From Octopus vulgaris (taxonomy: Eukaryota): a DNA stretch of 64,000 bases. This document shows, piece after piece, positions 1 to 64,000 of this stretch (position 1 is its first letter; the number at the start of each line of letters is the position of its first letter). The stretch is taken from assembly GCA_951406725.2 (NCBI GenBank), contig OX597823.1, forward strand, positions 94,984,001 to 95,048,000, in the 5' to 3' direction. A model generated the notes under the pieces. It had not been told where the DNA came from. It did not search any database and saw only the letters and a program-made list of their open reading frames with translations. The position numbers and the translations under genes are program-made.

Positions 1-540
1 CTGGCGAATATAGCGGTTGTGGAAGCGATGCCATGTTGCTTTGGCGGGAAACTCACAGGTGAGGAGAGCTCGGTGACAGGGGGCACTGTCATCGTTAAGA
101 ATTTTAATTCTTTGTTCTCCACAAATCCGATCGCTTTCGCCGAATGTCCTCCCTCAAACGCTTCAAAACCTCGTTCGTTGCCATCCGTCCATCCTCAGGC
201 ACAAGCTGATCAATGCTCTAAACATTTCCGGTAGGTGGCGCTCGTAGCAGGTCTTCCTGAAGGTTCATCGTCTCACAGGGACGTTCTTCCGCTTTTGAAG
301 CATCCGTGCCACTTGAAACTGCGAACAACTCATTGCCTCATCATCGTAAGATTCCTGAAGCATGCTCAATGTCACTGTAGCAGACTTGCCAAGTTTGACG
401 AAAAATTTCACGTTGGTTCTTTGTTTCAACTTCCTGTCCTTGTCAAAAAGAGCAGACTACACCATATACGTGATCCCAAGAACACAAATTTTACAACTTG
501 CGAATACAGGAATGTCACTTGGCACACTGCCTCATGAAGA
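1..540 (-). mobile_element. Internally deleted mariner transposon remnant (same family as 44950-46070)
   Basis: Minus strand encodes KQRTNVKFFVKLGKSAT, FKWHGCFKSGRTSL..DEPSGRP and a DSAPCH...P.YSP remnant. Nucleotide similarity to 44950-46070. Confidence 0.75.
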
Positions 541-736
541 CTGTTGCCTTTCCACTCAGAGCAACGAAACATTTCTTGCGTAATGAGATAAAACAAAGTT
601 GTTGATATGATTAAAACATCTGAAAGAGCTCCTTCTAATCGATGAGAGCAAACAAAGAATAAAACACAGAACATAACTGAACTTGCATTCAAATTTAAAA
701 GTGAATATTTATGGTGTTTTATTGTTGGTTGCTTAC

Positions 737-891
737 CAAAGACAACTGAGGGAATGTAGGATCCAGCACCACCAACAGCAGTGAGAAAACGTAACACATA
801 TATGGCATAAATGTTGGAGATGAAGGCCGTTGCTATTCCGGTTGACCCTTGCAGAAATAAACACACAATTATCACTTTTTTGCGACCAAAT
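737..891 (-). CDS. SLC22-like gene A, 155-nt exon (MFS motif A, TM3-TM4); gene continues beyond left edge
   Basis: ctttttcag| acceptor and G|GTAAGC donor. Translates (R)FGRKKVIIVCLFLQGSTGIATAFISNIYAIYVLRFLTAVGGAGSYIPSVVF, completing the SDRFGRK motif with the previous exon. Confidence 0.93.
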
Positions 892-959
892 CTGAAAAAG
901 ATTGAAGAGACAAACTTAAAATTCACCTGATTAAATACACACAAACACACACTGTCCTT

Positions 960-1800
960 CCTGCACCTATAGGCTGCATCAGTTCTTCCTTTACGCAGAA
1001 GAGTAACAGTCCATAAAGAACAGATAAATCTCCCACAACACCGTCAAATTCCATTCAGTAGCCACATAGACTCTTGCGTTAGAGATAAAAATCCCAAATT
1101 TCACATACTCCCTTTCTACCAATGTAAAGACAGAATCTCTACACAAGGAAGAATCAACAAGGAGAATCTTTTTATTGAAAAATTCCAAACGCGACTTAAT
1201 ATGCAAACTCCACGGTGACCATATTCCTTTTTCTAGCGTCCTATCTGACAAAAATTGATATAAGCATCCTGTTTGACAAAAAAATCAATCATCCCAATTA
1301 AAGAGCATAAAATCCACAGAATTGTCTCCCCTTACTCACAGGAACTGTATAACTCCTACCCCATTTCCTGTTTTGACACATTTTCACCCAACTCTTTAAA
1401 CTAAACACTACATTTAAGCACGTGCATCCTAATCCTCCAAAGAAGTTTTTCCAAGGACTATTATTGAACTCTAAAAGCATAAGACACTACAATGTATTGG
1501 TATACTTATTTATTAATTTTTGTATATATGTACTATTATTTTTTTGAAAAAACATTGTAAGTTTCTTTTTTTCCCTTCCTCAATTCTAAAAACATTCTTT
1601 TCCCCTTCCAAATCTTGAAAATTTGCCTTGCTATGAAAACTGGTTTGATTTATTATTTTTTTCTTTTTTAATTTTTCATACACCCATTTTTATTAAGATT
1701 TACTTTCAATTTTTCCTCTCCTATCATTTCTCTGCCTTATAATTTTTCTTCTCCTATCATTTCTCCACGTGTGGTTAAATACAACCCCACCATTTACTGA
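960..1800 (+). mobile_element. Penelope-like element 3' fragment (GIY-YIG C-terminus + pLTR)
   Basis: Encodes HIDSCVRDKNPKFHILPFYQCKD...RINKENLFIEKFQTRLNMQTPR*, nearly the same peptide as 31515-31790. The 3' end matches 31920-32165 and is followed by (TA)n. Confidence 0.75.
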
Positions 1801-1896
<96 letters not shown>

Positions 1897-1988
1897 AACA
1901 TATGTATGAAATATGCAAAAATGTAAAATATAAAATATAATGCAAACGCTAAACACACCAGCGTGGAGATATGATACACAGAACTTAC

Positions 1989-2092
1989 CTGTCTGATGAA
2001 ATTCCACAAACGACCATGGCGAAAAGGTAGCCCATGAAGAAAAATGTAAAGGCGTGCCTTGCCAGAATCGCATCATCGCAAACGAGATTCAG
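1989..2092 (-). CDS. SLC22-like gene A, 104-nt exon (LVC motif + TM2)
   Basis: ttgtag| acceptor and AG|GTAAGT donor. Translates LNLVCDDAILARHAFTFFFMGYLFAMVVCGISSDR; phase 0->2. Confidence 0.93.
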
Positions 2093-2507
2093 CTACAATG
2101 AGAAATATGAAATTTACTTAATGTATACATTTTATAATTTTGGTAATAATAATTTTATGCTTTGGAAATGTAGAAACACTGTTTCTTGGAAACCCCTTTC
2201 ATAGTCAGTGTGTATTCAAAGGACTTTGTTGTAGGAACAGCGGTCATGTGACACTCCCAGAATGGATTGTGAAATAGGGAAGGATCCAATGTCAAAGGGA
2301 CCACTGTTCATTGGCTCGGGAACAGTGAGAGTACAGCCACTAAAATTTGGTGGTGCAGGGGCAAAGAAAAGGCTTTAAACAACCTCCTAAAAACCTTTTT
2401 CACCAAAAAAGAACAAAAAAAAAATGAACGTGGAGCCATTTTTGGATTGATTTAAGATATTATTTGCCATTATTGGAGCAATCCAATTTTACTAATGCAC
2501 TTATATA

Positions 2508-2589
<82 letters not shown>

Positions 2590-2594
<5 letters not shown>

Positions 2595-3047
2595 TACCAA
2601 GTAAAGTTATGCAGGAGGATGGAGAATTAACGATACTGTGACACTATGATTTTCAGACGGATCGTATAATCGAAGACCGTCGGCCGGATATCGTTATATT
2701 AAATAAGAGAGACAAATACTGTCAGATCATTAACCTAGCCATACCAAATGCCAAGAATGTCGTGAGTAAAGAGGTTGAAAAAATATCACCAAGTACTCCG
2801 AATTGAAAGTGGAAACGACAAGACTGTATGGAATGCGAAAGGGTAATGTAAAAGTGGGTTCAATCCCATTGAAACTTCAAAACTTCCTAAGGCAACTGGA
2901 AATCCCATGCAAGATTAAGGTTTTGCAAAAAGCAGCCTTATTGGGTACAGTGCACACCTTAAGGAAAGTATTATCTGTCTGAAGTCCTTGTTACTTAACA
3001 GATGACTAATGACTCCGGCGCATTTTTACCAACACAGTGTTACGAGG

Positions 3048-3050
<3 letters not shown>
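2590..3050 (+). mobile_element. R4/Dong-like LINE 3' fragment (restriction-like endonuclease)
   Basis: TDRIIEDRRPDIV...IINLAIP...KY..L...LQKAALLGTVHTLRKVLSV*; flanked by (TAA)n on both sides. Confidence 0.8.
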
Positions 3051-3127
<77 letters not shown>

Positions 3128-3129
3128 TG

Positions 3130-3652
3130 TAGCAGGCAGTGGCTTTCATGGCTTCTGATCTTAACTGATTGGAAGTGTTATCATGTACATTGTTTTGTCT
3201 TGGTATAAAAGATGGGCTACAGCAAATATTCTGCTCAATACCACAAATTTGCTTGTCAGTTGTTTGACCTAAACCAGTTGAGCATGTCTCTAAGTGGCTG
3301 ACGATATGTGCATCTCTGATCACGAACAGAAGTAGTGGGAGAGCATCATAGCCATGTGTTGAGAGGGATTCATCTTTGGAAACAGGGGTGGTTCGTTCAA
3401 CGTCCTTAAACAATCCTTATTCAGACACCTTTTCGGCGGGATGGGCTACTCGACCATAAGAAAATTCTAACTGGGCCCCACCTGCAAGGTCATGCGCTGT
3501 TTATCTTGATATGAGATCACCATGTCACGCACATATGGTTGTGATGCATGTGTCTGATGTACCCTTATCAGATGGGTAGTCATGATGGGTATACTGGGCT
3601 TCGTATATTTTAACCCAGTGTCACTTTGATGGCATGCACTTTTCTCTCACTC

Positions 3653-3655
<3 letters not shown>
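3130..3655 (+). repeat. ~530-bp (TAA)n-flanked interspersed repeat, copy 1
   Basis: Reverse-complement match to 35232-35790; both copies sit inside (TAA)n tracts; no recognisable protein. Confidence 0.8.
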
Positions 3656-3717
<62 letters not shown>

Positions 3718-4098
3718 TTATTATAACTGAGTTTGTTTCAATATTAAGATTGAAAAAAGATTGAATTCATTTTATAAAATATTTTGGACCTGGGTTTGCA
3801 CCCCTAGGCAAATTTCATTCCTTCACTTATGCCACCCAGAATATTTTGTGTGGAGGGACTTTGTTGTAAAGATTGTTTTCAAGAATTAGTCTCAGAATCT
3901 TTTCTGACCCAGGAGTTATATTGGAAAGATTATCAATAACCATTGCCAGAACACTTCACGCTATGGCGACAATGTCTTGGAACCACAATCAATATCCAGT
4001 TCCAACATGCATTGCATCATAGAGATGTACTTTTGTAGAAAACTCTATCAATAAAACCCTAGAACTTATTCCATTTTCTTCACTCTTTCATCCTCCAT

Positions 4099-4372
4099 AT
4101 ACCCAGATATCTCCCTGGATAAGATGGTGTCTATTCCCAGATATCTCGCTGGATAAGATGGTGTCTATACCCAGATATCTCTCTGGATAAGATGGTGTCT
4201 ATACCCAGATATCACCCTGGATAAGATGGTGTCTGTACCCAGATATCTCCCTGGATAAGATGGTGTCTATACTTAGATATCTCCCTGGATAAGATGGTGT
4301 CTGTACTCAGACATCTCCCTGGATAAAATGGTGTCTATACACAGATATCTCCCTGGATAAGATGGTGTCTAT
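4099..4372. repeat. Minisatellite, 34-bp unit x8
   Basis: Unit TACCCAGATATCTCCCTGGATAAGATGGTGTCTA recurs every 34 nt with no spacers. Confidence 0.95.
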
Positions 4373-5054
4373 CTTTGTCTTCGACCTTGTCAACCTTGGG
4401 TCTTGTATGAATTATCCTAAACCCATTCTGCCTGTTGCCATGGTTCTCCTCAACTCCTTTGGTATTAGGCATAACCCTGCAACTTTCCATTTCCACTTTG
4501 ATTCCAATTGATGACACCTTCAGGTCCCAACTGTCCCTTATTCTATGATTTCTCTTGTTCAGGTCTGAATTGTTGACCATTGTAATTGATGGGATTTTGA
4601 AGGATGGCAGAGCTTTCAGAGCTGTGTAAAAGAGTTCTCCTGATTGTTAATTAGTAGTAAAGTGACTGGTGGTTCCAGACAGTAAGAAATAGAATTTTTC
4701 AACCATCTTCCCTTTCTCTGGCATCATGGAACTTGATTTGGTAGGTTGTAAGTCTTTCTTGGTAAATTATGTCTTGCAATATTCACCAACTGTTTGGGAC
4801 TAATGCCACCAATGTCAGCTATAAATACTCTTACTGGGGGCTGTCCAACCCCTGACTTAGATGAGGATCTTCCTTATTTCGCCTTCGTCCACATGGTCAC
4901 CATATTTATGGCAATGGCCAACAGGAGAACAAACTGATGCTTGTCTGATGACTTTAACTCTGAAGCGATCAACAGTCAGAAATTCCTGAAGAAATCAAAG
5001 ATCAGGCGGATTCACAGTGATGGGGCAGTGTACATTCATTTTCACGTACACACA

Positions 5055-5116
<62 letters not shown>

Positions 5117-5809
5117 GGCAACACACGCACGCTCGAATAGAATCTTGCAACTAAATTGAAAATAGAATTTAGGAGCAATGTGTATAAAAAAGATCTTGGT
5201 AGAACATAACAACCCTAACCAATTTATAAACATTGATATCCCATCCAAACTGTTTAAGCTGTCTTCATTTCATACTAAACATAAACACACAAATATTACG
5301 CTCTTAATTTCCAACATTCGCTTTTCTTCTCGTGCATGTGGCAGTTATTGCATTGGTGTGTGCATCTAATACTGAGTTTCTCATGATAGTTGTACATATG
5401 TACAGTAATTAAAGGCTGTGACCATGTAAAATCTTTCCGGCATGATTGTGTAGGTGCAAGCATGGCTGTGTAGTAAGAAGTTTGCTTCCCAAGCACATAG
5501 TTCTGGGTTCAGTTCCACTGCATGGCCCCTTGTGTAAGTGTCATCTATTGCTTCTGGTCATATGTATATATATTATATATTATATTAATTATATATATTA
5601 TTCGTTATATATGTATAGGTTTATGTCTATCACTGTTTGAGTTGCATAATAGTGGTTTTATCTCTAATTCATATTTTATATATTTATACATATATATATA
5701 TCATCATCATCATTGTTCGACCGTGGTCGAGACTATATATATATACATGTATGTATATGTATATATGTATATATATATGCATTTATATATATGTATGTAG
5801 GTATATATA

Positions 5810-6558
5810 TATGAGCACTCCTCCATCTTTCCATCAGTTGCAGTTTGCTTCCTTAATACCCCCCTTTTGTACACACACGCACACACATACATACACCCAC
5901 TCCCACGCACTCACACACACACATTTGCATATATATATACATTACACTTACACACACTTCAAATTTACTTGCCATACACACAACTACGCACACTGGACAC
6001 ACACACACTACCACTCAACACACACACTGGCACGTTACACACGCCCCCACCCATTCCCTCCTTCTTCCTTTTACTACTGACCACTCACTTGATACTGCTA
6101 TGTCAACTACTTTTCGCCCTACGTACACACACTTACATACAGACGCACGCACTAACATATACATATATTTTTTTATCTCGCCTCACACACACATACACAC
6201 ACGCACACGTACACACACATACACACACGCACACGTACACACTCACACATACATACACATCATTCTTGTTACCAACCCTCCTGTCTCCGCTCTTTTGTCT
6301 TTAAAAACCAGCCCTTGTTATCCAAAACTTCCGGCCTTTCAGCATGTTTATTTCGTAAAAACCAGTCGCGTTTTTTTCCCCTCTGTTCGCCCACATCGGG
6401 ATCTTTCTTTCTTCTTTCTTCCTTCTCTTATGTTTCCGACGAAGAGCTCCGCTCGAAACGTCATACCCTCCTTCTTCCATTTTTCCCGAGCGCCTAATAA
6501 TGATAATACTTTAATTGTTCCACGTATTGTTGTTTTTTCTGTTTTCCCGTTTGGATTA

Positions 6559-6565
<7 letters not shown>
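5810..6565 (+). mobile_element. PLE 3' end/pLTR family (CA-rich body + minimal HHR motif), copy 1
   Basis: Matches 21090-21600 and 51595-51802 (both minus). Contains CCGACGA-AGAGC-tcc-GCTC-GAAACGTC at 6436-6462 and ends at (TA)n. Confidence 0.7.
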
Positions 6566-6611
<46 letters not shown>

Positions 6612-7379
6612 GTATGTATGCGTGTTTGTGTGTGTGCGTGCGTGTGTGTGTGTGTGTGTTCGTTCCTCACCACTGCTTGACAACCGAGTTTGGTGTGTTT
6701 ACAGTCCCGTAACTTAAGAGTTCAGCACAAGTGAGCAATATATTAAATACCAGGCTTTAAAGAAAAACAATAACTATTGAGGTCGATTGTCCAAGTAGAA
6801 GTCTTCGAGCATTGCCCCAGCATGACCACAGTCTAATGACTGAAACCAGTAAAAGATAAAAGATAACGGAAATTTATGGTTATGGGAAATGCTTATCTAT
6901 GACGGTTGCAAAGTCTCAAACAAAATTATATTGAGCAACGAATGAAAAGAAGTTAAATATTGCAACGCCCCCTTTTTATAGAATGCAGATACCATGAAAT
7001 TGTATGAATTCACACAGCAACAAGTTCTGAATGATTCTTTCATATAACATTTCAATGTTTGTATTGTTAAAGCTGTTAATCACAATGTCCTCTTTGTCAA
7101 CTAAAGCGAAAATAAAATAACTTTTATATTTTTGAGAAATATTCAATATTCAAGATTTGAAGAGGTCAACTTTACTTCTTTCCATTAACAACTTGAATGT
7201 TTTTCAAGATCATAGCTAACAGTTTTACACACACACACACATACACACACATGATGTATAAACATACATACATATGTATATATACATACATCTGTATTTA
7301 TATACATACACACATATATACGTGTATACGTCTATATATAGACTCATATATTTTAGTAAGATAATAGGGTAATGCTGTT

Positions 7380-8848
<1,469 letters not shown>

Positions 8849-8946
8849 TATAATAATATCCTGTAAATTCCTTTGTCCTTCACTCGCTTCAGGACGATGG
8901 GTGTGTTTCGGCAAGTAACTGTAACACAGTTGCAGATTAAAAGTAA

Positions 8947-9000
<54 letters not shown>

Positions 9001-9009
9001 GGGGAAGAA

Positions 9010-9690
9010 GAAGTAAAATTAAAAGTACAACAGACTACTTTTAATAATTACGTGGATCTGAATGCCTTGTAATTAATAACCTTCAGAAAAATTCAAACAA
9101 TAAATCAACTCTGAAATCCATCAAAATACCACGTGACTATAAAGTATGTGGAATCAATTAAAGATAACTATTCTATAAATAACCACTCCCAACTAGCCAA
9201 GAACATTTGCCAACTTCAACAAACAATGTTGCTTCTGAAATTTATCCAACCAATCAGTTGAGAAAAACAACTCATCGAAGAATGTGATGGTTAACTACAA
9301 CTACAAAGCCTAATTCAAATTAATAACGGAGGAAAGCTCCTTTTCAAACAATGTCATACTTATATACCCTGAAGAGATTGTACTAATAATGCATAAATCG
9401 CTGCATATGCAATATACAACAATATGCAATTAATACGATCGAAACACGTGTCGGATAGTTATTATGAATAAACTAACTGGAATTTAACATAAAGTTTGAA
9501 TGTTCAAATTCTTCATTCTCCTTATTATCAATATTGTACTTTACACTCTATATAGCCAATAAATAAACTGTAACTCGGATGTTAAAGGAAGTTTACCATA
9601 AAATGCACCATCTCAAGGAACCAGCCTTGGCATTCTAAATAGAGAAATTCGGTATCTGCTTGGATATTATATCCCTTCTCCTATTATAAA
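9010..9690 (+). mobile_element. Decayed PLE 3' end carrying a hammerhead ribozyme
   Basis: Weak GIY-YIG C-terminal remnant (SQLAKNICQL) followed by a canonical HHR at 9363-9457. Confidence 0.55.
9363..9457 (+). ncRNA. Type I hammerhead ribozyme
   Basis: CTGAAGA (9369-9375), stem II GATTGTA/TACGATC, GAAA, palindromic stem III CACGTG, GTC cleavage after 9452, bulged stem I. Confidence 0.75.
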
Positions 9691-9692
9691 TA

Positions 9693-10965
9693 CGAGGGAC
9701 GTTCAATAAGTAATGCCTCTGACCCACTTGCAGTTGTTTGATCTAGCTGAAATTTTGTATGTGCAATCATTCATATCTCTATAGAGTAAGCGGTAAATTA
9801 CAGCTCTGAATTAATTGTGGTTTCTGATTTACATGTGTTTGAACCGAGCCAAGTGTGAAATGGAGCCTGTTGAATGTCGAGCAGTGATCCGGTTTTTGTA
9901 TTTGAAAGGACGCACACCACGGGAGACTTTTGATGAAATGAAAGTAACTTATGGTGATGATGCCCCATCATATGACCTTGTAAAACGCTGGCATCGTGAA
10001 TTCAAACATGGTCGGAACTCTGTGGAAACAGCTCCCAGATCTGGTCGCCCCTTCTGCCATTGATGAGGCATCTGTCCGTCAAGTTGAGGCTGCCATTTTG
10101 GAAGATCGACGCATAATTATTCGCCAAATAGCCCATGAGGTCAAGATTAGTACCGGATCTATGGAAACTATCATTCATGACCATTTGCATATGCAAAAGG
10201 TGTCTGCCAGATGGATTCCCAGGTTGCTCACGCCTTTCCAGAAGCAAGAACGCGTCGAGTGCTCGAGGGTGAATTTAGAGATGTGCCAAAAAGATGAGTC
10301 AAAATTTTTCAAAAGACTGATTACACAGGATGAAACCTGGGTCCATCACGATGATCCAGAGACCAAAGCCCAGTCAATGCAGTGGAAGCACCGTGACTCA
10401 CCCCCCCAAAGAAGGCAAGGGTGCAGCCCTCCGCTGGCAAGGTCATGCTCACAGTCTTCTGGGACCAGGACGGAGTAGTGATGACAGATTTCCTGGCAAA
10501 GAGTACCACAATTGCAGGAGCTTATTATGCTTCACTTTTGAGGAAATTAAGAGAAGTTATCAAAATCAAGAGGCAGGGCAAGATCAGCAAAGGCATCCTC
10601 CTCCTGCAGGACAACGCTCCGGTCCACAACTCGCTTGTCGCCAGATCAGAAGCACAGGCGTATGGCTATGAACTCCTCCCCCATCCCCCTACTTTCCTGA
10701 CCTTGCACCATCTGATTTTCACCTCTTCCCAGTCATGAAGTTGTTTTTGAAAGGAAAGCGTTTTCCAGATGATGCAGCCTTGATTTCTGAAGTCACGTCG
10801 TTGTTGGAGGAGCAAAAAAAACGGTCTCCAGAGCTGCATCAAACAATGGGAGAAATGCGTAACTCTGGGTGGTTCCTATGTAGAAAAGACTAATAACTGT
10901 GCCAAGTTTCGTTGCTCTACTGCTATGGGAAGTGGGTCAGGGGCATTACGTATTGAACGCCCCTC

Positions 10966-10966
<1 letters not shown>
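9693..10966 (+). mobile_element. Full-length mariner (DD34D, irritans-like), frameshifted
   Basis: TIRs CGAGGGACGTTCAATAAGTAATGC / GCATTACGTATTGAACGCCCCTCG with TA at left. Transposase split over ORFs 9815-10063, 9996-10478 and 10421-10738 with WIPRLL, DETW, SAGKVM, DNAPVH and APSDFHLF. Confidence 0.95.
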
Positions 10967-11046
<80 letters not shown>

Positions 11047-11114
11047 CGTGTGTGTGTATGTGTGTGTATATATGTATATATATATACACATATATACATA
11101 TACACACATATTTT

Positions 11115-11171
<57 letters not shown>

Positions 11172-11365
11172 GCATACATACATATATATATATGTATATT
11201 TATAAATACATATATATGTATATATATATATATATACATTATAGATACATATGTGTGTGTATGGATAGATAGATTGATAGGTGGCGAGTAAGACAGTTTG
11301 GTAGGTAGATAGAATGATAAACAGATTAGCTTACATGTGGCGTGTGACTTTCAAAAGAACCTTAC

Positions 11366-11588
11366 CTCAGTGGTGATTGAGTTGTGCGTGTTGGTTTTAT
11401 CATACACCCAAGAGCTGCACTTCTGTGTCGTTCGATTTCCATTTTCTGTGGTATTGGAATATATCAAACATTTATCATAAACCACCTCCCCTTCATCCTC
11501 ACTCTTTGGAATATATTCGTTGATCAGTTCTTCATGGATTTCACTTTGGATTTTATAAGTGTCATTGTTGTAACCAGGAATAGCACAC
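11366..11588 (-). CDS. SLC22-like gene A, exon encoding the large extracellular loop (not in ORF track)
   Basis: tttcctag| acceptor and GAG|GTAAGG donor; 223 nt, phase 2->0. Translates (R)CAIPGYNNDTYKIQSEIHEELINEYIPKSEDEGEVVYDKCLIYSNTTENGNRTTQKCSSWVYDKTNTHNSITTE, with the SLC22 loop cysteines, N-glycosylation sequons, WxYD and the STIVTE-like motif. Phases join both neighbouring exons. Confidence 0.93.
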
Positions 11589-11679
11589 CTAGGAAAATAT
11601 ACAAAATAGGTTTCTTTGATCTTTCATTTAAATTTAGTTACATCTTCTGTGGCGTCACCCTAAGAAGCTTGCTTCTCAA

Positions 11680-11850
11680 CCATTTCGCCTGAAATATAAA
11701 TAGGGTCTGAAGACTTTCGTCCTGGAATATAAGATGTTTCTCAGGTCAAGAGACTTCTTTAATATTCTCGCCCGTTCCGCTATGCACAGCTTGCAACTAC
11801 ATTGATGTAGGGCACCATTTTTTCTAGGATCTGCCTTGTGAATACCTATG
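11680..11850 (-). mobile_element. PLE GIY-YIG C-terminal remnant
   Basis: CSCKLCIAERARILKKSLDLRNILYSRTKVF resembles the CxLC..E...I...LN.R.E tail also seen at 25850-27050. Confidence 0.45.
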
Positions 11851-12242
11851 GAGTCCCTTCGTCCTTCGGCGTCACGGCTGGCCAAAGACATGGCATAACG
11901 TCTTCCCGGGATCCTTAACGAGGACTCGTGGTTGGAGAGGCGCTGCTTGAAGGTGTTTCCGGAACGTCCGATATATTTTTGAATGCTGCTATTGCCGTCG
12001 CTGCTTCTGGTGATGTTGTTGACACTGTTACTTCAGCTGTTGTCGGCGCTGGTGTTGGCGTCGTTAATGCTGGTGTAGGGGACATCATCAGTGGCGAAGT
12101 TGGTGTTGGTGCTGTTGTTGTCATTGTTCGCGTCTCCGTTGGTGTTGCTACAACCATCGTCGATGTTGGAGCCGTTGTCTGCGCTATAGTGGTTGTAGTT
12201 ATTCTTGTTGTTTTTGTTATCATTATAAGCATTATCATTAAT

Positions 12243-12470
12243 GCGGCGACCTGGCAGAATCGTTAGCACGCCGGGCGAAATGCGTACCCGTATTTCGTTT
12301 GCCGTTACGTTCTGAGTTCAAATTCCGTCGAGGTCGGCTTTGCCTTTCATCCTTTCGGGGTCGATTAAATAAGTACCAGTTACGCGCTGGGGTCGATGTA
12401 ATCGACTCAATCCCTTACCCTAAATTTCAGGCCTTATGCTTAAAGTAGAAATTATTATTATTATTATTAT
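12243..12470 (+). mobile_element. tRNA-derived SINE family 1
   Basis: A-box (TGGCAGAATCG), B-box (GAGTTCAAATTCC), central GCCTTTCATCCTTTCGGGGTCGAT..AAATAAGTACCAG block and (ATT)n tail. Other copies at ~37520-37720(+), 37740-38440(-, split), 40683-40897(-), 45083-45290(+) and ~59990-60100(-). Confidence 0.85.
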
Positions 12471-12609
12471 CATTAGCGAGCGTGCTGCTGCTATTTCTGG
12501 TCTAGTTGCTGCCGTGGCTATTATTAATAACAGCGATGGTGTTGCTGCTGGGTCTGTTACTGCCGTAATTGCTGGAAGAGTTTCTGCTGCTGTTAGGGTC
12601 AGGTAGTAC

Positions 12610-13000
12610 TTCACTAACGTAACGTAACAGGCACCTATGCCAATGGCATGGTTTTCACATAACTGGCACCCGTGCCAGGGCCACGTAAAAGGCACCTTTC
12701 GAGTGTTGAGGCTCAAGAGGGCAATGGCAAATGACCGAGCCCTTTGGCAATATGTTGTATTTGAGTAGAAGACCCATCAAGCAAAATGAAATCGTAATCG
12801 TGGCAGATACTAGTGCCATGCAACTGGCACGTAAAAGCACCCGTTACACTCTTGGAGTGGTTGACGTTAGGTAGGACATCCAGCCATAGAAACCATATCA
12901 AATCACACAGGAGTTTGGTTCAGCCCCTCAACTTAGCAGCCTTGGTCAAACGGACCAACCTATGCCATGGACAATAGACGTTAAATGATGATGATGACGA
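12610..13000 (+). mobile_element. RTE-type LINE 3'UTR fragment
   Basis: Matches the 3' end of the RTE at 46185-46500 and ends in a (TGA)n tail. A similar fragment lies at ~13850-14050. Confidence 0.75.
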
Positions 13001-13329
13001 TGCCACTTCAGCCTCGTACACGACCCACTTAGTTTCACACTGGCCTCCCACTGACCATCTGCTGTAGTCCCTGCATGTGCATTCTGCTACCGCTTGTGCT
13101 CTACGGGTGTTAACTAAAGTATTCTTAATACTGGGGGTGCAGCTAAAAGAGAGACTCTTAGGTTGTGTCAGTTGAATAGGAGTCCATACCTATGCGATAG
13201 TGTAAAGGGCCTATCTACTAGCCTAAGGAATATCCTATCTGGGTAACCCTATGAACTGGCCATAACTAACTTTCTCCTGTTCTATAACACAGAGCGTGCT
13301 TATCTTTCGGATTTATGATTTATTGACGA

Positions 13330-13710
13330 TATGGCTGTGTGGTAAGTAGCTTGCTTACCAACCACATGGTTTCGGGTTCAGTCCCACCGCTTGGCACCTT
13401 GGGCAAGTGTCTTCTACTATAACCTCAGGCCAACCAAAGCCTTGTGAGCGGATTTGGTAGACGGAAACTGCAAGAAGCCCGTCGTATATGTGTGTGTAAA
13501 TGTTCGTGTGTCTGTGTTTGTCACCCCGTCGTTGCTTGACAACCGATGTTGGTGTGTTTACATCCCCATAAGTCAGCGGTTCGGCAAAAGATACCGATAG
13601 AATAAGAATAAGGTTTACAAAGTGTAAATCCTAGGATCGATTTGTTCGACTAAAAGCGGTGCTCCAGTATGGCTGCAGTAAATGACTAAAGCATATAAAA
13701 GAATAATAGA
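13330..13710 (+). mobile_element. tRNA-derived SINE family 2 (CORE-like)
   Basis: GGCTGTGTGGTAAG...GGGTTCAGTCCC head, ACCTTGGGCAAGT core, internal (TG)n and a CAGCATGGCCGCAGTC...TGACTGAAAC tail. Other full or partial copies at ~5455, 6660-6865, 16680-16860, 17120-17415, 17510-17735(-), 25060-25240, 25350-25690(-), 29820-30220(-), 32320-32500, 56640-56860(-), 57400-57510(-) and 63345-63515. Confidence 0.85.
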
Positions 13711-14071
13711 ATATATATGTATATATATATAATACACACACATACTTACACAAACATATGTATGTATGTATGTATGTATGTAGGTAGGTAGGTGTGTAAG
13801 TAGGTAGGCATGTGTATGCGCGTGTGCAGTGTGTATGTGTGTTTCCTTGTCTAGACATCAATGATGGTTGTAAATGAGAATCACCAACATACGAGAGGGG
13901 TTGTTTGTTTCCATTCAGTCTTCCATGGAAGATGTTGACTATGAGAACTTGCTTGGAAATGGGTGAGGGCATCTGGCCGTAGAAAATTATTGCCGCAAAT
14001 TCCGCCTGATTCATTTAAGCATGGAAATATGGACATTAAATGATGACGATTTATATTCCACACAAGATCTA

Positions 14072-14126
<55 letters not shown>

Positions 14127-14455
14127 ACACATGTATATATATATATATATATACGCAATGTTGTCTGTAGCATTTTAAAATCACAGCCTTCTCTCTTTCT
14201 TCAATTCAAAGTGAATGAATGAGCACCAACAATTATTTGAATTTAAAATAAAGAAATTCTATCCATTGTCCAAGAAGACGAACGTGTCGATGTTGTTGTA
14301 TTCCTAATCTTCAGACGGCGAAAGGAAAGTAAGGAACAATGAGTACCACTCAAATACATTTTTAAAAAATGGTTAAAACTGAGATTTCTAAAGGAGAATT
14401 TTATAAAACATTACACAAATATGTAAAATTTCGATCAATCTATCTTTCGTCATCG

Positions 14456-14492
<37 letters not shown>

Positions 14493-14639
14493 GTCTTTAT
14501 CTGTAGAAAGAAAAAACAAAATGAAAGAAATATCTTTCTATTCTACTTTTAAACCAAACTTATTTAAGCTGTTTTTCAGACATTTTATTTATTTTATTTT
14601 ATACAGATTATCTAAAGCTGTTTCAAGTGTGTATATTAA

Positions 14640-15385
14640 TTTAAAAACCTGAGCATAGCGATTTAGACATGTCTCGAATTTTAAAAGTTGCCAGATCAAC
14701 TAGAATGCATAAAAAGCATCAGAACACCTGAATTTATCCAGCAAGTTCAACAGACCATTGTTTACAATCCCAGAAAGTCCATAATGTCAATTGCGAAAGA
14801 TCTCCATGTTTCAGAAGAAACAGTAAGAAATGCTGCCCACGGAGACATCAGATATAAGTCTTATATGATGAAGAAAGATAAATTCGTCCGAAAAAGCAGA
14901 AGAAAGTCACTACATCAGATCTAAAAGACTCTTAAAACTGCAGCAGAAGATTTGATTTGGTTTTTCTCAAACGAGAAAAACTTCGACTAAGATGAAAAAC
15001 GTTAAGAGAAGAAATAACAAATAGTTATGTGCAGACCCTTCTGAAGCTACAAATGTTAAGCATACAAAATTTCCTGCAACTGTCATGGGTTTAGGCGTCG
15101 TCAGCAATGAAGGATATGTGATTCCCCCTTACTTCTTTCCACAAGGCTTTAGAGTTAACTCTGTCGCCTACATTGAGATCCTGGAAATAATTGTTATGCT
15201 CTGGATAGACAGTGCATACAATGGAAGGCCATATGTGTTTCAGTAAGACTTTGCACTATATATAACACATGGCTCTAGTAGCTCAAGAATGGATGACTGA
15301 AAATTTTCATGATCACATAACCCTTAACATTTGGCCTCTTCATTCCCCAGATCTCAATCCATTGGACTATTACATGTGGAGCGTT

Positions 15386-15439
<54 letters not shown>

Positions 15440-15700
15440 CAATGAACACGCCCATAACACCGACGATTCTTTGAAAGATACCATAATCAGAGTAATGTCC
15501 AAAATGAACCAGGACCACTTGATTCGAGCATGTAGATGATTTAGATCTCATATAGAAGCAGCTCTTGAAGCTGAAGGTTGCCGTATTGAATAACATTATA
15601 GAAAAGGTTTATTTTTTATCCCGCATAGCATTTTTTGATAAAGTTATCTGTTATGATATCTGCTTTTTTTAAACATAAATCTGCCCTCAAATATCTTACA
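14640..15700 (+). mobile_element. Tc1/mariner DD37D (maT-like) transposon, decayed
   Basis: NPRKSIMSIAKDLHVS, WFFSNEKNF, KFPATVMGLGVVSNEG and WPLHSPDLNPLDYYMW motifs with stops and frameshifts; (GA)n expansion inside. Confidence 0.8.
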
Positions 15701-16125
15701 GACAGACAGACAGACAAATACACACACACACACACACACACACACATATGTAAGATAGCTGAGGAAACTAGAGCATGCAGGTCATTCGCCAACGCAGAAA
15801 AGGTGGTCAGTGATGCCTTACTCTTACTTTAGCGCTAACAATATCATGGCATTCGAAGAAAACACAACCCGGTTCTCGCCAAGCAAATCAAAGCCAAGCT
15901 TTTAATCAGAGCAATCACTGTAAAGAGTTAACTCATACATCTTAGTCCCTCTCAACCAGCGAGCATTTACGAATGTATTCATGTTCATTCTCCCATTAAA
16001 TAAATCTTAAGTTAAATGTTTGTGATTTTTGCTTGTGTTTGTAATATACTCAATCAGCCGAATCTCATGCTACGACTGATACAACAATTACACCTGGATA
16101 TTTATATTCTTAGGGCCAGCCTACA

Positions 16126-16495
16126 TAGAGTACAAACGATACAGAAAATTATAGGGGTGGAAGAAAGTCCAACAGCTGTTTCTGGGGGCTCAGAGATCCT
16201 TAATAATGTTGGTAGATTTAGTTCATCCCAATTTTAGTCGTGTGTATGCAATTACACCTTCCGTCTTCAGAGTAGAGAAGAACTTACATTCCAGATCTTA
16301 ATGCAGGCAAGTTCAGATCTCTAACCTGATGACGGATGCCCCTCTCGACCAATGTTAAATTGCATCCATTATGGGTGCACATTATGATGAACTAAATCTA
16401 CCAGCATTATTATGGAGCTCCAAGCCCGAGAAACAGCTGTTGGACTTATAACACCTTTCTTTCACATCTTTAATTTTCTCTGTCGTTTGTACTCT
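16126..16495. repeat. Diverged inverted repeat with degenerate HHR 3' half
   Basis: 16126-16192 is the reverse complement of ~16420-16495. Both arms contain GAAACAGCTGTTGGA, and CTGATGA occurs at 16326. Confidence 0.5.
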
Positions 16496-18041
16496 GTGTA
16501 ATATAGATGTCTATACATTTATACATAAAAATTCATATGATGAAAACTTCCACCTTTTGCTTTCTCTCATTTTGCAAATATACATATTTTGTATTTGAGG
16601 GAAGATAGAGTAGAAGAGTGAGAGGTTAATGATGCATGTGTGCGTGTGTGTGTGTTGTGCGTGTGTGTGTGTGTTTGTCCTGCATCACCGCTTGTCAACC
16701 AGCGTTGGAATGTTTGAGTCCTCGTAATATAGCCGTTCAGCAAAAGGGTCCGATAGAATAAGTATCAGGTTTCATATAAGCACTGGGAAAGAATCATATG
16801 ATTCTTCAAGGTAGTACCCCAGCATGGCCACAGTCTTATGACTGAAATAAGTAGAAGAAAAAACACTGCATTATAAATATTGTCACAAAAGGATTAACTC
16901 GGGTCTAATAGAGTAGATATGGTGGATTATCGTGGCATAAGGAATACGATTGGCCATTTATTATGCTACTATTTCCCTACATTATGAGATCTAGTTGTGC
17001 TTCCTCAGGCGATATGTAAATATTATCTCCGAAAGTTAAATTACGGAGTTGAACTTGTAGTGATAAAAAAAAATGTCCAGCCGTATTCCTTCGTGTTGAC
17101 GCTAATTCTTTTCAATTATACAGGCACAGGAGTGGCTGTGTGGTAAGAAGCTTGCTTCCCAACCACATGTTTCAAGGTTCAGTCCCTCTGCGTGGCACCT
17201 TGGGAAAGTGCCTTCTACTATAGCCTCGAACCGACCAAAGCTTTGCAAGTGGATTTGATTTGGTAGACAGAACTGAAAGAATCCCGTCATATATATGTAT
17301 ATATGTATTTGAGTGTCGGTGTTTGTCCCCCCCTCATCGCTTGACCACCAGTGCTGGTGTGTTTACCGATAGAATAAGTACTAGTCTAAGAAAGAATAAG
17401 TCCTGGGGTCGATTCAGATTACTCTCTCAAATCTCATGCAGATTTATTCACATTGCTTTGAATTAATCCTGGGATTATCCTTTAGCTTCCAGATTTCATT
17501 GATATGATTTCTCTTTTATTTCTTCCCTTGTTTTACTCATCAGATGCTGGCCATGCTGGGGCACCACCTTGGATTTTTTTAGTGGAATGAACCAATCCTG
17601 GTATTTACAGTTTTTTCTTTTAAGCTTGGTACTTATTTTATCAGTTCCTTTTGCTGAACCGCTAAGATACAAGGATGTAAACATACAAACACCAGTTGTC
17701 TAGTGACTGTAGAACACAGACACAGACACAGAGACATGGATATATATATATATATATATAAATAATTAATTAATAAGGGTGAGAGAATTAGATACTAATT
17801 TAATAGTATATCTATTCAACACCAAGTGGCCCAGTGCTCCGAGAAACCTGGATTATTATAATATTTTATAATATATTATAATATTTTTACAAAAATAAAT
17901 ATAAGAGAGTGGTCACTATATGGCTCACTCTAGCACTAGTTAATCCAAAAGGTTTCAACCACAAAAATATATGTTTCCCATGAAAGTCAGTACGATTGTT
18001 AGCTCACACGAACAGGGCAAATAAAAAATAACAAAAATACA

Positions 18042-18133
18042 GATTATTTTGGGACAATTGTTTCGCTATTAATGAATTAAATGTAATTTTACTTACAAAA
18101 AAATCCACTTGTAGCTCCTCAGCCAAAACTATC
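18042..18133 (-). ncRNA. Type I hammerhead ribozyme, inverted copy (sense to gene A pre-mRNA)
   Basis: Exact reverse complement of 18201-18292. Confidence 0.9.
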
Positions 18134-18200
18134 TGGATGAACCACACGTGTATTTATCGTTATGGTAAAATCTGGCGTGTGATTGAGTGGATTTCATCCA

Positions 18201-18292
18201 GATAGTTTTGGCTGAGGAGCTACAAGTGGATTTTTTTGTAAGTAAAATTACATTTAATTCATTAATAGCGAAACAATTGTCCCAAAATAATC
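18201..18292 (+). ncRNA. Type I hammerhead ribozyme, copy 1
   Basis: Stem I TTTTGG/CCAAAA, core CTGAGGA (18212-18218), stem II GCTA/TAGC, GAAA, palindromic CAATTG, GTC cleavage after 18281. Confidence 0.9.
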
Positions 18293-18735
18293 TGTATTTT
18301 TGTTATTTTTTATTTGCCCTGTTCGTGTGAGCTAACAATCGTACTGACTTTCATGGGAAACATATATTTTTGTGGTTGAAACCTTTTGGATTAACTAGTG
18401 CTAGAGTGAGCCATATAGTGACCACTCTCTTATATTTATTTTTGTAAAAATATTATAATATATTATAAAATATTATAATAATCCAGGTTTCTCGGAGCAC
18501 TGGGCCACTTGGTGTTGAATAGATATACTATTAAATTAGTATCTAATTCTCTCACCCTTATTAATTAATTATAATTATGCTACATTTATTTCTAAATGTA
18601 GTATTTGTTCCCGTGTGAGTTTGGCGCGCTGTTAGTAGGGGCATTTTAATTATAACGTCGGATGTAATCAATTGAACCACACGTGTATTTATCGTTATGG
18701 TAAAATCTGGCGTGTGATTGAGTGGATTTCATCCA

Positions 18736-18827
18736 GATAGTTTTGGCTGAGGAGCTACAAGTGGATTTTTTTGTAAGTAAAATTACATTTAATTCATTAA
18801 TAGCGAAACAATTGTCCCAAAATAATC
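18736..18827 (+). ncRNA. Type I hammerhead ribozyme, copy 2
   Basis: Identical to 18201-18292; predicted cleavage after 18816. Confidence 0.9.
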
Positions 18828-18977
18828 TGTATTTTTGTTATTTTTTATTTGCCCTGTTCGTGTGAGCTAACAATCGTACTGACTTTCATGGGAAACATAT
18901 ATTTTTGTGGTTGAAACCTTTTGGATTAACTAGTGCTAGAGTGAGCCATATAGTGACCACTCTCTTATATTTATTTT

Positions 18978-19017
<40 letters not shown>

Positions 19018-19020
<3 letters not shown>

Positions 19021-19788
19021 AGAGAAATAATATTCTTAAGATTATAATTCCGGTAAAGTACAGGACAAGATATTACACTTGGAAAAGTTCAGGGCAGATT
19101 ATTACATCTGGTAGAGTACAGAATAAGAACATTTTTACTTAAAATATTGCAGCTAAGTATAAAATTTGAATATTAAAAATTATTTGATTTTAATTTACAA
19201 AGTAACTTCATAATTAAAAAAGGTACCATCATTTTGTTAAAATATTGACACACTAGAATACTTAAAATATGAGAAACAGAAGTACCAATATAACTAAAGT
19301 TTTATGCAAAGTAGACTAGTATATATGGTAGGTATATATTCATTATATAAAAGATAGGGATTGGGTCAAGACTAAAAATGTGAAGACTTGGCAATAACTT
19401 AGGCAATAACTCGAGCAAATTTTACTTGCATTTGTTGCTATAGGTAGAATTTACTGCAACATATAACTAATTATTACTATTCTAGTTACTGTACTAATTA
19501 TGTACTACTATTATTTTTTATAACCTATTTTCAAATTTCTGATTATTAATTAGAAGTAACAAGTAATAAGAAATCGAAGTAATAACTTGTAAAAAAATTT
19601 AAATTTTAATAAAAGCTAATATTTTCTAAATCTAAATATTTTATTCGAAATTTTATCCTTAGCCGCAATATTTCTAGTAAAACGTTTCTTGTTCTGTACT
19701 TTACCAGATGTAAATAAGTTGTACTGAACTTTTCCAAGTGTCCTGTAATTTTCCAAGTTTATAATCTTAAGAATATTATTTCTCTTGC
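19018..19788. repeat. AT-rich element with ~170-bp diverged terminal inverted repeats
   Basis: GCAAGAGAAATAATATTCTTAAGATTATAA at 19018 and its exact reverse complement ending at 19788; similarity continues over ~19018-19190 vs 19620-19788. Confidence 0.75.
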
Positions 19789-19998
19789 TCGCATTTTTCC
19801 ATGTAACACACACGCACGCACACACATTCACACATACACCCATGATGATGGTGGGTGTTGGAGTGAGAAAGATTTTTAACCCCAATCAATAAAAGAAAAG
19901 TGTCTCAAGGAATTTTTGTTTTGAAGCACAACCATTTCAACCACCTACCTGAACTACATAATAATAATAATAAGAAGAAATCATTATTATAAGCTTAC

Positions 19999-20141
19999 CT
20001 GTAATCTAAGTCAGGTACAATAAAAACCATGCTTCCAACTTGTAAACCATCCATAATGGTTGAAGAGAAGAGAAAAGCTAGCACCAGTTTCTGATAAAGT
20101 CCACATCCTCCAATTGTCCCAATCACTTCTTCGTAGTCCAT
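19999..20141 (-). CDS. SLC22-like transporter gene A, first coding exon (N-terminus + TM1)
   Basis: ATG at 20141 gives MDYEEVIGTIGGCGLYQKLVLAFLFSSTIMDGLQVGSMVFIVPDLDYR, a typical SLC22 start (M.fde.l..iG..G.yQ). Ends at AG|GTAAG donor, phase 2. A polypyrimidine tract plus CTACAG acceptor near 20272 suggests the exon starts at about 20271 with 5'UTR. Confidence 0.9.
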
Positions 20142-21089
20142 GGTGAACAAACCTCTCAGAACAAACGTGTCGTCTGCTTCAAGCAATTTCTAAATGAGTC
20201 TGCCTCTGTTAGGGAGTATCTCTATCTCCTTTCATACATACGTTCGTAATCAGGTGTGCAAGTGAGAGTACCTGTAGGAGTGTAAGTGGTGGTAAGGGGG
20301 AGAAAAGGAGGAATGTGAGTGAAAGACTAGGGTTTGTGATTGGGTGTTGTCTGGGTGGAGAGGGGAAAAGAAAAGACAGACAAAGAGATAAAGTGTGTGT
20401 GAGTGTGAGCGTGTGTGTGAGTGTGAGCGTGTGTGTGAGTGTGTGTGGGTGCATAAATGTAAGACACGCAGTCTACCTCAATGGTTGGATGCTTTTTATT
20501 TGTAATTTTTGTATTTAATACACTTGTTCCAACATCTACGTATGTATCTATGAACATGTATCTATGTATATGTGTCTATATATCTATGTATATGTGTCTA
20601 TGTATATGTATTTAAATTACTTATAAACAGACATGACAGAAGTAAATAGACGCCATTATAATCATTAAAATTCGAAATAGATTAAATTAAAATTTCAGAA
20701 TATCACTTCTGGAAGTTCATATCTTTTTTATTAGAAAAAACTACATGGTGCTGTATTTCGAGTCCTTCAGAATGCTGCCAGTTGGTGGTGATGGCCACTT
20801 TGTAAAAGTGATGATATTTTGAAAGTTAAATTCCATGTATTTCAATTTTTCTTTCCATTTTATTCCAGCAGGAAAAGCTCGTCTTAAATGGCCGAAACCA
20901 GTTCATATTTTCTTTGCTTTTTGCCATATTAAATCTCACAAAGCATTTTCATTTTCTTAGTTTTTCCAACACACACACACATATACACACATACACACAT
21001 ATATACATATATATCCACACATATATATGCACACACACACATATATCCACATATATATACACGCACATTATATATATATATATATATAT

Positions 21090-22438
21090 ATAAGTTAATC
21101 CAAACAAGAAAACACAAAAAAACAAACAAAAAACACAACAACGCGAGGACGAGGAACAAATAAAGTATTATTGGACGCTCAGGAAAGAAGGGAAGAAGGA
21201 GGGTTTAACGTTTCGAGCGGAGCTCTTCGTCGGAAACATAGGAGAAGGACAGATCCCGAGAAGGGAAGACAGAGGAAAAAAATCACCGGCGTTACTCACG
21301 AGGTCACATATTGAAAGACCGGAAGTAGAAAGGTGGAAGAATAATGTTTTTTAAAGACAGGAGAGTTTTCAAAGACGGTATGGTAAAGATAAGGAAGTGA
21401 AAGTGGATGTGTGCGTGCGCGGAGGTCTGCGTGTGCGCGTGTGTGTGTATGTGTGCAGTGATGACACGTGTGTGTGTGTGTGTGTGCGTGTGTGTGTGTG
21501 TATGTGTGTATGGCGAACAACTGGCTAGTAGCTGGCCAGTATGTGAGAATAAGGAGTGGTGTTTTTGTGTTAAGCTATAGGTCAAAAACAAAGAGGTATG
21601 TGTGTGTGCGTGTATGTATATGTATCGTGTGTGTGTTTTGTTTGTAGTGTGTGTATGTGTGTGTTCGTGTGTGTATGTGTAGAGTTTGGGTGTATGGCGA
21701 GTAACTGTGCTTAACTTAGTGTATGTGTGCGTGTGTGCTTGTACGTGCGTGTGTATGTATATATATGTTTGTATAATTCTGTGCGTGTATGTATAATTGT
21801 GTGCCGTGTGTATGGGATGTATGTGTGGGTTCATTTGTGTGTGTGTGTTTGTGTATGTATGTGCGTGTAGTTGTATGTGCGTGTATGTGTGCGTTTGTAT
21901 GTGTGTGTGTGTAAGCGTATATGGATGTATATGCGTGTATCCGTGGGGTTGTGAGTTTTGGGTGTGTGCGTGTGTGCGTGCGTATGTGTGCGCATGTTTT
22001 TGTGTGCGTATGTGTGTGTGTCTGTGCTTATATGTGTGTACGTATGTGTATGTGTGCGTGCGCGTGTAGGTATATATTGTGTGTATGTACATGTGTCGGT
22101 GTGTATGTGAATTTGTGTGTGTTTGTACGTGTGTATATGTGCGTGCGTGTATTGTATATATATATATGTAAATGTGTGTGTGTGTGCGTGTGTGTGTACG
22201 TGCGTGCGAGTGAATATATGTATATATATGCGTGTGTGTACAAAGGTAGAGGTTTATATGTGTGTTTATATGTTTATATGTGTGTATATGTATGTATGCA
22301 AGCACACACTTTATAATTGAAAGATTGATGGAAAAAAAATTAGTGTGGGTGTATGTGAATCCACAGGCACACACATACACGCACACCTGCAATAGAGCCA
22401 ACCCCATATGCATGTATGTATGTATGTATGTATGTATG

Positions 22439-22472
<34 letters not shown>

Positions 22473-23350
22473 TGTATGTATGTATGTGTGTGTATGTGTA
22501 TGTATGTGTGTGTGCATGTATGTATGTGTGTCTGTATGTATTATTGTATGTGTGTGTGTATGTGTGTATGCATGTATGTATGTATGTATGTATGTGTGTG
22601 TGAGTATGTATGTATGTGTGCATGCGTGTATGTGTGTGTATGTATGTATGTGTGCATGCGTGTATGTGTGTATGTGTGTATGTGTGTATGTATGTATGTG
22701 TGTATGTATGTGTGTGTGTATGTATGTGTGTATGTGTGTATGTGTGTGTGTATGTATGTATGTGTGTATGTATGTGTGTATGTATGTGTGTATGTGTGTG
22801 TGTGTGTGTATATGTGTATGTGTGTGTGTATGTGTGTGTGTGTATGTATGTATGAAGGTATGTATGTGTGTGTGTGTGAATGTATGCGTGTGTGTGTGTG
22901 GGGATTTTTTTGGAGTTGTGTGGGCGTAATGTACATGCGCGTGCTTGTGTGCGTGTGTGCGCTTACGTGCGTGTATGTGTGTGTGTGTGTCTGCTAGGTG
23001 TTTATAAGAGTATGCGTACCTGTATGAGTATTGTTTGTTGGTGTGTGTGCACGGGCATGTGTGTGTGCGCGTGGGGTGTATGGGTGTGTGGGAGTATGTG
23101 TGCGTACATGTGCATGTAGGTTGTATGTGTGTGGTGTGTTGGAAGTAGGTGTGTTCGTGGATACGTGAGTATGTGTGTGTGTGTGTTTCTGTATAAGGAC
23201 AAAATATAAAAAAAACAGAGTTGCTAGTGGGGAGAGGTGGAGCGCAGTCACTAAGAGAAGGGCGCTGTTTTGAGTCCGTGTGGGGTATTGGTCTGTAGAG
23301 TGAAAATGAAACGTTGCTCCAAGTGAAGCCTGGATTGTGAAGGACCGTTG
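21090..23350 (-). mobile_element. PLE 3' portion: GIY-YIG C-terminus, ~1.8-kb CA-rich UTR, minimal HHR and terminus
   Basis: Minus-strand peptide [21 protein letters not shown] at ~23270-23340 is the classic PLE end. HHR-like motif at ~21203-21237; terminus shared with 5810-6565 and 51595-51802. Confidence 0.7.
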
Positions 23351-23654
23351 TGTGGGGCGAGATATATATATATACACACACATATAAATATACATGCACA
23401 CATATATATACACACATACATATATATATATATATATGCATATATATATATACATATATATACACATACACACACACACTCATATATATATATATGTGTG
23501 TATATATATATATACACATATATAAATACACACATATATATACACACTTACATATACATATAAATATATATGCATACATATACGTACTGTATACATATAA
23601 ATACATATAAATACATATAAATACATATATATGCATATATATATATATTCAAAC

Positions 23655-23717
<63 letters not shown>

Positions 23718-23723
23718 TAATAT

Positions 23724-24257
23724 CACTGGTGGTGATATTTATAACGAATATTCGCTACCCTATTTATGTAGCTTATGAATATATTCTTAGCATTCTCGAA
23801 GATTTAGATCGGCATTGTATTTATTGCCGACTGTAAATGCGCCTGCGCGCGGAATTTTGAAAAATTATAACATATAATGACGGGACACGTGTTATCTTGT
23901 CTCTGAATTATAAGTTAGTTATTGAGGCCGGTTACTGACGAGAATTCGCCTGGCGGATAATATTGTTTTGCTAAATTACCTATTAAAGTATGGCAAACAA
24001 TCTTATTTGGTAAAGAAATTCGAAACCATAGTATAACCGCTAATAAAAATAACAAGATAAACGTTTTTATTTTTCATTTACTTCAAAAATTGTTATTAAA
24101 TCGTGCTCTTGGCCGTGTTGGCTGCTACTTCTAGCATGTAAAAAATACCTGTTAAAGGGTAGTTTTCTTTTGTGTTTAAATGTACGCTATTTTAAACTAT
24201 GAATATGTTGTCTATTGACTATTTATACACGCTAGGCCACTGGTGGTGATATTTATA
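23724..24257 (+). mobile_element. 514-nt non-coding HHR monomer with 20-bp terminal direct repeat
   Basis: CACTGGTGGTGATATTTATA at 23724 and 24238; HHR at 23929-24039; embedded in (TA)n. Confidence 0.8.
23929..24039 (+). ncRNA. Type I hammerhead ribozyme
   Basis: Stem I CGGTTA/TAACCG, CTGACGA (23935-23941), stem II GAATT/AATTC, GAAA, C-CATA-G, GTA cleavage after 24033. Confidence 0.85.
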
Positions 24258-24339
<82 letters not shown>

Positions 24340-24349
24340 TATATGTATA

Positions 24350-24860
24350 TAAATTACATTCGAAAATTTTCCAGAAAATCCAGCATATACCCCGGGCTTA
24401 TACATTCTAATTTTTCAAATCTACCGCGCAAACAGCCGGCATTTTATTTACCGCCGTCAAGGAGCCGCGCTTGCGCGGTAGATTTGAAAAGTTAGAATGT
24501 ATAAGTACGGGGCATATACTGGATTGCCTCGTGTATATATATTCTATCTAAGGTGTACCTGCTGAAGAAGACTTCACCTAGCAAATTATTTTATTTGCTA
24601 AAAAAAGTCTGAAATCATTGGTCCAGTGTTAGATGGTAAATACTTTTATTTTTCATTCCTTTCGAAATTTTATCCCTAATATTGGTTTGGAAATTAACTG
24701 TCTTCTCTAGCGTGTAAGGAATCCTGTGATGGATGCTTGTTCTGTGTTTAAATGTACACTGTATTTATATGAATAATATATAGTCTATTGACTAAATTGT
24801 TTTACACTTTTAGCCACTGGTAATGGAAATTTCAAATATTTCTGATTACCCTTTGACATT
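24350..24860 (+). mobile_element. Diverged relative of the 23724-24257 element, with inverted arm and HHR
   Basis: Inverted repeat 24377-24431/24471-24525. Shares TGTGTTTAAATGTAC, GTCTATTGACTA and GCCACTGGT blocks with the neighbouring element. Confidence 0.7.
24557..24629 (+). ncRNA. Type I hammerhead ribozyme
   Basis: CTGAAGA (24562-24568), stem II AGACTT/AAGTCT with inner TAGCAAAT/ATTTGCTA hairpin, GAAA, TCATTGG, GTC cleavage after 24623, stem I CTG/CAG. Confidence 0.7.
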
Positions 24861-24894
24861 ATTAGTTATATATATTCATACATACATATATACA

Positions 24895-24972
<78 letters not shown>

Positions 24973-25284
24973 TATATTTATGTGTGTATGTATATATGTA
25001 TGCATGTATATATGTATGTATGAATATATATAACTAATAATGTCAAATGTATGCATTTGTCCCCATCATCACTTGACGACCGATGGTAGTACGTTTACGT
25101 CCCCGTAACTAACAGTTCGGCAAAAGCAACCGATAGAAGAAATACTAGTCTTACAAAAAATAAGTTCTGGCGTCGATTTCTACAACTAAAGGTGGTGCTC
25201 CAGCATAGCCTTATTCAAATGACTGAAATACATTAAAGAAGAAAGAAAAAGGAATATATGTATGTGTCTGTGTACAAGATATGT

Positions 25285-25340
<56 letters not shown>

Positions 25341-25759
25341 TTTAATTTTTTTTCAGTCATTTGACTGCGGCCATGCTGGAGTATCGCCTTTAGTCGAAAA
25401 CATCGGCCCCAGAATTTATTCTTTGTAAGCCTAGTACTTATTCTATCGGTCTCTTTGCCGAGCCATTCAGTTACGGGGACGTAAACACACCAGTGTCGGT
25501 TGTCAAGAGATGGTGGGGGGTGTACAAACACAGACACACAAATATACACACACGCATATATACACACATATATACATATATACAACGGGCTTCTTTCAGT
25601 TTCCGTCTGCCAAATTCCCTCACACAGCTTTGGTCGGCCCGGAGGTATGGTAGAAGACACTTGCCCAAGAAACCGGAACCATGTGGTTATCAAATATATA
25701 TATGATTTATATCTATATATCTATATACATATAATATATATACATATTTATACATAAAT

Positions 25760-25804
<45 letters not shown>

Positions 25805-25809
25805 CTGAG

Positions 25810-28800
25810 AATGTGTGTATGGCTGTCTGTCTGTATGTGTGCATCACTAGATGCCTACATGTTGAAAGTGCTTTCGATTGACAATTTATTAAATTCTTAT
25901 GTTTATATAATAACTAGCAGTATCATCCGGTGTTGCTTGGGTTTGTTTCGACCCTTTAGAATTGGAATTTTAGAAAAGTAAAAGTTTTGCATTATGCAAC
26001 TTGTTATTCTCTTTAAGTGAACATTTTTCCAGTTGAAATGCACAGCAGTCAAAAATCGTAGAACATAGGGATTTTCATAGAAAAAAAAGCACCTTTTTGA
26101 TGTAAATAATTTTTGGTATTAACATGGTCCGATTTGAATTTTATTTCCTACAGAATGAAGAGCAAGCCTTTTTCTATCATACTCTCAATTTTGGCCAACT
26201 TGCGCTGCAGGGTCTCAAAGGAGATAGTGTTAGTTGAAGGCTACCAAAACTGCCACACACAGACAACTTCAGCTTTATATATATAGATTTGCTACACACT
26301 ACTTTCCATCCTTAATAATGAAACTTGGTAGATCCAAAAGTTAAACACACAGACACACAAGTTGAGTTTTATATATAGAGATTTCTTAACGGGGATTTCA
26401 GGGGAGAGTTTCAGGGAGTCGCTGGCGATGCATCGTGATGATCAAAAATCTGGCCCGCTAAAATTTGGTTAAAGTGATTCAAACTGCAGACTCAACGCGA
26501 AATGGTCACATTTAATTCAAAGCGTTAAAAATGTTATGAAAACAATTGGTATGTGTTCACAAAGTCCAAAAGATTAATACGAAAAACCCCCCCAAGCTAC
26601 ATCCCGAAAATTCATTTCTTTGCCGAATTTCTACAATGTTTATGGCGATTCGTTTTTATATCTTGATTTTTTATTTCTCATGCAATTTACGCATGCTTGC
26701 ACGCGTGGTGAACACAGTTCACGTCAAACAGCTGATTGAGTAAAGTTCACTATTCAATGCATGGGATAAGGCCTAAACAAACACATTATCGATTTTTGCA
26801 CTTGCGAGATGAATTTCGGAACAGAAATAGCGCAGTTCAATTTTCATTCACCTAAACTTTAAGTGACCCATTTTTGGTGGTTATACGATTTGTTGGCTAG
26901 GAGGAGATGTGCCGGGAAGTTAAACACACAGACACACACACAGATACATACACAGACACACAAGTTGAGTTTTATATATATATAGATATATACAGTGATT
27001 CTTTCATACAGATATGGCAACTATTAGATTTATGCGTGTATGGTATGGCTGAATCTATTATAGACCATTCCAATTTATAGTTAATTTTGTTTTTCTTTAG
27101 TTTATGTATATAAGTAGCTAATGAAGTCATATTGGTGTCTGTATTTGGCTTAAATGAGTGTATATGCGCTAAAAATCTTTGCTTAAAATTACCGGAACTA
27201 CCTATATATACCTTACTTTGTGAATTATTAATTATTATAATTCTACATTTGTATATTACATTAAATCTTCTACAATTGCCTTCTATTTTTTTATCTTCAC
27301 AGGAGCAGTTCTTATTTTTATTATTGTATTTATGTTCAGCTATGTTGTAGCTATTATTGTTATGGTTATTTTCAGTGTGTGGTATTATTGTTGAATTTAT
27401 TGTATTATTATTTGTTGTAGAATTAGATATATTTATTGTTTTTAAATTATTATTATTATATTGTGGTGTATTATCTAAGGCATTTTGTATATTTTCACTT
27501 GTATTGTATTTAGAATTTTGCTTAGGTTTTTTTAGATTAATATTCTTATTATGTATTCCCGTATTATGAGTATTACATATACTTCGATTATTGGTTCTTA
27601 TCTTATCATTACTATTACTATTATTATTTTTATCACCATTGCCATCACCATCACTATTATTACTATTGTTATTGCTATTGTCATAATTATTAAGGCTATT
27701 TTTATATTTGTTAGTTTTTCTTTTATTAGAACAGGCTATAATAGATCCTATGTTTGGTGTTGTAGAGAAAGATATTTTAGTCGATGATCTATTAAATATA
27801 TGATGATATTTATGATTCCTAGTTTTTTAACTATATTTAAAAACATTTTTGCTAGACCCTTAACATTTAATGAAAATGGAGGTGTGTACCAAATAATGTC
27901 TCTCCCTCCACTCCTATTAGGTAGTTTATTACAATTATATATTGGTTTTGAGATTTGTATATTTTTCATTGAGTATTTATTATTATTATATTTAGTTCTT
28001 TGCCTATCATTATTTTTTCTAGGTTTTTTATTGTAATGTGTGGAAGTTTCTTCATTTTTTATTATTAATTTCATATTATTATTATATTTAAGGTTATCTA
28101 TATTTCTTGTTTTAGTATCGTATGTATTTTTGTTTAATTCCATTTGTGCTATATACGTTTTTAGTTTAGTATCCTTTATGTATTTAATATTTTATTTCAA
28201 TCCGCTAGCAGCTAAAGCTTGATTATAATAATTGGCATGATAATTAAAAAAATCTTCATTATAATATAGGTCAGATATTCTATTAGATATACTATTTATA
28301 ATACTTTTAAGTAATGATCTATGATGATTAGAATTAATATTTATGTATTTAAGATATTCATTCGGTTTATGAAATAGAGAGTAGGTTGCATTATTAAGGT
28401 CTAAGGTTACGTCTAAAAAATTTGCTTTAGAATAACTTTCTTCAAATGTAATAGATAAGCCGAAATTTTTATGAAATTTATGTAATTCCTCTTTCTTTTT
28501 CCCTATTTTTCTTTTAGATCTACCGTTATAGACAAAGAGTGCGTCATCTCTATATAATCCTCCCATCAAAAATGGGAAGTAGTATTTAGTCTCATATAAT
28601 AAATACAATCCTACAAGATCAGTAATTTGTGCCGAATCGGACGATCCCATTGTGATATCAAATAAATTTAATAAACTATTATTACCGGATCGGCACCATA
28701 ATTTGTCATTGAATTTAATTAGTGCTTTCCTAGCTAGTAGAATAATATAAATTTCCGAGTTTGTAATGTCAGTATGATTTTTGGCTAAAATTATAGCTTT

Positions 28801-29800
28801 ATTTAATATAATTGGTGATATTGATTCATAATAATTGTTGATGTCAAATTGCAAAAATGAAAATTTTGTCTTATTAGGAAATAAATGGAACCAGGATATT
28901 ACTTCTCCTGTACTGAACCATAGGTTATAATTTAGTTTTTTCTTTAAAACAGGTATAATTCTATCTAAAATATTTTTACTTATCCTTCCGATGTCCGATT
29001 TAGTTGGACAAATTAGTCTAATAGTAGGATTAATATTAAAATCTAATGGTCTTTCATATTAAAATGTGGTGTATTTGGAGTATATATTTCCGTGCGGTCT
29101 TCGACGTCTAAGTTACGCATAATTATAGAATATTCTTTATTTATCATTTCTGAACTTGCTAGATTAGTAATTTTATAAGATTTGCATAATTCTTTATGTA
29201 TAAATTCTTGATATTGAGCAGTAGTAATAGAATATAAATTTCATGTTTTATCAGAGAAAACGTGTATGTAAAGTGATTTTATAATATTGTTGACTATCGT
29301 GGTAAGATTCTTTTGGTATTTGGAATAGAATGGAGAGAACTTTACGGATTTTAACATATGTAATATGGCGTTTACAAAGTCCATTACTAGTGGATTATGT
29401 GGAGGGTTTTTATATTATTTCAGTCCATAAGTATTATTCTTTTGGTCATTTATCTTTCCTTTGTTGTCATAAAAGAATGCTTTCCATCTCATTCTTTTAA
29501 TTAAATCATTTGTTTTCTGGAGTAATGTTAAAAAATATGTGTCCTTGGAAGGAATTGGTATATCTTTAAGTGAAATTCCTAGATATTGTTTTTCCATGTT
29601 TCATAAATTCAGTATTGAGTGCTCTTTATATATAGAGAGCAAAAACTCCATTTATTTATTTATATATTATACAAGAAATTCCACGTAAACCCGAAGTTTC
29701 TACCTTTAAAAACAGGGAGTTACAGCCTCTTGTGTGATTTTTTGCTACCCTTGTAACTATTTATCTATTTTTTCCGTGTTAATTGTTAACAAGGGAAAAA
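25810..29800 (-). mobile_element. Near full-length Penelope-like element (Naiad-type RT + GIY-YIG), frameshifted and interrupted by a Helitron
   Basis: N-terminus SLKDIPIPSK...KRMRWKAFF (29597). RT motifs FDI..YYESI, FDITMGSSDSAQ, GLYRDDAL and NFLDVTLDL; IIWYTPPFS; Asn-rich linker. GIY-YIG NCSC..GNC..VIYKC..YIGS..CHICMKE (27310-26987) resumes at 25913 as LLYKHKNLINCQSKALSTCRH. Confidence 0.9.
25914..26986 (-). mobile_element. Non-autonomous composite Helitron-like element
   Basis: Minus strand starts TC(TATATATATAAAA) at 26986 and ends with an imperfect GC-rich hairpin + CTAG at 25914. Inserted at an A|T site with no TSD; similar 5' ends recur at 26381 and 26287. Confidence 0.8.
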
Positions 29801-30217
29801 TACACACATCTATTTATATATACTCTTTTACTCTTTTAGTTGTTTCAGTCATTTGACTGCGGCCATGCTGGAGCACCACCTTTAGTCGAGCAAATCGACC
29901 CCGGAACTTATTCTTTGTAAGCCTTGTACTTATTCTATCGGTCTCTTTTGCCGAATCTCTCAGTTACGGGGACATAAACACACCAGCATCGGTTGTCAAG
30001 TGATGCCGGAGGGACAAACACAGACACACAAACACACACAGATATATACATATATACAACTGGCTTCTTTCAGTTTCCGTCTACCAAATCCACTCACAAG
30101 GCTTTGGTCGGCCCGAGGCTATAGTAGAATACACTTGCCCAAGGTTCCACGCAGTGGGACTGAACCCGGAACCATGTGGTTGGTAAGCAAGCTACTTACC
30201 ACACAACCACTCATGCG

Positions 30218-30269
<52 letters not shown>

Positions 30270-30273
<4 letters not shown>

Positions 30274-30662
30274 AATACAAAATGGGACAAGAACGCAAAA
30301 CATCCAGACAGTTAGGTGATACAAGAAAGGGACAATAAAACAACACCCGTCCTTATTTCTTCTGTCCCTCTGCCTCTACCTGCCTCTCTTCTCTTCCCAT
30401 ATGACCGGTGTTCGGCCAAGTCTGACGTTTCTTTCTTGGTTCGGCCGTTGTCCATGCAACATCTATATTCTTCCCTGTGCCTGTGTAATCTTATATCCCT
30501 GCCGAAAGTCTTTACTTCCACACACGCCAGCTTAATTTAATTCGTCCTAGTCGAAAGACACCATTTGTTGTGTCCTGTTATTTGTATTTCTGTAACTTTC
30601 TCCGTTTTTTCCGTCTTTGTTTTCGTATACATTCGCTCCTTTCTTCCAAGAAATCTAATGCG
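30270..30662. repeat. Probable pLTR-type interspersed repeat between (TA)n tracts
   Basis: Bounded by (TA)n on both sides, with composition like the PLE termini in this window; only one copy here. Confidence 0.35.
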
Positions 30663-30699
<37 letters not shown>

Positions 30700-30703
<4 letters not shown>

Positions 30704-32165
30704 CAAGGAAAAAATTGTAAAAAGGCAGAATGCTAAATTGAAAGAAAATTTTAATGAAAATGGGTGTTTGGAAAAAGTTTTTGAAAAATTGATAAAATAT
30801 ACATATATATATTAATTCAAACCGGTTTTCGTCATAATGTGACTTTTCAAGAATTGTAAGGAAAAAAATTTTTTTTTTTAAATGAGGAGGGTGAAAAAAG
30901 GAAATTACATTGTTTTTTGCAAAAAAATAATAATAAATATATACAAAAATTAAAAATAGGTACTCCGATACATTGTAAAGTTTTTGTGTATCTTGAGTTT
31001 AATGATTGTTCACGAAAAAATTACCTTGAAGTATTGAGATCCAATGGGATTAAATCCATGTGTTGTTTAATTTAATTAAGGGTGTCTCTTCAGTGGATGG
31101 CAAAACAGGAAGTAGTAGTCCAGTTCCTGTGTTGTGAATAAGGGGAGACAACTCTTTTGGTTTTTAAACTCTTCAATTTGTGTTTGTCAATTTTTTGTAA
31201 TAAAGGGTGTTAATAAATCTTAAATTATAAAATTATCTTTTTAGCTTCATTTGCATTATCTTTTTTATTAACATTCAGATTTTAACACTTTATTTATATT
31301 ATTTTCTAATTATATAAATTTGCATAAACCAATTTATAATTACATTTCAGATTGTTATGTCATATATAATAAAAATGATAGTAATAATAACAACGATAAT
31401 AATAATGATATTTAAAGAATATAAGTTTTAGCTTGAAGTGATGACTGCATGGTATCCTTATATATTTGTGTTAGTCCATCCATGAAGAATGAGGTAGAGA
31501 AAAGAGAAGTATGATCAACGAGGAGTTTGCATATTAAGATGCGTTTTGAATTTTTCAATAAAGAGATTTTCCTTGTTAATTCTCTCCTGTGTGGTGATCC
31601 CGTCTTTACATTGGTAGAAGGGGAATATGTAGAATTTGGGATTTTTGATTTTAGCGCATGAGTCTATGTGGTCACTCAGTGGGATTTGCCGGTATTCCGG
31701 GAGATTTATTTGTTCTTTATGCACCGCTACTCGTATTACGTAACGGGAGGCTCGTTTGTCCAACATAATTATTGTTGGCAAACAGCGCATGTGAGAACGT
31801 AGATAAGGTTCTCGGAGGAACAGGAGAAGTTAGTCTTGATTTTAAACTTCGTTCCTTGTTTGAAGATAAAAAACAAATTAATCTCCCGGAATTCCGGCAA
31901 ATCCCACTGATTTGTAATATTCTTTTTTCCCCTCCTCACATTTAAAAAAAAAAAAATTTCCTTACAATTCTTGAAAAGTCACATTATGACGAAAACCGGT
32001 TTGAATTAATATATATATGTATATTTTATCAATTTTTCAAAAACTTTTTCCATACACCCATTTTCATTAAAATTTTCTTTCAATTTAGCATTCTGCCTTT
32101 TTACAATTTTTCCTTGCTTATCATTTCTCCACGTGCGGTCAACACAACCCCACCATTTATTGATC
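30700..32165 (-). mobile_element. 5'-truncated PLE with inverted pLTR
   Basis: GIY-YIG region at 31515-31870 (FKIKTNFSCSSENLIYVLTC...HIDSC...ENLFIEKF). ~200-bp inverted repeat 30700-30895 vs 31925-32120; (TA)n flanks. Confidence 0.85.
31966..32007 (+). ncRNA. Minimal type I HHR with U3-A8 core variant (inverted copy at 30814-30855)
   Basis: Stem I AATTC/GAATT, core TTGAAAA, stem II GTCA/TGAC, GAAA, palindrome ACCGGT, TT; predicted cleavage after 32002. Confidence 0.75.
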
Positions 32166-32239
32166 TATATATATATATCTATATATATATAGATATATAT
32201 ATATAGCGGCTACGTACATTTTGGTCTCTTGTTTGTAAG

Positions 32240-32271
<32 letters not shown>

Positions 32272-32617
32272 CACACACACATTATATGTATGCATATCTA
32301 TGTGTGTGCGTATTTTTTATGTTGGTGTTTGTCCCCCACTACCTGTAACTTAGCAGTTTGGAGACTGATAGAATAATACCAAGCTTGCAAAAATAATAAA
32401 AAGTCCTGAGGTTGATTCATTTGACTAAAAATACTTGATAGCAATGCCCCAGCATCGCCACAATCTACTGACTGAAATAAAAGATGGAAGATAAATAGCA
32501 ATAAAAATGCAAACAAACCAACACCGTTCTCACTCTCGCCATCACTATATCTGCCTCATTTCCATTACTTGGGATCGCTTCCCCCTCCTCCTCTCATGTT
32601 ATATTTCTTACTGTTCT

Positions 32618-32663
<46 letters not shown>

Positions 32664-32699
32664 TCTTTACCAAAGAGAAAGATAAGAAACACTGAATAA

Positions 32700-33290
32700 A
32701 GAAGAAAATAATATCTTTCTTTCTTTCGGTGCTATGTCCTGAATGTAGGACATGGGCAATCTTGTCCCTCCACCCTCCACGATTCCCTGTTCTTGGTTTT
32801 CTGTATAACAGTTCCACTTCTTCCTGATGTTTAATGTCTCGTTCTTCCAAACCAGTTCTTCCAGCTTCACATCCATAACATCCTTCTCCTTCTTCGCCTT
32901 CTTTTCCCTTCAATCTTTCCAGTCATCACTAAATTTTCCCTGGGCCCTCTTTCCTCATCACATGACAAAGAAGTCTCTGTTATTTGGCCCTTATCTCATG
33001 AAGTAGTATCCTATTTACTGCAGCCTCACTCGTCACTTCTTCATTAGATACTTTGTCCATGCTATCCTCGATATTTTCCCTAAGGACCACATTTCACAGC
33101 TCTCCAAATACCTTAAACCATGCCCCCCACAAATGTATTTTTCTGTTTTGCATTATCGACACCAACACTTGTTCACAAATTCATACATCTCTAATTTTGC
33201 GAAAGCTACTCTCACTCAACTATTTGTCTTTCTCTAACTTTGTCACTGACAGGCGATGGGTACAGTTTGAGGGAGATTAGGTTCCTTTTT
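32700..33290 (-). mobile_element. Old RTE-like RT 3' remnant
   Basis: Degenerate YGCEA, WNCY and F.YL-type motifs. Confidence 0.45.
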
Positions 33291-33459
33291 CTGAAAATAA
33301 ATTCACAACGTATTTGGCTAATTAACATATTTTTACAGAATGAAAAGAAAAAAAATTATAATTATCGAGAGAAAGAAAAAACTCATAACTCCAAGAAAAC
33401 AAAGAAAAGGAAAGAGTGGTGGCGGTGGTGGGGGATTAAGCAGCAGAAAATGGTGGGTG

Positions 33460-33830
33460 GGGAGTAACAGGTTGTACATCCCAGACCAAATGGCGAGTTT
33501 AGCCATGTCTGGTGGACATGATTGCAAAGGCACTGCCACAGAGAATGGCCAGGGATACGCTCTGTTGCAACCAACCAACCACACGGTGCTCATTTCTGAG
33601 ATTGGCCATCCTGATTTTGTGGAGGAAATCATCCATGCAAGGTCTGAGAACAGCCGAGGTCTCTCCTGCAACCAGAACAAAACTGATAGCGGCCGCTCAG
33701 GCTCCTGTATTTGTGTTATGGGCAATTCTTCCTTGTGAGATGGCAAATGATAATATAGTTTGATGGGGGTAGGTTGTTTTGTAGTGTCTGAATGCAAAGG
33801 CGGGCATACTTAAAGATAATTCATACACAC
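33460..33830 (-). mobile_element. Old DD37D/Tc1-like transposase remnant
   Basis: WMISSTKSGWP...PPDMAKLAIWS resembles the ..WPP.SPDLNPLD..IW region. Confidence 0.4.
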
Positions 33831-35116
33831 AAATGAAAAGATGCTGAAGACTATTGTGAAATAGGAGAACAGATGTTTTATTCCATTAGAAATATTAAAT
33901 TGACCATACCAGATCAAAACAAAACAAGAGATTGGAAACAACAACAACAACAGTTATTACAAGAAATTCCATGGCATCATAATGTTTGGCGTTGTTTATA
34001 TTTATGAAGAAATGGTCGTGAGAAGAATTTCTGAAACATCTCAAATAACAAACAATGCAAGCAAAGAATGATGTGTATGTCTATTTATAATGTGTGTGTG
34101 TGTATGCGTGCGTGAGAGAGAGAGAGAGAGGGAGGGAGAGGGAGAAAAGGGATGTGGTGAGTTATGTATTTGTGAGAGTCTAAAAAAATCATCTCGTGTG
34201 GATCCATCAGACAACAATTCCTGTTTGTTGAAATAGAAAGAAAGGTCTTTGTAGAGATTTTATTTAGATTTTTGAGGCAAACGAAAGTTCCAGTGAGAAA
34301 ATATTAGCACTGGCAGAAGGATGATTGATGTGGATCTGAGAGGTTCAGGTTTCAAGTCATTATTGAAATAAGCCTCTTTCAATTGATGCTTATGGATTCT
34401 GCTCATCTATTTACACGAAGAATAAAATTCTTAGGAGTCTGATGAAGTACTTTGAAGGGACAAAAGTTGAGTGATAAGGTGCTTGAATTGGACCCTTAAT
34501 TCAACCCTTACGGAAAAACACAGGTGGCCGGTCGCTGGCAAATGTTGGGTGGCACATTTATGGGAATCATCTAGACACTGTTTGGATGGTCATCAGGATT
34601 TGACATGGTTTAACATAAGGGGTGAAATGTTGCAGTGTGGACATGCTTTTCTTTTTCCACTGTCCAGTCTACCCTCTATGTTCTTGTGGTAGCCATTGTG
34701 AAATGGGAAAGGTGGACTTGGTCAGAGCTTGACAGTTGCTCTTCCTCTATACTGTATCACTTGTTGTGTGCATCAAAACGTGGTTCTTGCAATGTGTGTG
34801 TGTGTGTGTGTGTTGTAGTGGTTCTATTGTTCTTGCTAATTGTATTGTAGTGAGTGTTTAGCCTCAAATCAGTCTTCATAGACTGAAGATCAAAGGCATT
34901 TATTGTTGTTGATGGTGGTGTTTGTGTTGATGATAACCAATCCTATCTTCTCAGACAAACAGAGAAGTTACCCTTGGCAGATCCTCTACAGGTTTTCTTC
35001 ACCTACTTAACCCTTATGAAATTATTCTATTTATATTATTATCATTACTATCATTGCTATTGTTGTTGTTTTCTATGTAGTAGTAGTAGTTGTTATTATT
35101 AGAATTATTATTGTAA

Positions 35117-35849
<733 letters not shown>

Positions 35850-35856
35850 GTTATTA

Positions 35857-35924
<68 letters not shown>

Positions 35925-35997
35925 GTTATTGTTGTTGTTGTTGTTACTATTATTATTATTATTATTAGCATCATCATCATCATCATCATCATCATCA

Positions 35998-36069
<72 letters not shown>

Positions 36070-36109
36070 CATTATTATTATCTTCTTCTTTGAATTTCGT
36101 TTCCAATTC

Positions 36110-37100
36110 TTGCTGAGTGTCTTCCCAGCACCTAGAGCAAAGAAACTCATTGTATACATTGGTAGGCCATCAAAATAAACACATCAGATTGTTCATTTAC
36201 AAAGTCATGAGATAGAAAAAAGGGAAGAAAGAAAGGGGAAAGAAGTAGATTAAAGAAAAAAATGAAAAAGAGGAAACAAAGACAATAAAAGGGAAAAAGA
36301 AAAGGAAAAAGCAACAATCTTCTTCTCAATACTTGTGACCAATTACGAGTTAAGACAATCTTTTGCACTTCCTGCAAAGGTGGTAAGCCAGGGATTATCC
36401 ACAAATCACTTTCAGTTACCTTTTTAATCATTTCAAGTTATCCTACAATTACTGGTATTGTAACTGTCTTGAGATGCCACATTTTTTTCAGTTTCAATCT
36501 GGAAATATTTCCTGGGCTTATCAAGCCTTTTTTTGCCGTGGTATTATGATCACAAGGTATGCTCATGTCAATCAGTGAACAGGTTTTATTGTTTTGGTCT
36601 TTCACAACAATATCTTGTTAATTAACTTTGATGGTCTGGTCTTTACATACTGGAAAGTCCCAAAGGACCGTTACGTTTTCTCCCTCAGTTCCAGCTTCTG
36701 GATGGTGCTTATACCATTTGTCAGCATCTTCGATTTGATAATTCTGACATGTTAACTAGTGTAGATATTAACCAACTCTGTCATGTTTAGATTTATACTC
36801 TACTGGTGCTAAAACCTTACACCCAAAGATAAGGTCGTCCACTGTTTCAATCCCATCGTTGCAGTATCGGCATTTTGGGTCTGCACTATTTTTCAATACA
36901 TTGGTTTGATCGTTCCAGATCAATAAGCTCTGATCTTGAGCAGCCAAGATAAAGCCTTCGCTCTCTGCCTTTAGCTCTGTGCTCCATGGCCACTGAAGTA
37001 TGTGCTTCTGGTCTACATCAGCTTATTTACTAAGGGCCACATATTTGCCATGCAACGGGTTTTGTTCCTAACTATCAACTAATTGTTCAAATGCTTTTTG
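36110..37100 (-). mobile_element. R4/Dong-like LINE 3' fragment
   Basis: HGKY, LKAESEGFILAAQDQSL, WDFPV, DIVV and QEVQKIVL motifs on the minus strand; 3' side runs into a (TAA)n-rich tract. Confidence 0.82.
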
Positions 37101-37147
37101 CTTTGCCATTGATTTCACCTTCTTTGCAACAACAGTTGCTGCTCTTC

Positions 37148-37212
37148 CATCATCATCATCATCATCATCGTCGTCGTCGTCATCATCATCATCATCATCA
37201 TCATCATCGTCG

Positions 37213-37244
<32 letters not shown>

Positions 37245-37304
37245 GTCATCATCATCATCATCATCTTCATCATCATCATTATCATCATCATCATCATCAT
37301 CATT

Positions 37305-37369
<65 letters not shown>

Positions 37370-37520
37370 CATCATCATCATCGTCATCACCATCATCATC
37401 GTCATCATCATCATCGTCGTCATCATCATCATCATCATCATCATCATCGTCATCACCACCATCATCATCATCATTATCATCATCATCGTCATTATCATCA
37501 TCATCGTCATTATCATTATT
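37148..37520. repeat. (CAT/CGT)n trinucleotide microsatellite
   Basis: Source of the spurious poly-Asp/His/Met ORFs. Confidence 0.95.
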
Positions 37521-37876
37521 AGCGTAGCAAGTTGGTTGATTTGTTAGCACACTGGACAAAATGTTTAGTGGCATTTTGTCTGTTTTGAGTTCAAATTCTG
37601 CCAAGGTTGACTTTGTGTCAAGGAAATAAGTATCAGTTAAGCACTGGGGGTCAATGTAACCGACTAGACACCCCACTCCCTCAAAGATTCAGGTCTTGTG
37701 CCTACAGTAGAAAGGATTATTAATATTCTTTTCATATTTTAGCACAAGGCCAGCAATTTCAGAGATGGAGTTAAGTCGATTGCATCGATCCCAGTGTACA
37801 ACTGGTACATATTTTACACACCCTGAAATGATGAAAGGCAAAGTCAACACTGGCGGCATTTGAACTCAATGCAAAC

Positions 37877-38375
37877 ATTATTTACATTATTTACATTTGA
37901 TGGATATTTGTCCTCATCTTGTTTGTTGTTAACACAACGTTTCGGTTGACGTATCCTCCACTGGAAAATACGAAAACTAAACGAAGCAGCGCATATGCTC
38001 GGACATAATAACGTCCTAAGCAGACCGTGTGCAGATATGACTAGCATATGGGAACCGGTTTTAAGGAAGGATAGGAAATATTGCCCTAAAATTCGCTCCA
38101 TAATTGCCCACGGACATATGGCGTAGTGGTTAAGAGCGCGGGCTACAAACCCCAAGATTCCGAGTTCGATTCCAGGTAGTGACCTGAATAATAATAATAA
38201 TAATAATAATAACATCGGAATGAGAACCTAGGTTCGAAATTCCCCCAGGACACCTGATGAAGGCTAGAAAGTATATAAGCTGAAACGTTGTGTTAACAAC
38301 AAACAAGATGAGGACAAATATCCGTCAGATGTAAATAATGTAAATAATATACGTAATTCCTCATCTCTCTGTATT
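37877..38375 (+). mobile_element. tRNA-headed, HHR-containing element with inverted terminal arm, inserted in a SINE
   Basis: Inverted repeat 37877-37949/38275-38348. tRNA-like segment 38112-38184 (A-box TGGCGTAGTGG, B-box GAGTTCGATTCC), (TAA)n, then HHR-like 38249-38294. Confidence 0.75.
38249..38294 (+). ncRNA. Minimal HHR variant
   Basis: Stem I GACAC/GTGTT, CTGATGA (38254-38260), A-GGCT/AGCT stem II, GAAA-CG-TT (ACGT palindrome in place of stem III). Confidence 0.6.
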
Positions 38376-38586
38376 ATCACAATGTAAAGACAGACAAAAT
38401 ATCGCAAAGCATTTTCCTGGCGCACCTACAGTTCTGCCTCAAGGATTATTATTATTATTATTATTGATATGTATTATTGATTTGTATTTCCTATAATGTA
38501 ATGATACATGTGTAACATGGAATTAAAATGCGCTAATATATATATATATAAGCGTGTGTATATGTATATATAAGTTTGTATATATA

Positions 38587-39788
38587 TTGGGTTGTCCGGA
38601 AAGTTCGTGCGGATTTATAGTAACTTACCTTTCGACTTATTTTAGAACATAGTTGAGTCCATAAAATAAGCTATCTTTTCGTGGAAGAATGTTTATGTTC
38701 CTAGAACTTGTGTTAATTCTGTAACCTCTTAAAATGGAAGATAAGAAAGTTCATTTTCGGCACTCGATGCTTTTCTTTTTCCGTAAAGGGAAAAATGCCT
38801 CACAAGCAACCAATGAAATATGCGCAGTTTACGGTGATGTTTCTTTATCCGAAGGAACTGTACGTAAGTTCTTATTGATAAAGAGCGATCAGGCTGACCA
38901 TCCACTACAGATGATGACCAAATCAAGTCATTAATTGAGAATAACCCACATTGCACAACCCGAGAATTGGCAGAAAGCCTCAACCTATCAAAACCCGTCG
39001 TTCATGAGCACCTGGTAAAGCTTGGGTACACAAATCGCTTCGACGTTTGGGTACCATATGAGTTGAATGAGAAGAACCTTTTGGATTGTATTTCCATCAG
39101 TGATTCGTTTTTCAAACGGAATGAAAACGCACCTTTTAAAAGCAAATCGTGACAGGTGATGAGAAATGGATTATCTAACGAAATGTTCAGAGAGTAAGCG
39201 ACATGAGCCACCCTTAGCCATCCCGAAAGCGGGTTTTCACCCTAAAAAAGTCTTGCTTTGTGTTTGGTGGGATTGGAAAGGAATTCTGTACTATGTGCCT
39301 CTCCCATGTAACCAGACAATTAATTCTGAGAAATATTGCACACAATTGGACGAGTTAAAAGCAGCAATTCAAGAGAAAGGTCCAGAATTGGCCAGCAGGA
39401 AGGTGATGTTTTCCAACATGATAATGCAAGACCGCACGTTTCATTGGGAACCAAACAAAAATTGCTGCAGCTCGGCTGGGATGTGTTACCCCACCCTCCA
39501 TATTCACCAGATATTGCTCCTTCGGATTTCCACTTATTCAGGTCTCTGCAGAATAGTCTTAATGTTAAAAATTTCAATTCCTTAGATGACGTAAAAAGAT
39601 ACCTTGATGAATTCTTTGCCATGAAACCACCTTATTTCTGGGAAGAGGGTATTTTCAAGTTAAAGGAAAGATGGAGCCGCATAGTGCAGCAAAATGGTTC
39701 ATATTTGGTTGATTAAAAATGTAATGGCAAGTATTTATTGACCTTTTTTTCCCATTAAAAGCCGGCACGAACTTTCCGGACAACCCAA
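38587..39788 (+). mobile_element. Full-length mariner (DD34D), frameshifted
   Basis: TIRs TTGGGTTGTCCGGAAAGTTCGTGC / GCACGAACTTTCCGGACAACCCAA with TA TSD on both sides. WVPYEL, GDEKW, HPKKVLLCVWWD, HDNARPH and YSPDIAPSDFHLF motifs. Confidence 0.96.
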
Positions 39789-39918
39789 TATATATGTTTA
39801 TCCTTGTCTTTATCTATAACTTATGAGCTTATTATGTTTGCATATGTATGCCCGTGGTTAAACACAGGTAATATACCGCTAGTTAGGGCGGTTATTTTAA
39901 ACTCTAACTCAACTAACA

Positions 39919-39952
<34 letters not shown>

Positions 39953-39959
39953 ACATTTT

Positions 39960-41220
39960 ATATGTATATCTTTCACGTCTCCCCTCCAAGGAGTAGAGTC
40001 CCGGTTCTCTCATTCTCTTCCTGTAGCCTATGTATTTTACTGACTCTATCTTCTTTGTGTAGTGACATTGGATCGGTTCTAGTTCCGCAATTAGTTTTAC
40101 ACTCTGTGGGGACCACAGTTGGGAGCAGCAGTAGTCCAGACGAGTGCGGACAAAGGTTCTCCAAAGCAAAAGCATTGTGTATCTGTTCCTGGTCCTGAAG
40201 TATCTAAGGATCCAACCTGCCACCCACCTGCATAGTGTTGCCATCTGAGCGCATGGAAAGTTGCTCATGTGGATTCCCAGGTCATGCACCGATTCTAACC
40301 CTGGGATTACATTGCCTGCTAGTCCCGTGTACTTCAGCTGTAGTTTGTGGGCTGATAGCGGAGTGTCATTGAACTGCATATTATTCTCATCAGCCCATTT
40401 ATATTTTGCGTTCTTTCTGCAGTCTTAGGATGTCAGTAGGATCCTTGACCACCTTGTGATACTTATGTATTGTCGGGATAGCTGGTGAGTGTGGCTGACT
40501 CTATGGCTGAGGGTATGTCCGAGAGAGCAACCACAAACAATAGTAGTCCCAGCATTATTCCCTGGGGCAATGGTTTTGCAAGAGCTTTCTTACGTGTTTT
40601 TAACAGAATTGCTGGGAGTCCATCTGGGCCTGTTGCAGAAATTGGGTTTAGCTCTTCAATGGCCGACAATACATCCTGTTCTTTTCGACTCTAGGCACAA
40701 GGCCCGAAATTTTGGGGGAGGGGGCCAGTCGATTAGATCGACACCAATACGCAACTGGTACGTAATTTATCGACGACCCCGAAAGGATAAAGGGCAAAGT
40801 CGACCTCGGTGGAATTTGAACTCAGAACGTAGCGGCAGACGAAATACCGGTAAGCCTTTCGCCTGGCGTGCTAACGTCTCTGTCAGCTCGCCGCCTTCAA
40901 TACATCCTCTTCTGTAATGTCAGTGTAATTGATGGTCGCCCTTTTCTTTTGTAGGTTAGAATTCAAGTCTGCTTTTTTCATGTTTTCTAGTGGGGAGGTG
41001 AAAACACTTTGGAATTTTTTATTGATTGCTTCACTTATCCACTTAGGGTCTGCAATCAGTGAGCCCTTTTCATCAAACAGTGACCCTATCCTGTATCGTA
41101 CTGAGGCAGACTCTTTTGTGAACTTGTAGGAGGTTTTAGGGTTGCTTTTTATATTTTCCATCGCCCTGGCTTCTCTGTTCTTTTTCTTTTGCATGGGAGA
41201 GTCTGATTTTATTCTCAGTC
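39960..41220 (-). mobile_element. CR1/L2-group LINE fragment (copy 1, internally deleted)
   Basis: IKSNPK..YKF, SATGPDGLPAILLK, PQG..LG.LLF, RLDYC.SQLWSP and LYSLE.RRER motifs. Confidence 0.82.
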
Positions 41221-41287
41221 TCTAAGAGCGGCATATATAAAGACACACACACGCGCACGCACACACACGCGCGCACACACACGCGCG

Positions 41288-41351
<64 letters not shown>

Positions 41352-41439
41352 TACACACACACACACACACACACATATTTTTTATCAGTTTCAGCCAAAT
41401 GCTGCGGCCATGCTGAGACACCGCCGTTTTGCTTCACTG

Positions 41440-43180
41440 TTATTATTGCGAGCCTTCTCTAATATTTGGCATTTGGTGAATAAAGGAGTTTGAAGTCACT
41501 ACCCTTATTTGCACCACTTGCCGCGAGGTAGGTTCATCTGGGACCCTCGACAGGAAGAGGTCCAGTTTTGATTTAAAAACACCTATATCCACTTTGTGTA
41601 GGTCCCTCAGGCTCTTTGGGAGAATATTAAAAAGCTGTGGACCCCTGAAATCCAGGCTGTTGCAGAAGCTGGTCCTGAAGCGCGATGGCATTGCTGGGAT
41701 ATTTGGCACTATGCAGTGGCCACCCGATATGGCATTTGTGCAGCTTTCAATGCCAAAATTTGGCACAATTCCTTCCAGGATCTTCCAGATCTATATTACT
41801 GCATACCTCTCTCGCCTTCGCTCCAGGGAGTAGAGTCTTAGCTGTTTCAGTCTTTCCCAGTAGCTGAGTTGCTGCAATGGGACAGTCTTCTTCGTGAAGC
41901 TTTGCTGGATTGCTTCAAGGTCTGCTGCTAATTTTACAATGTTGAGTAACCATAGCTGGGAGCAATAATCCAGGCGGCTGAGGACGAATGTCCTCCAGAG
42001 GGCCATCATAGTTTCCTTCTCTCTCGTTCTGAATGCTCTCAGGATCCATCCAGCCTGTCGTCCATATTATGTCGTCATCCTGGTAATGTGCATTTGAAAA
42101 GAGCTATCATCACTCATGTCGATACCCAGTTTCCTCACTGATTTAGGCTCTGGGATTGTGATCCCTTGTGGACCAGTGTAACTTGTAAGTTTTATATTCA
42201 GTTTTGGACGCTGGTAGCTCAGGGCTTGGAATTTTTCAGCATGAAATTGCATATTATTGTCCTCAACCCATCTGTAAGTCGAGTCCAACTCCTGTTAAAT
42301 GTGTGCAACATCGCTGGGGTTCTGTATTTTCTGCGAGACTTTCGTATCTTCTGCGTAGCTAGCAAGGGTGGTTATGCGGGCAGCTGAGGGCATATTTGAG
42401 AGGGCCACTATGAAAAGCAGTGGTCTTAGGGCAGTACCCTGTGATACACCACTCACTATTTGTGTTTTCTTTGAGGTGGCTGCATTGGCCACTACTGCCT
42501 GACATCTATCTTCCAGAAAGTCATGTAACTACTCTCCAAGTTTTCCAGCCATGCCAAGATCACGTAGTTTGTGACATATCGTACCAGGATCCACTTTATC
42601 AGCAAGTTGTTTCCTTCAGAGAATGTGATTAGCTTCCCTCTGACTATCCGTTCCATGACTTTGCTGATGTGTGAAGTCAGAGAGATAGGCCTATAGTTTT
42701 TCGCATCTGCTCTGCTTCCTCCTTTATGGATTGAGCATATTATTCCCTCATTCAGTTTGCTTGGCACCCTGCCATTTGCAAGAAAGCTCTGAAAGAGAAT
42801 CTGTAGTGGTTTCGCAAGAGCACGCTTACACGATTTGAGGAGGCTTGCTGGGAAACCACCAGGACCAGCAGTTGAGATTGTGTCCACCTCATCTATGGCT
42901 AGTAGTACATCTTTTTCACTAATGTCAATGTAATCCATCGCAACTGCCTCGCTGGTTATAGGTGAGGCGGCAAAGAGATCCATTGGTTCATTCACTTGTC
43001 TGTTTTCCAACAGGATGGTAAAGACACTTTTGAATTGGTCATTCAGTACCTCACTGATCCTGGTTGGACTATCTGTGGGGGAGCCAACCTTTTGGAAGAT
43101 GGGTCCTCGTTTGCAGCGTACCTATTGAGTCTGTTTCTTTGGCATAATGAAAGAAGGCCATTGGGTTTGACCTAATGTTT
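41440..43180 (-). mobile_element. CR1/L2-group LINE 3' half (copy 2)
   Basis: NYRPISLTSHISKVMERI, SGVSQGTALRPLLF, YAEDTK, RLDYCSQLW, GPQLFNILP and FKSKLDLFL..VPDEP motifs. Confidence 0.88.
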
Positions 43181-44950
43181 TTTATAAGATTAGAAAGAAT
43201 TTCTAAAACATATCAAGTCATATAAGAGATGACTTATATATGTTAAATCACTGCCAGAAAGGGTTGAGGAGGAAACAGTCATGGTATCATTCGATGTGAT
43301 TAATTTATACACCAACATATCTCATAGTTATGGAATAGAAGCAATTCGTTTCTGACTGGACAAATATCCAGAAGAAATACTAAAATGGATCAACAAAGAC
43401 TTCATAATCGAATCAATTAAATTCATCCTCCAAAACAACCATCTCATGTTTGACACGTATGTTTATCGCTAAAAATCTGGAATTGCAATGGGAACCAAGG
43501 CAGCCCCAACCATTGCCAATCTAACAATGGGATATTTAGAAATAACAAGAGTAATTTTCTAAATTTGGTAACACTCTCCCCTAGTACATAACAGAAAATT
43601 GGAAAAGATTTTGGGACGACTGCTTCATCCTCTGGAATGAAAACATAGATAAGCTCCTGGAGTTCAAAAGACTTTTCAGTAACATTAACACCAATATAAA
43701 ATTCACAATGGAACATAACCGAGAGGGACTCCCATTCCTAGACATACTGAGTTAAAAAATAAACAGAGAAATAGAAAAGGACATTTTTATAAGACGCTAA
43801 ATAATACTATTTAGCTCATGTCACCTTCAACAAATATCCCCTTCAACCTAGAAATGAATCAACAAAAAAAAAACATTCTTTTATAAAACACACACAAAAC
43901 AGTATTTAATCTTTTTAAAGATTTTAGAAACATTATATTAGGAGTCATTTTCAAAATTTGGAAACTCTCTCTTCCAATACATAAAAGAAAATTGGAAAAG
44001 ATTTTTGGACAATTGCTTCATCCTCTGGAATGAAAACATAGATAAGCTCCTGGAGTTCAAAATACTCCTCAATAGCATTAACACCGACATACAATTCACA
44101 ATGGAAAACAACCAAGAGGGACTCCCATTCCTAGACATACTGATTTAAAAAATAAACAAAGAAGAAATAAAAACAGACATTTTTTACAAGGCCACAATAT
44201 TATTTAGCTCATGTCACCAGCGACATATCAAAACAAATATCCCCTTCAACCTTGCAAGAAGGATTTGCAGCATAGTGTCCGAAAAAATACCAGAGAACTA
44301 AGATTGCAAGAGCTTAAAAACGTACTGAAGTAGAGGCACTACCCACTTCACCTCATAAACGAAGGAATTAAACGTGCAAAATCGATTAATATTAAAACAT
44401 TAAGAAAAGCCAAACACAACAATACACCTACCCTTAAAACACTATCTTATGTCTCCACATACAACCCCAGAAACAAAGAAGTATTCAATATCATCGCCCA
44501 AAATCTCCCAATACTCTATAAGAACCCCATACTTAAGGAGATTGTATGTAACCATAAAAGCATTTAGAGCAGCAAACAGCTTAAGATACTGAAGAAAATT
44601 CTTACCAATGGCAAAATATCCTCTAGAACAACGGACGCAAGAGTTGTAAAGTCTGGTTGCCCTAATTGTGGAACATGTCCCAATCTGTTAGAAGGATCGG
44701 AATTCCATTTCAGACTAGGACAAATATTCAAGATCAAATCCAACTTCACTTGCGCCTCCGAAAACCTCATTTATACGATTAGAGGCTCGGGCTATCATCG
44801 AAATTATATTGGTTCAACAAGAAATTCGATCCGAAAGAGATGTACGGTCCACAGACAACAAATTTCCTCCCCACAATGTCGCCAAATATACCTCAGTTAA
44901 CACATTGACGAATGTGCAGAACGATTACAACCACAATTCGAAATTTTCCC
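43180..44950 (+). mobile_element. Penelope-like element (Neptune-like RT + GIY-YIG), decayed, with internal duplication
   Basis: SFDVINLYTNI, GIAMGTKAAPTIANLTMGYLE, WKRF.DDCFILW, LPFLDIL, NIPFNLARRI, CPNCGTCPNL and CASENLIYTI..YIG motifs. ~43550-43850 is duplicated at ~43945-44250. Confidence 0.88.
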
Positions 44951-46070
44951 TTGGACAGGAAATGGAACAATGAACCAACGTGAAATTTTGCTTTAAACTT
45001 GGGAAGTCTACTACAGAGAAATCAAGCATACTTCTGCAAGCTTATGGCAATGACGCAATGGGTCGTACGCAATGCTTTGAGTAGTAGAATCGTTAGCACG
45101 CCAGGCGAAATGCTTAGCAGTATTTCGTCTTCCGTTACGTTCTGAGTTCAAATTCCACCGAGGTCGACTTTGCCTTTCGGGGTCGATTAAATAAATACCA
45201 GTTACGCAATGGGGTCGATCTAATCGACTTAATCCCTTTGTCCTTGCTTGTCCCTTCTATGTTTAGCCTTCTGTGGGCAATAAAGAAGTAAATGCTTTGA
45301 GTGGCATGGGTGCTTCAAAAGTGGAAGAAAGTTCTTGGAAGACGACGAGCAATTTGGAAGACCTGTCATGAGCGGCACCCTGGGAAATGTGGAAAACATT
45401 TATCAGCTTATGCATGAGGATTGTCGGAGGAGAATCATCGACATTGTTGATGTTGTTGATCTATTGTATGGGTCCATGGAGGCAGTCCTAACGTCTGAAT
45501 TGAACATGATGTGTCTCTGCCAAGTTTGTTCCCTGCCTGATGACCACTGAGTAGAAAGAACCTCGTTCCGAAGCCTGTCCAGATGTCCATCTGCTGAATC
45601 CCACCTTCGTGTTGAGGATCATCACAAGAGTTGGGTCTGTTGGGAATGACTCTGAGACAAAGCAGCAGTCATCTCAACGCAGCCATCTCTTCTTTACGAT
45701 TAAGGCAGCAGTCTTTACGATTAAAGACGGCATGACAGAGCTGTACCTCAATCAAGAACATGCTCATCGTTTTTTCCGACATTCACAGTATTATGCATCG
45801 AGAATTCATCCCCCAAGGCCTGGCTGTTGAACGAGAGTTTTACTGTGAGGTTCTGAAGTGTTTCAAGGAGGACATTCAGCGATAGCAAATGGATCTGTGG
45901 AGCGTGAACAATTGAATTCTTCACGATGACAGTGCACCATGTCATTGAGTTCTCACTTCTGAGTTTCTCACCCAAAAACATGATATCGCTTCCGCACTCG
46001 CCATATTCACCAAATATAGCACCTGCAGACTTCCATCTCTTCCCCAACATGAAAATGCAGCTGAAACGTT
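44950..46070 (+). mobile_element. Decayed mariner interrupted by a SINE
   Basis: NVKFCFKLGKS, FEWHGCFKSGR, HDDSAPCH and PYSPNIAPADFHLFP motifs. SINE at 45083-45290 with 12-bp TSD AATGCTTTGAGT. Confidence 0.85.
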
Positions 46071-46182
46071 AGGAAAAAGATTTCCTCCAATGCATAAACT
46101 TCACATTGAAGTGTTCAAGATATTCAAACATGAGGCGTTGGAATATTGTAGAAGTAAGAAACAAACTTAAGCAAATGAAGTT

Positions 46183-49100
46183 CATCATCATCATTATCGT
46201 TTAACATCCGTTTTCCATGCTAGTATGGGTTGGACGGTTCGACTGGGGTCTGGGAAGCACCAGGCTCCAGTCTGATCTAGCAGAGTTTCTACAGCTAGAT
46301 GCCCTTCCTAACGCCAACCACTCCGTGAGTGTAGTGGGTGCTTTTTACGTGCCACCGGCACAGGTGACAGGGGAGGCTGGCAACGGCCACGATCGGTTGG
46401 TGCTTTTTACGTGCCACTGGTACGGAAGCCAGTCAAGGCGGCGCTGGCATCGGCCACGTTCGGATGGTGCTTTCTACGTGGCGCCGGCATGGGTCTCACA
46501 ACTACAAATTCTATTTGATTCTTATTTTGATGTTGATGTACTTGATTCAGTAGGACTCCTCAAGCACAGCAGGTCGCCATACGATCCAAGGTAAGCACAG
46601 CAGGTAGGTCGTCCTACGATCCAAGGTAATTTGAATGGGCAGGGGCTGGTTATGTGAAGCTGGTGTAGATACTCCGTGGACTCACTTTATTTGTCGGGTC
46701 TTCGCAATAACAGCATATCTCCAGAGGTCTCGGTTTTTCGGCATTGCCTCTGTAAGGCCCAACGTTCAAAGGTCATGCTTGACCACCTCATCCCATGTCT
46801 TTCAGGGTTTACCTCTACCCCGGATTCCTTCAACTTTTTGGGAGTGGCACTTCTTTACACATCTCTTCTCATCCATCCGTAGTACATGACTATACCAGCG
46901 CTAATGTCTCTCTTGCACACCACATCCGAGGCTTCTTATGTCCAACATTTCTCTCAGGGCGCTTACACTGTCGTGCATGGACACTGGCATTACACATCCA
47001 GCGGATCATGCCAGCTTCATTTCTTTCGAGCCTACGCATGTCCTCCACAGTCACGGCCCATGTTTCACTGGTGTGAAGCATGGCAGTTCGCATACATGCA
47101 TCGTACAATCTACCTTTCACTCTGAGCGAGAGATTCTTTATCACCAGTAGGAGTAGAAGCTTTCTAAACTTTGCCCAGGCTATTCTTATTCTAGTGGTGA
47201 CACTCTGAGCATCCACTAACTTGGTCACCTAGGTAGCGGAAACTATCAATTACTTCTAGTTTATCCCCCTGGAGTGTGATGGAATCTGTTTTCGGAGCAT
47301 CTGTGCTGTCTATTGTCCTTGTGCATCTGCCGCACACGAAAACTATCTTCTCGGTTAATCTTCCTTTGATGTTGCTGCGCCTCTTATGTGTCCATAGCTT
47401 ACACCTTTTCTACAGATCGAGCAGGGCCACATACCTGAGGGAAGTGTGTGCGATGAGTTCGCCTTCTTACTTACTAGAACTTTGGCCTTTGCTACATTGA
47501 ATCTAAGGCCTTTTGATTCTAAACTTTGCTTCCACACCGGAAATTTCTTGTCTAGTTCCGGTAGTGACTCTGCTATGAGGGCCAGATCGTCACCTAGAGG
47601 AACTCCCAGGGCCAACTCGTCTTGAAATCCTCTGTTATTGCCTGAAGGACTACGATAAATAAAGGAGGACTGAGGGCTGAACCTTGGTGGGCCCCTACTT
47701 CTACCCGGAATTCTTCACTATACTCATTGCCAATCCTAAACTTACTAAAAGGCCTCTCTGTATAGTGCCTGTACAGCCCTTATTAACCATCCGTCAATCT
47801 CCAGTTTCTGCATCGCCCACCAGATAAGGGATCGGGGAACCTTGTCAAAGGCTTTCTCCAAGTCCACAAAAGCTAAGTATAGGCGTTTATCTTTAGCTAG
47901 TTATTTCTCCTGCAGTTGTGGAACCAGGAATATGGCATCAGTGGTACTTCTATCCGGCACAAAACCGAACTGCATCTCATCTAGGCAGACTCTCTCCCTA
48001 ATCAGATAGGTTCTGACCCTCTCCATGACCTTCATCACCTGATCCAGCAGTTTGGCACCCCTGTAGTTATTTCTATCTAGAGCATCACCTTTACCATTGG
48101 AGCAGTTGACTATGGTGCTGCTACGCCAGTCATTAGGTATGACTTCATTATGAACTACCTTGCTTACAATGCAGGTGACTAGGCCATAGCCCACATCACC
48201 AGATGTTTTAAGCATTTCAGCAGTGATTCCTGATGGGCCGGGGGCCTTTCCTTGCTTCATACTCTTAATTGCTTTATTTACCAGGGAGCTGTCTATTCGG
48301 ATAGCTGGTCCCTTTACTGGGTCAACACTTGGCAGGCTCTCCTCCTCCCATTCATTCTCCACATTTAGCAATCTATCATAATGGCTTCTCCAAGTCTCTT
48401 TCTTTTCAAAAACATTGAAAGCAAGTGCACCATCATCCAAGCGGACACATTTCTCTCCTGTGACTTCGCAATTTTCTCTCACACACACGCTGTCTTGCAA
48501 TCCGAAATACTTCAGTTCTTTGGTCCTCACGTCGCTGGATATTGACAAACTTCTTTTCCTCTTCGCCCTTGGCTATGTATACCTGCAGCCTAGGCTCCCT
48601 TTTGGCTACCTAGTACAGTTCCCTGCTACCTCCACCCTTCCAGGCTTTCCAGGTTTGTTTCTTTGCCCTAATGGCTTTGTCTACCGTACTATTCCACCAC
48701 CAGGTCTGGAAGGGACTTTGCATAAACCACAGATTTGGTCTGTGGCACTCAGCAAGCTGTCACCTAGGAATTTCCAGCTTCCTTCTATGTCCGATGTCTG
48801 TAGCTCCTCCTCCCTCTCCTGAAATTTCTTGATGAGGATGTCCCTAAATCTCTGAACATGTGAAGGGTTCTTTAGCTTCCAAATCCTTCTTTTTTGGATT
48901 TGTCTGCTTCATGGTATCCATCCTTCTGCCCTCGAGCCTAAAGCCACCCGAGTCGCCCACATTTGGGGCGATAAGCCACTAATGACTAGCCTATGCTGGG
49001 GGGTACATTCTTCACACTGGAGGGTCTTTGTATTTAAGAGCAACCCTGTGTCCCGCTGTCTGGTGAGGATGAAATCAATCTGGCTAGCAGAGTCCCCCGA

Positions 49101-50570
49101 TTGATAGGTTATCAGATGGCTGTCTGGCTTCCTGAAGTTAGTGTTGCAGATTAAAAGGTTACATGCATCACAGAACTCCAGTTACCTGTTTCCCTCATCG
49201 TTTCGGGTGCCAATTCCATGGTCACCATGTACCCCAGTGAAGATACCAGATTGCTGCCCAACATGCCCATTAAAGTCTTCAGCCACAAAGATGAGGTCAT
49301 TGCCACTAGTCGTTGAGGTAGCCTGTAGAAGGGTATCATAAAAGTGGTCCTTCTGATCATTTGCTAGCGCTACAAGTGGGGTGTAGGCGGAGATAATTGT
49401 AGCTGTGCTGTTCTGCAGGACTAGCCTGAGCTTAAGCACCCTATCACATACCCTAACAACCTCTATGACTCTATCCACCCATTTCGCCGCAAGGAGTATG
49501 CCTACACCCCCTACACCATCCATGTTACCTTGCCAGAAGACTTTATACCTATGTGCCTTGCCTGTGAGGACCCTAGCTGAAGCTCCTCTTCATCTTACCT
49601 CTTGTATGCAGCATACATCAACCCGTCTCCTTTCAAGCATCTCTACAATCTCACTAGACCTACCTTTCAGTGTGCCAACATTGACAGTGCCAACTCTGAA
49701 AAGTGGAAAGGGAATGTGGGGTGAGGTTTGGGGAGGAGGGATGTTATTCAGCGCCTGAAAAGGAGAGGGAGGTTGTTTTAGTGTTCGTTTTTTAGGCATG
49801 CTTCATGTGTTCTCTCTTCCGACCTGACAGCATTCAAGCATTCAAGCATGTTAAGATCATTGTCCCTACTGGAGGTAGGAGACGGTGTTAGCAGCGTTGT
49901 TAGCATAAACATTATGGTCATCAAATGATGTAGATTTAAGCAGTGTAGCAAAAATATGAATATTCCAATGTTAGGTTAGGAGGGAGTTAGCTAAAACTGG
50001 TGGCGTTTGTCTAGGAAGGGGGGAATTGCAGGTATAATGGAGGCTACCACCAGAGGGGAAGGGTTCAGACAGAGAGAGGAAACCGGCTCATTCCTATAAA
50101 TACACAAGCGCATTCACACTCAGGAACAAGCACACATGGACAGCCGAATAGCTTTCTCCTTCACTTGATAAGGCCAAGGAAAACTTCATGGGTAGTTGTT
50201 GGCATGTTTCTTCATAGAAATGAGAATGAAACGAAAGATAGCCGGTTAAGTAGGTGGGCAGATAACCTAGTTGCGTTTGTCCCAGTAGAGAGATGGAGAA
50301 AAAGAGGGCGAGAGATAGAGAAAGAGAGAGTGCAGGTAATATAGGGAACAGCACCAGTGAGGAGGGGGAATTGGGAGAAGAGAAATTTGGTAGTGGTGGT
50401 GACAAATTTCTAGACAGAAAGAAACGTAAGATAGCCGGTTAAGTGGGTGGGTGGACGAGCAGCTGGGATGGTTGCATTTGCCCTAGGAGAGAGAGAAGTG
50501 CAGGTAATATATAGAGAACATCCCAGTGAGGAGGAGGGGTTGGGAGAATAGTCACAGGTAACGGTGGTGG
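46183..50570 (-). mobile_element. RTE-clade LINE, near full length, multiple disruptions
   Basis: APE motifs VGTVNVGTL..CCIQEVR, GVGILL and DFNGHVG. RT motifs KAPGPSGI, NYRG.KLL, QFGF..RSTTDAIF and DDLAL; (TGA)n-like 3' tail at ~46183. The 5' boundary is uncertain. Confidence 0.9.
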
Positions 50571-50575
50571 AAGAA

Positions 50576-50845
50576 GGGATATCCGGTGTAGATGGTGAGC
50601 AGATTGAGATATCCGGTATTGGTGTTGGGAAGATAGAGATATCCGGTATTGGTGGTGGGAAAATAGAGATATCCGGTATTGGTGGTGGGAAGATAGAGAT
50701 ATCCGGTATTGGTGGTGGGAAAATAGAGATATCCGGTATTGGTGGTGGGAAGATAGAGATATCCGGTATTGGTGGTGGGAAGATAGAGATATCCGATATT
50801 GGTGGTGGGAAGATAGAGATATCCGGTATTGGTGGTGGGGGCGGG
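50576..50845. repeat. G-rich minisatellite, 30-bp unit x8-9
   Basis: Unit GAGATATCCGGTATTGGTGGTGGGAAGATA recurs every 30 nt. Confidence 0.95.
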
Positions 50846-51117
50846 AAAGGGCGGGTGCACACCGAACAAGCAAGTTTTGTTTGGGGACAGAGGGGCGAAA
50901 ATAATGGTAATAAGAATGAGATTAAACAGACCGAGAAACGACACCCCCAGACCCAGCATGCAACAATTTCTCCAAATGTATATTCAATACATCAAACATA
51001 TAAAAAATGTATAGATATAATATATAGAGTAATACTTTTGGGGAAATTCATGCATGTTGGGTCTGGGGCTGAATAAATATAAATGAATATGTCAACTTGA
51101 TTTGTCTAAATTTGATT

Positions 51118-51226
<109 letters not shown>

Positions 51227-51408
51227 ATATATGTACATACACACGCACATACACACACATATTTATATATATACATAAGTAGATGCCTTTACAATCCTGT
51301 AGTGCGTTAGTATAATTTCTTGTTTACTTTTATGATCTATTTACTTACCTACCTACCTACCTACCTTCCTACCTACCTACTTACCTACCTACCTACCTAC
51401 CTACTATA

Positions 51409-51473
<65 letters not shown>

Positions 51474-51488
51474 GTCTGTCTGCCTGTG

Positions 51489-51588
<100 letters not shown>

Positions 51589-51594
51589 CATATA

Positions 51595-51802
51595 AAGTTA
51601 ATCCAAACAAGAAAGCACAAAAAAGACACAACAACGCGAGGACGTGGAACAAATATAGTATTATTGGACGCTCAGGAAAGAAGGAAAGAAGGAGGGATGA
51701 ACGTTTCGAGCGGAGCTCTTCGTCGGAAACATAGGAGAAGGAAAAATCCAGAGAAGGGAAGACAGAGGAAAAAAATCGCCAACGGTACACACGCGGTCAT
51801 AT
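51595..51802 (-). mobile_element. PLE pLTR family copy 3 (minimal HHR motif at ~51695-51730)
   Basis: High similarity to 21090-21310. Confidence 0.75.
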
Positions 51803-54800
51803 CTCGACTAACGTGATGTCGCATCGGCTCCGCAGGTAACACCTTTTTTCGACCTTCTACTGCACACATTTTGTTCCAATTTTTGCACACAAGGTGTGTA
51901 AAGCACCCAGCTTTCATTTGAGTGTATTTTCAAGGGAGGGACTGACCCTTGAGGTCAGTTTCAAACTTGTTTTACATTTCCATTTTCTTTGATTTCCTAG
52001 CCATATTTCTAAACGAATATGGCTAAGCGAAACCACAAGGCCTACTTCCCGCCTCTACCAATGCTAGAGGCGAAGGAAGCTGAAAACAAAGCCGTTCCGT
52101 GTGAACGCACACGGCCCTTAGAATGCGCTTCTGCTACTACTGCTTCAGCTACTGATAGAACCACTACCGCCATCACTACCACAACCAACACGAATACCGA
52201 AAACAATTTTGCCGCAGCTTTAAAGCTAAAGAAATCACTCGTATTTTTTTCGAACGATGAACTACTTACCTGTAAAGCAATGTTAAAAAGAGACGACCTC
52301 AGCATACAACTACGGACGCCACAAGAAATCACAGATAAAATCGGAAAAAAACCCCAATTATTTACAAGACACTCAACCTAAAAACAAGGCTATATGAAAA
52401 GGCCACACAAGAAAATGTTGAAAAATGTTTAAAGCCTATATGGACCATTAAAGACTACATCACGAAGGAAAACAAATTTGCCACGATCGAAGTTCGATTC
52501 GATAGTGAAGAAAGAGCCAAGGACCTCTCCACAAAGTCCTTCCAATTTGAAAATTTATTGATGATCCCTACATAACTTGGCCGTAGGGTCACAAAAAATA
52601 AAATGAAGAATGTGCAATTAGAAGCGTAATCGCATCCGACGTTTTGGCCCTCGACCAACACTTCAACACCAAACACGAAAGGTGTGTTGTCAGAGCTAGG
52701 ATGCGTGCTCTATGGAACGAAGGTGTTGGAGCCGCGCGAGAGGCCCGGGTGGCAGAGGCGCAACAGGGCAACAAAGCCACCATTCGGTCTCTGGTAGATG
52801 AACAGGGGTGCGAATTACTCAAGCCAAGTAAAATGTGTGAGGCCATTTAACAGCATTTTGCCCGACTGTTCGGGACGAGTGGCAGGCAAGAACGTAGGGT
52901 GGACTTCAGTGCCTACCTACACAGCCTACCATGACTCTCGACAAGAGAGACAGAGCGCTGCAAAGGTGCCATCACGGCGGCGGAAGTGCGGAACGCGATG
53001 ACAGAATGCTCGAGGGACAAATCGCCGGGTTTGGATGGTCTTCCCTACGAGCTTTACAGTTGTATGCCAGACTTGTTTGGAAACGTCTTGGCAGCGGTGT
53101 ACTGCAACTGGCAGCAAAACGGGAGCATTCCTGGTTTTGTGAGCCGAGGAGCCGTAACACTGCTGAGGAAAGATCTAAACAAGGGGGATGTAATAGAAAA
53201 CTTTAGGCCTATCACTCTGCTTAATGCAGACTCGAAAATTTTGGCCAAGGTGTTAGCCAAGAGGTTGGTACTTGTCATCGAGAAACTGGTTGACAAGGCG
53301 CAAACGTGCGCCGTGCCGGGCCGGAGTATCCATGACAACCTCCTTCTGATGCGCTACATCATAGACAGGGTAGTTAAGGAACCTGGCATGGGTGGGGCGC
53401 TGATCAATTTGATTCAATCGAAAGCTTTCGATAGGGTAGACCATCGATACCCGGAGGCTGTCCTCAGAGCGGCTGGTTTTGGTCCCGTCTTTCGCGGCTA
53501 TATAACCACTTTGTACAGAGGTATTCGTTAGGTAAATGGACATCTATCGAGACCTTTCGACATTGCACGTTCGGTCCGTCAGGGATGCCCCCTCTCATCG
53601 CTTCTCTACGTATTGATTCTCGAGCCATTATTGCGGAAGCTGGCAACTCTGAGGGGCATCCCGCGAGAGCTGGGATGCGGGACGAGCGTGTCTGCATACG
53701 CCGACGACGTCACCGTCATAGTGTCTAGCCACGAGCACATCGAGCTGGTCGGCGAGACACTGAAAGACTACGAAGCGGTGACAGGAGCGAAAATCAACCG
53801 GGAAAAATCAGTGGGCTTGCGACTCGGCACCTGGAGAAGCAAGCCCATGCCGTCCACCAGCGCCTCCGTCGTGGGACGCTGGACCGACGGTCCGGTCGAG
53901 TTGCTCGGGGTCTGGTTTGGTCCGGACCTCCAAATGGAGAAGAACTGGCACGAGATAACGAGTAGGGTAGTCACTCTCAGCCAAACATGGGCCAAGAGGA
54001 AACTGCCCCTAAAAGGTCGGGCGGAGGTGGCGAACTCGTACATCGCGTCCGTCATCTACTACTGCCTGACCGTCGTGCCTTGTTCTGATCCTACCATCAC
54101 CAAACTAAGACGCATTCTCTTTCGCTTCTTGTGGAAAGGATGCGTCCCGATGGTCAGACGATCCATTTGCTGTCAACACCCGTTAAAAGGAGGACTGGGC
54201 ATGCTGTGGTTGATGATGTGCAGACACGCGCTGAGACTGCGACATCGCAGGCTCTACGTAGACGACGGTGAACAGATGTGGTCGCCGTTTGTGAGGCACG
54301 CTTTCCCGCAACTCGTCTCCATGACTGAACTGCAGTCCTGGATCAAAAAGAGGCCGAGGAAGAGCGAATGACACCGCGAGTGCCGCGTTGCTCTCAAGCA
54401 ACTATGCCGTCCCGGTTTGATCTTGAGTGACTTCAACACAACCAAAGCATTCTATAGGGGATTAGTGGAGGGGAGGTACGACGACGAGCTCGGGGCGAAC
54501 CTGGGCGTCGACGAGGAATACCTGACCCGCCTATTCAGGACGACTTTCGGGCCAGGGCCCATGGACAACTTCCGGAGATCCCTGACCTGGCAGTGCTACC
54601 GAGAAGCGCTACCCGTTCGGGATAAGCTCTACAGACACGGCTCGAGAAACACGGGGCCGACCTGCCCGAGATGCGGTTAGAGCGACGAAACCATTCTGCA
54701 CGCACTCGTGCTGTGTCCAACAATTTCCGACCTGTGGGCTTATGTCGAACGACTGCTGTCCTGTGTGGGACGAGTCGGTTTATCAGCCGAGTCTATCGTC

Positions 54801-55415
54801 AATATTGTCATGCCTCCTTCCTTCAAACGGGAAGGAAGAGCTATTTTCATCATCCTTGTGGCTGTGGTGAAAGAATGTATCTGGTGAACGCGTCTGAAAG
54901 GAATGGAGACAAACAATTTCCTCTCTGGTCAATCTCTCATCAAATTCTTCAAGTATCATTTGAAAAGGAAAGTGAGAGTAGAGAGGCAAGTTTTGTCTAG
55001 CGAATGTTTCAAAAAAAGATGGGTGAATGTAGCAAGGATGGCACGTTTGAATGATGAAGCCACCTTCAGCATAATCCTATGAATCCGGAAAATTTAAAAC
55101 AGAGGGTTACCTACTTGCAAACAAATGTGGTAACATTAATGGCCGAGGTTACCGTGGTCTTTTCCGTAGGCCTTTCTTTCCACGGGTAAACCTTATCTGC
55201 TTCCCCCTTTACACTTTACATCATAACACTGTGATACACGATCCCTATTGATCGTTTTTTTTTCGTTTTCTTTTCCCTTTTTTTCTTCTTTCCCTTTTAC
55301 GATCCCTTTTGATCGAAAACCTATCCCACTTTTTTTTCTCTCCCCAAAAAAAGAAAAGCTCTACTTTGTAATCTGTCCCGTCTGTGTGCAGCCTTCTGTG
55401 GCTAATAAAGAAACA
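51803..55415 (+). mobile_element. L1/Tx1-clade LINE, internally deleted (ORF1 start fused to ORF2 RT)
   Basis: ORF1 fragment from 52019. KSPGLDGLPYELY, NFRPITLLNADSKILAK, KAFDRVDH, VRQGCPLS, AYADDVT and C-terminal CPRCG..ET..H...C motifs; AATAAA then (ACCT)n(ATCT)n. Confidence 0.9.
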
Positions 55416-55496
55416 TACCTACCTACCTACTTACCTACCTACTTACCTACCTACCTACCTACCTACCTACCTACCTACCTACCTACCAATCAATCA

Positions 55497-55586
<90 letters not shown>

Positions 55587-55626
55587 TTGTCTGTCTGCCT
55601 GTCTGTCTGCCTGTCTGTCTGTCTGC

Positions 55627-55691
<65 letters not shown>

Positions 55692-55694
<3 letters not shown>

Positions 55695-55890
55695 TCCGTA
55701 GGCTTTTCTTTCCTCGGATAAACCTAATCTGTTTTCCCCTTTTACATTGACATTTCTGTGATACACGATCCCTATTGATCGGATCGAAATTCGACCCACT
55801 TTTTTCTCTTCTTCTTCCCAAAAAGAAAAGCTCTACTTTGTATTTTGTCCCCACTGTGTTCAGCCCTGTGTGACCAATAAAGAAACATAC
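55692..55890 (+). mobile_element. Second, 5'-truncated 3'UTR copy of the Tx1-like LINE
   Basis: Similar to 55159-55420; also ends AATAAAGAAACATACCTA followed by (ATCT)n. Confidence 0.85.
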
Positions 55891-58208
55891 CTATCTATCT
55901 ATCTGTCTGTCTGTCTGTCTGTCGATCTATCTATCTATATATCTATCGGTCTATCTATCTCTCTATTTGTCTGTTCATCTGTGTGTGTCCTCACATACAT
56001 ACATACATACATACATACATACATACATACATACATACATACATACATACATACATACATACATACATACACACATACACACACGTACTCACGTGTACGT
56101 ACGTATATGCATACATACGTAAATTAAGACTTTATATCTTCCGCAGGTTGTCTCGGTTTCATTGGGTGAGTTTCTTCTTTTAGAATTGCATCCTTTTTAG
56201 TACTGGAAGGGAAGAAAGAAAGAAAAAGAGGAAAGAGCCAATCAGACATTTAGTAAAATAATGTTTAATATTTGAAATATGATGATAATAGTGATGATGA
56301 TGATGATGAGGAGGAGGAGGAGGAAGACGATATTGCTGTGGCTGATGATGCAGATGATGATTAAGGTTCTTATTAAATCAATGATGTTATTGTTGCTCAA
56401 ACTTTCCCTTCCACTGCTGTTGCTTCTGGGAGTTAGCTAGTCTCAGCTCATATCCATCCAGGTATCACTGACTCACTCGTTTTCCCCTCCTCTTTTCACT
56501 CCTACAGTGTCCACTCTTCATTGCCCTGCATTAAACTCTAGTGGCATTGCAAGGGCAGCCAACAAAAGGGGTCAAAGCAATCACATTGTGAGTAAGTGGC
56601 GAAAATGTGCTACTTTTATTTTTTATATTTGTTATTTCTTAATTATTTCAAACATGAGACTGTGGCCATGCTGGGGCAATGCTTCGAAGAATGTTAGTTG
56701 AATTAATCGACCCCAAGTATTTTTTTCTTTTCTACAGTCTGGAACATATTCTCTTGGTGTCCTTTTGTTGAACCACTAAGCTATGGAATGGTAAACACAC
56801 CAATGCTGGTTGTCAAAGAGTGGTAGAGGCGGGGGCACAAACGCAGACACAAACGCACACACACATATACACACATACACAAATATACATATATAATACA
56901 TGCACACACACACACACACACATATATATACACACACGTGAGTGTGTGTGTGTATATATATATATTCGATTAAAGGTTGTGTTAATCTCATGTGGGGATG
57001 GTTTCATCCAGGGAAGTACTGATTCAATACGTAATATTTCCTTAAAATATAAATAAAAGATTAATTTCCTTAAAATAATAGGTATATACAAAAACATAGC
57101 TTATATTCATATAAAAGTCTGCTATAGTGATTCCATAAACACATATAAGACAGCCATTGGTATATATTTTTATTCTGAAGTTATGCTCAGGTCATATGAA
57201 TTTAATATTTAATTGATATTCCCAGAGTAATAATTGAAACAGCTGTAAGGGATGATAATTGATTAGTTGTTAATGATAAACAATTCTTAACTTCCCAATC
57301 TCCATTTCCTTTTTCTTCTTCTATACACACACACATACATATATGTTATTTGTAGATCCAATAGGGGTAAAATCATCAAAAACTTACTATATCTATCTAT
57401 ACATACAGCAGGCTTCATACAGTTTCTGTCCACCAAATCAATTCATAAGGCTTTGGTTGGCACGAGGCTATAACAAAGTGTGTGTGTACAAACTACCACA
57501 CAGCCACTTTAATTTTTCTTTTGGGATTTTGTACCTCTAAGAATTTTGAGTCCATAGTAACTGTCCTTTGGTCTTGCCCATGCTACAGCACTGCTAACAA
57601 CAACAGTTAATCTTTCCTCTCCAGGACATTGTTCTTCTGGCACTTTCTCCCAGTGGCCATTCACTTACAACACAACAAGAGAAATGCTAACGGCATCAGA
57701 GTTACCAAAGTTGAAGAGTTCCACAATGGCTATGGGCTCAGACCCTTAACAAACAAAAAACTGCCACCAAGTAACCCAGATTATTTCTGACTGAAGAAAC
57801 CTAGGGTCAAAAGCATTCCACCCTTAAACAATCTGCTTTGTTTTCTGACCATTGTGCCTCAATATTCAACGCGTCCTTCTTTTTCTTTAAGGTGACAGGG
57901 TGTAATTTCTAGCAAGTCGAATGATCGATTAAAGGCTGGCTTCTTGGTTCATAATGATGATGATGATAATAATTACTAAGTTGCTGATGGTGATGGTTAT
58001 GATGATGATAATGATGACAACGATGATGATGATGATAGCAATGATGTTGATAATGGAGATGATAATTACATTGGCGATGGTGATGGTTATGTTGATGAAA
58101 ACGGTAATGATGATGATGATGATGATGATGACAATCATGATGCTACTACTGAGTGTTATGATGATGATGGTGTTGACAAGGATGATGTTTAAATCACATG
58201 AGAGACAC

Positions 58209-58376
58209 CTACGCGAACTCCAGTTGTCCAGATTTGGTCAAATCATTGAAGTTGTCCATCATTTTCCGGTTGTTTGTTTCGGGTAACAACAATGACAATA
58301 GCCCCGCGATTACAGAAAGTGCTCCCATAAGAACCATCGGCAGTATTCGACCAACCTTGCCAGGAACCAAATCTGA
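58209..58376 (-). CDS. SLC22-like gene B, TM12/LPET exon, probably the last coding exon
   Basis: ttttttcag| acceptor, phase 0. Translates SDLVPGKVGRILPMVLMGALSVIAGLLSLLLPETNNRKMMDNFNDLTKSGQLEFA*. The TAG overlaps a possible GTAGGT donor, so the 3' end is uncertain. Confidence 0.85.
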   Translation of the reverse strand, partial: SDLVPGKVGRILPMVLMGALSVIAGLLSLLLPETNNRKMMDNFNDLTKSGQLEFA

Positions 58377-59271
58377 CTGAAAAAAAAAATACAGAAAAAG
58401 GGACAGCAATTTAAAAGCATGTTTTGTTTATTTTGTTGTTTGGCCCCAGATCATTACTGAACAAGCACACTTATCATCTCTCAACACCATCTCTCTACGT
58501 ACACAGCAATAAGCAACATTCGCACAGATTCCAACACAACACTGTTCGTGAATCACTTCACAATGGTCAACAGCAAATACAACCTGTGAGAAATCCTTGT
58601 ACCAAGTGACCGGCAGCAGCATCGTAGCCACAACTTCTTGTACGACACGTACCGCACAGGCTCTGCTTCTTCGCCTCAACTTCTTGTTACAGCATTTCAA
58701 CTATCATGTACCTTGACTACGCACTGGTATTTATCATCCTTGTGTCTGAACATTCTTCTAACGTCATGTTATAGACTCTTTCAACGCTTTGTACTTATCG
58801 CACACGCATACATCCATGTTTGTACACACACACTTTGTTCTCATGATGGCCTGTATATTATGTATATGTGACGCACACACAGACACACATGTTAACCTAT
58901 CAATAAAATCTTCTCTTAAACATTCTACCCGGTTGTGTCTGTCTTTTCCTTCTAGCTCATATACGCATTTATCTTTTTCTTGTATCGACCGTGTCATGTA
59001 CAAAGGAGCCATTCTCGTCAATTCACTTCCCACGGTCATTTACACAACAAATACAGAGTATTTCATCCCAAATACGGTAACAAAAAGTTTATAGCCATTG
59101 TGCCTGGTCTAATGGATAATATTTCTTTATTCGTATGTTGTTATGTAAATCCATAGAAAGATAAGCCTAGCTCCGTCTCTTTACTAGTTGTGCTGGTTTC
59201 ACGATGGGTGGACTAACAAAAGGGGCGAACAACAAAACAAATAGCAAGTCTGAAAGAATCTAAATACTTAC

Positions 59272-59453
59272 TAGATTGAAAGTGTAAGGTGCCAAAACCC
59301 CACCAACACGGGCAAAGGTGGACAAAGCCCCCAATGCAGCGTTTCTTATACAAGTTGGATATAATTCCAAAGTGTATAAATATACGATTCCAAAAGCTGC
59401 AGCGATAAACAAACGGCCTAATATCGAACTGGCAGTTACCATCCATCGATGGG
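59272..59453 (-). CDS. SLC22-like gene B, exon with ELYPT motif (TM10-TM11)
   Basis: ttttcag| acceptor and CTA|GTAAGT donor; 182 nt, phase 1->0. Translates HRWMVTASSILGRLFIAAAFGIVYLYTLELYPTCIRNAALGALSTFARVGGVLAPYTFNL. Confidence 0.93.
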
Positions 59454-60289
59454 CTGAAAAAGAAAAAGATAAAAGTCAGAATTCTTAAGTAAAAACAACA
59501 AAAAAATCCTTTTCGGTATTTCACAGACATGTGGACCCTTAATATAATTTTCAGGTAAAATCAAAAAAACACAATGGCTGATTCAGCTGTACATAACTTC
59601 TATAAGTGGGCTTCACTACAGTTTTCATCTACCCAGTCACATTCACAAAGCTCAGGCCCTCACAAATTGTGGGTTGCTACCCAGCATGCTGGAAGCCCAC
59701 AAGGAGTGAGTGACCCCTTAGCTTTTTTTGAAGCATGTCTCTAGAAACTCCCTTGGAACCCAGGCTATGTCTCCTTCAATAATTGGCAGAGACTTGGTCA
59801 GTGGATCCTCTGCGATGGTCAACAATCAACAGCAAGATGAGCTGTTATGGATCCCACAATCCCAAAGTGTGTGTATGCATGTGACTGGAAACCACATGGG
59901 AACTTGTGACCCCACTGAAACTCGGAGCAAGGAACCATTTGACCATATGGAACATTACATCGAATCCAGTGCTTGACTGGTTCTTTAGCTTTTTGATCGT
60001 AAAAGAATGAAAGGCAAGAACGACCATGTCAGGATTTGAACCCAGAACACAAACCATAAGAAATGCCACTAAGCATTTTGTCTGGTGCAGCAATGATTCT
60101 GACATACTAAAAGAGTTTGGATAAAATAATGGAAAGACCGGATTAAATGGAAGTTTTATTATTCAATATTGTGGTAGAATGGCTGATTTCGATATGCGGG
60201 CTTCTCTACAGTTTTCATCTCTCTAGTCTCATTCACAATACCACTTGGTGGTTAATCTTAAAACACAAACATCAATGTTGAGAGATAAT

Positions 60290-62300
60290 GTTTACTAAAA
60301 GATTGGAAACAAAAGTGAAAGCCTTTCGCCCGGAAGGTGGCCTGTGATTGAGCAGCGCAGGGCCGGTCGTCATCCAGGGACTGCTTATACACAAAGCCAG
60401 AGGCAGAGAAGAAGGTGGGATAAGGAGACAAACTGAACGGTAATCGAATGCTGGATGAAGAGTGAACCCAGAGAAGGGGATTTCGACAACACATGAAAGC
60501 AAAATGGAATGAAATAGGACTCTTCGAAATAAGTGAGCAACGGCTAGCCGGCCAGGCAAGAACAATAAGAGCAAAAGGGTGGTTGACAGATATGGAAATT
60601 GAAGAGATAGAAAGGAAGGTAGAAAATAGAAATAATACTTCTCGAACGGATAACGTTCCCAGCGAGAACAGAGAAATAAATAACGGCAGCGAAGACATAG
60701 AACAAAGTGTAAATGTAAATGCATTCTCAAGAAATGAAGCAGAAGTAATAGGAAGAGCTATAGCACAAGGATACGATGATGACTGACAAGATATAGTGAG
60801 GATGCTGTGCTGATGTATTAGAGAAGACCAGGATGAAGGATCCCCAATCTGAGGTGCATTAATCGACGTAAGCTCAAAGTTGAAACTGAAAAGACAGATT
60901 CGGTCCTTGGGCTGTTCTAGACGAAAAATATAATTGAAACTATCAAGATTACTCGGGCTGTTGTTGTTGCAGCATATAGATTGCTGATGAAGGTAATTCA
61001 ACCTCAATCCAGCTATAAATACCTGGGAATATCTGAGGCAGATGGAATCAAACACAACGGCTTGAAGAGAAAGACAAAAAGAGAGTACCTGTGGCGAGTG
61101 AGAAAAATATTGGCTTCAAAGCTGAATGTCAGAAACCTAAATCCGGCAGTAAACTCATGCGCAGTCGCAGTAGTTCGATATGGCACTGGAATCCTGAAGT
61201 GAACAGAGGAGAAGCTAAAGGAGAGGGACAGGAAGTCAAGAAAGCTCCTAATGATGCATGGAGCCCATCATCCACGTGCAGACACTTATTGCCATTACAT
61301 GAAGAGAGCAAATGGAGGAAGGGGACTGATAAGTGTGGAAGATCTGCGTGCGTATCGAACTCGAGAGTTTAATGAGATTACCTAGTCGAAAGTAAGGAAA
61401 CCTTGCTGGTGACATTTAGGAAGCGGGAAATATTGAGAGCAGAGAAGAAAGGAGAAACAAAGTAAGAAGTAAAAAACGGACATGAAGAAGCATTACGAAA
61501 GAATGGACTACACAGTGAGTTCCATGGAACCACAACAGAAGTTGCTGGAAAATAGGTGGGATTGGCTGATGAAATGAACCCTAAAAAAAGAGACCGGAGC
61601 ACTATACTGGCAGTGCAAGACCAAGCTTTGGCCATGAATTGGAGGATCAACCTTATGAGCAAGAGTCTCTGCTGTGCCGCATCTGTAATAGAGTGGATGA
61701 AACAATTGTCCATATGAGGAACGAATGTCCTAGACTTGCCCCAAACTACTGCAAGTTGTGGCGACACGACCAGGTACGAAAGTGCTACACTGGACACTGC
61801 GCGAAAAGTGGGGGCTAGAGAGAGGCAAGACGTGGTATGAGCACAAACCGAAGAGAGTGGCGGAGTTGGAGACTTGCAAAACTCTCTGGGATTTTCCAAC
61901 CCAAACAGATCAGGTGCTAGGGCATAACAGACCGAACCTAGTGGTGGTCAACAAGATGCACCATATGTGCTATATAGTTGATGTAGCATGCCTTTTTTAC
62001 CCACGAATAGTCAAGAAGGAAGGCGAAAACATAAATACAACCCTTTTAAGTACGAAATCGTCCGACTATGGAAAATGAAGACGTTGAAGATAATGCCAAT
62101 TATTGTTGGGTTTGGGGAACAAAATCCGATAGCATGAAGGGGCATATAAAGGAAATTGTAATAGAGTGCCCCGTAGAACTGTTACAAAATGTTTGCCTCC
62201 TTAGCCCGGCCAGAATAATCAGGAAAGTACTAGATAGCTGTAAAGACCGGATAGCATTGTACCGTAGGTTGTAGTTAGAAAGCCCGCTACGCATGCAAAG
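60290..62300 (+). mobile_element. R4/Dong-like LINE, internally deleted
   Basis: SEQRLAGQARTIR..WLT..EIEEI, YKYLGI, GGRGLISVED, AVQDQAL, WRHDQV, WYEHKP, LWDFPTQTD...NRPNLVV and ARIIRKVLD motifs. Confidence 0.85.
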
Positions 62301-62364
62301 TACCAGTTCTAACAAAACCTGTGATAAAAAGAAAAAACAACAACAATAATATTGATTTGTTTAC

Positions 62365-62591
62365 CTTTTGTGCCATAGAGGACGGGAAATATCGCAGCAA
62401 TACAAGTGACTCCAGCCAAAACCATCTGGCTACTATGCAATTTTTTTCTTCCGATACGATTTAACAGAAGGAGGCACAGAATGTAGGCCGGAAACTCGAC
62501 AACCGAATTAAAAAAAAAATTCATATAGAAATTGCCATACAATTTGCCGACATTAAGAGTAAGGCCGAAATATACCATGCTCACAACCACC
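62365..62591 (-). CDS. SLC22-like transporter gene B, internal exon (TM7-TM9); gene begins beyond right edge
   Basis: tttctatag| acceptor and G|GTAAAC donor; 227 nt, phase 2->1. VVVSMVYFGLTLNVGKLYGNFYMNFFFNSVVEFPAY...NRIGRKK is typical of the SLC22 C-terminal half. Confidence 0.93.
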
Positions 62592-62953
62592 CTATAGAAA
62601 AGAAATGAAAGATTTTATACAATGTACAAAAATGCACAAAAATTGCAGATCAAACCCTGGTTAGATGGCTACGTAATTTCTTAGAGAGAATTATGATAAT
62701 TTGAACATTGAAACCAACAGCAAGTAAAGTTATACAACTAATTGTCTAATATAGACAACAAGACAACTACTGTAACAGTTTGTCAGTTCGCCTCATGGTC
62801 CCCCGCAGACAAAATAGAAAAGGTGTTGCCCCAGATGCACTGGAACAGCCACTCTGACCTCACACTTGCGGATAGCTGTATCCACCCTGATAGCGGTGAG
62901 CAGGGATGTGGTTGAGGGCCTGTGAAGTCTTCAGAGAGCTTGTTCAGATTTAA

Positions 62954-63163
62954 CCCTTTCGTTACCATGGTTTTGTTTTAAAATGTTAGTTTTGTTTCAA
63001 TTAATTTTGAAAATAAAGAAGAATTTAATAAAATGAGTTGCCCGTAATTAAGACTGGAACACAAATAAACATGAACTTTTAATGGAAAATTTCAAATGAG
63101 ATCAAACAGGAAGTCTGTATGATACAACAAGGGACATTCTCATGTGGGTTGATATCAAAAGGG
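62954..63163. mobile_element. piggyBac-like MITE
   Basis: TTAA|CCCTTTCGTTACCA ... TGATATCAAAAGGG|TCAA: imperfect TIRs with a TTAA-type target site. Confidence 0.65.
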
Positions 63164-63910
63164 TCAACTAAGTTTTTACTTCTCATTTTATCCTTCTTTG
63201 CTTTGCTCTAAAAAGAATTCCTTTATTTCATCTTCATGTAAGCATCCTCGCACACTTAGTATCTTTGATATTCTTTCAAGTTTAACTCCACATGAATTTC
63301 TTGCAAGAAAGCTTCCACAAATATCTGCATCATTCTGATCAATATAGGTGCGTGCATGGCTACGTGGTAAGAAGCTTGCTCCCCAACCACATGGCTCCAA
63401 GTTCAGTCCTAGTGCGCGGTACCTTGGTCAAGTGTCTTCTACCCTAATCATGGACTGACCAAAGTCATGTGAGTGGCCTTGATAGACGGAAACTGAAAGA
63501 AGCCCATCATATATGTATATACTTTTTTGCTATATTGTGTATTTGTTTCTTTTCGTATTTGATATTTGTTATGGATCTTCTATAAGAATGAAGGTGTATA
63601 ACTTAATTTGGCATTTCTATACACGAAGGCCGAGAAGGGATCTTGTGAAACAGAGTTTATTTTAGCGAGATACCTATTGAAATCACCCGAAAAGACACAT
63701 CTACATGATAGATACATCTAAATCAGATGTTCAGAATTCCAGCCATGAGGGACCGATGCTAGATGGGTAGAAAGAACTGTAGTGATTAATAAACATTTTC
63801 GTACCTTCCATATTCCGTTAATCAAATATTAATATATATATATGTATACAGATCATACATGCATATATATACACACATACATACATATATATATACATAC
63901 ACACAGATAT

Positions 63911-63961
<51 letters not shown>

Positions 63962-64000
63962 CTATATGTGTGTGTCTTTGTGTATGTATTTATATCCACC

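Follow-up and report, generated by a model that had tools for sequence, protein, structure and literature searches.

The window analysed here, a 64,000-nt stretch of the Octopus vulgaris genome (contig OX597823.1, positions 94,984,001 to 95,048,000), contains an insert in which direct and inverted copies of a 535-nt unit with hammerhead motifs lie side by side at 17762–18978. This raises the questions of what kind of element the insert represents, which form of RNA it was copied from and which enzyme copied it. A sequence-only reading had proposed a recent retrozyme without a protein of its own, mobilised by Penelope-like elements (PLEs). We examined the insert, its relatives across the genome and the PLEs that could have acted as its helper.

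The insert combines tandem and inverted copies of a ribozyme-bearing unit

The insert is enclosed by two (TA)n tracts (17740–17761 and 18979–19017). The left tract is followed by an inverted arm on the minus strand (17762–18141, unit bases 56–435), which is the exact reverse complement of 18193–18572 over 380 nt, with 51 nt between the arms. On the plus strand, a full unit, permuted as at this locus (18138–18672), is continued by a partial second unit of 306 nt (18673–18978), and the exact identity of the latter with 18138–18443 sets the period at 535 nt. All of this had been described correctly. The arms meet head-to-head at a 4-nt overlap of microhomology (18138–18141). Two sites define the outer 3' ends: a "short" site (unit ~303–309; 18440–18446, +), used in the second unit copy at 18978, and a "long" site (unit ~433–436; 18570–18573, +), used by the inverted arm, whose outer end abuts the left (TA)n tract at 17762. 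We take them to be the putative first and second start sites of reverse transcription. The short end is bracketed by a conserved 7-bp helix, P1, whose 5' strand (18396–18402, +) pairs with 18496–18502; its 3' strand and the adjoining CCAC(T)TGGT motif, which is common to sister families, occupy 18496–18513 (+).

Type I hammerhead motifs start at 18212 and 18747 on the plus strand (ribozymes at 18206–18287 and 18741–18822), as had been noticed, and at 18122 on the minus strand, within the inverted arm (18047–18128), where a third copy had been overlooked. Judged by the motif, cleavage would take place after 18281, 18816 and, in the third copy, 18053; the first two predicted cuts lie 535 nt apart and would release a monomer of that length (18282–18816, +). 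The first ribozyme is composed of a 6-bp stem I, CUGAGGA, a 4-bp stem II with a 44-nt loop, GAAA, a 2-bp stem III with an AAUU tetraloop, and GUC. The circularised monomer has a calculated folding energy of −137.9 kcal/mol (z = −5.2 against 40 shuffles), and the predicted fold of the unit contains stems I and II. The palindromic tetraloop of stem III could, by calculation, pair between two copies (−7.8 kcal/mol). The idea that such ribozymes cleave as dimers may not apply, as a 2-bp stem III with a tetraloop corresponds to the invertebrate type that the available text of PMC7229834 reports as an efficient cleaver; for frog retrozymes, cleavage of one of nine dimers is reported (10.64898/2026.07.22.740005, available text).

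The proposed comparison with the Rfam hammerhead models failed: there were no matches at the gathering threshold over the whole window, and at E ≤ 10 (17700–19100) the hammerhead stayed unscored and only hairpin-type chance matches from the inverted repeat appeared. This is likely explained by the 44-nt loop of stem II. The ribozyme assignment draws instead on the motif, the predicted fold and conservation across families. The insert at 17762–18978 may itself be a poor source of monomers because a transcript containing the inverted arm would pair with the first ribozyme and mask it. As had been claimed, the insert is non-coding: the longest ATG-started frames in the circularised unit reach 13 aa (+) and 28 aa (−), and a single open reading frame with reverse transcriptase (RT) and C-terminal GIY-YIG endonuclease is absent from it. 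It differs from plant LTR retrozymes, described as elements whose unique inner region lies between LTRs with a type III hammerhead and which have a 4-bp target site duplication (10.64898/2026.07.22.740005, available text), in its type I motif and head-to-tail units.

The insert is a young copy of a dispersed non-LTR retrozyme family

A 22-mer from the 3' side of the ribozyme occurs 2,134 times in the genome as an exact match (1092 + 1042; reversed control, 0), the intact ribozyme-core pattern 2,054 times, and the exact junction of the long end with TA 861 times (control, 0). Family copies are 94–99% identical to the insert at 17762–18978, and the unit length of 531–536 nt is constant across contigs. 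We examined 66 insertions, 33 of which represent an unselected run along one contig and 33 the best matches. Their size ranges from 0.6 to 13.3 units, and the usual target site is a (TA)n tract; one insertion (L004) lies outside a TA tract and shows a 9-bp target duplication. The head-to-head inverted build recurs in 39 of the 66 loci with differing junctions. A coding frame joined to the family unit was found in none of them, which upholds the view that the insert is not the pLTR of a coding element. Hydra-clade PLE fragments flank two of these insertions (L011 and L072), unjoined to the retrozyme unit.

The family thus consists of tandem units that each carry a complete type I hammerhead motif, has no coding capacity, is dispersed in many copies from monomers to multimers and shares its genome with autonomous PLEs. 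These are characteristics of non-LTR retrozymes, and the insert is a young copy of such a family, present at many hundreds of sites. The proposal of a recent, dispersed, protein-free family of tandem hammerheads with the insertion marks of PLEs was borne out. Its novelty has to be narrowed: the class is already described, and a link to PLEs has been proposed in print (PMC7229834; 10.64898/2026.07.22.740005, available text of both). In the literature searched, which includes few subscription journals and whose supplements may list octopus families, we found no cephalopod retrozyme; 235 hammerhead hits have been counted in the giant squid (PMC6962438, available text), and a 2026 octopus repeat annotation mentions neither ribozymes nor retrozymes in its text and supplement (PMC13282606). 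The description of the insert as pristine is accurate in that its copies are exact, but this is unremarkable, as the same internal homogeneity is seen at many other loci.

Contigs from all four runs presumed to be RNA include the unit; these contigs come without strand, ends, level or a silent control, and the coverage is neutral with respect to expression. One 565-nt contig (run X11) self-closes at the unit period, as tandem DNA would do as well.

Sister families share the end module and helix P1

Five further non-coding families (R2–R6) that share the end motif, have units of ~470–570 nt and occur as tandem or inverted copies were reached via weak matches or, for R6, via patterns combining the motif with a frame (R2, R3, R5 and R6 loci: L155–L170, L172–L190 and L216–L249). 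R3 and R4 retain the hammerhead core, and the sequences of their stems I and II differ yet still pair. The R2 and R5 copies examined are more decayed, and no intact hammerhead core was found in the two R6 loci examined. R3 has a GUU cut triplet and often occurs as very short head-to-head insertions. R4 has 2,201 first-look candidates and copies that are 88–94% identical; one copy with a ~514-nt unit and the same end module lies in the window at 23860–24265 (+; ribozyme core at 23935). A remnant of the shared end motif that resembles R5 is present at about 24770–24870 (+).

RNAalifold, applied to 19 hand-picked sequences of the 535-nt family and R2–R5, identified P1 as a 7-bp helix around the short end in which four pairs have changed on both sides. 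Its positions pair in 98.5% of cells, a level reached by 0 of 500 shuffles and compared with at most 46% in slid controls; the covariation amounts to a handful of events on the family tree and not to 18 independent ones.

Inverted insertions have one short and one long end

Outer 3' ends cluster at unit base ~305 (short) or ~436 (long), ~130 nt apart. Inverted insertions combined one short with one long end in 36 of 39 cases; three were irregular (L002, L094 and L095), and none had two ends of the same kind. Thirty-two of the 36 were counted by script and four (L011, L066, L080 and L093), in which a short or diverged arm had been dropped, were added manually; the end class "460" was counted with the 436 ends, which it represents with TA sequence appended. 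Inspection by eye of the first 100 of the 861 long ends revealed no head-to-head pair of two long ends.

The longer arm was of one kind in 14 and of the other in 19 inverted loci. Models in which a single cDNA folds back, in either direction, left 6 of 32 inverted loci unexplained, with L031 and L071 being weak cases among the six. We therefore rejected fold-back as the general source of the inverted arm; that either arm can be the longer and that these loci fit neither direction suggest that both arms are likely primed on RNA. The 5' ends were slightly enriched at the priming sites (9 versus 4.5 expected, p = 0.035; 6 versus 3.3, p = 0.11), a signal that we set aside, as TA microhomology can account for it. 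In PLEs, a pair of internal start sites has been described, as has a tail that may be present on one inverted pLTR (PMC11167929; PMC3846280, available text), while the strict one-of-each rule is absent from these sources as far as consulted. The rule likely records how PLE enzymes copy RNA.

Each insertion carries one haplotype

At unmasked sites, divergence was 0.49% between tandem units and 0.32% between arms, values that may be lowered by assembly polishing, compared with a mean of 3.0% between loci; the nearest other locus lay at a median of 0.55%. Considering each site in each locus as a cell, 368 cells were fixed for a non-majority allele versus 161 that were polymorphic, and 117 of the 133 polymorphic cells with at least three copies were singletons. 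Subfamily alleles were fixed in all units of a locus. Nineteen private variants, each restricted to a single locus, were fixed in all copies there, some of them across both arms, with 11 of the 19 located on the stretch from the cut to the long end. The two arms agreed in 832 of 835 comparisons at 35 subfamily-diagnostic sites, where 234 disagreements would be expected at random. L078, with both arms multi-unit, showed no difference among 14 segments. Because the units and both arms share one haplotype, each insertion was likely made via a single RNA monomer.

The ribozyme cut site was crossed by 91 of 104 arms, with 212 crossings in total, and 5' ends at the cut were as frequent as expected (2 versus 2.1). 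Crossing of the predicted cut implies that the template was either a ligated circle or an uncut RNA. Rolling copying of a ligated monomer circle, as proposed earlier (PMC4209133; PMC7229834, available text), would be the simplest account of both the haplotype and the crossing data.

Some loci require more. In L082 (site 180) and L086 (site 40), a variant is common to both outermost units and missing from all inner units, which a pure monomer circle cannot produce; overall, 2 outer-unit variants were shared versus 29 single ones (6,076 sites). L081 (G000:C28:10731200-10740500) is a 12-unit array in which two subfamily haplotypes are mixed and a higher-order repeat of 4 units is present; different RNAs that were ligated or between which the enzyme switched templates could account for it, as could later duplication of DNA. 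Six further loci contain one or two multi-copy variants. A U4-to-C change in the ribozyme core is fixed in all copies of L072 and L074, and multi-unit, inverted insertions were still formed. The nearest neighbour of a long copy was found in another locus for 22 of 142 copies, with 36 ties, so the youngest haplotypes are not separated. Some templates thus exceeded one unit, and a linear template with jumps stays a real rival. Inherited variants leaned towards A>G/T>C (29/65 versus 37/161, p = 0.002), a trend that was set aside as its polarity was taken from the family majority allele.

Hydra-clade PLEs are the likely helper

A degraded Hydra-clade PLE with RT and GIY-YIG remnants and several stops and frameshifts lies in the window from 26972 to about 29600 (−). 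Using it as query, we scored 136 of 12,926 candidates and found intact Hydra families. Many have open frames of ~800–1090 aa, and DKT, a CxCX5C-type linker and (TA)n sites agree with the description of the clade in the available text of PMC8557442; Pfam recognised none of the three frames tested. The loci inspected (L108–L150) represent several Hydra-clade families, some of them arrayed in tandem as near-identical copies (L132, with a period of about 3.6 kb).

The hammerheads of these elements have the same build as that of the 535-nt unit, with a 50–60-nt loop II and a 6-nt palindromic stem III. Six of seven inverted pairs combined short and long ends, 89–155 nt apart, and the seventh lay inside a larger inverted duplication. 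The insert family, in turn, displays the Hydra-clade traits of (TA)n insertion, a canonical hammerhead motif, a partial tandem/inverted structure and a tail at one end. In 50 coding-PLE loci, the best match to the unit was ~78–80% over 44–49 nt on the 3' side of the ribozyme, and the end module was found neither there nor in the degraded Hydra element of the window. Patterns combining the end motif with a Hydra-type N-terminal motif gave 4 and 11 matches versus 1 and 4 in controls. Two such matches were ruled out as partner candidates when they turned out to belong to another non-coding family, and three weak-match leads were discarded likewise, having led only to non-coding families. Based on behaviour and not on sequence, a Hydra-clade PLE is the likely helper of the 535-nt family.

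For the Poseidon PLE PAc, two internal start sites and nicking of both strands have been found in vitro, and a dimer has been predicted; ribozyme cleavage was dispensable, with uncut RNA as the main substrate (PMC11167929). Retrozyme RNA circles have been demonstrated in mussel, coral and axolotl (PMC7229834, available text).

A working model and its alternatives

We consider it more likely than not that the insert is a young copy of a dispersed protein-free family for which a single, probably circular, RNA monomer was copied by the RT/endonuclease of a Hydra-clade PLE, a reading to which we assign a probability of roughly 60%. A tandem locus would be transcribed, its ribozymes would excise the 535-nt monomer, and a host ligase would close it into a circle. 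A PLE protein dimer would then nick a (TA)n tract on both strands; of the resulting DNA ends, one would prime synthesis at the short site within helix P1 and the second at the long site on the same RNA, and each enzyme could run for 0.1 to more than 10 turns. Joining of the two cDNA 5' ends by microhomology would yield the head-to-head form, and loss of one arm the plain tandem form.

Keeping the same element and helper, the template could instead be an uncut linear RNA, either a multimer or a 1.x-mer with repeated jump-back via its terminal redundancy, while the ribozyme acts elsewhere or never. We consider this unlikely on balance, although the outer-only variants of L082 and L086, the mosaic in L081, the arrays still made by the U4-to-C subfamily and the preference of PAc for uncut RNA in vitro (PMC11167929) all speak for it, and the absent pile-up of 5' ends at the cut fits it as well. 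The two outer-only cases are far outnumbered by the 19 private variants that are fixed up to and including the outer units, and variants are about as frequent in outer as in inner units (0.25% versus 0.20%, p = 0.21). Moreover, arrays could only become shorter if linear templates were the sole route, whereas insertions of up to 13 units exist, and the ribozyme core and paired stems are retained across sister families despite differing stem sequences. Quite improbable, in our judgement, is that the units are pLTR fragments of a still hidden autonomous PLE whose arrays grew in DNA after insertion through unequal crossover and concerted evolution. Such a model has been proposed for frog retrozymes (10.64898/2026.07.22.740005, available text), the 4-unit duplication in L081 shows that growth at the DNA level is possible, and the search for a partner covered the 136 scored candidates out of 12,926. 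However, no joined frame was seen in the 66 loci, including the 33 unselected ones; the few motif-plus-frame matches (4 and 11 versus 1 and 4) included two that proved non-coding on examination; both arms are often multi-unit and identical, as in L078; and the unit length stays at 531–536 nt across contigs.

That the helper belongs to another (TA)n-targeting clade, Neptune or Naiad, appears very improbable. A Hydra partner sharing sequence with the family was not found in a search confined to Hydra candidates, and the available text of PMC8557442 describes a preference of Naiads for (TA)n and proposes a microsatellite bias of Neptune; but the ribozyme build and the 89–155-nt end offset match Hydra families in the octopus genome, and Naiads are described in that text as having no canonical hammerheads and being present as remnants in cephalopods. 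An assembly artefact behind the inversion and duplication would fit the perfect identity of the three assembled copies; with head-to-head structures in 39 of 66 loci that differ in their junctions, carry locus-specific haplotypes and obey the short/long rule, it is hardly credible.

Beyond the working model, we tentatively suggest a wider reading, which we do not favour as it stands: that at least six ribozyme RNA circles (470–570 nt) form an old, independent clade in the octopus, having lost all sequence in common with their helper but kept a conserved helix-bounded priming module, on which a PLE RT dimer starts two cDNAs, one per strand and site, while rolling around one circle. If true, ~1,000 young insertions would document in a genome, for the first time, that a telomerase-related enzyme performs rolling-circle twin priming, and the tandems, inversions and tails of PLEs would be explained in one step.

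Host gene context and significance

Exons 20141–19980 and 11590–11363 of an organic cation transporter (SLC22-like) gene enclose the insert, which lies in the first coding intron (11591–19979, −); the closest named proteins are from Octopus species. Exons of two tandem SLC22-like genes are located at 62590–56127 and 20141–729 (−), and the insert would place a 380-bp perfect hairpin and one sense ribozyme in the first intron of the second gene. In general, head-to-head copies put long perfect hairpins into host introns. A MITE-like element of 770 bp (19018–19788) adjoins the right side of the insert; its terminal inverted repeats are long and imperfect, and its interior contains 29-nt repeats. 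Minisatellites are present at 4098–4372 (34 nt, 8 copies) and 50563–50839 (30 nt, 9 copies).

The origin of tandem and inverted PLE insertions is stated as unresolved in the available text of PMC8557442, and mobilisation of retrozyme circles by PLEs is treated as proposed and undemonstrated in that of PMC7229834 and 10.64898/2026.07.22.740005. The octopus family brings together, within one genome, a template of small size, a pair of start sites that have been mapped, a conserved helix that can be mutated and intact candidate helpers. Any model has to reproduce two rules: each insertion has a single haplotype, and a short end is paired with a long one. How PLEs copy and how retrozymes are mobilised thereby become testable in a published in vitro format.

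Comparison with known systems

Like the animal non-LTR retrozymes (Cervera & de la Pena 2020, PMC7229834; Li, Clavereau & Pollet 2026, 10.64898/2026.07.22.740005, available text of both), the family has non-coding units that are arrayed in tandem and contain a single type I hammerhead, a low GC content and thousands of copies, and it shares its genome with PLEs. Its unit falls inside the 51–972 bp range of retrozymes (10.64898/2026.07.22.740005) but is longer than the ~170–400 nt units of mussel, coral and axolotl (PMC7229834) and has a 44-nt loop II. For animal retrozymes, the texts consulted mention neither head-to-head inverted arms nor two fixed 3' ends. Whereas frog families have a sister pLTR of a coding PLE, none was found for the octopus family, and whereas RNA circles have been demonstrated for animal retrozymes, those of the octopus family are putative. 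In Chlamydomonas, MRC1 and further Chlamys PLEs (PMC8557442, available text) are likewise non-autonomous and multicopy, with head-to-tail insertions and a pLTR structure, but their 3' ends are similar to those of the autonomous partner, and Chlamys elements are mostly without hammerheads.

With Hydra-clade PLEs (PMC8557442, available text), the family has in common insertion into (TA)n, a canonical hammerhead, tandem and inverted insertions and a tail at one end; with the intact Hydra members of the octopus genome, it shares the ribozyme build and the asymmetry of ends. Unlike them, the octopus unit has no RT/endonuclease frame, its end module occurs in no sampled coding family, and its tail measures ~130 nt compared with 30–40 bp for PLEs generally. 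For Poseidon PAc of the green anole (Frangieh et al. 2024, PMC11167929), strands did not differ visibly in their start sites in vitro and ribozyme cleavage was dispensable, whereas the arms of one octopus insertion use different sites and the octopus RNA encodes nothing. In both systems, the spacing of two internal RT start sites, putative in the octopus family, corresponds to the tail, and nicking and extension of both target strands by a predicted dimer in PAc parallel the priming of two arms proposed here.
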